Below are positions 1 through 57,303 of a stretch of DNA of 57,303 bases, one piece after another. Source of the stretch: Prorocentrum cordatum (taxonomy: Eukaryota). The notes under the pieces were generated by a model. The model was not told where the DNA came from. It did not search any database and saw only the letters and a list, made by a program, of their open reading frames with translations. Location: NCBI GenBank assembly GCA_963575745.1, contig CAUYUJ010000038.1, positions 62,001-119,303 on the forward strand, in the 5' to 3' direction. Positions within the stretch are counted from its first letter, which is position 1, and each line of letters opens with the position of its first letter. A program made the translations under genes and the position numbers.

Positions 1-2595
1 TTCTCGCGTAGAGTGGCATTTTCGAAATCATATCGAATCATATGGGGCGTTGTCTCGAAGACGAAGGCCGTGCAGTACATGGGCGCTGCGTCGGAAACGG
101 AGGCTGTTGAGTAGAATGGCATGTTCAAGCTCGCATTGGGGAGGGGGCCCGTTGAGACGTGGGGGCTGCGCTGGAAACGAAGGCTGTGGAGTGCATGGGT
201 GCCGCGTTGAAAACGGAGGCTGTTGAATATAATGATATTATCAAGTTCACCTGGGGGAGGAAGTGACTGGGGCGTTGTTTGGGGGGGCGAACGCTATGGA
301 GTACCTGTGTGCTGCGTTGGATGCGGAGGCTGTCGGATAGAACGATAGTTTCAAGCTCATCTTGGGGAGGGGGCCAGTGGAATAAATGGCGCTGCGTTGG
401 GGGCGAATGCCGTGGAGTGCATGGGCGCTGTGTTGGAGACGAGGCTGCTGAGTATAATAATGTATTCAAACTCATCGCGGGGAGTGGCCCTGCTGACTAT
501 CGGGCGTTGTGTTGGAGACGAAGGCAGTCGAGTACATGGGTGCTGCGTTGGAGACGGAGGCTGTTCAATATAACCGTGTTGTGAAACTCGGATTGGGGAA
601 GGAGCCCGTTGATTATTGGGCATCGCTTTGGGGGCGAATGCTTTTGAATGCAAGGGGGTGCTGCGTTGGAAACGGAGGCTGTTGAGCGCAATGGCATTGT
701 CAAGTTCAGCTTGGGGAGGGAACCTGTTGAGTATTGGGTGGCGCGTTGGAGACGAAGGCTGTGAAGTACCTGGGCGCTGCGTTGGAGACATGGGCTGTTG
801 AGCAGAAGTCTGGCGTCGAGCTCATATTGGGCAGGGGGCGCGTTCAGTATTGGGCGTTGTGTTGGAGACGAAAGCCGCGGAGTGCCTGGGGGGTTGGATG
901 GATGCGGAGACTGGTGAGTATAATGGTAGGTTGAAGCTCATCTTGGGGAGGGTGCCTGTTCAATATTGGCCGTTGTATTGGAGAAGAAGGCTGTGGAGTG
1001 CCCGGGTGCTGCGTTGGAGACGGAGGCTGCTGAGTAGAAGGACATGTTCAAGTTCATCTTGGGGAGGGAGCCCGTTGGGCATTGGGCGTTGCGTTGGAGA
1101 CGAAAGCCGCGGAGTACATGGGGGCTCTGTTGGAGAGGGGGCCGTTGACTATAATGACATTTTCACGTTCATCTTGAGGAGGGATCACGTTGAGCATTGG
1201 GCGTTGTGTCGGAGACGATGGCCGTGGAGTGCATGGGTGCCGCGTTGGAAACGGAGGCGGTTGAGCAGAAGTATATGTTGAAACTCAAATTGGGGATGGG
1301 GGGCTGTTGAGTATTGGGCGTTGTGTTGGAGACGGGAGCTGTGGAGTGGAAGAGTATTTTCGAGTTCATATTGGGAAAGGAGCCCGTTGAGTATTGGGTT
1401 GTGTTCGAGACGAAGGCTGGAAAGTACTTGCGTGCTGCGTTGGAGACGGGGGCCGTCGAGTAGAATTACATGTTCAAGTTCATCTTGGGGAGGGGGCCTG
1501 TCGAGTATTGGGCGATTTCTTGGAGACGAAGGCCGTGGAGTACATGGGCGCTGCGTTGGAGACGGAAGCTGTCGAGTGTAATGATTTGTTCAAGCTCATG
1601 TTGGGGGGGGGGGGGCTGTTGCGTCATAGGTATTCTGTTGGCGACGGAGGCTGTGGAGTGCATGGGTTCTGCGTTGGAGACGGTGGCTGTCGATTAAAAG
1701 GAGATGTTTAAGTTAATGTTGGGGAGGGGTCCCGCTGTTCATTGCACGTTGCGTTGGAGACGAAGGCTGTAGAGCACATGGGCGCTGTGTTAGAGGCGGA
1801 GACGGTTGAGTCTAACAATATTATCAAGTTCATCATGGGGAGGGGGCCTGCTGACGATTGGGCGCTGCGTTGGGGCCGAAGGCTGCTAGGTACCTGGGTG
1901 CTGTGTTAAGTAAATGGAAGCTGTTGAGTAGAATTGCATTTTCAAGTTCAGATTGGGGAAGGAGCCTGTTGAGCATCGGGTGTTGTGTTGGAGACGAAGG
2001 CTGTGGAGTACCTGGGTGCTCTGTTGGAGACGGAGGTTGTTTAGTAGAAAGATATTTCTGGTTCAGATTGGGGAGGGAGCCAGTTGAGTATTGGGCGTTG
2101 TGTTGGATGCGAACGCTGTGGAGTACATGGGTGCTGTGTTGGAGACGGAGGCTGTCGACTACAATGATTTTTTCAAGATCATCTTGGAAAGGGGGCCTGT
2201 TGAGTATCGCGTGTTGTGTTGGAGACGAAGGCTGTGGACCACCTGGGTGATGCGTTGGAGACGGAAGCGGTTGATTTTCAAGTTCATATTGGGGAAGGAG
2301 CTTGTTGAGAATCCGGCGTTGCGTTGGAAACGAAGGCTGTTTAGTGCATGGGTGATGTGCTGGAGACGGAGGCTGTTGAGTAGAGTTATACGTTCAAGTT
2401 CATATTGGGGAGGGAGCCCGTGGAGAATCAGCTTCTGTGTTGGAGACGAAGGCTGTGGAGCACCTGGGTGTTGTGTTGGAGATGGAGGCTGTTGAATATT
2501 ATGAAATGTGAAAGCTCATCTTGGGGAAAGAGCCAGTTGAGTATTCGGTGCTGTGTTGGAGACGAAGGCGGTGGAGTACATGGGTGCTCTTGTAT
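1..2595. repeat. Degenerate tandem satellite, ~116-bp unit, about 22 copies, running off the left edge of the window
   Basis: The motif GTTGGAGACGAAGGCTGTG or a close variant recurs at about 745, 861, 977, 1093 and 1208 (115-116 bp spacing). Each unit also has a second GTTGGAGACGGAGGCTGT subrepeat and TTCAAGTTCATCTTGGGGAGG. Confidence 0.9.
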
Positions 2596-2654
2596 TGGTG
2601 TTGTACAGCTGCTCGATGGTCCACCAAAGACCTGCAAAAATGTTCATGGTGGGT

Positions 2655-3850
2655 TCAGCGGGCTATATGACCCGGTCGGGTCGGGTCGGGTCGGGCGGAC
2701 CCCCAAACGGGCGGTCGGGTCTGGCGGGCGAAGCAAGGTATGGCGCGCGATCGCGCCGACACGCGAAAACCTTTTTTCGGTCGTGTCGGGGCGGGCGGGC
2801 ACGCCCTTATGGGCGGGCGGATCGGGTCGGGCCGGGCGGACCCCGACGGGCGGTTCGGGCCCGGCGCCTCCTTCAGGCCCTCTCCTACTCCTCCTCCTTC
2901 GTCCTCAATCATCCTCCACCCTCTCCCTCCCCCTCTCCCCCGCTCTCTCCTGGTCCCGTCTCCGTGCACCTCCCTCGTCCTCCTTCGTCCTCCCTTCTCA
3001 TCCCTCCGTAATCCTCCGACCAAATTCACGGTTGTTTTCAACGTCGCCAGGGGGAGATGTCCGCAATCGCAAGGATGAATTGGACAACTGCGAAGAAGAT
3101 GCTCAACATCGCTAGGGTGGTTGTTGGGGGCGGCAATGGGGCCCAGTTGGCGATTTTCGGGATCCTTTGAGATATCGAAGGTTTCCGTTGCTGTCCCACT
3201 GTCAGATGCCCTGCGCGCTGCCACTGTCGTTATCGTTATCCTCAGCATCATCATGACCGTCATCGACATCGCAGTCGTCATCATCGCCATATTCATCATC
3301 GTCGTCGTCGTCATCATCATCATCATCATCTTCATCGTCGTCATCATCGTCATCATCGCCATCATCGCCATCATCGCCATCGCCATGATCATGTACATGT
3401 ACGGAATCATGTTTTTCGGGCTGGGCGGGCGGGGCAATACAATTGGACGCACGATCGAGTTGACACACGAGAACCCTAATGGGCCCGGTCGGGTCAGACG
3501 GGCGGCCCCCAATGGGCGGGCGGGTCAGGTCGGGCGGGCGCGCCAAGACGGGCGGGCCATGTCGAGCGGGCGAATCGTTAAAGTAGATGCCAGATCGAGT
3601 TGACACGCGAATCTTCATGGGTCGGGTCGGGTTGGGCGGGCGTGCCCTAAAGGGCGGGCGGGTCGGGCCAGGGGGGCGCGTCCCCAACGGGCGGGCGGGT
3701 CTGGCGGCTGGGACATTGAAGGGGGGGCGGATCGGGTCGGGCGGGCGGGCCCTAACGGGCGGTTCGGGTCGGGCGTTTCCTTGAGGCCTCCTCCTCCATC
3801 ACCCTCTAGCATCATCCACCCTCTGCCTCCCCCCCTCTCCCGCTCCTGGC
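2655..3850. repeat. Duplicated GGGC/GGGT-rich repeat (copies at ~2655-2960 and ~3420-3850) separated by an ATC/GTC microsatellite
   Basis: Both copies share GGGCGGATCGGGTCGGG...ACGGGCGGTTCGGG...CCTT(C/G)AGGCC...ATCATCC...CCACCCTCT. Confidence 0.75.
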
Positions 3851-4643
3851 CGAACTATTCGCCTGAGCATCGTTTCAGGATCGGCTGGTGCGAACACGGA
3901 TAGCATCAAGTCAAAAAGTGCTCGCGCAGCCCAGCCGGCGCTGCCATGGAGCTGAGTCTGCATTCCAGCCGACGCTGGAATCCGGGCGCGCGCGTGGACG
4001 GGGGGCATTTCACGAGCTCCAACCGCCGCAGACAACACAAATGACCCCGAATACGAACCAGATCTCCCCGAGGCCCTCCTGGCGACCTCGAAGCTTACCC
4101 GGGGGGCCCCCGGAAGGTTCTATCTAAAACGCTGTGGCGGAATGGGCAAGGCCACCAGAGAAGGTAATCGTTGCCGTCGTGATGATCGTTTTCTTCTCTC
4201 TCTTCCACTTCCTTCTCCCCGTCCTGTTAATCCTCCCCTCCTCGTCGACATCGCGAGCATCATCATCGTCATCGCCGCCATCACCATCATCGCCGTCGCC
4301 GTCATCATCAACGTCATCGATCTCATCATCATCATCATCATCGCCGTCGTTGTCGCCATCGTCGTCGTCATCATCGTCGTCATCGTCATGGGCATATTCC
4401 TGTGCATATGCCATTCGAACAGCATAATCATCGTAATTTCAATGTCCACCATCATCGCAAGCAGCCTAACAAGCGTGATAATCGCAATCATCATCGACAT
4501 CGCTGGCATTGCTGTCATCGTCGCCGTCGTCGCCGCAGCCGTTTCTCCGTCAGTCGCGCCTCGCCTGTGTTGTTCAGCAGCGATCCTATAGAGATCGCGC
4601 CTTGGTTCTCGTTTCGCGAAGCTTACGAGGCACCAGTTCAGTC

Positions 4644-5732
4644 ATGCCGCAGCGCGGAGAGGCCGCGCGCGTGGAGCCCCCCTCCGAGGACGATATTCTA
4701 CATGCGTTTCGGGTCGCCCCAAAGCTGAACTTTGAGACTGCGGTGGACAAGCTGCCCAACGTGGCGCGCATGTCGAAATTGCTGGCGGACGCGATGCTCG
4801 TTTGCTGGGAATGGGCATTCCTTGCGCTGCTGAGTCTGGCCTCGGCCCTGGTTCCCGGCGACCGATTCGAACTGGCGCCATCGGTGTCAGCGCAGTCTTC
4901 CACGTGTGTCGTTCTCCTCCACCCTGGTGCGACTAACACCTCCAGCGTGATCAAGGTGGTCTCCAAGGCGGCGGCCCTGTTGACCGACCTGATCTTCCAG
5001 AAAGAAGATGCGGAGGTCAAGGGGCAGGCCAGGCGAGATAACCAAGAAGAAGATCCTACTGCCCAGGTCAAGTACACGCACCCCCCCCGTCGCCAACTCC
5101 TGGCGGGTGGTGGATCTGCCGCGGCAACCGGGATGCAGATGAGCTGCTCTCAGAACCGCTCGGCAGCGCTGTCTGCCGAGCCCGAGGTGGACCAGATACT
5201 CTCGCGGTTCTCGGCAGAAGGCGGCGTCGACGGAGGCGTAGTTGCTAAACTGTGGGATGGGCTGACATGGCACAGGCCAGTGATGGAGAAGCGGCGGGCT
5301 TTCGAGGTGAAGGGCCCGTGGCGGGGGTTCATTGCTGGCGGCCACGTCCCAGAGCTCCACAAGGCAATCGTCAACGACCACTTCGGCTTTCGGCAGCGCG
5401 TCACCGTCTGCTACGGCGAACCATCATGGACCCCGAACACTCTCCGGTCGATACGTTCTGCGTGCTACGCCTTGCCAGCATCGACGAGCAAGCCGGAAGA
5501 TTGTGTCGCGTATCTGCTGTGGCCGCTCTTCCGCCACAGCGTTGGCGTCGGACCCGCCGCGCGTGCCGCATCGACCGAGGAGGACGACGGACCGTTCTGC
5601 ATCGTGGAGAAGAACTTCAACGCCCACTGCGCCATGCAGCAAGACTCTTTCCTGAAGCCAGGGCTCCACGACGAGGCGAAACACCATGGCAAGATGCGGT
5701 GCAAGTTCGACCGGATGACGTTGGCGTTGCAC
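4644..5732 (+). CDS. DUF3987/YfjI-like P-loop ATPase/helicase-type protein, segment (exon) 1
   Basis: ATG at 4644. The motif order resembles DUF3987: VVLLHPGATNTS (Walker-A position, degenerate), ALSAEPE (Walker-B position), KLWDGLTWHR, PWRGFIAGGHVPEL, FGFRQRV (arginine-finger-like), KFDRMTLALH. Protein-like sequence fades after LH. The 3' boundary is inferred. Confidence 0.6.
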
Positions 5733-5973
5733 GTGGATGGCTTAGCATCGGCCATATCAAATGCGATTCTTGATTTCTCTGGAGAAGTTCCACCCCTGCC
5801 ACTTCCCTCCCGTTCGAAAAAACGATCTTGCGGGATCCCACCGTTGGTGTAGTACCTCGCTCTCTTGATCGCTGGTTTCCCGATGATCGGTTCCGAGAGC
5901 CCGATGGCATTTGCAAGGCAGCTTTGATTGCGCATGCGCGCGTCGCGGGGCCCATGCGCGCGAGGGGAGCTGA

Positions 5974-6009
<36 letters not shown>

Positions 6010-6134
6010 TAGAAACGTGGACAATAAACAAGTTGCACGCACGTGCCCAGGCTTATACGAAAAGCTGCGGATCGGGGACCCAACAGCAGGATCGACAAGT
6101 TGAATCGAAAGCCGAGGACCGAGGAGGAGGACGA

Positions 6135-6206
6135 CGATGACGACGACAACGACGATGGCGACGATTGCGACGACGGCGACGACGACGACGGTGACGACGG
6201 TGACAG

Positions 6207-6243
<37 letters not shown>

Positions 6244-6267
6244 TACGACGACGACGACGACGACGAA

Positions 6268-6330
<63 letters not shown>

Positions 6331-6355
6331 CACCACCACGACCACGACCACGGCC

Positions 6356-6388
<33 letters not shown>
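6135..6388. repeat. (GAC)n microsatellite
   Basis: Long GAC run with GGC/CAC variants. Confidence 0.95.
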
Positions 6389-6389
<1 letters not shown>

Positions 6390-6525
6390 CCGCGACTGCC
6401 TGCGCGCCCCAGCCCGAGGGCAGCGCCAAATGCGGCGCTGGCCCCGTGCGGAGGCGCGCCGGCACTGCGGCGCCCCGTGCGCATGGCGCCGACGGTGAAA
6501 GGTTTCTCCAGAGGTCTCGGAGCAG

Positions 6526-6922
6526 GGACCCTGACGTCGCGATCTGCGTCAGGGGTGCCACCGATTTTCAGAGGTCTGCGGGTGTCCCTAGCGAAACAGC
6601 TAGAAACAACGCGAACAGGACGGCTTCAATTAATCGCCTCTGAGCTCTACTCCTTCGGAGAGATGCGTATGATCATACATTGAAAACCGTTGTGTTTCGG
6701 GGGATCGCTATAACAAAACCCTTGGAATCAAACTGCATTTTGGGAGGTTGTTTTTTAAAGCGTTGAACGTCCTATGTGGTTTTGGACCCTGACGTCGCAA
6801 TCAGCGTGAGGGGTGCCACACATGTTCTGAATTTCTGAGGATGTCCCTAGCGAAACGCCCAGAAACAAATTGCGAACGGGACAGCTTCAACTAATCGCCT
6901 CTGATCTCTACTCCCTCGGAGA
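6526..6922. repeat. Diverged ~135-bp direct duplication (6526-6661 and 6785-6922)
   Basis: GGACCCTGACGTCGC...GGGGTGCCAC...GTCCCTAGCGAAAC...TAATCGCCTCTGA(G/T)CTCTACTCC occurs twice. Confidence 0.85.
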
Positions 6923-8356
6923 AGTGTGTACGATAGTATCCCAGCAAATCACCGTGATGGTAACATCAGTGACAAGGGAATGATAACCACTTTCCCCTCC
7001 TCCTCCTCCTCCTCCTCCTCCTCCTCCTCCTCCTCCTCCTCCGGCTCCTCCGTTTCAACCTCCTCCTTATTCAATCCTCCTGCAAGTATCCTCCCTCCTC
7101 CGCTTCCGCCTCCTCGTAATCCTACTCTTTCCCCTCCACCTCCAACTCCTCGTCCGTCCCCCATTGTTCTCCTCCTCGTCCTCCGCTGCCACCCTCCTTC
7201 TCGTCCTCCACCCAATTTCACTCCTCCTCCTCATCCAGGTCATCCCTTTCCTGCTCCCCCTGCTCCTGATCCTCCTCCTCCTCCTCCTCCTCCTCCTCCT
7301 GCTCCTGCAGTTCGTCTCACCAAGCCTTGTGTACAGCATTTCACTAGTGACCATGCGAGGTCAAACTGGAACAGAGCGTTCCAGAGGAAGCACCCCGACC
7401 CCGCCAAAGGCGAGGGAAAGATGCTAGACGAGTTGCTCCCTTTAGCCGACCTGCTGGGGCATAGGGACCAAGAACAACGGTCCAGCAACTCCAGCCACGC
7501 GGTGGCTGTGACAGAGACATGACAATCCTTTCCAACTCCCCCTTCCCCGCCTCTTCCCCCCTCCTCCCGATCGCATTTCTTCCACAGCGCCAGTTTTGCG
7601 CTAGTCGTGTCTGGACGTGGCGGTCGGGAATGGGTTGGGCAAGGGGCAGTCTGGGGGGACAATTTCGTTAACACAGCTGGCGCGGCGGAAGCGTGTTTGA
7701 AAGAGAAGACATCCCCAAATGGGTGTCCAATTCGGACTCGGCCCCCGAGTCGGCCGGAGTCAAAACTGTGCACGAGTCTTCGCCCCCCGAGGGTGGACGC
7801 CGGCGCGTCGCCCTATTTGGGGGATGCCAGCCCGTCGATGTATTCCAGGGCTGGGTCGAAGACGCTCGCAATGCAGAGTTCTATGCGGAGCGATTTCTTT
7901 CCCTCCGTCCCCCCCTCCCTCCTCATTCCACACCCCCCCCTTCCGCCTCCAATCTTGTTTATGGCGCCAGGCTGGCGCAGCTGCCGGAGAGAAGACGGGG
8001 ATGGGCATGGGACATAACAGGGCAGATATGGGGGACAATTTCGTTAACAAGCCAAGCAGCAGGCCAGAAAAAGGGCCACGCTTTGTCGCGGCCGCTTTGC
8101 TGCAGTTTATCAGTCGGGGGGAAACCCGGTCTTAAGTAACATGTTTGTCCCAATATGGAGTCACGAAATTTTGTCAAGTTTCACTGGGGTGGAAGTTTCT
8201 ATTCCATATATAACCCGCGGGCAGTCGGACTCGCTTGCCACGAAGAGCAAATCCAAATCCTCCTCGCGCTCCTCCTCCTCCTCCTGCTCCTCCTACTCTC
8301 TTTCTCCACCTCCTCCTCCCCCCCTTCCTCCTCCTCTTCCTCCTCTTCCGCCTCCC

Positions 8357-8398
<42 letters not shown>

Positions 8399-9137
8399 GA
8401 GCAGCTGCGCACCTGGCGCTGCGAGGCCCCCGGGGGGATGATCTGGTTTCGAGGGGGGAATGTCTGCGGGGGGGCAGGATTTGTCCGCTTGATTTCGGTC
8501 GTAACGGTCTGGTCCGTGAAGGGCCGATCGAATATCCATCCCTCTCCTCCTCCTCCTCCTCCTCCTCCTCCTCCTTTACCCCCTTCCGCTCAGCCCTTTC
8601 CGCCTGAGGGCCAAGTTCGTCAACTTTCGCTTCCGTCGTCCTCTTCCGGGCCCTCCTGCTCTTCCTCTTCCTTCTCACATCGTCCTCGTCCTCCATGCCC
8701 CCCCCCTCCTCCTGTAAAGAAAGCAGGAGCTCTTTCACAGGCAGCGAACATCAGTCTGGAGCCCAAAGGCCCACGGTCAAACAACAGTCCTTGCGTAAAA
8801 ATGCCCAGGCACACTTTTGCATAAAAGTGTCTGGGCTCCTCGGGGTCCGGGGCAAGGTGCAATTTGCACCTCCTTCTCCGCATCCTCCTCCTCCTCCTCC
8901 GCCTCCGCTTCCGCATCCACATCATCATTCTCCTCTTGCTCCATGTTCCTCCTCCCTCGTCTCCCCCATGGTCCACCTCCCCTTTCTCATCTTCACTCTC
9001 ATCCTCCTCCTTCCACCCACGGGCGCGTGGAAACTGGCCTGAGGCACCTTGCGCGCTCGCGCGCGGGCGGGCGGATCGATCAGTGCGAGCGTCTGTCGCC
9101 CTGCCTTCATTGAACCGAGTTCAGGATGGCAACTGAG

Positions 9138-10388
9138 GCGCTCAGTTCGGCGCGCGACGCCTGGGCGGAGGCCTCGATCGACAGGCCCGGGCAGCCCCCA
9201 CTGACCCTGGACTCGAACTGGGGCGACGGCTTCTCGTTGCCCACGGACGTGCCGAAGGAAGTAGTCGAATTCTCGCACTGGTTCGGGGATCACTGCGAGA
9301 CGCAATGGCGCCTATTCGACTTCGGACGTAAAGGGCACTACCTTCCAGAAGAGCAGGACCTTTCCGCGCCAACCCAGCCGCCGAGTGCAGCGAGGGCACG
9401 CCAGGCAGGTGACGCGGCCGCGGGGAGCGCCCTGCCTGCACGGGGCGGGCCCCGAGCGGGCGGTGGGCAAGCAACGGCCCCTGAGAACGCAATCGTGGTG
9501 CTGTTGCGCCGCGAGGGCGCGGAGAATCGCGAGCACGCGCTCCTGGCGAAGGACTTCCAGAGCATGTTCCGAGGCAGCCCCAAGATCGGCGACAACCTCA
9601 TCACAGATGCACTTGACGCACTCCCTGTCGGGGGGGTGACCGCGACGTTGGTGCAGCAATGCGCAAAAGTCGCCCTCGCCTCTCCGGGCATGCGGTTCCG
9701 GTACCACAGCGACATGTCGACCGCCACCAAGAAGGCCCTGCGGAAGATCACGCAGGAGACGTGCGAAGACAAGACGCCAATCGTGGTTTTCTTGGCTCGC
9801 TTGGCCTTGCAAGTCCTCGGGCTGGGCCATGTCTTGCTCTCCCAGGTCGTTTGCGGCGGGGGGCGATACTCCTGGTTCTTCCAGAAGCACATCGTTCTCG
9901 AGTCCATGACGCCAATGCTCCGCCAATTCGGGTTCACCGAATCGTCGCAGCCAAGCCGCGCTTCATATGCGGCCTCGGTGCAGGCAAAGGCTCGGGAAAC
10001 AGACGTGCCAGCCAGGGCGCCCAGCAACGTCCCATACAGTGCCCCGTCATTGGGCCACATCCGCCGAGCCATCGCCGTGTTTGGCTGGGTCAATGTGGAC
10101 GGCCTTGTGCCAGCGCCTTCTCACGGGGGCGAAGCAGCCGCGTCTCCGCCAGTCGCTGGCCCCCAACAAGATGGTCCCGCCGCCGCTTTGCCCGAAGCCC
10201 GCGCTGCTGAAACTGCGGCCGAACGGCAGAGTCCGCCCGGCGGTGACGACGAAGATGAGGAACCTCCTGCGCCCATGGAGGTCGACGGCGAGGACGAGGA
10301 GGCTGCGGGTTCTGCAGGCGAGGAGCCGCGTCGTGAAGGAGCTCCCGAGGAGGACGACGACGAGGATGATGAAGGGTTTGGCAAGTGA
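9138..10388 (+). CDS. Probable segment (exon) 2 of the DUF3987-like gene: end of the helical lid, winged-helix-like region and acidic tail
   Basis: Lies in the 420-aa ORF 9126-10388. DVPKEVVEFSHWFGDHCETQ fits the helix expected after the LH motif. LQVLGLGHV...GGRYSWFFQK is winged-helix-like. A GT..AG join (5732/9138) gives an open 779-aa frame. The junction is uncertain. Confidence 0.5.
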   Translation, partial: ALSSARDAWAEASIDRPGQPPLTLDSNWGDGFSLPTDVPKEVVEFSHWFGDHCETQWRLFDFGRKGHYLPEEQDLSAPTQPPSAARARQAGDAAAGSALPARGGPRAGGGQATAPENAIVVLLRREGAENREHALLAKDFQSMFRGSPKIGDNLITDALDALPVGGVTATLVQQCAKVALASPGMRFRYHSDMSTATKKALRKITQETCEDKTPIVVFLARLALQVLGLGHVLLSQVVCGGGRYSWFFQKHIVLESMTPMLRQFGFTESSQPSRASYAASVQAKARETDVPARAPSNVPYSAPSLGHIRRAIAVFGWVNVDGLVPAPSHGGEAAASPPVAGPQQDGPAAALPEARAAETAAERQSPPGGDDEDEEPPAPMEVDGEDEEAAGSAGEEPRREGAPEEDDDEDDEGFGK

Positions 10389-10781
10389 AGCGCGTCCTGG
10401 GTGCTGAACTCGGCCATTTTGGCCCTGGCCCCCCGTCCACGCTGTTGCTGACATCAGCCCAGCAGGTGGTTGATCGACTATTGGAGAGGCCTTGCGGCCG
10501 GTGCCGCCGACCCTGAACGATGACAAGGGGCGAGGCAAAGGAGGGGGAGGAGGAGGAGGAGGAGGAGGTGGATCAAGATGAGGAGGAAGAGGAGGACGAG
10601 GCGGGGGGAAAGAGGGTAACAATGATGATGATGGTGATGATGGTGATGATGGTGATGCCGATGATGATGATGTTGATGATGATGATGAGGAGGAGGAGGA
10701 GGATGAAGATGAATATGAAGATGAAGATGAAGATGATGGGGGGGGGGAGGAGGACGACGACGACGGAGACGACGGAGACGA

Positions 10782-10886
<105 letters not shown>

Positions 10887-10924
10887 GGACGATGCTGACG
10901 TGGGTGAGAATCCTCAGGGATGCT

Positions 10925-11772
10925 TATTGGGGTTTCTTCGGAGCGCTCTCGGGGGCCTGTTGGGGGCTTCTTGGGGGCTCTTGGGAGCCTCTTGGGGGCC
11001 TCTTGGGGGTCTCGTGGTGGCCTCTCGGGGCTCTCTGGGAGCTTCTGACGCCGAGGGCTCGTCGGGCCCCTCGTGTGGGCACCCTGTTGGATCCGTTTTG
11101 TAAGCCTCCGGGGCCATCTTGGAAGCCTCTTGGGGCCGTCTTGGGTCGTTGTGGGGTCATCTTGGAGGCCTCTCGGGCGATCCAGGGATAATGTTGGGAA
11201 CTTCTCGAGCCGTCTTGGAACGTCGGGAAGCCGAACAGGCGAGACCGCCCAAATCTTTCCAAACAAATGGAAAATCAATGAGGTTTGCCTCTTGGCGCCT
11301 TCTTGGGAGTGCTCTTGGAGGCCTTGGGGCGTCTTGGATACCTCTTGCGCCGTGTGGAGGCTACTTTGGCGTCTTCGACCGATCCTTCAACGAGTCGGGG
11401 CCTTCTTGGGCCGTCTTGGAACTCTTGGGGCACTCTTGACTCGTCTTGGAGTTTTTGTAGGCCCCGGGACTTCCCGGGGGGGATGGGTATCTGGATGGCG
11501 ACCCCCCCCGGGACCCTTCCCCGAGACACCCCCCTGGACCTCCCCCCCGGCCGGGAAGGGATCAAAGGGAAGGGGCTCCCCCTCGACTCCACTGCGACGT
11601 TGCTCAATTTCGCTTTGGCTGGCGCGCTGGGGGAGCAAGGCCCAGGGAAGGGGGGCGGGGGGCGACGGAGACGACGAGAGACGACCGAGACGACGACGGG
11701 GGCGACGAGGAGACGACGGAGACGACGACTCGAACGGAAAAGCCCCTCACGCACGCCGACAGGGTCGGCGGA
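10925..11772 (+). repeat. Dispersed repeat with a GGGGCCTCTTGG-rich body, ending in the hairpin CGCCGAC-AGG-GTCGGCG
   Basis: The 3' part matches 45270-45502. The body resembles the reverse complement of CCAAGA-rich tracts at ~17810-18010, ~19895-20040, ~56330-56490 and ~57040-57210. Confidence 0.65.
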
Positions 11773-12047
11773 TTTTTCGTCCCTCGTATTATCTCCTCCC
11801 CTCGCCTCCGCCCCTCTCCCCTTGGCGCCTCTCCGGGCGCTCTTCTCTGCGCGTCGATTGTCTATCATGTATTCTCGTTTCCTCGCCCTCTCTCCTCGTG
11901 AGTTCCTCTTCGCGTATCTGCGCTTACCGTCCCATCCAATCCTACTCCTCTCTCCCACTCCCTCTTCCCGCGTGGCGGAATCTGGAAGCCTTCAGTCTGG
12001 CTGTCAGTTGGCTTGCGGCTTTGCGCCTGGCGCCTCCTCTCTTCCCC

Positions 12048-12200
12048 CACACACGCACGCACACGCACGCACATGCCTTCACGCGCGCACGCACGCACGC
12101 GCGCGCGCACGCACGCACGCACGCACACACGCACACACACACGCACACACACACACACGCACGCACGCACGCACGCACGCGCGCACGCACGCACGCACGC

Positions 12201-12233
<33 letters not shown>

Positions 12234-12346
12234 CGGACGCACACGCACACACACACACACACGCACGCGCACGCACGCACGCACGCACGCACGCGCATAC
12301 ACGCCCATACACACATACCCCCGCACACACACACACACACACACAC
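12048..12346. repeat. (CACG)n/(CA)n compound microsatellite
   Basis: Directly visible. Confidence 0.95.
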
Positions 12347-14636
12347 TCCCTCTCGCCTTAAACTTCAATATAAATACGCGAGCCAGGGCGCATTGCTCCT
12401 AGACGAGAGTTTCTATCTCGGGCATGTTTTAAATAATTTTCGCAGACGAGAGTTTTCATCTCGTGTCCGCGCCCAATTTTAAAGTGCCACTTGGCACAGG
12501 ATGAAGGGAAAGAGGAGGAGGAGGAGGAGGAGGAAGACGATGGGGAGGATGAGGAGGAACCCAACGTTTCACCAGTTTGCATAAATTTGTCTCGCGCGTA
12601 GGAGGGGGAGGGGGGAGGGAGGGAGGGAGGGGGGAAGGAGGAGGAGGGAGGGGGGGGGAGGGAAGAGGGAGGAGGGAGAACGGGGAGGGAGGAGTGAGGA
12701 GGAGGGAGGAGGGAGGAGGGGGGAGGGAGAAGGGAGGGAGGAAGGGGGGGAGGAGGGAGGAGGGGGGAGGGAGGAGGGGGAACTCGGCCATTTTGGCCCT
12801 CGCCCCCTGTCCACGCTGTTGCCGACATCAGCCCAGCAGGTGGTTGATGGACTAATGAAGCCCATGCTTCACGAGGTCGCCGACGCAATGAAGAAGACGT
12901 GCCGTCATCTTATCATTTGCTGTATTTCGGCGGCAGGGAGTCTGTTGCAGTACTTCAGTTTTGCGTTCAAATATTATGCAAGTTGTCTTGCGATGCAATC
13001 GCTCGAGACACCGCCGGTAAGCCGCACGCGGTCGGCTTACGCACGGCTAATTAAACCGTGTAAAAAGCGCCCACGCCATTTAGATTCGCAATGCGCGTCT
13101 GATAGACTATGAGGATCGGACCCTCGCTCTCCCCCCTTACCGCCATCGTCGTCTCGTCTCCTCCAACTCCCCCATTGTGCAAGGCGTCAGGTAGGCGCAG
13201 CTGCCTGTGGGGTTGAAGGAAGGCGGCGTGGAAGTGGTAGGATGTGGGGGGGGGGGGGGAAGGACTGGGGCGCCAGCGAAGACTTGGATAAGACCCCAGA
13301 GCACATCAGAACTCGCTAGAAGCATTTTTTTCCGGGAGCAGGATGTTCCCAGCTCAGTTTGCGCGGGCTTCGGGTGCAAGTATCTCCTCCCTTCCCTCTC
13401 TTCCTCGCCTCCTCTCGGATTTCCCTCTTCTCCCATAGTTGCTCTCTTAGCCCAGTCGGTCCGGTGATAGCAGGCTTCAGCGGGAATTGCAGATCCCAGC
13501 AGAAACATGAGCAATGTTTCTTTTAATCCAGTTTGCACTCGGACAAACTTGCGGCCGAAGCGCAATCCAATCCTCCCCCTCCTCCTCCTCCTCCTCCTCC
13601 TCCTCCTCTTGAGCATCATCATCATCATCACCATCATCATTATCGTCATCATCACCATTATCGTCATCATCCGCCTGTCCATTCCTATGCTGTCCTCCCA
13701 TCCCTCTCCCCCATCGCGATCGCCGTCATCATCAACATCCACAAAACCGTCGTAGTCGTCGTCATCCTTGCCACCATTACCGTTTCATCATGACCACCCT
13801 CATCAGCAGCAACCGTAACAACACCGATGCAGCGATCACCGGGACGATGCAATGGAAGTGATTACAGATTGTCCGTGCGTGCGGCGATGGGGGCCCCCTC
13901 GATTCCGCCACACATCCCCTCGCACCGAGAAGGGGGGTGCAGGAGGAGGAGGAGGAGGAGGGCGACGACGACGACGAAGGAGGAGCAGGGGAAGGAGGAG
14001 GAGGAGGAGGAGGAGGACGACGACGAGAGAGGAGGAGCAGGAGGGGGCAGGAGAAGGAGCAGGAGGAGTGACGAGGAGGAGGATCACCGTCGCAATCATT
14101 GCCATGATCAGCAGCATCGCGAACTATCACCTATTGCCGTAATCACCACATCACCAGGGCGTCGTCGTAAGCACCGTTACCGTCGCAGCCATCCGTACCA
14201 TCACCGAAATCACCACCACGATTTCGGCCGGGCCATCAGCATGGTGTGCGTCCTCGTTTTAATCACGATCATCGTGGTCAGCGCACTCATCAACATAGTT
14301 TTCATCATCAACATCATCATCAGCAGCAGCATCATCGTTGTACCCGTCGTCGTTATCATCGGTGTCGTCATCATTCTCATCGCTACCATCATCACCATCA
14401 TTAGAAACACCATCACCAATTCCATCACCGTCGTCGTCGTCGTCATCATCATCATCATCGTCGTCGTCGTCGTCATCGTCATCATCATCATCATCATCAT
14501 CACCGTCGTCGTCACCGTCGCCATCATCATGCTGATCATCATCAATCACCACACTCCTCGTCCGAATCGCGTTTGGCTCGGCGCTTGGCTCAAACATGTT
14601 GGTCTCGTTGCGCGCCCGTGTTTTCGCTTGCAACCC

Positions 14637-15343
14637 ATGGCGGCCAAACCATCCGTGGCTGATGTTCTGTCCCCGTTTCCAGCTGAATGCCTGGGATGGT
14701 TTTGCGCGGGATATCACATTTCGGACGCACCAGGTCGCGCAGAGACAATACGCGGAGTCCTGCTGCGATCCGGCCTGGTTCCAGAAGCCGTCGCGACCAC
14801 GCTAGCGATTGAAGGCGCACTCAACAAACTAATCCGGCAGGCCCCTTCGTGGATAACACCGGAAACGCGGAAGACGGCCGCGGCAAGTCCTATTGTGTGC
14901 AATCGTTCTGCGCTTGTGGCGCAGTCCTGTTTCCAAGAATGGCAGCCCTTCAATGGTAAGTCTCAGTGCACGTGTGGCCAGACCTGTGTACTCTGGCGTT
15001 CTTGTGATGCGGTGTTTTTCACCTTCAGCATGGGCATGCGACGTGGGCGCGTGTGCTTCTTACGCTGTTTCCATTGCTGCTCCGTCTACTCTGGGAACTG
15101 GGCGTGGCGGAAAGTCCCAGAAGAGTCGAAATTCCCTGAAGGTTTTCACGATCCGGAATGCGCTCCGGGAGCCAGCCTGACCAAGAGGTGGTTCTTTGCG
15201 ACGCCGCAGGTTTGTTGGGGGACGTCTCTATTGGAGTGGATGCGGGGCAACACGTGGCGAGGCGGCATGAGTATGACCGCGCACTTTGATGTATACCACT
15301 CTCTATGGCCCCAAACGACTGCAGACGCAATGTACCACATCAG
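14637..15343 (+). CDS. KDZ-type transposase, exon 1 (CxC5-like cysteine cluster)
   Basis: ATG at 14637. CTCGQ...VFFTFSMG...RCFHCCSVY...WFFATPQVCW...MSMTAHFDVY matches the CxC5 pattern. Ends at ATCAG|GA (GA donor). Confidence 0.7.
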
Positions 15344-15589
15344 GACGGGACACACGCAAAAGGAGTAGTCATAGTGAAGTAATGGCACGGACAGTGCAAG
15401 CCAATAAGCACAAGTGCGGATAAGAGTGAGGCGGTGCCAGGCCTGCCTTGCGGGAGGTGCTGCGCTCGAGCACCAATGTCAAGAGCGAACTGCAAGTGCT
15501 GGCGATTAAACTGCGCAGTCCGCCGCAACGCCCGACTTTTGCACAACAAAACAACCATCTGGGTGGTTTGCGGGACGTTCGCAGGCGCA

Positions 15590-15830
15590 GATCAAAGGCG
15601 CGTCGCGGGTGGGTCGAGGGCGGGTTGCGAGGGGGTCGCAGGTGGGTCGCGGGCGGTCGTGGGCGGGTCGTGACTAGGGCGCGGGTGAGTCTCGGAGTGG
15701 GCGGCGGGGCGGGGCGCGTCAGGCCAGATGAGCCCTGGGCCATAATACGACTGGAGAACGAGAAACCGCACAGCAGACTACCAACTCGGCCACGCACCCA
15801 GGGACAGTTTAAGACCGCTCTGGCCTCTCG
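15590..15830 (+). repeat. GGGTCGC-rich dispersed repeat, copy inside KDZ intron 1 (other copies at ~21500-21755 and ~49270-49515)
   Basis: GGGTCG-rich array followed by a shared end, CGCAC(A)CC(A/T)GGG(G)AC...A(A/G)GACC. Confidence 0.6.
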
Positions 15831-15854
15831 CTCTGGCGCATGTTTCCAGGCAGT

Positions 15855-16366
<512 letters not shown>

Positions 16367-16493
16367 TGTCCTGGGGCCATGAATCCGCCCTCATAGGTGC
16401 TCCTAGCACCAGCGACGTCCTATGCAGGAGCGGATGTCACAGCCGTCGGAATTTGTAGGTGCCGAGGTTGCAAAAAGAAAAGATGCCCACCAG

Positions 16494-17335
16494 GACCCAC
16501 TTCATCAACAAGTTGACCATGGTCCTGCTGACATGGGGCGCGTGTCGGCTTTTCCATGCAGCGGGCCGAAGCTTGGAAGCTTTTCAGTGGCGCATGCGGC
16601 CGCACCACGAATCCATGGACTTTGGGAAACTGCTCGACCAAGTGCGCGTGGCTTTCGATAACGTGTCCAGCGCTCACCGCTGCGAGTTGACGGACCTCCT
16701 TCCAGCGATTGTCGTCGACGGGAAGTGGTGCGTGCAAACACCCATATGCAACGCCAGGAACGTGGGAATGGAATGGTCTGAGGATTTACGGGTCGGATTC
16801 TTCGCAGGCTGCGTCCGGCGCCCTACCGAAGGAGCAAGATTTTGTTCGAGCCATTCATGTGAATGCTTTACGGCACCAGAGGATATCAAAATCTCTGGCC
16901 ACCGTGAGAAGAATGTGGGCACGCACATGGAGCTGGAATACGAAGTTGATGGCACGTGGGTTCGCAGTTCCCTGGTGGAGGCCTCTCAGATACGCGCGTG
17001 CGAACTTGGCATTCTCAGAAAGCGGGCAAGTGCAAAGAGTCCAGCAGAAATGGGCACTTGCAACAAGGACGAACGGAAAGGCGTGCAAGAGACATTTTGT
17101 GGGCGGAAAACTGCAGGAATCCTGGCAGCAGTTACTCCGTGTTTACAAATTGCTGCCATCAGGCCAATGTATGCCACGGAGTCGCCCACGCAAGTGGCCA
17201 TGTTCGCGCGCGATGTCACCAACCTGCTACCCCGCACGAAGTACGTCTTCTACGACAACGCTTGCGGGATGGTGCGGTTCATGCGCCGGAGCCTTAGGAG
17301 ACGCCCATGCGCGCGTTTCCTGGGTATCCGGGAAG
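16494..17335 (+). CDS. KDZ-type transposase, exon 2 (CxC6-like cluster and N-terminal part of the catalytic core)
   Basis: HRC...IVVDGK...C...GC..RP...RFCSSH, then RKTAGILAAVTPC...MYATESPTQV...YVFYDNAC. The acceptor CCAG|G at 16493 joins exon 1 in frame (MYHIR/THFINKL). The 3' end is uncertain (17297-17335). Confidence 0.8.
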
Positions 17336-17364
17336 GACGACGAAGTGATCGCTAGGGCGCTCTG

Positions 17365-17458
17365 CGTGCATGTGCGCGTGCGCATGTGTGCGCGTGCGCG
17401 TGTGTATGTGTGTGCGTGCGTGCGTGTGTGTGTGTGTGTGTGTGTGTGTCTGTGTGTG

Positions 17459-17490
<32 letters not shown>

Positions 17491-17510
17491 CGTTTGTTTG
17501 TTTGTTTGTG
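17365..17510. repeat. (TG)n microsatellite
   Basis: Directly visible. Confidence 0.95.
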
Positions 17511-18139
17511 CTGCGTGCGCGCCGCGCGGCGGACTGCGCGTCCCTGCACTGTTCCCGGAGAGGCTTCCTGAAACATTGGGTCGGCCAGTTCTGAAGGGGT
17601 CTGTGGAGGGGTCGTGCGTGAGTGTCTGGCCTGGTCAAGTGCTGCTGTGAAGCACGTTGGTCCAGGTAGTCCCACCAGCTCTTTAAGACGTGAGTGGTCT
17701 AGAAAGCTTCTTCTGCTACCCCCCTCCTTCCCCTTCGGGGAGAGGGGCCCCCGCCCCCCTACCCCCTCTCCCTGGGCCTGGACTGGGCGCCCCGCGAGGG
17801 GTTAGAACGTCCAAGATGGCCCAAGATGGCTCCAAGAGCGCCTCAGAGAGCCCAAGATGGCCTCCAAGATCTCCCAAGATAGCCCAAGGTGGTTCAATAT
17901 AGCATCCGACATGCATCCAAGAGCCTAGACCGCCCCAGGACGGCTCTAAATGCCTTCTGAGCCTTCCAGGGAGGCCGCCGAGAGTCCCAAAGGATTGGAG
18001 CTTTAAGCATTTAGCGGCTTGCGGGTTATGTACCCTTTCCGTTGTTGGGCCGTGTTTTGGGCCCCCCATGGGTTTAGCCCGCTGCTTGTTTATCTAGAAC
18101 ACCCTCTCCTTCTCCTCCTTCTCCCGCTTCCTTCCCCTA

Positions 18140-18595
18140 TACCATTCCATACCTACCATGCAATACCTACCATGCCATGCCATACCACACCTGCCATACC
18201 ATACCATACCATACGTACTATACCATACCATACAATACCTACCATACCTACCACGCAAAACCACACCTGCCATACCATACCGCACGTACTATTTATCAGG
18301 TTTCGTGCCCCCCCCCACCCCTCCAGGGAGGCCCCGCGTGAGCGAGGAGGGTATCCCCATACCGTACTATTTATCAGGTTTCGCGCCCCTCCCACCCCGC
18401 CAGGGAGGCCCCGCCTGAGCAAGGTATCCCCATACCGTACTACTTATCCGGTTTCGTGCCCCTCCCACCCCTCCAGGGAGGCCCCTTCTGAGCGAGCAGG
18501 GTTTCCTCGAACCATAATATTCATCAGGTTTCGCGCCTCCCCCACCCCTCCAGGGAGGCCCCGCCTGAGCGAGGAGGGTATCCCAATACCGTATG
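18140..18595. repeat. (CCATA)n tract followed by a ~77-bp minisatellite in about 4 copies
   Basis: TATCAGGTTTCG...CCCACCCCTCCAGGGAGGCCCC or a close variant at about 18294, 18372, 18445 and 18522. Confidence 0.85.
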
Positions 18596-18860
18596 TTAAC
18601 TTCCTTATGTGGGGAACTCCGGCAACATAATGTCATGGGGACCTGTTGTGGAATCCAAACGAATCCGTGCTGATCCCCCCTCCTCCTCCCCCTCCCCCGC
18701 CTCTCCCAAGTCTGCCCCACAGAGGTTCCTCAACGTCTGCTTGAAGGCGTATTCTTATAGCTCGGCCAACGTTTGGGCCAACTGTTGGCAAAGGCCTTTC
18801 CAGAAAGACGAGGGGGGGGGATGGGGGGGAAAGTCACTTTTAAAGCCCACGGCATCTGAG

Positions 18861-19600
18861 GCAATCGATTGAAGGAGGCTGCAGAGCAGGCGTCGAGCGC
18901 GTGGGCAGCTTTGATGAAGCGGATATGGTTGGTCGACAAATTTCATTTCTGGTACCGCACTGCCTGTCGGAATCCCGATAGCAGCTACTACGTGGAGGAA
19001 GTGGACCCGCACAAGTATCCTGAGATATTGGGCATGGACACTGAGGCTGCTGAGCAAATATTCCATATTGCGGACAGATGGCAAGTAATTCTCAGCAACG
19101 CAGCCCCAGTGCATCAGGAGTTGTTCATGCTCTTGTTCGCGCATGCTCACAATGATAAGCATTCCTGCCAACACGCACTGCAGATGTTTGCTTCTCATCG
19201 CGCGGCGAAACAGCAGACAGGCGACCAGGGCCCTCCTCCGCCGCCGCCACCGCCTCCAGCAGGAGAGGCAGGGTGCTCGGTCAAGCGACCGGCAAAAAGG
19301 CAAAAAGCTGTGGGGCCGAGGGCGTGCGACTCGCCTGCGCCAGAGTCGCAAGCGCCCCAAGAGGCTGCCAAGGTAAGCCCAGCCGCCTTGGACCCAGCAC
19401 CGGGCGCTGGACCCCTTGAACTGGCGGTCCTGAACGAAAGGAGCGGCACCGTCCACAGTGTAATTTTGCACCAAGATGTATATACGATGCGCGGGTGGAA
19501 TTTTCAAGATCACGCTCGCGTCGTGCAGTTGCAATCCCTGAGAGCGCAAGGGCACTTTCAGTGCGGAGTGTGCGATGGCTTCCGATGCAAGCTGGAGTAG
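18861..19600 (+). CDS. KDZ-type transposase, exon 3 (C-terminal catalytic core and terminal Cys/His cluster)
   Basis: WLVDKFHF...C...DP.KYPEI...DTEAAEQIF...FMLLFAHAHN matches the KDZ DxFH and NxxxxEQ motifs. C-terminal VH...CGVC. Stop at 19598-19600. The start is inferred from TGAG|G at 18860. Confidence 0.75.
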
Positions 19601-20202
19601 GCGCAGCCATGCCACAATTTGTGACAGTCGCTGCCTAGTCCTAGTTGCAACGCGCGTAGGAGGCTGATCGTGCCGCTGATAGTTCGAAGCTTTTGCGAGC
19701 ACGGCTGGGCACCATAATTTTCGCATGATGCTTCGGCCTGGGCAGCCTGGGGAGGTGGTCCCTCGCAAACCTTGCCCCGCAGTGCTGGTGAAATCTGCTG
19801 GATGTACTTGTCCACCAAAAGTCAAACCATCATCGTCATCATCACAATCATCATCGCATTCGCTGCATGGGCAACAGCATCACCAAGTATTACAAGAGCC
19901 CAGCGATGGCCCGAACAGACCCTCCAGACGGAGGACTCCAAGACAGCCTGACATGGCCCCAAGACAGCCCAATGAGGCGCCAGACGGCCAAGACAGGCCC
20001 AAGACAGCCCGAGGAGGCTCCTAAGACAGCCCATGAACGCTCGAAAAAGCTTTGGAGGAGGCGCCCCATGACGTCCCCCAGTACGCTCCACGATAGCTCA
20101 TTCAGGATCAATGGGGGCTGTAACATGATCGGCATTCTGGGGGAAACTCAGAGGTCACCCAGACAGAATTCCAACAGCCCTTTAGGGTGTAGGCCGCAGT
20201 CG

Positions 20203-20255
<53 letters not shown>

Positions 20256-20644
20256 CGTCGTCGTCGTCGTCGTCGTCGTCGTCCGTCCTCGTCCTCGTCC
20301 TCGTCATCGTCATCGTCATCGTCATCGTCCTCATCCTCCTCGTAATCCTCGCCGTCCTCCTCTCCGTCATCATCATCCTCCTAATCTTCCTCGTTATCCT
20401 CGTCGTCGTCCTCCTCGTCGTCCTCGCCCTCGTCCTCCTCACCCTCCTCATCATCCTTCTCCTCGTCTTCATCGTTATCCTCCTTCTCATTATCCTCGTC
20501 TTCCTCGTCCTTTTCCTCCTCCTCGTACATCCTTCCTCCACCTTCTCCTCCTCCTTCTCCTCCGTCTCCTCGCACTTCCCTCCTCCAGCGATCGCCGGCC
20601 CGCTGGTGGTTCAAGAGAACGGCACAACCCCAGACCAGATGTCT

Positions 20645-21012
20645 GTTGGTTGCGCCATAGGTTGCGCGCCCGACCGCTGAGAATACAACGCCCTCCCGTT
20701 GGTTGTGCCATAGGTTGCACCCTCGGCCACCGAGGATAAAACGGCCTCCCATCCACTGCGCCATAGGTTGCGCCCTCGGCCGCCGAGAATAAAACGGCCC
20801 CCTATTCACTGCGCCATAGGTTGCGCCTCGGCCGCTGAGAATACAACTGCCTCCTTTTCACTGTGCAATGGGGTGCGCACCCGGCCGCCGAGAACAAAAC
20901 GGCCTCCCATTGGTTGCGCCATAGGTTGCGCCCTCGGCCGCCGAGGATAAAATGGGCGCCCACTGGCTTCGCCATAGGGTGCGCCCTCGGCCGCCGAGAA
21001 TAAAACGGCATC
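20645..21012. repeat. 53-bp minisatellite, 7 copies
   Basis: Unit is approximately TTGGTTGCGCCATAGGTTGCGCCCTCGGCCGCCGAGAATAAAACGGCCTCCC. Confidence 0.92.
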
Positions 21013-21776
21013 CTTACAGGTGCGAGTGGTCAGTTCAGTCCAGTGCTTACCTCGCGTGATACCAAGTCAAGCTACGCCCGAAAAAGCACAAAACACGTTG
21101 AACGCATTCTCCTTGATTGGGCCATATTGGCTCCACTGGCTGTTAGATTTCTGGGACGTTGTTACAACATGCGACCATATTCCGAGACGCAATTCGCTAA
21201 CTCAGGCCACAAGTATGAGAGCAAGACGCCTAAACAACTGAAATTAAGTAGAAATGCTCATGACGAAGAAGCCATACCCCAAGCATATCGCATTGTATGG
21301 CCTCCTGGAACACTTGACGACACCGGCGATGGTGACGACGATGACGATTACGATCATGATGCCGATGGTGGTGATGATGGCGATGATCTAACTAGTGTTG
21401 CTAGTCCCGGGAAGTAAATTCCCCCCCCCAAAAAAAAACGTTCCAGTGGCCTTCACATGGTCAAAATATTCCATGTTATCCGCGGCCTGCCGATCAGCCG
21501 CGCGCGACAGGTCGGGAGTGGGCCGCGGGACAAGTTGGGTCGCAGACGGGTCGCGAATGGGTCAAGGCGGGTCGTCGGTGGGTCGCGGATTGGTTCGTGG
21601 GTGAGTTGCAGGGTGGGTCGTGGGGATGGGTCGCGGGCGGGTCGCACGGCGGACCGCGGGGTGGGTGGCGAGCGGGACGACGACAAGAAACAATATCAAC
21701 CAGCCACACAGGATCACACTTCAGCCGCACACCCAGGGACGATGCAGGACCGCCTGGCCCCCTTTCTTTGATATTA

Positions 21777-23440
<1,664 letters not shown>

Positions 23441-23574
23441 AATTTCGCACTATGAATAACTCTCTCTGACTCTGGCTTGACACTCCGCGTATTGTTTTCT
23501 TGCGGACATGAGTTCATTAGTTGTTTTTGCTCCTGGGTGTTTTTTCAATCCAGTCGTGTAGTGTTATTCCAAGG

Positions 23575-23890
23575 TGGTGCTCCCGCTGCAGCGCCGCCTC
23601 GTTTCCGCGCTTCGGTCATTCAAATATTGTTCCCGCTGCAGCGCTGGCCTCGTGCCTGCGCCTCCGGTTGTTCCAAATCGTGATCCAGCATCAGCATTGG
23701 CGTGCTCGGTCCTTCCAAATAGCGGTGTCGCTGTAGCACCGGCCTCGTTCCAGTGCTGCGGTCCTTCCAAGTCGTGTTCCCGCTGCAGCGGTGGCCTCAT
23801 TCCCGTTTTCGGTCCTGGCCTTGCTCCCGCGCTCCAGCTCTTCTAAATCGTGCTTTCGCTGCAGCGATGGTCTCATTTCCGCTGGTCCCG
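23575..23890. repeat. Degenerate tandem repeat with core TCCCGCTGCAGCG.TGGCCTC
   Basis: Core recurs near 23581, 23631, 23778 and 23855, with partial copies between. Confidence 0.7.
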
Positions 23891-24199
23891 CGCTTCGGTT
23901 CTTCCGAACCATGTTGGGCCACTTACCATCCAAGTCATTTGGTGCCATGCCACAGCATGCAATGCGATGCTGTGTTGTGCACCGCTGTGCGATGCCATGC
24001 TTTGCGCGTTGCTATGCTTTGTGCTGCAATGCTTCACTACGCAATGACACGCCTTGCTATGACATGCCATACCCTACCGTTTTGCGCCATGCTGTCCCAT
24101 CCATCGCGTACGTTGCCCTGCTCGACATCCGCTTGCGCGAACACACACGTATGTATATATATATATATATATGTGTATATATATGTATGTATATATGTA

Positions 24200-24232
<33 letters not shown>

Positions 24233-26159
24233 GTAGGATGTCTATGCCTTGGTAAGAGATGGGAGGGAGGGGTAGGACGTCAGATGTGATGCTAGCGCAC
24301 CAAGCTTGTCCATCTCCCCTCCCCTCTCCTCGGCGCGCCGGGCCCCGTCCCTACCCCCCCTCCTCTCCGGCGGGCCACGGGAAAGGGCCGTCGCGCCGAT
24401 TCGCCCAGAGGCTGCTCTACCCGCCGCGCTTGTTACCCTCGGCGCGGGCGACGCGGGCAGGCTCCCCCGTGGGAGGGGGGGGTCACTGAGGATGGACCCC
24501 TACCTTCCTCACAAGGAGGAGGTAGAGGAGGTGGAGGAGGAGGAGGCGGAGGAGGAGGAGGAGGTGGAGGAGGAGGAGGAGGAGGAGGAGGTGGAGGAGG
24601 AGGAGGACGAGGAGGACAATAGAAAGGAGGGGGAGGAGGCTCGTTTCCCCTGGCGCTGGCGACGTGGGCAGGCTCCCCCGTGGGAAGGGGGGGCTTCACT
24701 GAGGAGGGACCCCCTACACCCATCAGGACTATTGAGTAAGATCGTCAAAGTCCATGGAGAGAATCTGGAATTTGGACTGGACCCTGGACCCTTTGCGCGG
24801 ACGACGCGGGTAGCCCCCCCGTGGAAGGGTCAGTGTCGCTGATCCGATCCCTGTCCCCATCCCGATTCCCATCCAGACCCCCGCCATCTCATCCCCCAGC
24901 TGGGGATATACCCTCGAAGCTCGAAGGGAACTGCCTATATCCCCATCTAGGCGGGCAAATTGGCCCGTGGGGCCCAGGCCACGCCCATGGTGATCGGGGT
25001 CGGGTACATGCTTTCATGCACAAAGGTGAGCCAAGCTATAATTAGTGGTGATGTTGATGCGTATGTTTGAGGGAGTACAAAAAAGAATGGTGATCGGGGT
25101 CGGTTGCATGATGCTTCCCGTGGGAGGGAGCCTCACTGCGGAAGGACCCCTGCCTGCTTTCGCCTGCCAACGGAGATCAGCCTCCGGGGGGTCGGGGACA
25201 GGCAGGCTCAAGTCCTTGGATTCTCCTTGCGCGAGGCCGTAGTACCAAGTCGGGCGTGCCCCCCAACAGGATGGAGATCCAAAACTAGTCAAACACAGTC
25301 CGGGGACGATTCTTTGAAGATGTTTTGGTCATGTTTTTGACATTCGAACTTTTCGTCGGAAGTCGGCCTGTAGGGGGCCTAATCGTATTAGTCTCAATGC
25401 AGGTGTCTCAGTTGCCTGTACCTTTGTGCTTTCTTTGGGGTATTCCCCGCCCGGGTCAGCAGTCTGATCAGAAATCTGGGGTCCTCAGTTTTGCCCTTCG
25501 CTGACTCGGCCCCCAGGAGTCAGACCCCCCCCAATAACAGGCGAGTGATATGTCCAGGCGAACACCACGGCCCTGAGATCCTGGCGTTGGATTTTTCCAA
25601 GACGGGCGTGCAGAGGGAAACCTTTTCGTTGGGGAGGGGCTCAGCGTTCCTCAGTTGGCTTACAGCTTTGCGCAGGTGCTCCTTAGAATGCTATGTGACA
25701 TCGGAGCCCAACCCATGCCAAGAAAAGGGGGCCTCGTTTCCCAGTTAGGGTTTCGAACAGCAGGTTTTCGATTGCACTTCATGCTTCTGTCCACTCCTCC
25801 CGAACGACCAGTGGGCCCCGCCTCCCACAGGGCAGGTCCCGGCTGATGTGTCGCGCGCGCGCCCGGCCGTGGCTACAAGGGCCCGTCCGCGCTCGTGTTT
25901 TGGTGCCTGGGCCCCTGTTGAGCAGATGTGGCTCCCTCCTCCGCCTCCTCCTCCTCCGATGTCAAAAACAGCTTTTCGGCTAGGAGGATAATGAGGAGGA
26001 GCAGCAGCAGCAGCGGAGGGCCGCCGAGAGTCCCTTAGGGCCGCCGATGAGAGGGGGCGGAGGATGGCCCAGGTTCCTGAGGGACGGCTATCTGGTCAAG
26101 ACGGCCGACGAGCTGGGCTCGAAGGACCGCCGACCGGAGCGGAGGAGGTCGGAGAGGGG

Positions 26160-26437
26160 GGAGGAGGAGGAGGAGGAGGAGGAGGAGGAGGAGGAGGAGC
26201 AGGAGGAGGAGGAGGAGGACCTGAGGAGGAAGAAGAGAGGGGTTTGACCGTCCTTCTCCTCCTCCTCCTTCCCCCTCCCTTCATCCCTCTCTGCAGGACG
26301 AGTAGCAGGAGGAAGAGAAGGAGGAGGAGGAGGAGGAGGAGGAGGAGAAGGATGATGATGGTGATGATGGTGATGCTGATGATACTGCTGATGCTGCTGC
26401 TGACGACGATGATGCTGATGTTGTTGATGATGATAGC

Positions 26438-26488
<51 letters not shown>

Positions 26489-26727
26489 AATGCTGATGCT
26501 AATGCTGATGGTGATGGTGATTGTGATGGTGATGATGCTGTTGATGATGATGATGATGATGATGCTAGTGATGATGTTGACGATGATGGTGATGCTAATG
26601 AGGATGATGATGAGGATAAAGGGCCAGGATGCCGATGAGGCTGAGGATGATGGTGATGATGGCATTGATGATGATGAGGATGCTGATGATGTGTAGGATG
26701 ATGACGTTTATGATGATGATGGTGATC

Positions 26728-26775
<48 letters not shown>

Positions 26776-27053
26776 ATGCTGTTGATGATGATGAGGATGT
26801 TGACGATGATGAGGATGACGCTGCTGCTGATGATGATGCTGATTATGATGACGATGACAATGATGATGCTGATGATGATGAGGAGGAGTATGAGGAGAGG
26901 GACGAGGGAGAGGAGGAGGAGGAGGAAGAGAAGGAGGATGCGGATGGAGAAGGTGGGGAGGGAGGGGAGGGACAGAGGAAGGGAGGGAGACGAGGAGGAG
27001 TGATAATGGGAAGGAGCAGGAGGAGGAAGAGACGGATCATGATGATGCTCATA

Positions 27054-27119
<66 letters not shown>

Positions 27120-27527
27120 TTGATGATGATGATGATGACGATGATGTTGACGATGTTGATGATGATCTTGACGATGGTGATGTTGCTGATGATGTTGTTG
27201 ATGATGCTGATGCTGATGATTACGCTGATGATGATGCTGCTGCTGATACTGATTATGACGATGATTATGCTGATGACTATGATACTCATGCTGATGATGC
27301 TGCCGGTGATGATTGTGATTATGGTGATGATTATGATGATGATTTTGATGATGTGATGATGCTGCTGTTGTTGATGCTGATGCTGATGCTGCTGATGCTG
27401 ATGATGATGATGATGTTGGTGAGGATGATGAGGATGGGGATGACGATGATGCCGATGATGATAAAGATGATGATGATGATGTTGATGATGATGAGGTTGT
27501 TGATGCTGATGCTGATGCTACTGGTGC

Positions 27528-27562
<35 letters not shown>

Positions 27563-27681
27563 TTGGTGAGGATGATGAGGATGGGGATGACGATGATGCC
27601 GATGATGATAAAGATGATGATGATGTTGATGATGAGGATTATGCTGCTGCTGATGACGATGATTATGATGATGATGATGGT

Positions 27682-27712
<31 letters not shown>

Positions 27713-27747
27713 GTGATGGTGATGGTGATGGTGATGCAGATGATGAA

Positions 27748-27804
<57 letters not shown>

Positions 27805-27806
27805 AC

Positions 27807-27842
<36 letters not shown>

Positions 27843-28070
27843 GGATGATGATATTGATGATATTGATGATATTGATGATGCTGCTGTTGGTGATGATGAT
27901 GATGAGGAGGAGGAGGAGGAGGATGAGGATGATGAGGAGGAGGAGGAGGAGGACGATGCGGATGGAGGTGGTGGGAGGGGTGGGGAGGGAGAGAGGAAGG
28001 GAGGGAGACGACGAGAAGGGAGAATGGGGAGGAGGAGAAGGAGGAGCAGGAGCAGGAGGAGGAGGATGTT
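26160..28070. repeat. Compound (GAG)n/(GAT)n microsatellite block with internal segmental duplications
   Basis: About 1.9 kb. 27405-27480 is repeated at ~27550-27630, and 26930-27000 resembles 27950-28015. Confidence 0.95.
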
Positions 28071-31000
28071 GAGGCGAGTGAACAGGAAGTCTCGCGAAAA
28101 GGACACGTCGCTTTAGAATGCCCCCACATGCCCTCAGAGTGTTCCCGTTGGGACGCTCCTGCCTTTTGTTGCAGACCTCTGGGAAGGCCCCCGTCGTCGC
28201 GCGTCGCGGCTGGACGCAGTTCCAAAACCTGTGAGAGAACGCTCTCCGGGACAGGTCTGTGGAAGGATCCTTCAGGGAGGAGGCGGCGGAGAAAGAGGAG
28301 GAGGAGGAGGAGGAGGAGAAGGGGTTGCGGGGGGGGTCAATATGGTTTCTCCTTCCCTCTCCCTCCTTGCCTCGTCTGTCAGTCGCCCCTCTTTACTTCC
28401 ACCACACCGCCAGTGGCCCCTGGAGCTGTGCTTCAGGGGTTACCTGGCCCTAGTTTGATCTGGGAGTTTTGGGGGTTCCTCGCATTTCAGTATATCTGTA
28501 CTTGGGCTTCGAGCGAAGTACATTCTCTTTGCCGAAAACGTTTTCAATTTTCAGCAGGCGTGTAACGGCTACCCGCAGGGGCGCTGCGATACAATCGCGC
28601 GTCGCGCGGCCTGGGCTGCAGAGCTGCTTTTCTTCAAGCTTGCGGCGCGAGGGCGCGAAGATCACCGCGCGTCGCCGCGTCGTGCTTCACGGGGCGCGAT
28701 GCGCGAAATTAGACGCCGGTCGTTGAAGGAAGGTGTTTTGGGATGCCCAGGTCCCAATCTATGTTTAGCGCCTTCCTACTTCAAGAATTGGTAGGCCTCG
28801 CTTGTGTTTTGTTATTATGTGGGAGGACCTGGACCCAATCCAAGTTATTCGCCTTCCTACTTCATGGTTTTACCCACTTCTTCCGACCGACGGGTAGGTG
28901 CCACCCAATTTTCCGTTTCGTTTTTTGGGCGCCGTCGCGCGGCCGTTTTTGTTCGTTCTCGCGGGCGTCGGTTTGGAACGAAACAGGCGTTTTTCGGGGG
29001 ATTGCGCCAGTTTGGTTGTTTCCATATTTAAAACGTACACGGTGTCCAAAGCAACAATGCCGGTCAAGTCGCGAGCCGTTCAGTGAACAAGAGGTAACCC
29101 TAGCTTGGGAGGGGTACTCTCATGTTCTTTCAGTGTGGGCCTTCACCCCAGCAGGGTTTGTGTTTTGTGCCTTCGAGTCGGCACTTGGGCCTTCGGCGGA
29201 GGGTATCATGCCTTTGTCCCACGTGCAATGTTTCGAATGTTCGACGGTCGTTTTTGCACACTCTTTGGCCTGGGGACCCCCACGGATCGACCCGGCTCGA
29301 AACGCGAGGGGCGGAAAGGTTCCCGTCGCGCTGCTTGTTCGCGGCGTCGTGCTTTCGTCCCAGTCCAAAACGTCCATAAGGTCCTCGATCCTCGATCCCC
29401 ACTCCCCTCGACCCCCGACTCCCAGGCAGAGGTCGCGACCCCCCCCACGGCTGGTTCGGGCCGCGTCGATGACGTGGCCGCGGCCTCGCCAACGGGCGTT
29501 CAGGGTGGAACGCCGCCCGTGGTCCGGAATTGGCGAATATGTAGCGATCTGGCGATTTTGGAAAGGCGCCGATCGCTCCACCGTGAGATCCGACGTCGTG
29601 AAACGGCTGAAACATCGTCAAGAGCCACGACCCGAGTCCCAGACCCCGTCTTTCTGCCTGGGTAGTCGAAGGCCAGACTGTCAGATTGGATTGGGCCCCG
29701 AGGGCCAATCTGGCCCGGCCAAACTGGATGATTTGGGTTATTCGCCAGACTGGATTCGCGCTGGCTCCCTCGCCAGATTGCCCCCGTTTGCCAGATTGGG
29801 CCTGCCAGATTGGCGCCAGATTGGCTTCGACTACCCAGGTCTTTCTGCGCCCTTTCTCGAGCCCGATCTCTCTGGGAGGGCCCCCGGGGCCCCGAGCACT
29901 TGGCGAAGACGCCCGGCTCGGAAGAGCTGCAACGGCAAGATCTGAGGGCAGGGCAGTGCCGGGCAGCCCAGGGGATACGCCCAGGACGCGGCCGTCGGCA
30001 TGCCGATCGCTCGAGGTTGAGCGGCCCGCGCGTTGACAGAACAAACCGACGACAGAAAAGGCTGAACAGAAGACATAACTTTAGAACATACCAGGTCTTT
30101 TTGTCCTGTGTGTGGTTGAGGGTTTTTGGTCCCGTGGTTTCTGTTTTCGGCCCTTTTCTGATTATGCTGTCTTCCGTTTCCAGTGGGGGGGGGGCGCACG
30201 ATGTGTCCACCCTCCTTTGTGCAGAGCGCCGGGGCCGCCACGACGCGAGCCTGGCCTGAGGGTGGTGGCGCTCCCTCGGCGCCGCCCGGTCGGTGCCGGG
30301 GCCCCGGGGGCGGCACCCGGAGGAGTGCGCGGGGTCAGCCCTGCGCGCGGCCCTCATCGCCGTGTGCGGCGTCGCGGCCGCCGCGGCCGACCCACCCGCG
30401 CAGGCTGGCGGCGCCACGGTCGGCCCCTGGACGTCGTCGTCGTCGTGGTCGTCGTGGTCGTCGCTGTTGCAGTCGTGGTCGGCGTGGTCTTCGTCGTCGT
30501 CGTCGTCGTCGTCGTCGTGGTCGACGTCGTCGCAGCTGCGGTCGTGGTCGTTGTCGTCGTGGTCGTCGTCTCGTCGTCGTCATTGTCGTCGTCGTCGCCG
30601 TAGTCGTCGTCGTCGCCACGGGTGCGCGCGCGGGGGATGGGCACGGGGGGTAATTACGATGCCCAGGCAGAGGCAGAGGCGCCCGTGGGGGACGTTCGAG
30701 GTATTCTCGAAGCCCTGCACTGCCCCCTTCGCGGGTACGGCAGGGCAGGTTCACGCCGTGTCGACGCGGCGGCGGCCCGCCGCTGGCGTTCTGTGTTGAG
30801 CGCCGCCAGTGGCCCAGAATTGACCAACATAGGGAACGATCTGGCGATCGAAGAGCCGCCGACCGTAGGTGGAATCGCCCACGCGGTGTCAGAAACCAAC
30901 GCAGGGCTCGCCACGACACGAACCTGCCGTATGGAATCGGCCTCTGGCGCTATCGCATGGCAGCCCGCGGGGCACGCCCAGGATACGGCCGTCGGCATAC

Positions 31001-31544
31001 CGTTGCGGCAGTGCAGACCTTACTGAAACACAGCAGTTGCCTCCTCTTTCTGCTCACATGACCTGCGCATCCGCGAGAGTCGTGAAGGGAGCGCGACCCA
31101 GAAATGGGGCTACGCCTCGAGCGCGCACGGGCTAAGTTCCAAAGCGAAGGTATCACACCTCATAGCCGCATGTGCCAACGCCCGCAGCCGCTGTCGAGTG
31201 GAGCCCAGGGCCTGCCGCAGCCCTGGATTTGCCGTGGTGCCGGCGTCGTCCACCTGGGCGCGTTCATGAAGAAGCGGCGCGTCGACAGGTCATCAACATT
31301 GCCGCGCATGGGGAAGGCGCTTCTTGCACAGGCGTGCCCTGCATCTTCCCCGCCCCTGTCTCCCAGCACGACAGCGGCCTTGCTCAAATCACGGCTCGGG
31401 CGCCTCTGCTGGTCCCCCGCGGCTGCGACGACCGCGGCGGTCCACGCCGCCGAGACGGGACGTAGCAGGGAGGTGGGCGCACACGGTCTGGCAGCTGGGC
31501 GAGGGTTGGATGCACATCGAGCGTGCCAGAAGGGGCCTCGCCGT

Positions 31545-31760
31545 GGAGGATCGCAGGAGTTGGCATTTCTTTCGCGGCGGAAGGCCGCGGAGGGTCGGCG
31601 GAAGGCGGCGGAAGTAGGACGAGACCGGCTCCGCCGGCAGAAGCTGGCGGGAGGGTGGCGGAAGGGTGGCGGTAGCTGGCGGAAGTAGTTAAGACATGCG
31701 CCCCCAAACAGATGGAATCGTTTTTTGGTTCAGGGTTTCTGGAGTCGGCCACATGTGCCC
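31545..31760 (+). repeat. GGCGGAAG-rich dispersed repeat (second copy at 43856-44040)
   Basis: GAGGATCG.AGGAGTTG.CAT.TCTT...GGCGGAAG...GGCGGAAGTAG.ACGAG...TTTTTGG..TCAGGGT is shared by both copies. Confidence 0.8.
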
Positions 31761-32817
31761 GCACGTCTTGCTGCAATGCTCCACACTCCTCATGTGGATC
31801 CAGGCACGTGTGTTTCCAGCTTCCTGGTAATCTAGGCCTCCCAGATGGAGTCCGAGTATATGGGGTCGGAGGGTCACGCCGAATCGCCAAATCGCCGATG
31901 CATCGCCGATGTGGAGCCCGATTCTCTCCGCGCTGGTATCGTCGAAGCACTGCCAACGTCGCCGATATATCGCCGATGCATCGACGATGCATCGCCGATG
32001 AGATTTCTTGCCCTGCCGCCGTGCATTTGTTCGCGTCACAAGGGCTTCGTGCTGGAGCGGCGGTCATGACCAACCCGGGGTCACACAGCCCCGTTGGGAC
32101 GCGGGACCCACACGAGGTCACATCACCAGCCTCAATGGGTTCCCAAGGGCTAATCCGAGGGGTCACTCAACATGCCCGCCCACACGGGCGTGTGACTGCC
32201 GCAAGTCGGCAGCGCCACAAAGTAGACACGGCCACATGTTGCTATGAGACATCTTGGGGCACACTCTTCGGTGATCTTTGAGGGCTCTCGGGTTCCCAAG
32301 AGTTGCAGTGGTCCATCACAGGAGCCAACGTCAAAATTCAAGGTGGTCGAAGAACATGAAGAATCTGATGTCCAAAGTGTAGAGAATATCACAAATTCTT
32401 CTCGTTTCGCGTATCCCCAGACTGCAAGTGGTTTATCATTTGGCAGTACACCACGGCCCTCCCGCTGGGTGGTCCAGGGGACTCGACCGTGCTTGCAGCT
32501 GCTCCCCCCCGACTGTCAGCGTCAGGGATGTTGCAGGCCGTGGACTCCCAGGCCGCTGGGCATACGCCGGTCGCTCGTGCCCAGTACATCCTTTGAGCTC
32601 TTGTGAGTGAGGCCTCCACCCGTTCCTCCCTCTCGTGGCCTCCTCTTCGTGTTGGTCAGCGCGGCCACCCCGGCCCCTCTGTGCCGACAATGCGCGGCGT
32701 GTTCCACGCCCGCGCACGCCGGTCGGCTCGGTCTGAGCTGGCGCCAACTGTGCGTCTGCTCCCGCCGTCCGCTTTCTTGTTTTTCGCCTGCGCTCCCCCC
32801 TCGTTCTCTGGGTCGTA

Positions 32818-35000
32818 ATGAGGGTCATTTTGTCCCTGGCATGTGCACCCGCTGCCGAGGCCAATGGGCCCCAGCAGCTAATTTTCTCGCCTTGCGCCCC
32901 TGTCGAGTCCATACCTTTCCCTGGAGTTGCCCTTGCGAGCCGCCGAACAAAAAAAATATCCCCAGACTGCGCCGACGCCACAGCTCCAGACGCCTACACA
33001 AAACCAGCTACCCCGGCCGAAGGGTTGCCCCTCCCCACCGGCATCGGCCAGTCCAACCCCGACGGAGAGGGGATCGGTCAAGGTGCCGGGGCTCGGGACA
33101 TCAAGTTCCTGTTCCCCTACATTCCCCCGCCTTCGGGGCCCGCCTTACCAACCCACTCCACATCCGAGCTTTCAGGACAGGAGTCTCATAGCGCCCTGCG
33201 CTCATTGGTCAAGTTCCTTCTCGAGTGGAACCCTATTTTTTTCGAGAGGTGGGTGGACTACGTGGCGGAATACGGCGTCGGGATCACGGGCGTGACGACC
33301 ACCGAGGAGTATTGGCCCCCCCAATGTCTGCGCCTCTTTCTGGTCAGCATCTACGGAGAGACGATCCCAGACAAGTGCCATCCCCCAGGCATCCCATGGG
33401 ACAGCCAACGGGCGGCCTCGGCACGGGTGGTTTCCCACCTGACGCGGGCCAACGTGATGCATGCGAGCAAATGGCAGGCACACGCAGCCAACGTGGATGA
33501 GCAGCGAGGCCCCTGCCCTCTCCGCCACAGGCTCAGCACCCTACTGCAATACCTCGTGGACATGGACCCCACGACCCTCGCCGACGGCACCATCAACTCA
33601 CTGGCGAAGCTGGACCCATTGCAGACCGCCACGGAGGCCGCAGCAAGTCTCCAGCGGCATACTGGCTGAACAGACCCAGCGATGCAGCAAACGCTCCCCA
33701 ACCAGACAGCCGGTTTCGGGAGCAGGAGGCACTTCCGGAACACTCCCCCAGGATGGAGTACGAGGCTCCTGGCAACGAAGGGACCAAGGACCGGCGCACG
33801 GACTTGCTGCTGGCATGCAAGACCGAGGGCGCGCACGATGCACCCGACTGGGGGGACGACCCAGGAGCCGCAGCAGCCACAACCAAGGAAACGAGCCCGA
33901 GCGCGAGCCCAGACCCTGCCGCCGACGAGGACGAGGGAGCAGGCCCCTTCGACCCCCTAGGTGCATTCACGGAAGCGCCTCCAAGCGGCAAGCCCTGGAC
34001 GCCTCATTCGCAGACTTGACCAAGTTGCAGCTCTGGAGCTCCGGAGTGCCAAAGACAGCACCGGAAGGGGAAGCGCATCATCGTGGGATCGCACGGGAGC
34101 CAGGATGGACCGCACGCCCAACCGCACCCCATGGGACCGAGGACGCGACCGTCCCGCCTCTGAAGATGTCGAAGACGGGAGAGGGCGCGCCGCCAAGTCC
34201 CCAGGGGGGAACCACATGCGCACGGAGGCCCGCCGGGCGCCCTGGAAGGACAGCATGGGTGCTCAGCCATACTACGAGAACCTTAACGACCCCATAGGCG
34301 GCGGCCCCATGTACAGATGCACTATTGACGCCGCAGACGTGGTAAAGGACGAACCCATCCAGGACAAAATTACACGCCTGCAACAAACATTGGGGGGGCT
34401 CCTTCAACGCTATCTGGCATGCGTGGGTTAAGCGGGCTGCCCTGAGTCAGGACCTCAAGGGGGGCTATAAGAGCAATCCCAAACTCAACACACCCACGAC
34501 GTGCGCGGACTTCCTGGAAGCATGGGCCAACGCTGGCTACGGCGCATATCGGATGGATCGGGAGCTCAGACTCGGCGTAGACTGGGTCGCAGATCGGGAC
34601 AAGCACATGAATTCCGTGCGACACGACGCTCACGCACACGCCCCACGCGAATACGGCAGCCGCGACAAGCCAGCTCCCTGGACTGCCGAGAGCCGAACGG
34701 TTACGCGTGCAGCGGCACAGGACCCCTGGGCTGGAGCCGTTGGAACTGCCACCCCCAGCCAGTGGCGGGGCTGGCAAGAGTGGCCCTCGTGGGAGCGGCG
34801 AGATACCCCATGGACGGGGAGCCATTGGAACTGCCACCCCCAGCCAGTGGCGGGGCTGGCAAGAGTGGCCCTCGTGGGAGCGGCGAGATACCCCATGGAC
34901 GGACTCCGACTGGAAAGGCAGGGGCAAACGGTACTCTCCACTGGGGGACGACGGCGACTCTGACAAGCGGGCCCGCTGGTGGGCCAAGTGTGACTCCAAC
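32818..35000 (+). pseudogene. Decayed coding region of unknown function, possibly transposon-derived
   Basis: Consecutive protein-like ORFs (32818-33669, 33753-34019, 33961-34431, 34553-34963) are broken by stops and frameshifts and by an 85-bp tandem duplication (34733-34902). No family recognised. Confidence 0.35.
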
Positions 35001-37229
35001 GCCCAAGGTTGACGTGCCCCCGCCACGGCCTACCTCGGCGCCCAGATACAGGCACCTGCCCAGAGGCCACCTGGCCCCCCCACCTCCGGCCACCCGTGGC
35101 CTTGAAGGGGCTTGTTTCACCTTGCTGCGCCCGGCTCAGGCCGCAATGCCCGGGGCCACCCTCCGCCGGGGCGAAGGCCCGCCCCCGCATCTCACCCACG
35201 GCGCAGCTTAGCTAGACAGCCCACGCTGGATAAGTGGACCACCCGCCACTTTTTCGGGCCAGCCATTGGGGGATCTCCCACTTGCACCCGACATCTCACC
35301 CTCACTGGCCCTGCGGGGCCCGCCTGGCTCACGCCAGCAGGCCCCCCAGGCTCCCAGACTTTGCTGTCCGATGACGACAGCCGGCTCGCGGGCCCTGGGC
35401 GGGGGGTGGGCCCTGGCACCCCCCCTCCTGCCTGGCCGCGGACTCGACCTAACTAGGTCTCAGTTTTGTCACACCGCAGGCGCCAGAAGATCAGCTGCGG
35501 TTAGCTGCGACCCTGGAGGAACCAACACACACCGTCCCCACAGAGGTAACACGCACCGTCCCCACAGAGGTTCCGGCCTCCGCGTTGGCAGACCAGCCTT
35601 CAGCGTGGCAGGCTGCCCACTCTGGACCGCACCAACATCGGTCGAATGACTTACCATTCGGTACTACTTGCACTTCAGCGGCGGTTAGCTGCGACCCTGG
35701 AGGATCCTCGGGAATGGCGGCCGTGTCCCCTGGACAGGTGTACCTGGGGCGCGTTCGAGGGGCGGTGATATTCGTCCCCGCCGCCTCTCTCCTCGGGTCC
35801 CTCTCGGGCCGGGCGGGCGCGTCCCCCGCCCTCGGCCTTCGGGGCTCGCTTCCCTGCGCTTCCCTCGCAGGGCGCCCCCGCGGTGCCCCTCCGCGGGGGT
35901 GGTCAGTCGCGTCTCCCCACCGCCCTCCTTCCAGGCCCCCTTCTGGCCGGGCTTCGCCAGGCGTGCCGGCTGGTCTCGATGGCTTCGCCCCCACTCCCCA
36001 GGGCCGCCCTGGACCCCCGTTGTCAGTGGCAACGTTACCTCACCTTCAGCGTCGGTTAGCTGCGACCCTGGAGGCCCACGTGGCATGGTGGATTCGACGG
36101 TGACCCTGGATCCCCGCGGGGAATGGCGGACTCGGCGGAAAAGGCCGTCCCATGGTGGCATTCAGCACCACGCGGCTGCGACAGCGCAGCTTCGCCCTGG
36201 ACGCCCCACCTTGCTGGCAACGTTCTTCCCCACCAGCTTGGCCTCACGCCGCACACGGCCCCTGGAGATACAGCCAGCTCCGAGTGGCTCAGCCTTCGCA
36301 GTTTCGGCCGCCCTCCGCACCCACACCACTACCAGCTTGGTGTTCGGCGCTTTTTCGGCGGTTCTGCTCAGCTGGCAACGCGCGCCGTTGGCGCAGCTTG
36401 GGCTTGGCGCCCCACTGGCGACGGTCCACTGTTTACCACGTCTGGCCGCCACGGCGCGTAACACAGAATTCCCTGACATTTTGCCACAGGGCTGCACGTG
36501 GCTTGGGCTTCCCAGGGCGTTCCAGTTCAACCAGCCAGCACCCGCTGCTGCTGCTGCCCCAGCTGCCGTGGTTGTGAGCTGGCCCGGCTGGCTCGTGCTG
36601 CGCTCTGTAGCTTGTCGCGCCCTGTGGCTAATTAGGTTTGTTCGTCGGCCCGGACACCCTGCTCGCCGCCTGCGCTCTTCGCTCGCGGCCGCGACCAAAA
36701 AAAAATATCCCCACGAGTAGTGCACCCGCACGTTTGCATCTGCTACCCTGGCCGTTTGCAGTCAGCTCAGCCAGCTCAACCTCAGCCAGCCATCTCCGCC
36801 GGCGGTAGGTTTTGATTCCGGGCTCGGTCGCTGTGTTTCTCGGCTAGCGCGTTGCCAATTAGATCGGCCCGCGGCCCGGACATTTCGACTCGGCGCCTGC
36901 GCGTCCGCCCGCGCCCGCGAGGAAAAAAGTATCCCCACCAGCCCATTCAGAAACCCTGCCCTTCAAGGCTGACGGGAGAAGGGGCGAAGAGACACATCTA
37001 GGGAAACAAAGCGAGCTTGGGGTTGGCGTTGGAAGGCCTCTTCGGTCCATCCCTGGGTGCCGCGTGGGGGCGAGGGGAGGAGGAGGAGGAGGAGGACGAG
37101 GAGGAGGACGAGGAGGACGATGCCCAACGCGTAGAGAAGATCCCAAATGCCAAGCAAACGTAGCAAGAGCGTACACAACAAGTATGTGCCACAGAGGCTT
37201 TCTGGGCCAAAGGCTGGACGCTAGGTTTG

Positions 37230-37415
37230 CGTCTTGTCGACCGGCGGCGACCCCCGCCGCCAGCGTTCAACGTTGAACGCCGCCGGCGACCCAGAATCGT
37301 TCGATGTTGAGCGATCTGACGTTTCGGACTCGGCCGATCGTTCAAGGTTGAACGATCCCCGCGCTGTCAGAAACCAACGCCGCCGAAGTCGAATCCACAC
37401 GAACCTGCTGTATGT
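37230..37415 (+). repeat. ~180-bp dispersed repeat with three palindromic sites (copies at 52866-53045 and 30765-30935; partial at 29490-29610 and ~30000-30050)
   Basis: Shared GGCGGCGACCCC...CGTTCAA..TTGAACG...ACCCAGAATCG...TGTCAGAAACCA...ACACGAACCTG. Confidence 0.85.
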
Positions 37416-37954
37416 GTCACGGGAGCTCTTCGGGCAAAGACCTTCTGTGGGTCCCTGGGGCCACTGGAGGGTAAGAGCTTTCTGCGGGGCCACTGGCACT
37501 CCGACTTCCTTCTTGATGTACCTGCCGTACTTCGGCATCGTGCGGGAAGGCGCAGGGAGAGGTGGCAGGGGAGGTGGCAGGAGAACATGCCGCTTTTCTG
37601 CGCGTGGATGGTTCAGGGGAGGCGGCGAGAAAGCACCGCCTTCTTGCATCGACCGACACGCCCGTCTGCTGAGTACCCTGACGTCCGACGACGTGTTTTT
37701 GTTCTCCGTGCTTTTCTTCCTGATTTTTTGTTGGCGTCCTTGGGGCCCGTGTTTTTTTTCGGCTACTCGGTGATGCGGACAGTCGCGCCCAAACTTGCTC
37801 CTCAGGGCGGCCGCCTGGGATGAGTCCGCCTGGTGAGGCGCAGCTGCTGAAGCGCACCCCGTGGCGAGCAAGACCCGCAAGAGAGAACGCACACTCCTCC
37901 TCCTCCTCCTCCTCCTCCTCCTCCTCCTCCTCCTCCTCCTCCTCCTCCTCCTGG

Positions 37955-38378
37955 GAAACACTTCGTGCTGGAGCTCACGGGCGGCGTGGTGGGCTACGAG
38001 CGCGCCAAGAGGCTGGCCACGCACCTCCGCATGCCGAGCGGGTGGAGGAGCTTCATTGCCGGCGGGCGCAGGATGTACATCAACGTGGACAAGTCCAAGC
38101 GCTCCCTGCGCGTGGAGCTCCACACCAAGCGCCTCGCCCAGGCCCCGGAGGAAGTGCGCGGAGGAGCTGGGCGCTGGTGGCCAAATAAAGCGAAGGGGGA
38201 GGTCAAGTTCGACAACGTGGAGGTGGCCAGCGTCCTGGTCACGGAGGAGGATGTTCCGACGGAGCTGCGCTGGAACAACCCGATGGTGGCGAACCTGGGC
38301 ATCGACAAGAGCAAGGTGCAGGAGGTTTTCAATCGCATGGTCGGCGGCGGGTCCAGGGAGGTCCAGTGGTGTCCCTAA
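37955..38378 (+). CDS. LINE ORF1, C-terminal fragment (5'-truncated)
   Basis: Frame with strong G/C third-position bias (KHFVLELTGG...MYINVDKS...EVQWCP*), directly upstream of ORF2 and starting abruptly after the CTC run. Confidence 0.75.
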
Positions 38379-41300
38379 CACCTGCTCGGCGCGGTGGCGC
38401 CCGTGGCAGTACCAGTACGAGGAAGTATTCAACAGCCCCTTGAAGGTCATCTCGTGGAACGCGCGTGGTCTGCTTCTACGGGATCCTCTTCGTCGGCGGC
38501 GCAAGCTTGCAATCTTGCGGTCGTATATGGCGAAGAAGTATGTGATCATGGTGCAGGAGACGCATGGTGCGGCGGTCATTTTGGAGTCGTTCGTGCGCTC
38601 GCAGCCCTTCCCCTACAAGGTCCACTTCTCTGCTCTTCGTGATGGGCGTGGCGGCGGTGTGGCGACGCTGATCCCGAACGCCGAGCAGCACGAGTGGGAG
38701 GAGATGCATCCGTCGTGGCACCCAGTCTCGACGACTACGGAGCTGGTTCCTGGGCGGGTGCTGATGGTGAAGATCAGCGTGGTGGCGCGGAGGCCCGACT
38801 CGGCGACGCACCTGCCCGCCGAGGCCGACGAGTGCTGCGTCGGAGTCGCCCTCATCAACGTGCACAACCACGAGCTCAGCGCGGAGGACAAGACGAGGGT
38901 GGCGACAGCCTGGCGTGAGGCAGTGAGGGAGGCGCGCAGGTGCCCGCTGCAGGAGCTCTGCGTTGCTGCCGGCGACTTCAACCTTCCAGTGGGCGATCGG
39001 CGCTACTATCGCATGCCGACGCCGACGGCGATGAGGTCCCCCGTGCGCGACCACCAGGCCAGGTCCATCTGGCGGGACCTCTTCGACGAGTGCGTGGAGA
39101 TCAATGGCAAGGATGCCACGCACTACGACAGGCATTCGGACTCCGCCTCTACGCTGGACCGCTTCTTCATCAGCCTGCCGAGGGACGCGTACCCCTGCCT
39201 CCGTGCCACCCGCACGGTCGACGCGGACCCCGCGACGCTGTCGCTGCGCAGGTTGAGTGATCATGGCGTGGTGGGGCTCGTGCTGGGGCTCCGCAAGGAG
39301 AGGCCGATGACGGAGAGGAAGATCCCTGCCTTCGTCTTCAAGTCGCAACAGTATCCAAAGTACTTCAAGGATCTTCATGCTGCTGAACAGGATCTGCTTC
39401 GTAGTCGTGGAGCTGACGGAGACGCTCAAGAGGAGTGGGTTGCCGCCAAGCGGGCCATGGTCTCGGCGGCGAAGGCCACGAGGAACCACATGATTGCGCT
39501 CGCCGATCTGCAGAACGTGTCGCAGGGCGCGGAGCTCAACGCCTTGGTGATGCGATCGGCGGCCAGGACGGTCTGGACGAACGACGGCACCACGGCGCGC
39601 ATGCTGATCCAGTCCTCCCCCTTGGCTCGGAGGCACATGCGCATCCAAGATGGCAAGGTGCTGGCGAACGACACCCTGGCCTTTGGGGAGGCCATGCGCA
39701 CCACCACGGAGCGCATGCTGGACGAGCGGCGTCAAGACGCTGCGAGACGTGCTCGTCGCGCCTTTGCGACGGCGCAGGCTCAGGAGGGCGAGTACTGGAA
39801 GCGGAAGCAGGGCAGCATAGTGAAGAAGGCCCAGCTGTGGCTCCGCAAGCTGCCCGTTTGGCAGCTGAGCGGCGTCAAGGTGTGTGCGACGGAAGAGCTC
39901 CCTGCCCCGCCGGCGCCGGAGAGCGCACCCGTGCGGCCGTCCGACGTCACGGTGAAGAACGCCGACGCCATGCTGGCCGCGGTGCGCGAGTACTGGGGCC
40001 CCATCTTCAGGGAGAAGGGCATCGACGAGGAGGCGGCGAGGGAGTACATCGAGCGGTGGTTCGCTCCTGCCAGCGCGCGCGAGGACTTCGCCTTCAGCGA
40101 GGAGGATCTACTACGCGCAGCTCGGTGTGGACGCGATGCGGCCCGTGGGCCTGACAGGCTGCCCTACGTCGCCTGGGCGCGGTCTCCTGCAGCGGTTGCC
40201 TGGCTGTACCGGCTCTGCCAGGAGGCGCTCGCTGGGTTGGGCTTCCCTGACGGATTCAACCACGGGCTGCTGGTGCTGATTCCGAAGAGCGGGGAGGCGT
40301 TCAGCGCCTCGGAGGTGGTGCGACGGCCTGGAACGCTAAGGCCGCTCATGCTGCTCAACACGGACAGGAAGCTGATCGCGACCGTGGTCAACCACGAACT
40401 CGCCGTGGTGGCGAGGAAGGAGGCCTCGGCGGTCCAGCATGGGTTCGTACGCGGCAGGACGTTCATCCCGAACATCATCAAGCTGGACCTGACGGCGCGC
40501 ACCTTCAGCGCGCTCAGTGAGACGAAGGGCGGGCATCCCGCGCTGATCACGTTCGACGTGAAGGCGGCGTTCCCCAGCGTCAGCCGCCGCTGGATGACGC
40601 TGGTCCTGGACAAGTGCGGCCTCTGCGAGTCCGTGAGGACCCTGATCGCCGCCATGTACGACAAGCAGGTGGCGTGGCTGAGGGTGGGCGAGGACGCGCT
40701 GGAGGCCTTCACGGTCACGGCGGGAGTGGCGCAAGGATGCCCGATGTCGGGCTCGCTCTGGGCATTGCTCTTCTCGCCCTTCCTGGAGCACATGGCCTAC
40801 GTCCTGGACATGCCGTGGCGGTGGGGGTCCTGGAAGCCCGAGCAGCCCATCGTGCAGCGCAAGGGCGATGTGGAGGGCTGCGCGGACGACGTGGGGATGG
40901 TGCTCCGCGACCTGGCCCTGCTGACGCTGATCGGCCCGATCTTCCTGGCGATGCAGACGCTGGCATGCCTGGAGCTCAACCTGTCCAAGTGCTACCTGGT
41001 ACCGCTCTGGGCGCCGATCACGGAGGCGCTCGTGGTCTTCGTGAAGAGCGTGCTCGAGGCGAGCGCCGCGGGCTGGTCGGGCTTCTCGGTCGCCTCCATG
41101 ACGAAGTACTTGGGCTGCTGGCTGGGGCCAGGTGCCGACCTCGCCAGACAGCGGCACGACCCTGCGGCCAAGTACGCGGCGAGGGCGCGGGCGCTGGGCG
41201 CTAGTGCCCTCTCCAACGACGCGGTGGTCCAGGCGTACAACGGGCTGGCGATCCCGTGCCTGCTCTACGTGGCCATGCTGTTCCCGATCCCCGACACGCT

Positions 41301-42309
41301 CGTGGACAAGGAGCTGGACTTGCTGCACGTGCTGCTGCGCGTGCCGCCGAAGTCGTTCAGGAAGGACTGCCTCTTGTCCCTGGGCACCTCCCTGGGCGTC
41401 ACGGCGCCGCTCTCCCTCTTCGCCTCGGCGACGGCTGCGAGGATGAGGGCGGCGATCAAGCTGCCGAGGGACTGGCTCGACCTCCTCGAGGGCGTCGAGA
41501 GCTTCTTCATGGATGTGCAGGGCGAGGCGCTGATCAGGTTGGCGGACTTGCCGACGGGCCTCTTCGCGCCGGCGCGGTGGCGAGACCGCCGCGGACCCGC
41601 GCGTCACCTCAGGGGCGCCTTGGAGTGCCGGACCCCGACCAGCAGGCCCAGGAACCGTCATCGAGTGGAAGCCTGCCTGCGGTCCGCGAAGAGGCGGGCG
41701 CTGGCAGCGGAGGCGGCCTGGCTGGCTCAGGCCCATCGTGAGCGGAGGAAAAAGCGGTTCTCCCTCCAATCCACCCTCCGCTCCATCCTGTCGTCCCTCC
41801 TCTTCCTAGATTCCTTTCCCGTCACCTTCAGGAAGAGGCTTTGTGCGTGGCAGGTCCGTGCGCCCGCCACCCGAGTGTTGGCGCAGATATGGGAGGCGCT
41901 GAAGAGCGTCCTCCGAAATAAAGGGAGGGGGGTGAGGTGGGCGGCGATTAAAGTCATCTGTGGAGCGTGGCCTACAGTGGCCAGAATGCATGTCACGAGC
42001 ACCCGTGCGGCTCCCTGTAAATTCGGCTGTGAGAATGGAGCTGACACGATGTCCCATTATCTGAGGTGTCGGCACCTGTGGTGGGCTGCCTGTTACCCTC
42101 GGGAATTTTGTTCGAGTTCTGTTTTAATGAAGCTTTGTCTTGGGTCCCCCCGTGACCACGCCTCGACCCCCGATGATTCGCTCGATCGGTCGGTCTTGAG
42201 GCTTAGCCTGTCGCACCAGTTGCACGCAATCATTTCGGCGCATCCTGGTTCTGGGCCACAGCACTTACTTCGTTGCCTGGAAGCCGCACGTGCACGCACG
42301 GGTAGGTAG
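38374..42309 (+). CDS. LINE ORF2: AP endonuclease, reverse transcriptase and C-terminal Cys/His knuckle
   Basis: APE motifs: ISWNARG, VQETH, GGGVATL, AGDFN, TLDRF, SDH. RT motifs: GPD, LIPK, RPLMLLNTDRK, QHGFVRGR, FDVKAAFPSV, GVAQGCPMSG, CADD, LNLSKC, KYLG. Knuckle: CKFGC...HYLRC. No stops. The start is not defined by a nearby ATG. Confidence 0.95.
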   Translation, partial: PNTCSARWRPWQYQYEEVFNSPLKVISWNARGLLLRDPLRRRRKLAILRSYMAKKYVIMVQETHGAAVILESFVRSQPFPYKVHFSALRDGRGGGVATLIPNAEQHEWEEMHPSWHPVSTTTELVPGRVLMVKISVVARRPDSATHLPAEADECCVGVALINVHNHELSAEDKTRVATAWREAVREARRCPLQELCVAAGDFNLPVGDRRYYRMPTPTAMRSPVRDHQARSIWRDLFDECVEINGKDATHYDRHSDSASTLDRFFISLPRDAYPCLRATRTVDADPATLSLRRLSDHGVVGLVLGLRKERPMTERKIPAFVFKSQQYPKYFKDLHAAEQDLLRSRGADGDAQEEWVAAKRAMVSAAKATRNHMIALADLQNVSQGAELNALVMRSAARTVWTNDGTTARMLIQSSPLARRHMRIQDGKVLANDTLAFGEAMRTTTERMLDERRQDAARRARRAFATAQAQEGEYWKRKQGSIVKKAQLWLRKLPVWQLSGVKVCATEELPAPPAPESAPVRPSDVTVKNADAMLAAVREYWGPIFREKGIDEEAAREYIERWFAPASAREDFAFSEEDLLRAARCGRDAARGPDRLPYVAWARSPAAVAWLYRLCQEALAGLGFPDGFNHGLLVLIPKSGEAFSASEVVRRPGTLRPLMLLNTDRKLIATVVNHELAVVARKEASAVQHGFVRGRTFIPNIIKLDLTARTFSALSETKGGHPALITFDVKAAFPSVSRRWMTLVLDKCGLCESVRTLIAAMYDKQVAWLRVGEDALEAFTVTAGVAQGCPMSGSLWALLFSPFLEHMAYVLDMPWRWGSWKPEQPIVQRKGDVEGCADDVGMVLRDLALLTLIGPIFLAMQTLACLELNLSKCYLVPLWAPITEALVVFVKSVLEASAAGWSGFSVASMTKYLGCWLGPGADLARQRHDPAAKYAARARALGASALSNDAVVQAYNGLAIPCLLYVAMLFPIPDTLVDKELDLLHVLLRVPPKSFRKDCLLSLGTSLGVTAPLSLFASATAARMRAAIKLPRDWLDLLEGVESFFMDVQGEALIRLADLPTGLFAPARWRDRRGPARHLRGALECRTPTSRPRNRHRVEACLRSAKRRALAAEAAWLAQAHRERRKKRFSLQSTLRSILSSLLFLDSFPVTFRKRLCAWQVRAPATRVLAQIWEALKSVLRNKGRGVRWAAIKVICGAWPTVARMHVTSTRAAPCKFGCENGADTMSHYLRCRHLWWAACYPREFCSSSVLMKLCLGSPRDHASTPDDSLDRSVLRLSLSHQLHAIISAHPGSGPQHLLRCLEAARARTGR

Positions 42310-42464
42310 GCGACTCTTCCTCTGGAGCGACGTTCGCTCCTCCTCCTCCTCCTCCTCCTCCTCCTGGCCCCGCCTCTGTCCTGCTCCTCGGGGTCCTCTG
42401 ATTGATCTGGAGGTTTTGTCTTTTCCGCGCGACTCCCCTGTCGCTTTGCACTTACCCCACTTGG

Positions 42465-43395
42465 TCCTCCTCCTCCTCCTCCTCCTCCTCCTCCTCCACC
42501 TCCTCCGCCTCCTCCTCCCCCTCCTCCCCCTCCTCCTCTCTCCTCCTCCTCCCTCCTCCTCCTCCTCCTCCTCCTCCTCCTCCTCCTCTCTTCCCCCTCC
42601 TCCCCCTCCTCCCCTCCTCCTCCTCCTCCTCCTCCTCCGCCCCCCCCCCCCTCCCCTCCCCTCCCTCTTCCTCCTCCTCCTCCTCCTCCTCCTCCTCCTC
42701 CTCCTCCTCCTCCTTTCAGTGAACCCTTTCAGTGAGGGCTCTGCGGCGCGCCGCCGCTGGGCCCCCGTAGCCCTCCTCCTGCTCCTGTCTCCTCTCTCTC
42801 TCCTCCTCCTCCTCCTCCTCCTCCTCCTCCTCCTCCTCCTCCTCCTCCTCCTCCTCCTCCTCCTCCTCACCGCCGTCGTGATGGCGTGGGGGCGCGGAGG
42901 CGGCCGCAACGCCCACGACCACGCAGGGCCGCCTGCGATCCGATGCGATGCGACTCGATTCGCGGCCTGGGCCCGCGATTCCGGCTCGACTCGATTCGGC
43001 TCGAGGCGCCCGCGTCGGGCCCTGGGCCAGCCGGAGCCTGGCGCGGCGCTCCGAGCTCGATGCGGCGCGGGGCGGTCCGCCCTCCCCCTCTCCTCCTCCT
43101 CCTCCTCCTCCTCCTCCTCCTCCTCCTCCTCCTCCTCCTCCTCCTCCCCTCCTCCTCCTCCTCCTTCCTCCTCCTCCTCCTCCTCCTCGCCTCCTCCTCC
43201 TCCTCCCTCCTCCCTCCTCCTCCTCCTCTCCTCCTCCTCCTCCTCCTCCTCCTCCTCCTCTCTCCTCCTCCTCCTCCTCCTCCTCCTCCTCCTCCTCCTC
43301 CTCCTCCTCCTCCTCCTCCTCCTCCTCCTCCCCTCTCTCCTCCTTCCTCCTCCTCCTCCTCCTCCTCCTCCTCTCCTCCTCCTCCTCCTCCTCCG
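42465..43395. repeat. (CCT)n microsatellite tracts downstream of the LINE
   Basis: Directly visible, interrupted by short GC-rich segments. Confidence 0.93.
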
Positions 43396-45269
43396 ATCCG
43401 TCTCCGATCCGGACCTGATCTCGCGATGCGAGCTGGCGCGGGCCCGCCACGGCGGCGGGCGGCGGCGGCGTCGGCCCGCCGCCCGCGCGCGAGAAGGCCG
43501 CCGGGGGCGAGGCCGGCGCCGGCGCGCCGCCGCCCGCGGCGAGCGCCGCCGTGGACGTGCGGGACCTTCACGGGCGGCGAACCCAGACCCCCTCGAGTAA
43601 TGAAAAAATCATGACGGGAGGTTTTTCCTAATTTTCGGCCTCCGGGGGCCCTCACCGGGCCTCGGGAGCGTCAAAAAACGATTCAGGATGAAAAACCGGT
43701 CATGGGGAAAGGGTCGGGACCTCTGGGGGTCGACGTAATGAAAGAATCATGACGTCGGGGGGTCTGGGAACGGAACTGACAGCAGGAGGTCTTCTCGGCG
43801 CTGCCACAGCATACCGGTATGGTATGTGAAGCGTTCCGTAAAGGGCCTTGCCTTCGAGGATCGGAGGAGTTGCCATGTCTTCCTCGGCGGAAGGCGGCGG
43901 AAGGTGGCGGAAGTAGAACGAGGCCGCCTCCGCCAGCAGACGCCGGCAGAAGGGCGCGGAAGGTGGCGGAAGTAAAAAAAAGGCGTCCCCAAGAGATGAA
44001 CACATTTTTGGGCTCAGGGTGTCCGAAGTCCGCCATGTGTGTGTCGCCCTCCCAGGGGCGACGCGTGCACCGAGACATCCTGTAGTATGCGCGTCGTGGC
44101 GGGCGCTTCCTGGCCACAGCGCTCGGGAAGTGATATACGACAAGATGTATGTACTGGATGTTCGGGTCGGACGCGCGTCTCCAAACAGGACACATCGTAC
44201 TAGTATGTCTCTGTGCGTCCCATCTGCCGTTGCCGAGCGAACAACACGCACCCATGCCGATAGGCGGGGCGGAGGGGGCCATTGGTGCACGTTGTCGGAG
44301 GGGGGCCCCCGCTCGAAGGGGAGCCTCCCCGAAGGCCCGACAGCCCACACCCATACCCATGGTCAGTCTTCCGCCCTCCGACCCCCCTGTGGGTACAGGT
44401 GTGTGCTGTTCGCTCGTTGTTGAATGCTGCTGGAGGTCCCCCCCCAAAGTTCTTGGCTGCAACACACTCTGTGCGCCCCCTGGTTCGCCGTGTCCGTCGT
44501 AGGACGGCGACGGCGACGGCGGCGACGACGGCGAGGGCGGCGACGGCGGCGGCGGAAACGGCGGAAATGACGGCGGAGCAATCGTTGGCCATTATTATGG
44601 GGTGCCGGCAGCTTTTCATTCGCCCCCGAAAATAGCAAAACAAGACCTGTTGGGGGGAATCAAGACACATCGAGTTTACCCAGACCTCTACCGTATTGTT
44701 GCCACTTGGAGCCGCCTCGCAGCGGAAATGAGGGCTCTTGGAAGCATGCGGGAAAATTCGCAGCAGCAGATATGAGTGAGGAGGCTGCTTCGGGGGGGGG
44801 GGTCCTGGAGGATGGGTTGGCCAAGATGCGGTAATATTCTTCTCCCCCTCCCCCTCGTCCACCTCCTCCTCCTCCTCCTCCTCCTCCTCCCTCTCCTTCT
44901 CCTCCTCATCCTCCCACTCCTTCTCCTCCTCCTCCTCCTCCTCCTCCTCCTCCTTCTCCATCTCCTCCTCCTCCTCCTCCTCCTCCTCCTCCTCCTCCTC
45001 CTTCTCCATCTCCTCCTCCCCCTGCCCCTCCTCCTCTCCCTCCATCTCTTCCTCTCCCCTTCCTCCTCCTCCTCCTCCTCCTCCTCCTCCTCCCTCCTCC
45101 TCCTCCTCCTCCTCCTTCTCCTCATCCTTCCTCGCTCCTCCGCTCTCCGCCTCCTCCTCCTCTCCTCTCCTCCTCTCCCCTGGTCCCCCTTTGTCCTCTG
45201 TCACGGGGGACCGCCCAGGGGGGGGGGGGGGGGGGCGACCCCCCAGGATCCCCCCCCCCCCAGGCCCCC

Positions 45270-45502
45270 CTCACCCAGGGACCCCCTCCCGCGACCCCCC
45301 CCCCGCGACCCTTCACTCCAGCCCTGCCAGGGAGGGGTTCAGAGGAAAAGGAGTTCCATTCGAATCAATCACAGCGTTGTTTGAGTTCTGCTTGGCTGGG
45401 CCGCCTGAGGGCAAGGACCCAGGGACAGGGGGGGAGCGGACGACGGCGACAAAGACGAACCAAACGGAAAAACGTTCCACACACGCCGATAGGGTCGGCG
45501 GA
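45270..45502 (+). repeat. Second copy of the hairpin-terminated repeat seen at 11500-11772
   Basis: TTGGCTGG...GCAAGG(A)CCCAGGGA...AACGGAAAA...CACGCCGA(C/T)AGGGTCGGCGGA. Confidence 0.8.
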
Positions 45503-47369
45503 CTCTCCTGCCGCGAGGACTGGCAGCGAGGCCCTCGGGACGCGGACTGGGCCGCGTACCGCGGGCTCGTGGAGCTGCCGAAGCTCCGAGGGCTGCTGGA
45601 GTGCGGGGGCCCCCTCGTCCCCCCGGCCTCGGGGGCAGTGCCTCGGGGGAAGCGGGCCCGAGGTTCGAGGCTCGAGGTCTTGTGCGCTTCCGAGGCTCGA
45701 GGCTCGAGGGGTTCGGGGACCGAGGCTCGAGGCGATGCCCCGGCTTCGGGATGCTGTCCAGCGGCTGAGCCTCGCCGAGAGCGTCCCCGGGGGGGGGCCC
45801 GTATCGCTCGGGGCGGCCGTCGGAGGCCCGAGCTGTGGCGCGGAGGCAGGACGACGAGGCCCACGGGGGGGATAAGGCTCAGGCGGGGGTGCATGGAGGG
45901 TTTCTCGGGGCCTAGGCGCCCCGTCCTCCTCCTCCTCCATTCTCCCTCCTCCTCCTCCTCCTCCTCCTCCTCCTCCTCCTCCATTCTCCCTCCTCCTCCT
46001 CCTCCTCCTCCTCCTCCTCCTTCTCCCTCTTCCTCCTCTCCTCCCTCCTCCCCCCTCCTTCTCCCTCGTTCTACTCCTCCTCCTTCTCCCTCCTTCTCCT
46101 CCTTCTCCTCCTCCTTCCTCCTCCTCCTCCTCCTCCTCCCTTCTCCTCCCTTCTCCTCCCTCCTTCTCCCTCGTTCTACTCCTCGTTCTACTCCTCCTCC
46201 TCCTCCTCCTCCTCCTCCTTCTCCTCCTCGGGTCGCCTACGGCCCCGGGGGGAACCGTTCAGGGAGGCATCGATCCCCAGTCGCCCATTCATCGGCGACA
46301 GAGGCCTGATTCCCCCGCCCCGCCCAGGAACATGCGGATTCTCTTACCGGGGGCGTGTGTCCGATCTATCGGCGAGTGCTCGCTGATTCCAGGTCAGCGT
46401 GTCCCCCCAGGCCCTGAGCTGGAACCGCCTAGCTCTCCCCCACCCTTCCTCACTGCTTCGCGTCGTGAAAAGACCACGAGGTCCCCAGGCACAGACTTTC
46501 GGAGGTCCGCGCATGTTTCGCTGCCTCTCGGAGGTTGTCTCGCCCTGAGATGCTCTCAGCAGCTGCGCCTCGCCGACGGCCGCCTGATGCCGGAGTGCCC
46601 GAGCCGACACCCTCGCGTGACAAAACAGAATCACGACGGACGACGGACGGTTGTTGATGCTTTTCGGCCTCTGGGGGTCCTTGCCAGGCCCCGCGGCCGT
46701 CAAGCATCGACTCGAGAAGTAAAGCCGGTTCCTGTGTGATTAAAAGTTCTAGACCTCGAGGAATCCACGTTGTGAAGCATCACGACATTAGAGGTCTGGG
46801 TCCTCACAGCCACCCCTCCCCCGTGCTCCTCCTTTCTTCTGTCCGAACTCCTTCGCATTCTCCTCTCGTCGCTGTCCTCATCTTCCCCTTCTATCCTTGT
46901 CTCCTTCGTCTCCTCCCTCCCTTTTCTCCTCCATCCTCCATGTCCTCCCTCTATTGCTCTCCCCTCACCACTTCACTCACCTGATCATCCCACTGCTCAC
47001 CCTCATTCTACTCCGCTCCCTTTCCTCTTCCTCCTCCTTCTCGTCCTACTATGTCTCAGTATGTTCCTTCCCATCCTGCTCTCCTTTTCTGGTGCTCATG
47101 TATCCCCCCCTTCATCTTCCTCACTATCCTCTTTCTCATTCTAGCGCTTCTATTCCTTCCTCCAGCCCGCCCTCCTCCCTCTCCTCTCCCTCTCATCTCC
47201 CTCTCCTCTCACTCTCTCTATTCATCCTTCCCCTTATCCTCATCCTCTTCTCCCATCCTCCTCTCCTCATCCTTCTCCTCCTCGTCCTTGTATTCCTTGT
47301 TCCTCCTTATCCTTCCTCCTCTCCCTTCCTCTTCCTTTGCCTTCATCCTGGTCCTCCTCCTCCTCCTCC

Positions 47370-47386
47370 TCATCATCATCATTATT

Positions 47387-47474
<88 letters not shown>

Positions 47475-47475
47475 C

Positions 47476-47506
<31 letters not shown>

Positions 47507-47599
47507 ATCATCAGCAGCATCATCATCATCACCATCATCATCACCATCATCACTATCATCATCATAATCATCATCAGCAGCAGCAGCATAATCATCAGT

Positions 47600-47636
<37 letters not shown>

Positions 47637-47715
47637 ACATCATCATCATCAGCATCAGCATCAGCATCAGCATCAGCATCATCAGCATCAGCATCAGCAT
47701 CAGCATCAGCATCAG

Positions 47716-47790
<75 letters not shown>
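47370..47790. repeat. (ATC)n microsatellite with CAG/CGT variants
   Basis: Directly visible. Confidence 0.97.
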
Positions 47791-47791
<1 letters not shown>

Positions 47792-50700
47792 TCCTCTCCG
47801 CATCCTCTTCGTCCTCCCTTCTCCTCTCTCTCTAGTTCCCTCGACTCCAACGTTGCACCATGTTCGCACCCACTGGCAGTGCTGGCTCCTCCTCCTCGTC
47901 CGCCTCTTCCCTCTTTCTCTCTCCTCTTCCTCCTGCTCGTCTTCACCGTCATCGTTTTTCTCCTACCCCTCCTGCTCCTCCCAGGGAGGAGAAGGAGAGG
48001 AGACGGAGGGCGAGGAGGGGGGCGGGGGGGGAAAGGAGGGGAAGGAAACGTGGGAGATGGGGGAGGAGAAGGGGGAGTTCCTCCTCCTCGTCCTCCTCCT
48101 CCTCCTCCTCCTCCTCCTCCTCCCCCTCCTCCTCCTAATCCTCCTCCTCCTCCTGTTCCTCCTCCTCCTCCTCCTCCTCCTCCTCCTCCTCCTCCTCCTC
48201 CTCCTCGGTGCATGATGGGCCCCGTCGAGCCGCCGACGCGGTGCCAGCTGGCGGTGCAGCACCCAGAGGGCTCCTTCGCCGACGTCGACTTTCGGGAGCC
48301 CGCACCCCGCCTCACGGGGAGGCGGCCGAGTGAGGGGAGTGTCGGAGTGCCTCTCCTCCCTCTTCTCATCCTCTTCCTCCTCCTCCTCCTCTGCCAGCTG
48401 GTCTTCGCCCTCCTCCTCCACCACCTTGTCCTCCTCCTTCTTCCCGTCTCCTCCTCCTCCTCCTTCTCCTTTCCCTCCTCATCCTCCTTCTCCTCCTCCT
48501 CCTGGTTCTCCTCCCCCCCTCTGCCGAACACGATCTTTCCAAGACGCTGGAGGTCCGGAGATCGGGGTGCGGTCGTGAACTTTTGGACAGCGTGTCGCTC
48601 CGCCAGTTCTAGCCCACCGCGCGTCGGCGCGACCCGCTATCCACGTCGCGGTCCCCAGGCGTCAGAGTCCCTCGAGCTAATCACGCTATCGCCTTGGTCG
48701 CTCTCACGGTTTACTTGGGAGCCGCGGTATCGCTTGAGTTCTCCCCGCGATTCATGCAGGACGCCTGGGCCTGCTCGACCTGGCCGCCTGGGCCCGCCTT
48801 CCCGACCCGCCCGTTAGGGTCTGCCCGCCCGATCTGCCCGTCTGGTTCTGCCACATGTTTTCTGCTCCTAGCCCCCCTCCTGCTAATTTCTCTGGTGCTC
48901 CATCCATCTCCCTTCCCCTTCCATCTGTCATCGCTTGCCTTGCTTTAGGGGCTACAATGAATTCATGTGGCAGGTAAGGGCGATGTAACCCCAGGAGGTT
49001 CGATCGAAAACGAAGACGACGCATCGAGGGTTTGGGACATATGCTTTGGATGGCATGCGAGCAGATCGGAGCGAATAGTCTTCAACGTTTGATGTTGGCG
49101 TTGTTGCTGTTGTCGTTGCTGATGATGCTGCTGCTTGCTGTATGAAAAGAGCTCGCAGATGGTGCTTGGGCGCGTAGTGGGAAGGCGCCAGGTACTGCGA
49201 AGAGGCCCGCCGCAGGTGCCGATATTGTTGCACGAGCAGCCCGCCGCGGGTGCTGCTTCGTCTGCGGATCATCGTGGGTGAGTTGTAAGATGTGGGTCGC
49301 GGGCCGAATCGCTGCTGGGACGTGGTGGGTCGCGGGGAGGATCGCGGGGTGTGTCGCGGGGTAGGTCGCGTGTGGGTCGCGGCGGGGTCGCGGTTGGGTC
49401 GTGGTTTGGTCGCGGGGCGTGTCGCGGGGCGACGACAACAGTGAGAGTAACAACAAAAGTCCAGGCCGTGGACCCTCACTTCAGCCGCGCACCTGGGGAC
49501 AGTGCAAGACCGTTCGGTCTCGCAGCCCAGATGCGGACCGTTTACAAAAGTGCCGCGAGAAACGAATGCGTGCGCGACAACGTCAACACAGGGCATCGAC
49601 GAGCATGCGCGCCATCAGTCAGCGACTCTGGGCAGATACGCCCTGATGTAAGCGCACGGGGCCCCGTACAATGTCCTGGGCCACCCCGCTGGCGCGATGG
49701 GCGCAGCCGCCGCGGAACTACATCTTCAGTTTCCGGATGAAGTATTAGTCGCTAAAGGGGATAGGCATCCGAAGACGTCACCAGAGTTTATTGGTTCACA
49801 CGCGGCGGGCCTCTTAGCTCATTTACGCCGGCGAAGCGTGTCGTAGACGCGATGTGTGGCAAGTGCGCGTGGTGGTGGAGAGCTGGCGTGAACATGAGCT
49901 CAGGGCAAATCATCAGTCGATGCAGCGCCGCTTAGCAGATGCAGCGTCCTATGAAGATTTGTTCAAAGAGTCTACTGTTGGGGATTGGGGGGGCTCACCA
50001 GGTGCATCGCACGCGCAACGGCATCCGCCAGCAACAGTATCGGAATGGTGCCTGTGCGTTTCGTGATGATGTTTTTTTCGCTGGGGCGCTGGGAAGCTCA
50101 TCCGCAACTCGCACACTGCTGCTGGTCGCGTTCGCCACCTTGACCATGGTAATTATCACCCGCCGCAGGAACAGTGTGTGTGTATGTGTGTGTGCGCGCG
50201 TTGCCAGGCTAGAACGGTAACGATTAGTCTGACGGCATTTGTTTCCGTCGTGCATGCCTCTGTGCTTGCCCCTGCCTGGGATGATGATATAGAGACAACG
50301 TGTTCGAGGGGCTAGCCGAGGGGGCGCTTCTCCCCCACGACGAGTCTGGCCAACGACGGCGTGCCCACCCACTGGATGCAGCACCCGGCTCCGCTGGAGC
50401 GGCCCCCCCTTTCACCGTCCGTGCAGAGGGCGCCCCCCCCCCCCAACCGATTCCAGCGCCCGCATCGCCGTGGTGGTGCAGGAGGTCGGTCCGTGCGCAA
50501 CCAGGAACGCGGACGGTGCAGCGATCGGCACCGATGGTGGGATGTGTGCGCGCCGATGAAGCAGCCAGCCTGCCGGCAGGCGCCCCGCGAGAGTGTCTTA
50601 TTCCCCGAGGCTCCCGTGGACCTCCGGAAGTCTTGGGACGCAGTCGGCAGTGGACCAGATCAACGACAACTGTGCCCGTGCATTTCTTTTGCCAGGAGTT

Positions 50701-53700
50701 CTTTTCGCAAGTACTTGTTGCGGTTCCAAGCAATTCCCTATCGAACCTTCCTGCCCGAGGCTGGGGCCCTGTCAGGCGCAGTCTCCCAGGTTGGCCACAG
50801 GTAGCTCTGAAGTGTCGGGTTCGGGCTCTCTGGCTGCTGGGGCTGCTCCAGATTCGGCAGCAGCTCGCAGATGTTGCCCGACGAGCGCAAAAGAGGCGAG
50901 CTGCGTTCTCGGCCGCTTGGTCGGGGCCCGACTGGTGCTGCTCGGCGGCGAGCCGAGTGGCCGATGAGAGGGCTGATGGGAAAGCACGGCGGATGTAAAG
51001 GTATTTATCCTGCTACGCGTCCCTCGTTTCCCCCTCTTTTGGTACTCCTGAGAGGCCCTCTCCCCACAAAAGGGCCAGCGAGGAGCATCGTGGAGCATCC
51101 AGCGAAGCACTGCACGCACGAAGACGAAACATGCACGGAGAACGGCCGTCCGAGCCCCGAGTGGCATGTTGTCGGCGAGGGCTGGTGGGGAAGCTTTCCA
51201 GAAGGCAAGAGGGATTTGAACCTTCTGTGAGGGCCCGCCCACGCCCCACATTTGCCTTACACCCCCTGCGCGTGCCGATGTCGGCACCATGCCGATAGAA
51301 CGATTTCCCTGGTGGGTTCCCCCTTCTCGGCGCAGGAGCGGGAGGATGCGGGGGGGTCGCTGAAGGACGGCATGGACGTGTTGCACGGAACGGTCCTCAG
51401 ATCGGTGGGTGCCCGCCTTCAGCGGTGGATTGCCAGGTTGGCGCTGTTCACCGCGATCTGGCGCCATCCATCAGGCTTTTGGCGGCGCGTGCAGCGAGCG
51501 CGCGCATGTACGAATCGCTATAGCGCTTGGAGCACTGCGTCGGCCAAGGGAAGTTCCGATTGTGGTCGTTTTTTTCATTGTTTTGCCGATCGGCGCGGGC
51601 CCTCGCACCCCCCCTCCCCCTAAGGAGTCGGTCTTGGCTGTTTCTGGCGTTTGTTTCGAGCAGATGCCCCTACCCCATAGGGCGCACGGTTCCAAACAGT
51701 CGCACTGAGCAGAGGTCCGGAGCCAGGCCCCCCCCTTTCCCCCCCCATTCCGCCCAATTTCGAAACGCCAAGCCAAAAAAATGCTCAAATTGGGAATCAT
51801 GTCGCTTCACGGCGCCGTCTAGACATCTGGCCAGCCCGTGTTTTGAGTGCCACGCTCAGGCTCAGCTAGAGATGCGCAAAAGCTCGAGACTATGGCTGCC
51901 CGAGACGCGACGCAGGCCGCTTCCAGACAAAAAGACCGTAGTCTTAAGTGGTATACTTCAGTCGGGCCTGTCCGGCTACAGGGGGAAAATTCAAAAATGA
52001 TCAAGAAGAACCAGAGAAAGATGTGTTCCTATTTTTGACAATTTTGGTAGATTGTTTGATTTTTTGTTCGTCCAAAATCGCCCTGTAGTGGGACATGCCC
52101 GACCCAAATTGTATACTTGGAGATCTCTTCTGTCCAGAATGCTGATGTACCGTAGACTCGCGAACGGCAATGTAGGCAACGGCGATGTAGACTTCGGCAT
52201 TGTAGGTGGGACTGCTTCGTGGCCAAGCCAATTGTAGGACAGCGTGGCCCTTGCTTTCCTACACTTCGCTGCGCCGTTCTCGCTCGATACATTCGCACAT
52301 TTGAAGTTTAGGGAAGTGTGGTTCGTGATTTCCCTACCAATTGTTCTGCGCGAGCTCGGTGTCACAAACACCAGATTCCCAACATCTCTGTTAACCAACA
52401 TCGCCATTAACGCGGCCTTGGACGTACCCTCTTCATGTAGAGACGCGGTCTCGGCATGGATCTTTTTCAGATTCAACGCGGGGTCCACACGGAATCGACA
52501 TGTTTCCGACTTCGACGTGGATTCTACGCGGACGACGGCGCGATGGGACAGGCAAGTTTCTTCGAAGATGTTTCATCATATGGTCGGATCCGTGGCGTTG
52601 TGATGGGAAGCGACCCTTCCCCTCTCACCCCCTGTTTCTGGCCGCGCCTCTCACCTCCCCTTGCGCCCCTCCACTACTTGACCAACGGAGCCGCCCGCTT
52701 TTGTAGAGTTCTGTAGTTGCCAGAACGTCGCAGTAATGTGTGGCACCCACGAGCTGTTCTCTCGTCGTGTCTCCACCAATCGTCCTCCTCTTCCTCTCTT
52801 CCTCCTCCCCGTTCTCCCAGCTGACGTGCGCTCCTCCTCGTCCTCCCTCGACGGTACTTTCGCGTCGTCTTGTTCGGCGGCGACCCCGCCAGCGGCGTTC
52901 AACTTTGAACGCCGCGGGCGACCCAGAATCGCTCGATGTGGAACGATTTGGACGTTTCGGAAACGGCGGATCGTTCAAGGTTGACCTATCCCCGCGGTGT
53001 CAGAAACCAGCGCCGAAGTCGGCACGACACGAACCTGACGTACCGTTCTCTCCTCGGGAGGTCTCCAGGGGTCTCTTGTAACCCCCGCACAGGGCAGCGT
53101 GAACGGACCTCCGACCCCGGTCTTCGACCTCCTCCCCCGCCGCCCCAGGAGATGTCTGACGACCGGCCTGGGGACGACTACCACATCGACGGACGCGGCC
53201 CGGGCCCACGCTCCAAAGACACGCGCCGGCGACACTCCCTGCTCTCGACTACGCGTAAGAGTGACGCCTCGCCAGAGTGACCTAGGGTGCGGGCTCATCG
53301 GGGCCGATTGTCGAGCGCGATGCTTTCGCGGCTGCTTGCGACATGCGCGTTTGGATTTGGGCACTTTGCGCCCGCTCATTCCGCGCACCAGAAGTCACTC
53401 TTGCCTAGGGTCACTCTTGCGTGTGGCCGATGCTCTCCCGATGCGCCGCAGACTTTCGGGCACCGCGGCGTGTTCTACTCAAGTACTCAAGTCTATCTGC
53501 GGCGCGGTAGCACGAATGCTGACCAGCGCTCAAGCGCCGTGCGATGGTTGATTGGTGCTGCGGCTAGAGTCGCAAATACATCGCCAGAAGGACAAGGACG
53601 GTCTGAGTTAGCCCAGGCTGCGTCAACGATGCTGCAATAGACACTGGATGAGGAGGAGGAGGAGGAGGAAGAGGAGGACCTGAGTAAACCTACAGTGCGT

Positions 53701-53761
53701 CAGCGATGCCGCAATATACCCGGATGAGGAGGAAGAGGAAGAGGAGGAGGATAGGCAGGAT

Positions 53762-53783
53762 TCCGTAGCCATTTTGGCTCAAG
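53762..53783 (+). other. Full-length dinoflagellate spliced leader (DinoSL), genomic copy from a retroposed mRNA
   Basis: TCCGTAGCCATTTTGGCTCAAG is an exact match to DCCGTAGCCATTTTGGCTCAAG, 50 nt upstream of the ATG at 53834. Confidence 0.97.
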
Positions 53784-53833
53784 GGTGTTGTTCGCACGGA
53801 GGTGTTCTTTGGGCATATTGCCAGCGAGGCGCC

Positions 53834-55047
53834 ATGACGCCGACGACATTGGCATTGATTGTCTCAGCCCTGTTGTATGCCATCCTACCTGCTTCTGGCG
53901 AGATCTTCCATCTCGACAAGAGACTCATCCCAGCCGCTTACTCGCTCCAGGGCCTCATGGCCTTCACGGTCTACGTGCCTCTGGATGGGCCGACGGCGCA
54001 AGCTGGGGGCAGCCCTTTTGTCGAGTTCAATGGTGTACAGGCGCACTCTACCGACCTAACAAATGATGATGAGACCCTTGCACACTATGGGAGCTTCCAG
54101 CTCTCGCTGATCAGCATGGACGAGTACGATCAACGTATCAGCAAGGGCCCCACCTGCGACCACAATGGCCAGCTGTCCAACGAAGGAGCCTCCATGTCGA
54201 AGTACAACGTCGGTTTCGGGTTCACCAAGACGCAGTTCATGCACAGCGATATCAACAAGACAGGCGTGCATGTCCTGCTCATGTCGAAGAGTGGAAGCTT
54301 CCCTCAAGACGAGGTAACGGGTCAGGTCGTTGTGAGGAATACGTTCGGTTGCATGTCCGCCATCCAATACCACAAGCTTCGGGAATTCTAGAATGCCTGC
54401 TGATTCTGATCACAGTGGTTTCGTCCTACTCGTCCTACCTTTTCATCCTTGTGATCTCGCAGGGCTGGAGGATGACAGAGGCTCTGGAGGACTGCACGCT
54501 GGTCAAGATTCACGTGTTCGGGCTCATCCGGGTCTATTTTAGAAACTTGCGTGAAGCTGCCATGGTTCATCGGCATTGCTTTCACATCTCCTCCAATTTC
54601 GTGACCATGACGGCCCTTGGCGCTGTGACAACCGCCAGCATACTTTTCGCTTGGATCCTCATGTCCCTCGCCGGGCTCCCCAAGAGCCTCAAGAAGCGCA
54701 ACCTGGAAAACCAGTTGAAGGCGGTCTCCCGTTTTGCCGTCGCCTTTCTCGTCGGGGTCGTCGCGAGCGTCCTAGGGGCGCTCGTCCAGCTCCTGGACTG
54801 CCTGGGCTCCCTGGCAGCTCCTTGGAAGCACCAGTACCTCGCCGATGGCGGCCTTGCACATGTCATCATCGTTATGTGGATGTGGATGCCGTCGGCCGAC
54901 TCGGGGCAGCTGGGCTACGCCGCCCCGATCTGCCAGAACGACGATGACGGCCTGTGGAAGGAGGACGTCGCCGACAAGTACGCGGAAGAGAACGGTGGCA
55001 GCAAGATCGCCTTGGCCGCTGTTGGAGCGGCGGACGATGACCTCTGA
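53834..55047 (+). pseudogene. Processed pseudogene of a GOST/lung seven-transmembrane receptor family protein (TMEM87/GPR107-like)
   Basis: Signal-peptide-like start. RNTFGCMSAIQYHKL resembles NPYGYL..EY.KL. LVISQGW, WILMSL...LKKR, WKHQYL and WMWMPSADS..LGY resemble the family's TM-region motifs. Intronless. A frame change near 54380 coincides with apparent loss of the first TM helices. Confidence 0.8.
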
Positions 55048-55499
55048 TCCCCCTGAGGGCAGGCGCTCAGCTCTAGGGGGGTAGGCAGGATGACCTGAGT
55101 AAACCCATGATATTTCGATGATGCTGCAGAGACCCCGGAGGAAGAACAGGATGACCTGAGTAAGGTCAGGATACGTCGACGATGCTGCCGTACATCCCAG
55201 AGGGGTAGGAAGGGAGGAGTGGAGGAGGGGGAGGAGGAGGAGGAGGAGGAGGAGGAGGTGTAGGAGGAGGACAAGAGAGAGGAGGAGTCTGAGATCCTAG
55301 TCTACCCATGATGTGTCAGCGGCGCTGGGATGGACTCACGCCCCCTCTCTCGCGTTCAACCTCGGCGCTGCTTCAAACCTACGAGCTCCAGAACCAAATT
55401 CCGAATTTCTACAAGCCCCAAGCAGGACCCGAACAAACCCCCGAACAGGAACCGAACAAACCTCCAGACTTCTATCGCTCAATTCCCCTGACCTCCCTG

Positions 55500-56030
55500 G
55501 CGAGGCCTTCTGGGGCCGCCTGGAGTAGCCTTCTGGGGCCGCCTAGAGGCCTTTGGGACCGCCTGGATGGGCCTTCTGGGACCGCCTGGGGGGGCCTTCG
55601 GGGGGGCGCCTGCAGACGCCTCCTGGGGCCGCCTGGGCTGGGGCCGCCTGAACACGCCGCCTGGAGACGCTTCCCGGGGCCGCATGGAGAACTCTTCAAG
55701 GGCCGCCTGGAGACGCCTCCTGGGGCCGCCTCCGCCTGGGCACGCTTTCCGGGGCCAGGCCGCCTGGACACGCCTCCTGGGGCCTGGGGCCGCCCGGAGA
55801 AGCCTTCAGGGGCCGCTTGGAGACGCCGCAGACGGCCGCCTGGACACGCCTCCTGGGCCCGCCCGCCTCCTGGGGCCGCCTGGCTGGGACCGCCCGAAGT
55901 CCACTTCCTGTGGCAACCTGGAGATCCCTCCTGGGGCCGCTTGCCGAGGCCGTCTGGAGAAGCCCTGGGGCCGCCTGGAAGCCGCTGACTGGGGCCTCCT
56001 CGAGAGGTCTTGGGGCCTCCTGGGCCGTCC
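55500..56030. repeat. GC-rich short-period repeat, core CCTGGGGCCGCCTGG
   Basis: Core recurs more than 15 times at irregular spacing. Confidence 0.85.
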
Positions 56031-57303
56031 TGAAGGGTGTGCCGAATGATTCAGCTGCCCCCGCGCGAACACGCCCACTGAGGCCGCAGGTGGACCTCCT
56101 CGGGGCACAACCCGTGCAAGGCATGTTCCGACATGGGCAGGGGGGCGCCATGCGAAGCTGCAAATTGGTGCCACATGTGGAACTTCTTCTGGGGCATGAT
56201 TCGCGTGACGGGTGTGCCGACATGGCCGGGGGGGGCGCTGTACTCTGGGCTTTTAGGTGGTACTCCTTGTGGGCACGATCCACGTGATGCTGCTGTGCCG
56301 CCATGGCCCGAGAGCGCTCCACGAGGGGCGACTATGGCAGCAAGACGGCCTCAGAGGCCCCCCAGTCGCCCAAAGAGGCCACCGCGAGGACCTCCAGGAG
56401 GGACTCAGGAGGGACAACACATCCCTAAGGTTTTTGAAGTTTTTTGGGGCTCTCGCCTTTTCTTTCGGACCACAAGCGGCCAAAGACGGTTCTAACACGC
56501 CCACTCCGTGCAGGCACGGGGGCGAATCTACACGCATATACACCCTTATACATGTGTACACACCTCTGTATCTACAAACGTATACATCATACTATGACAT
56601 AACATAGCATGGTGTGATGTAATGGTTTAGTATATCACAGTATGTATACAATCATTTAGAATGATTGCATGTAGTCTTATAAACAAACCATACGACAACA
56701 CAGCATATGTGTATATGATCTGGCATGATATATCGTATACGTCTCTGAGATGGCGAGCTATACTGTACGGGACTATACCATAACATGATATCAGTTAATG
56801 TTTATACATCTATATGTGTGTTTTGCAAATTTAATAGCTTACAATGCAACACAGTCGAACGTTTGATTTTATAACATATCAGGAATATCATACTTCTCTG
56901 CATTAAAATGTAGTAGGTCGTATGATGGAACACCATACGCTATCATATAGTATAGTATAGTATGATGCACGATCATATTACGGGGGACTGGGTTCCCCGC
57001 CCCTGGGGCGGCACACTTTTCCCCAACTCCCCCCTCGCTTTCGGAGGGCCCCAAGGCGCTCCCCAGACGGGCCAGGAGGCCTCCGAGAAAGTCCAAGAGC
57101 GCGCCAAGACGCCCAAGATGGCTTCTAGACGGCCCGCGAGGCTCCCTAAACCCGTCAAGAGGGCTCCAAGAGGACACCCATGAGGGCCGCAAGATACAAA
57201 CATCGCCCCAATTCTCCGGGGGAGCGTATATTTTTAGCATCTTTTTGGGGGGGTATGAAAAGCGTCCACGGCGGCGTGAGAGAATCTTAAGATCGCCCCA
57301 GGA

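What the first reader, a model, noticed from the sequence alone, without database searches (positions are those of the whole stretch)
38367..38409. Candidate programmed +1 ribosomal frameshift (CCC-TAA plus 3' hairpin) joining LINE ORF1 to ORF2
Seen: ORF1 ends TGG TGT CCC TAA (stop at 38376-38378). ORF2 is in the +1 frame and reads CCT AAC ACC through this point. There is no ATG between the stop and the first APE motif (SWNARG); the next ATG, at 38527, would omit that motif. A hairpin, CTGC-TC-GGCGC-ggtg-GCGCC-cgtg-GCAG (38382-38409), begins 3 nt after the stop. Known: CCC-stop is a +1 shifty site where tRNA-Pro re-pairs on CCU (CCC-UAA in phages PSA and SPP1), and 3' structures stimulate +1 shifting in antizyme. 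Inference: this LINE may make an ORF1-ORF2 fusion by +1 frameshifting, unlike the reinitiation known for mammalian L1. An alternative is an upstream in-frame ATG at 38251 inside ORF1.
Basis: partly seen in the sequence, partly recalled or inferred. Interest (0 to 1): 0.8.

Follow-up and report, generated by a model that had tools for sequence, protein, structure and literature searches.

The report
Dinoflagellate LINE: ORF2 overlaps ORF1
This is a truncated copy of a dinoflagellate jumping gene whose second gene has no start codon of its own and lies one base out of step with the first, and relatives suggest that ribosomes read the second frame right across the first gene rather than slipping only at its stop codon.

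Summary
ORF1 ends TGG TGT CCC TAA (stop at 38376-38378). ORF2 (endonuclease plus reverse transcriptase) is in the +1 frame. It has no ATG before the SWNARG motif. A hairpin sits at 38382-38409.

The element is a 5'-truncated dinoflagellate LINE. A metagenome relative (L001, ORF1 76% amino-acid identity over 139 aligned codons) has the same junction. All 4 substitutions in the 31 nt after the stop are ORF2-frame third positions.

The proposed mechanism is only partly supported:
- The hairpin is not exceptional (z -1.26) and shows no covariation.
- The last ORF1 residue is Pro in only 5 of 57 family members.

The main new finding is that the ORF2 frame is kept free of stops across all of ORF1:
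- L001 has 0 stops in 408 codons, against 3.6-7.7 expected.
- Across 65 ORF1-family proteins, Met is followed by an A-starting codon (an unavoidable +1 TGA) in only 11 of 253 cases, against 52.6 expected.
- ORF2 controls show no such depletion.

A shift at the stop codon does not predict this. Ribosomes probably enter the +1 frame upstream, most simply by leaky scanning; in L001 the next four AUGs after the ORF1 AUG are all in the +1 frame. A shift at CCC-UAA and reinitiation near 38440 remain rivals.

This looks like a new variant of LINE ORF2 expression. Interest is moderate to high.

The parts
37894..37952 (.). (CTC)n microsatellite, 19.7 copies, directly next to the 5' truncation point of the LINE copy
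   Evidence: Tandem Repeats Finder. Homology to L001 starts at about 37953.
37953..38378 (+). ORF1 remnant: the C-terminal domain (141 codons plus TAA) of a conserved dinoflagellate LINE ORF1 family. The N-terminal ~270 codons seen in L001 are missing.
   Evidence: 71 hits with E<=1e-3. 76% amino-acid identity to L001 in this frame, against 47% and 46% in the other two frames. AF2 model pLDDT 91. No Pfam family.
37837..38373 (+). Stop-free stretch of the ORF2 (+1) frame overlapping the ORF1 remnant
   Evidence: 0 stops in 141 codons, against 5.26 (codon-order shuffle, P 0.001) or 2.44 (synonymous shuffle, P 0.024) expected.
38251..38253 (+). ORF2-frame ATG inside ORF1. It is the only one in the remnant and is not conserved in L001.
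38373..38378 (+). CCC TAA: the last sense codon and stop of ORF1, and the proposed +1 shift site
   Evidence: Identical in L001.
38382..38409 (+). Hairpin (5-bp outer stem, 5-bp GC inner stem, GGUG loop), which also encodes the conserved ORF2-frame peptide TCSARWRPWQ
   Evidence: -17 kcal/mol, z -1.26. Kept in L001 with 0 compensatory changes.
38410..38439 (+). Variable linker: 13 of 30 nt differ from L001, with no indel. One X3 contig has a net +1 indel here.
38440..38442 (+). TTG codon (Leu23 of the ORF2 reading), 3 codons before the APE profile starts. It is CTG in L001 and in most laid contigs, and ATG in one loose end. Candidate (re)initiation codon.
   Evidence: 38440 T>C; X3 loose end at 38439.
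38374..42309 (+). ORF2: APE endonuclease (38449-39264) and reverse transcriptase (40279-40797), 1311 codons, stop TAG at 42307-42309
   Evidence: P0077 is 78% identical over the RT part.
38527..38529 (+). First ORF2-frame ATG after the ORF1 stop. It lies downstream of the SWN motif, so it cannot give a complete endonuclease.
   Evidence: The Met is conserved in L001.
42310..42365 (+). Short 3' UTR (27 nt) followed by (CTC)n (42337-42365). This may be the 3' tail or the target microsatellite.

Best explanation
Window 37953-42365 is a 5'-truncated, otherwise intact copy of a dinoflagellate APE-type LINE. ORF1 encodes the C-terminal domain of a widespread ORF1 family. ORF2 (APE plus RT) follows in the +1 frame without an AUG of its own.

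The most likely way ORF2 is decoded in full-length family members is that ribosomes are already in the +1 frame well upstream of the ORF1 stop. On this reading the ORF2 frame is one long open frame that overprints all of ORF1.

The simplest route into that frame is leaky scanning past the ORF1 AUG to +1-frame AUGs a few dozen nucleotides downstream. Alternative initiation on 5'-shortened or trans-spliced RNAs is a variant of the same idea.

On this reading:
- CCC-TAA is just the ORF1 stop.
- The 12 codons after it are translated ORF2 leader.
- The hairpin is at most an accessory.

Shown:
- The anatomy.
- The conservation of phase.
- ORF2-frame coding right after the stop.
- Family-wide avoidance of +1 stops.

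Inferred:
- That this avoidance reflects translation.
- That entry into the frame is by initiation rather than slippage.
For: 1. L001's ORF1 (408 codons) has 0 stops in the +1 frame. Codon-order shuffles expect 7.65 (0 of 5000 reach 0). Synonymous shuffles expect 3.57 (P 0.005). The window remnant also has 0, against 5.26 and 2.44 expected. The +1 frame of ORF2 itself is not depleted (39 stops, against 42-44 expected).

2. Protein-level test. ATG followed by an A-starting codon gives an unavoidable +1 TGA.
- In 65 ORF1-family sequences (the window plus 64 database hits, which are representatives of clusters at 50% identity; 15,670 aa), 11 of 253 internal Met are followed by I/M/T/N/K.
- Shuffles expect 52.6 (sd 6.4, minimum 33 in 2000 shuffles).
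- 60 of 65 proteins have none, against 31.2 expected.
- Only M (4.3%), L (13.1%) and V (15.0%) are depleted. The other 17 residues range from 17.5% to 31%. The 'preceded by' control for M is 19.4%.
- Two further relatives left out of the alignment add 0 of 14.

3. The ORF2 control set gives 17 of 131 Met (13%), with I/M/T/N/K making up 12-16% of residues.

4. The depletion is equal in the N-terminal part (4 of 124) and in the C-terminal domain (7 of 129). This argues for one entry point near the 5' end.

5. Codon level. In ORF1, L and V before A-starting codons are always CTC or GTC (L001 3/3 and 1/1; window 1/1 and 2/2). ORF2 uses CTG/TTG in 18 of 29 such cases and GTG in 10 of 21.

6. In L001 the ORF1 AUG is at 241, with a pyrimidine at -3. 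The next four AUGs (299, 314, 419, 647) are all in the ORF2 frame. That frame is open from 155 into ORF2.

7. After the stop, 4 of 4 substitutions in 38379-38409 are ORF2-frame third positions. PNTCSARWRPWQ is identical in the window and L001.
Against: - DNA is available for only two family members (the window and L001). The family-wide evidence is indirect, from proteins.
- The +1-frame peptide across ORF1 is not conserved: 47% identity, the same as the third frame at 46%. Only openness is selected, not sequence.
- +1-frame ATGs are not enriched in L001's ORF1 (5 observed, 3.84 expected).
- Judging the ORF1 AUG context as weak uses the vertebrate Kozak rule, which I recalled. It is untested in dinoflagellates.
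- Off-frame stops in the +2 frame of L001's ORF1 are also fewer than expected (7 against 15). Some general bias therefore exists.
- Five family proteins (P0036, P0047, P0048, P0070, P0071) break the rule.
- One X3 contig has a net +1 indel in the linker and apparently an ATG at 38440. This suggests a stop-spacer-AUG arrangement in some lineages.
- The position of the ORF1 stop is strikingly fixed. 57 of 59 proteins end 1-3 residues after a conserved Trp. This model does not require that.
Confidence: 0.45

Rival explanations
1. Programmed +1 ribosomal frameshift at CCC-UAA. Peptidyl-tRNA-Pro slips from CCC to CCU while the stop sits in the A site, helped by the hairpin 3 nt downstream. The product is an ORF1-ORF2 fusion.
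For: - CCC TAA and the +1 phase are identical in the window and L001.
- No laid contig has an indel between 38338 and 38426.
- The ORF2 frame shows a coding pattern immediately after the stop (0/0/4).
- The hairpin stems are kept in L001. 3 of the 4 substitutions fall in unpaired positions and 1 at the closing pair. My hand count gives 6/126 = 0.048 among degenerate third positions.
- The ORF1 stop position is fixed in the family (57 of 59).
- CCC_UGA is a known +1 site in Listeria phages, E. coli pheL and rare antizymes (PMC5009743, passages read).
- +1 frameshifting or reinitiation was proposed for Paramecium LINE groups 1-2 (PMC5405496, passage read).
Against: - It does not predict a stop-free +1 frame through all of ORF1.
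- The hairpin is no better than shuffles (z -1.26; 18 of 200), and 14 similar hairpins occur in 4.36 kb.
- There are 0 compensatory pairs.
- Synonymous-site conservation at the junction (2 of 12) is matched elsewhere in ORF1.
- The last ORF1 residue is Pro in only 5 of 57.
- CCC_UGA worked poorly in mammalian cells according to the review.
Confidence: 0.17
2. Termination-reinitiation, or another non-AUG initiation, downstream of the ORF1 stop. The ribosome restarts at or near codon 38440 (TTG here, CTG in most relatives, ATG in one), 61 nt after the stop. The conserved hairpin acts as a tethering or pausing element, as in SART1 or human L1.
For: - There is no AUG, but a near-cognate TTG/CTG sits 3 codons before the APE profile start.
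- 38440 T>C is the majority form in X1-X3.
- One X3 loose end reads ATG at that place.
- An X3 contig has a net +1 indel limited to the linker at 38427-38435. All other listed indel sets preserve the frame.
- The linker at 38410-38439 evolves like non-coding or unconstrained sequence: 4, 6 and 2 differences at codon positions 1, 2 and 3 (my hand count).
- SART1 uses UAAUG plus a downstream structure (PMC3894237, passage read).
- Human L1 ORF2 reinitiation without need of an AUG is recalled, not read here.
Against: - It does not predict the conserved +1 phase or the stop-free +1 frame through ORF1.
- The 4 of 4 third-position substitutions right after the stop are unexpected for a purely structural spacer. 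My hand count gives 1/165 that the 3 unpaired-site changes are all third positions.
- The ATG-bearing relative rests on a single contig of depth about 3 in a metagenome and may be a dead copy.
Confidence: 0.18
3. Dispersed +1 slippage. Ribosomes shift +1 at many low-efficiency sites along ORF1, with CCC-UAA as the last chance. Any shift gives an ORF1(N-part)-ORF2 fusion, and the sum sets a low ORF2:ORF1 ratio.
For: - It explains the open +1 frame, the lack of an AUG, and the coding pattern after the stop.
- It keeps a role for CCC-UAA.
Against: - Selection on the 5' part of ORF1 would be weak under this model. Yet depletion there (4 of 124) is as strong as in the 3' domain (7 of 129).
- I know of no precedent for such a strategy in a retroelement.
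Confidence: 0.1
4. The stop-free +1 frame is not linked to ORF2 expression. It could be a by-product of codon-pair or composition bias special to ORF1, or a separate overprinted peptide. ORF2 would then be expressed from another RNA form, for example an internally trans-spliced one.
For: - +2-frame stops are also reduced in L001's ORF1 (7 against 15) and in the window's ORF2 (21 against 30).
- The LINE RNA is clearly trans-spliced: DinoSL at L001 69-90 and a relict at 149-169.
Against: - The amino-acid-level depletion is specific to M, L and V before A-starting codons. It is absent for W (31%) and for all other residues.
- It is absent in ORF2 of the same elements.
- No SL relict lies near the junction in the window or in L001.
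Confidence: 0.1

Closest known systems
Paramecium (ciliate) LINE groups 1-2 (PMC5405496, passage read)
   Same: - Alveolate APE-type LINEs with an ORF1.
- The authors infer that ORF2 depends on +1 ribosomal frameshifting or reinitiation.
[quoted passage not shown]
   Different: - The Paramecium ORF1 ends in a zinc finger; here it is an unrelated alpha/beta domain with no Pfam match.
- No stop-free ORF2 frame across ORF1 is mentioned in the passage I read.
- The mechanism was not tested there either.
SART1 of Bombyx: UAAUG stop-start coupling with a downstream RNA structure (as summarised in PMC3894237, passage read)
   Same: - ORF1 stop and ORF2 beginning are adjacent.
- An RNA structure lies just downstream of the junction.
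   Different: - There is no overlapping or nearby AUG here. The nearest ORF2-frame ATGs are 38251 and 38527.
Human L1 ORF2 translation by unconventional termination-reinitiation
   Same: - Bicistronic LINE RNA.
- ORF2 start independent of an AUG.
- A short spacer of about 60 nt, if ORF2 starts at 38440.
   Different: - In L1 the ORF2 frame is not open across ORF1 and the spacer holds in-frame stops (recalled).
- Here the ORF2 frame is continuous and kept open.
+1 shift sites of the CCC_UGA type (Listeria phages PSA and A500, E. coli pheL, rare antizymes; PMC5009743, passages read)
   Same: - A Pro CCC codon in the P site followed by a stop.
- The +1 frame codon CCU is also Pro.
   Different: - The stop here is UAA, not UGA.
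- This is a eukaryotic nuclear setting.
- The site is not conserved in the family.
- The stimulator is not supported by covariation.
Drosophila TART-B1: gag stop, then 37 nt, then a +1-frame start codon (PMC5009743, passage read)
   Same: - A non-LTR element with pol in the +1 frame just after the gag stop.
   Different: - TART has an AUG; this element has none before the catalytic motif.
+1-frame overlapping genes reached by leaky scanning in RNA viruses (PMC2832772; search listing and abstract only)
   Same: - The second AUG is in the +1 frame.
- A long overlapping frame is kept open.
- The overprinted frame has little sequence conservation.
   Different: - There the overlapping ORF is a separate short protein.
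- Here the overlap would be a ~390-codon leader fused to the element's polymerase.

Membership tests
APE-type non-LTR retrotransposon (LINE) | ORF2 with an N-terminal apurinic-like endonuclease followed by a reverse transcriptase | tested here: met
   PF03372 at residues 26-297 (E 1.2e-10) and PF00078 at residues 636-808 (E 6.4e-12), both above the curated cut-offs.
APE-type non-LTR retrotransposon (LINE) | An upstream ORF1, 5' truncation of copies, and a simple-repeat or poly(A) 3' tail | tested here: met
   - ORF1 family of 71 hits.
- The window copy starts mid-ORF1 relative to L001.
- (CTC)n lies 27 nt after the ORF2 stop.
- Target-site duplication was not examined.
Programmed +1 ribosomal frameshift site | The downstream ORF is in the +1 phase, lacks its own start, and keeps that phase in relatives | tested here: met
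   Window and L001. No indel between 38338 and 38426 in any laid contig.
Programmed +1 ribosomal frameshift site | A shift-prone last zero-frame codon plus a slow A-site codon or stop, conserved among relatives | tested here: inconclusive
   CCC-TAA is present in both DNA relatives. At family level the last residue is Pro in only 5 of 57. The codons of the others could not be seen.
Programmed +1 ribosomal frameshift site | A 3' stimulatory structure that is conserved, with covariation | tested here: inconclusive
   The hairpin is present and kept in L001, but z is -1.26 and there are 0 compensatory pairs from 2 sequences.
Programmed +1 ribosomal frameshift site | A trans-frame protein product | not testable with these tools
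   This needs mass spectrometry, a reporter or Ribo-seq.
Termination-reinitiation coupling (SART1 / calicivirus type) | A restart codon (AUG) overlapping or close to the upstream stop | tested here: not met
   No ATG between 38338 and 38526. Only near-cognate TTG/CTG at 38440.
Leaky-scanning overlapping ORF | The next AUG(s) after the first are in the alternative frame, with no intervening AUG in another frame, and that frame stays open | tested here: met
   In L001 the AUG order is 241 (frame 0), then 299, 314, 419 and 647 (all +1). The frame is open from 155 to the contig end. This rests on one full-length sequence only.
Leaky-scanning overlapping ORF | The first AUG is in a weak context | tested here: inconclusive
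   L001 has a pyrimidine at -3 of AUG 241, and G/A at -3 of AUGs 299 and 419. The context rule for dinoflagellates is not known to me.
L1-type ORF1p (coiled coil - RRM - CTD) | An RRM plus CTD fold in the C-terminal half | tested here: inconclusive
   - The AF2 model has pLDDT 91.
- Foldseek lists human L1 ORF1p only at E 0.16-0.2 (ranks 8-9).
- The best wide VIA-align match is Z 7.2, to biotin-ligase-like chains, in the range the tool calls unspecific.

The most novel reading that the evidence does not exclude
A whole family of dinoflagellate LINEs keeps the ORF2 reading frame open across the entire ~400-codon ORF1. The endonuclease/reverse transcriptase would then be made as an N-terminally extended protein. 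Its leader would be the +1-frame 'shadow' of ORF1, reached by leaky scanning on SL-capped RNA or by pervasive +1 slippage. Selection would act only on the absence of stops. To my knowledge (recalled), this ORF2 expression strategy has not been described for any retroelement; my four literature searches did not ask for it specifically.
Probability: 0.45. Interest if true: 0.8.

Novelty: new variant of a known kind. Interest (0 to 1): 0.65.

Why it matters
How LINE ORF2 gets translated is an open question. The review PMC3894237 says so in the passage I read.

Dinoflagellates owe much of their gene content to retroposition (PMC6050394). Even so, the expression logic of their LINEs is undescribed in the papers my searches found.

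This work adds a family-wide, statistically strong and easily testable signature: a stop-free +1 frame over ORF1. The signature:
- gives a concrete handle on the ORF2 translation mechanism;
- offers a sequence-only diagnostic, the depletion of M/L/V before A-starting codons, that can be run on any ORF1 collection;
- would, if translation of the overlap is confirmed, add a new way to set the ORF1:ORF2 ratio.

It also cautions against reading 'shifty codon plus stop plus hairpin' as a frameshift site in GC-rich genomes, where such hairpins are common.

Tried and rejected
- **Own genome.** None is held. There is no second copy of the element in the window (tblastn).
- **DNA of relatives.**
  - A single-protein scan of metagenome contigs found nothing. 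A second scan with P0003 gave L001.
  - Viral contigs gave nothing.
  - Genome contigs gave 0 loci.
- **Protein searches for ORF2 N-termini.** They gave 1 hit each. The only close one, P0076, starts at the internal Met that corresponds to 38527, so it says nothing about the junction.
- **The four long 'hits' P0019, P0025, P0028 and P0030.** These are repeat proteins, not relatives, and were dropped. P0029 is a chimeric gene model that splices out the junction and was also dropped. P0012 and P0063 were left out of alignment A1 and counted separately.
- **RNA evidence.** No RNA holder is listed. All four laid runs are contigs, so nothing can be said about expression, transcript ends or trans-splicing at ORF2.
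- **Synonymous-site conservation.** It gave no distinct peak at the junction.
- **ORF1 fold.** No convincing PDB match.
- **2A-like motif in the +1 leader.** I looked by eye for an NPGP-type motif and saw none. No tool was used.


Full report
**What is there**

The window is GC-rich (55-67%). It holds an exact DinoSL at 53763-53783. The DinoSL sequence was confirmed in a passage of PMC6050394.

At 37837-42309 one frame is open for 1490 codons. From 38374 it encodes an APE endonuclease (PF03372, residues 26-297) and a reverse transcriptase (PF00078, residues 636-808).

Upstream, a second frame (37851-38378) ends TGG TGT CCC TAA. ORF2 is +1 relative to this frame. No ATG lies between 38338 and 38526. 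The ORF2-frame ATGs are 38251 (inside ORF1) and 38527 (after SWNARG). The hairpin at 38382-38409 folds at -17.0 kcal/mol.

**ORF1 is real, and this copy is truncated**

The last 141 codons of the ORF1 frame matched 71 proteins at E<=1e-3 among 1.84 billion cluster representatives.
- Four of these are repeat proteins.
- One is a gene model from Prorocentrum cordatum.
- The rest are proteins of 51-712 aa in which the match lies at the C-terminus.

In an alignment of the window plus 64 hits, 59 keep a near-invariant Trp. Of these, 57 end 1-3 residues after it.

Dropped before that alignment were P0019, P0025, P0028, P0029 and P0030. P0012 and P0063 were left out by oversight and were counted separately.

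The domain has no Pfam match. It gives a confident AF2 model (pLDDT 91). It has no convincing PDB match:
- Foldseek lists human L1 ORF1p only at E 0.16-0.2.
- The best wide VIA-align match is Z 7.2, to biotin-ligase-like chains.

**A DNA relative**

One metagenome contig, L001 (2007 nt), carries a full ORF1 (ATG 241, stop 1465-1467, 408 codons) and the first 180 codons of ORF2.

Its ORF1 is preceded by a complete DinoSL (69-90) and a relict with 5 mismatches (149-169). The LINE RNA is therefore SL trans-spliced and has been retroposed more than once.

Homology of the window to L001 begins at about 37953, next to a (CTC)n array. The window copy is thus 5'-truncated and lacks about 270 ORF1 codons.

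**The junction in the relative**

L001 is 83% identical in nucleotides. It has the same TGG TGT CCC TAA, the same +1 phase, and no ATG before SWNARG.

| Region | Differences at codon positions 1/2/3 | Amino-acid identity |
|---|---|---|
| ORF1 piece, read in ORF1 frame | 27/19/64 of 139 each | 76% |
| ORF1 piece, read in ORF2 frame | 19/64/27 of 139 each | 47% |
| ORF1 piece, read in third frame | not computed | 46% |
| 38379-38409, read in ORF2 frame | 0/0/4 | PNTCSARWRPWQ identical |

The next 30 nt differ at 13 places without an indel. After that the APE domain is conserved (13/7/52).

The window's ATG 38251 is not conserved in L001.

Logan contigs from four coded runs, laid at >=80% likeness, show no indel between 38338 and 38426 (table 4). 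277 of the variant positions were not shown, so the absence of listed substitutions there proves little.

**The hairpin**

- 18 of 200 shuffles fold as well (z -1.26). In 104 nt of context z is +1.14.
- 1.5% of 34-nt windows of the element reach -17 kcal/mol, at 14 places in 4356 nt.
- L001 keeps the stems, and there are 0 compensatory pairs.
- Of the four substitutions, three are in unpaired positions and one is at the closing pair.
- By my hand count this is mildly unlikely under coding constraint alone (6/126). It is also unlikely under structural constraint alone (1/165 that all three unpaired changes fall on third positions). Both constraints may therefore act, but this rests on a single pair of sequences.
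- Synonymous-site conservation near the junction (2 of 12) is matched elsewhere in ORF1.

**The unexpected result**

In L001 the ORF2 frame is open from 155, across all of ORF1, into ORF2. Stops in the +1 frame compare with expectation as follows:

| Region | Observed | Codon-order shuffle | Synonymous shuffle |
|---|---|---|---|
| L001 ORF1 (408 codons) | 0 | 7.65 (0 of 5000 shuffles reach 0) | 3.57 (P 0.005) |
| Window ORF1 remnant (141 codons) | 0 | 5.26 (P 0.001) | 2.44 (P 0.024) |
| Window ORF2 (control) | 39 | 42.2 | 43.6 |

I could not fetch DNA for the other relatives, so I used a protein-level proxy. ATG followed by any A-starting codon makes an unavoidable TGA in the +1 frame.
- In the 65 aligned ORF1 sequences (15,670 aa), 11 of 253 internal Met are followed by I/M/T/N/K.
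- Residue shuffles expect 52.6 (sd 6.4, minimum 33 of 2000).
- All 11 cases are in five proteins. 60 of 65 proteins have none, against 31.2 expected.

The depletion is specific:
- Only Met (4.3%), Leu (13.1%) and Val (15.0%) are depleted. Their codons can end in TG or TA.
- The other 17 residues range from 17.5% to 31%, including Trp at 31%.
- Met preceded by those residues is 19.4%.

The depletion is equal in the N-terminal parts (4 of 124) and in the C-terminal domain (7 of 129).

ORF2 proteins of the same kind of element show 17 of 131 (13%), at a composition of 12-16%.

At codon level:
- Leu and Val before A-starting codons in ORF1 are always CTC or GTC (L001 3/3 and 1/1; window 1/1 and 2/2).
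- ORF2 uses CTG/TTG in 18 of 29 such cases and GTG in 10 of 21.

**Interpretation**

A shift made at the ORF1 stop, or reinitiation after it, gives no reason to keep the +1 frame open for 400 codons upstream. Translation of that frame does.

The constraint is as strong at the 5' end as at the 3' end, so a single entry point near the start of ORF1 is the simplest reading.

L001 fits leaky scanning. The ORF1 AUG (241) has a pyrimidine at -3. The next four AUGs (299, 314, 419, 647) are all in the ORF2 frame.

I therefore rank the explanations as follows:

| Explanation | Confidence |
|---|---|
| Upstream entry into the +1 frame | 0.45 |
| Programmed shift at CCC-UAA | 0.17 |
| Reinitiation or non-AUG start near 38440 | 0.18 |
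| Dispersed slippage | 0.10 |
| Unrelated bias or another RNA form | 0.10 |

**Points against my ranking**
- The overlap peptide is not conserved.
- +1 AUGs are not enriched (5 observed, 3.84 expected).
- +2-frame stops are also somewhat reduced.
- Five proteins break the rule.
- One low-depth contig has a net +1 indel in the linker, and a 21-nt loose end reads ATG where the window has TTG.
- The fixed position of the ORF1 stop is unexplained.

**Comparison with known systems**

- Paramecium LINEs were inferred to need +1 frameshifting or reinitiation for ORF2, and they end in short nucleotide repeats (PMC5405496, passage read).
- SART1 couples UAAUG with a downstream structure. The same review calls ORF2 initiation an open question (PMC3894237, passages read).
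- CCC_UGA is a known +1 site, TART-B1 has a +1-frame start 37 nt after the gag stop, and Perkinsus mitochondria shift at CCCU (PMC5009743, passages read).
- I did not see a stop-free ORF2 frame across ORF1 mentioned in the passages, listings and abstracts I read. None of those searches asked for it specifically, and no paper was read in full, so this is not evidence that it is unpublished.

**Limits**

- DNA-level evidence comes from two sequences.
- There is no RNA or protein evidence.
- The contigs behind the other family members could not be read.
- Supplements of the cited papers were not opened.

Noticed in passing
L001:69-90 and L001:149-169: A full-length relative of the LINE begins with a complete 22-nt DinoSL. 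A 5-mismatch relict SL lies 80 nt further in, upstream of the ORF1 ATG (241). The LINE's own RNA is therefore SL trans-spliced and has been retroposed repeatedly.
   Followed up: partly
window 37894-37952 and 42337-42365; L001:56-70: (CTC)n/(CCT)n sits directly 5' of both the truncated window copy and the SL of L001, and 27 nt after the window ORF2 stop. Possible explanations are a trinucleotide-repeat 3' tail, insertion into (CTC)n arrays, or head-to-tail copies. L001:30-40 and window ~42409 share a short GGAGGTTTT motif, which hints at a common 3' UTR.
   Followed up: partly
window 53763-53783, 53835, 54073-55044: An exact DinoSL lies 52 nt upstream of an ATG and is preceded by (GAG)n. Downstream, the ORF at 54073-55044 matches the GOST seven-transmembrane domain (PF06814, E 6.3e-10). 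This is probably a retrogene.
   Followed up: partly
window 42465-43394 and 44780-46300: There are very long imperfect (TCC)n/(CCT)n arrays, of about 134 and 105 copies. They create long spurious ORFs on both strands.
   Followed up: no
P0076 (matches window 38527-38844): A 106-aa protein is 87% identical to the ORF2 endonuclease. Its source (EukProt) labels it Pyramimonas sp., a green alga. This suggests contamination or a shared element.
   Followed up: no
P0036, P0047, P0048, P0070, P0071: The only five ORF1-family proteins with Met followed by I/M/T/N/K. P0048 and P0071 share a C-terminal motif, so the +1-frame constraint may have been lost in particular lineages.
   Followed up: no
L001:241-1464: Stops in the +2 frame of ORF1 are also fewer than shuffles expect (7 against about 15, P 0.002-0.004). 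The window ORF2 shows a milder effect (21 against 30). This is unexplained general off-frame stop depletion.
   Followed up: no
window 38427-38440 (run X3 contigs): A low-depth metagenome contig has indels of -1, +1 and +1 in the linker. A 21-nt loose end reads ATG where the window has TTG. This may be a sister lineage with a conventional stop-spacer-AUG junction.
   Followed up: partly
window 37953-38375 (ORF1 C-terminal domain): A conserved alpha/beta domain, confidently modelled (pLDDT 91), with no Pfam family and no clear PDB match. An N-terminal coiled-coil-like region is present in the longer relatives.
   Followed up: partly
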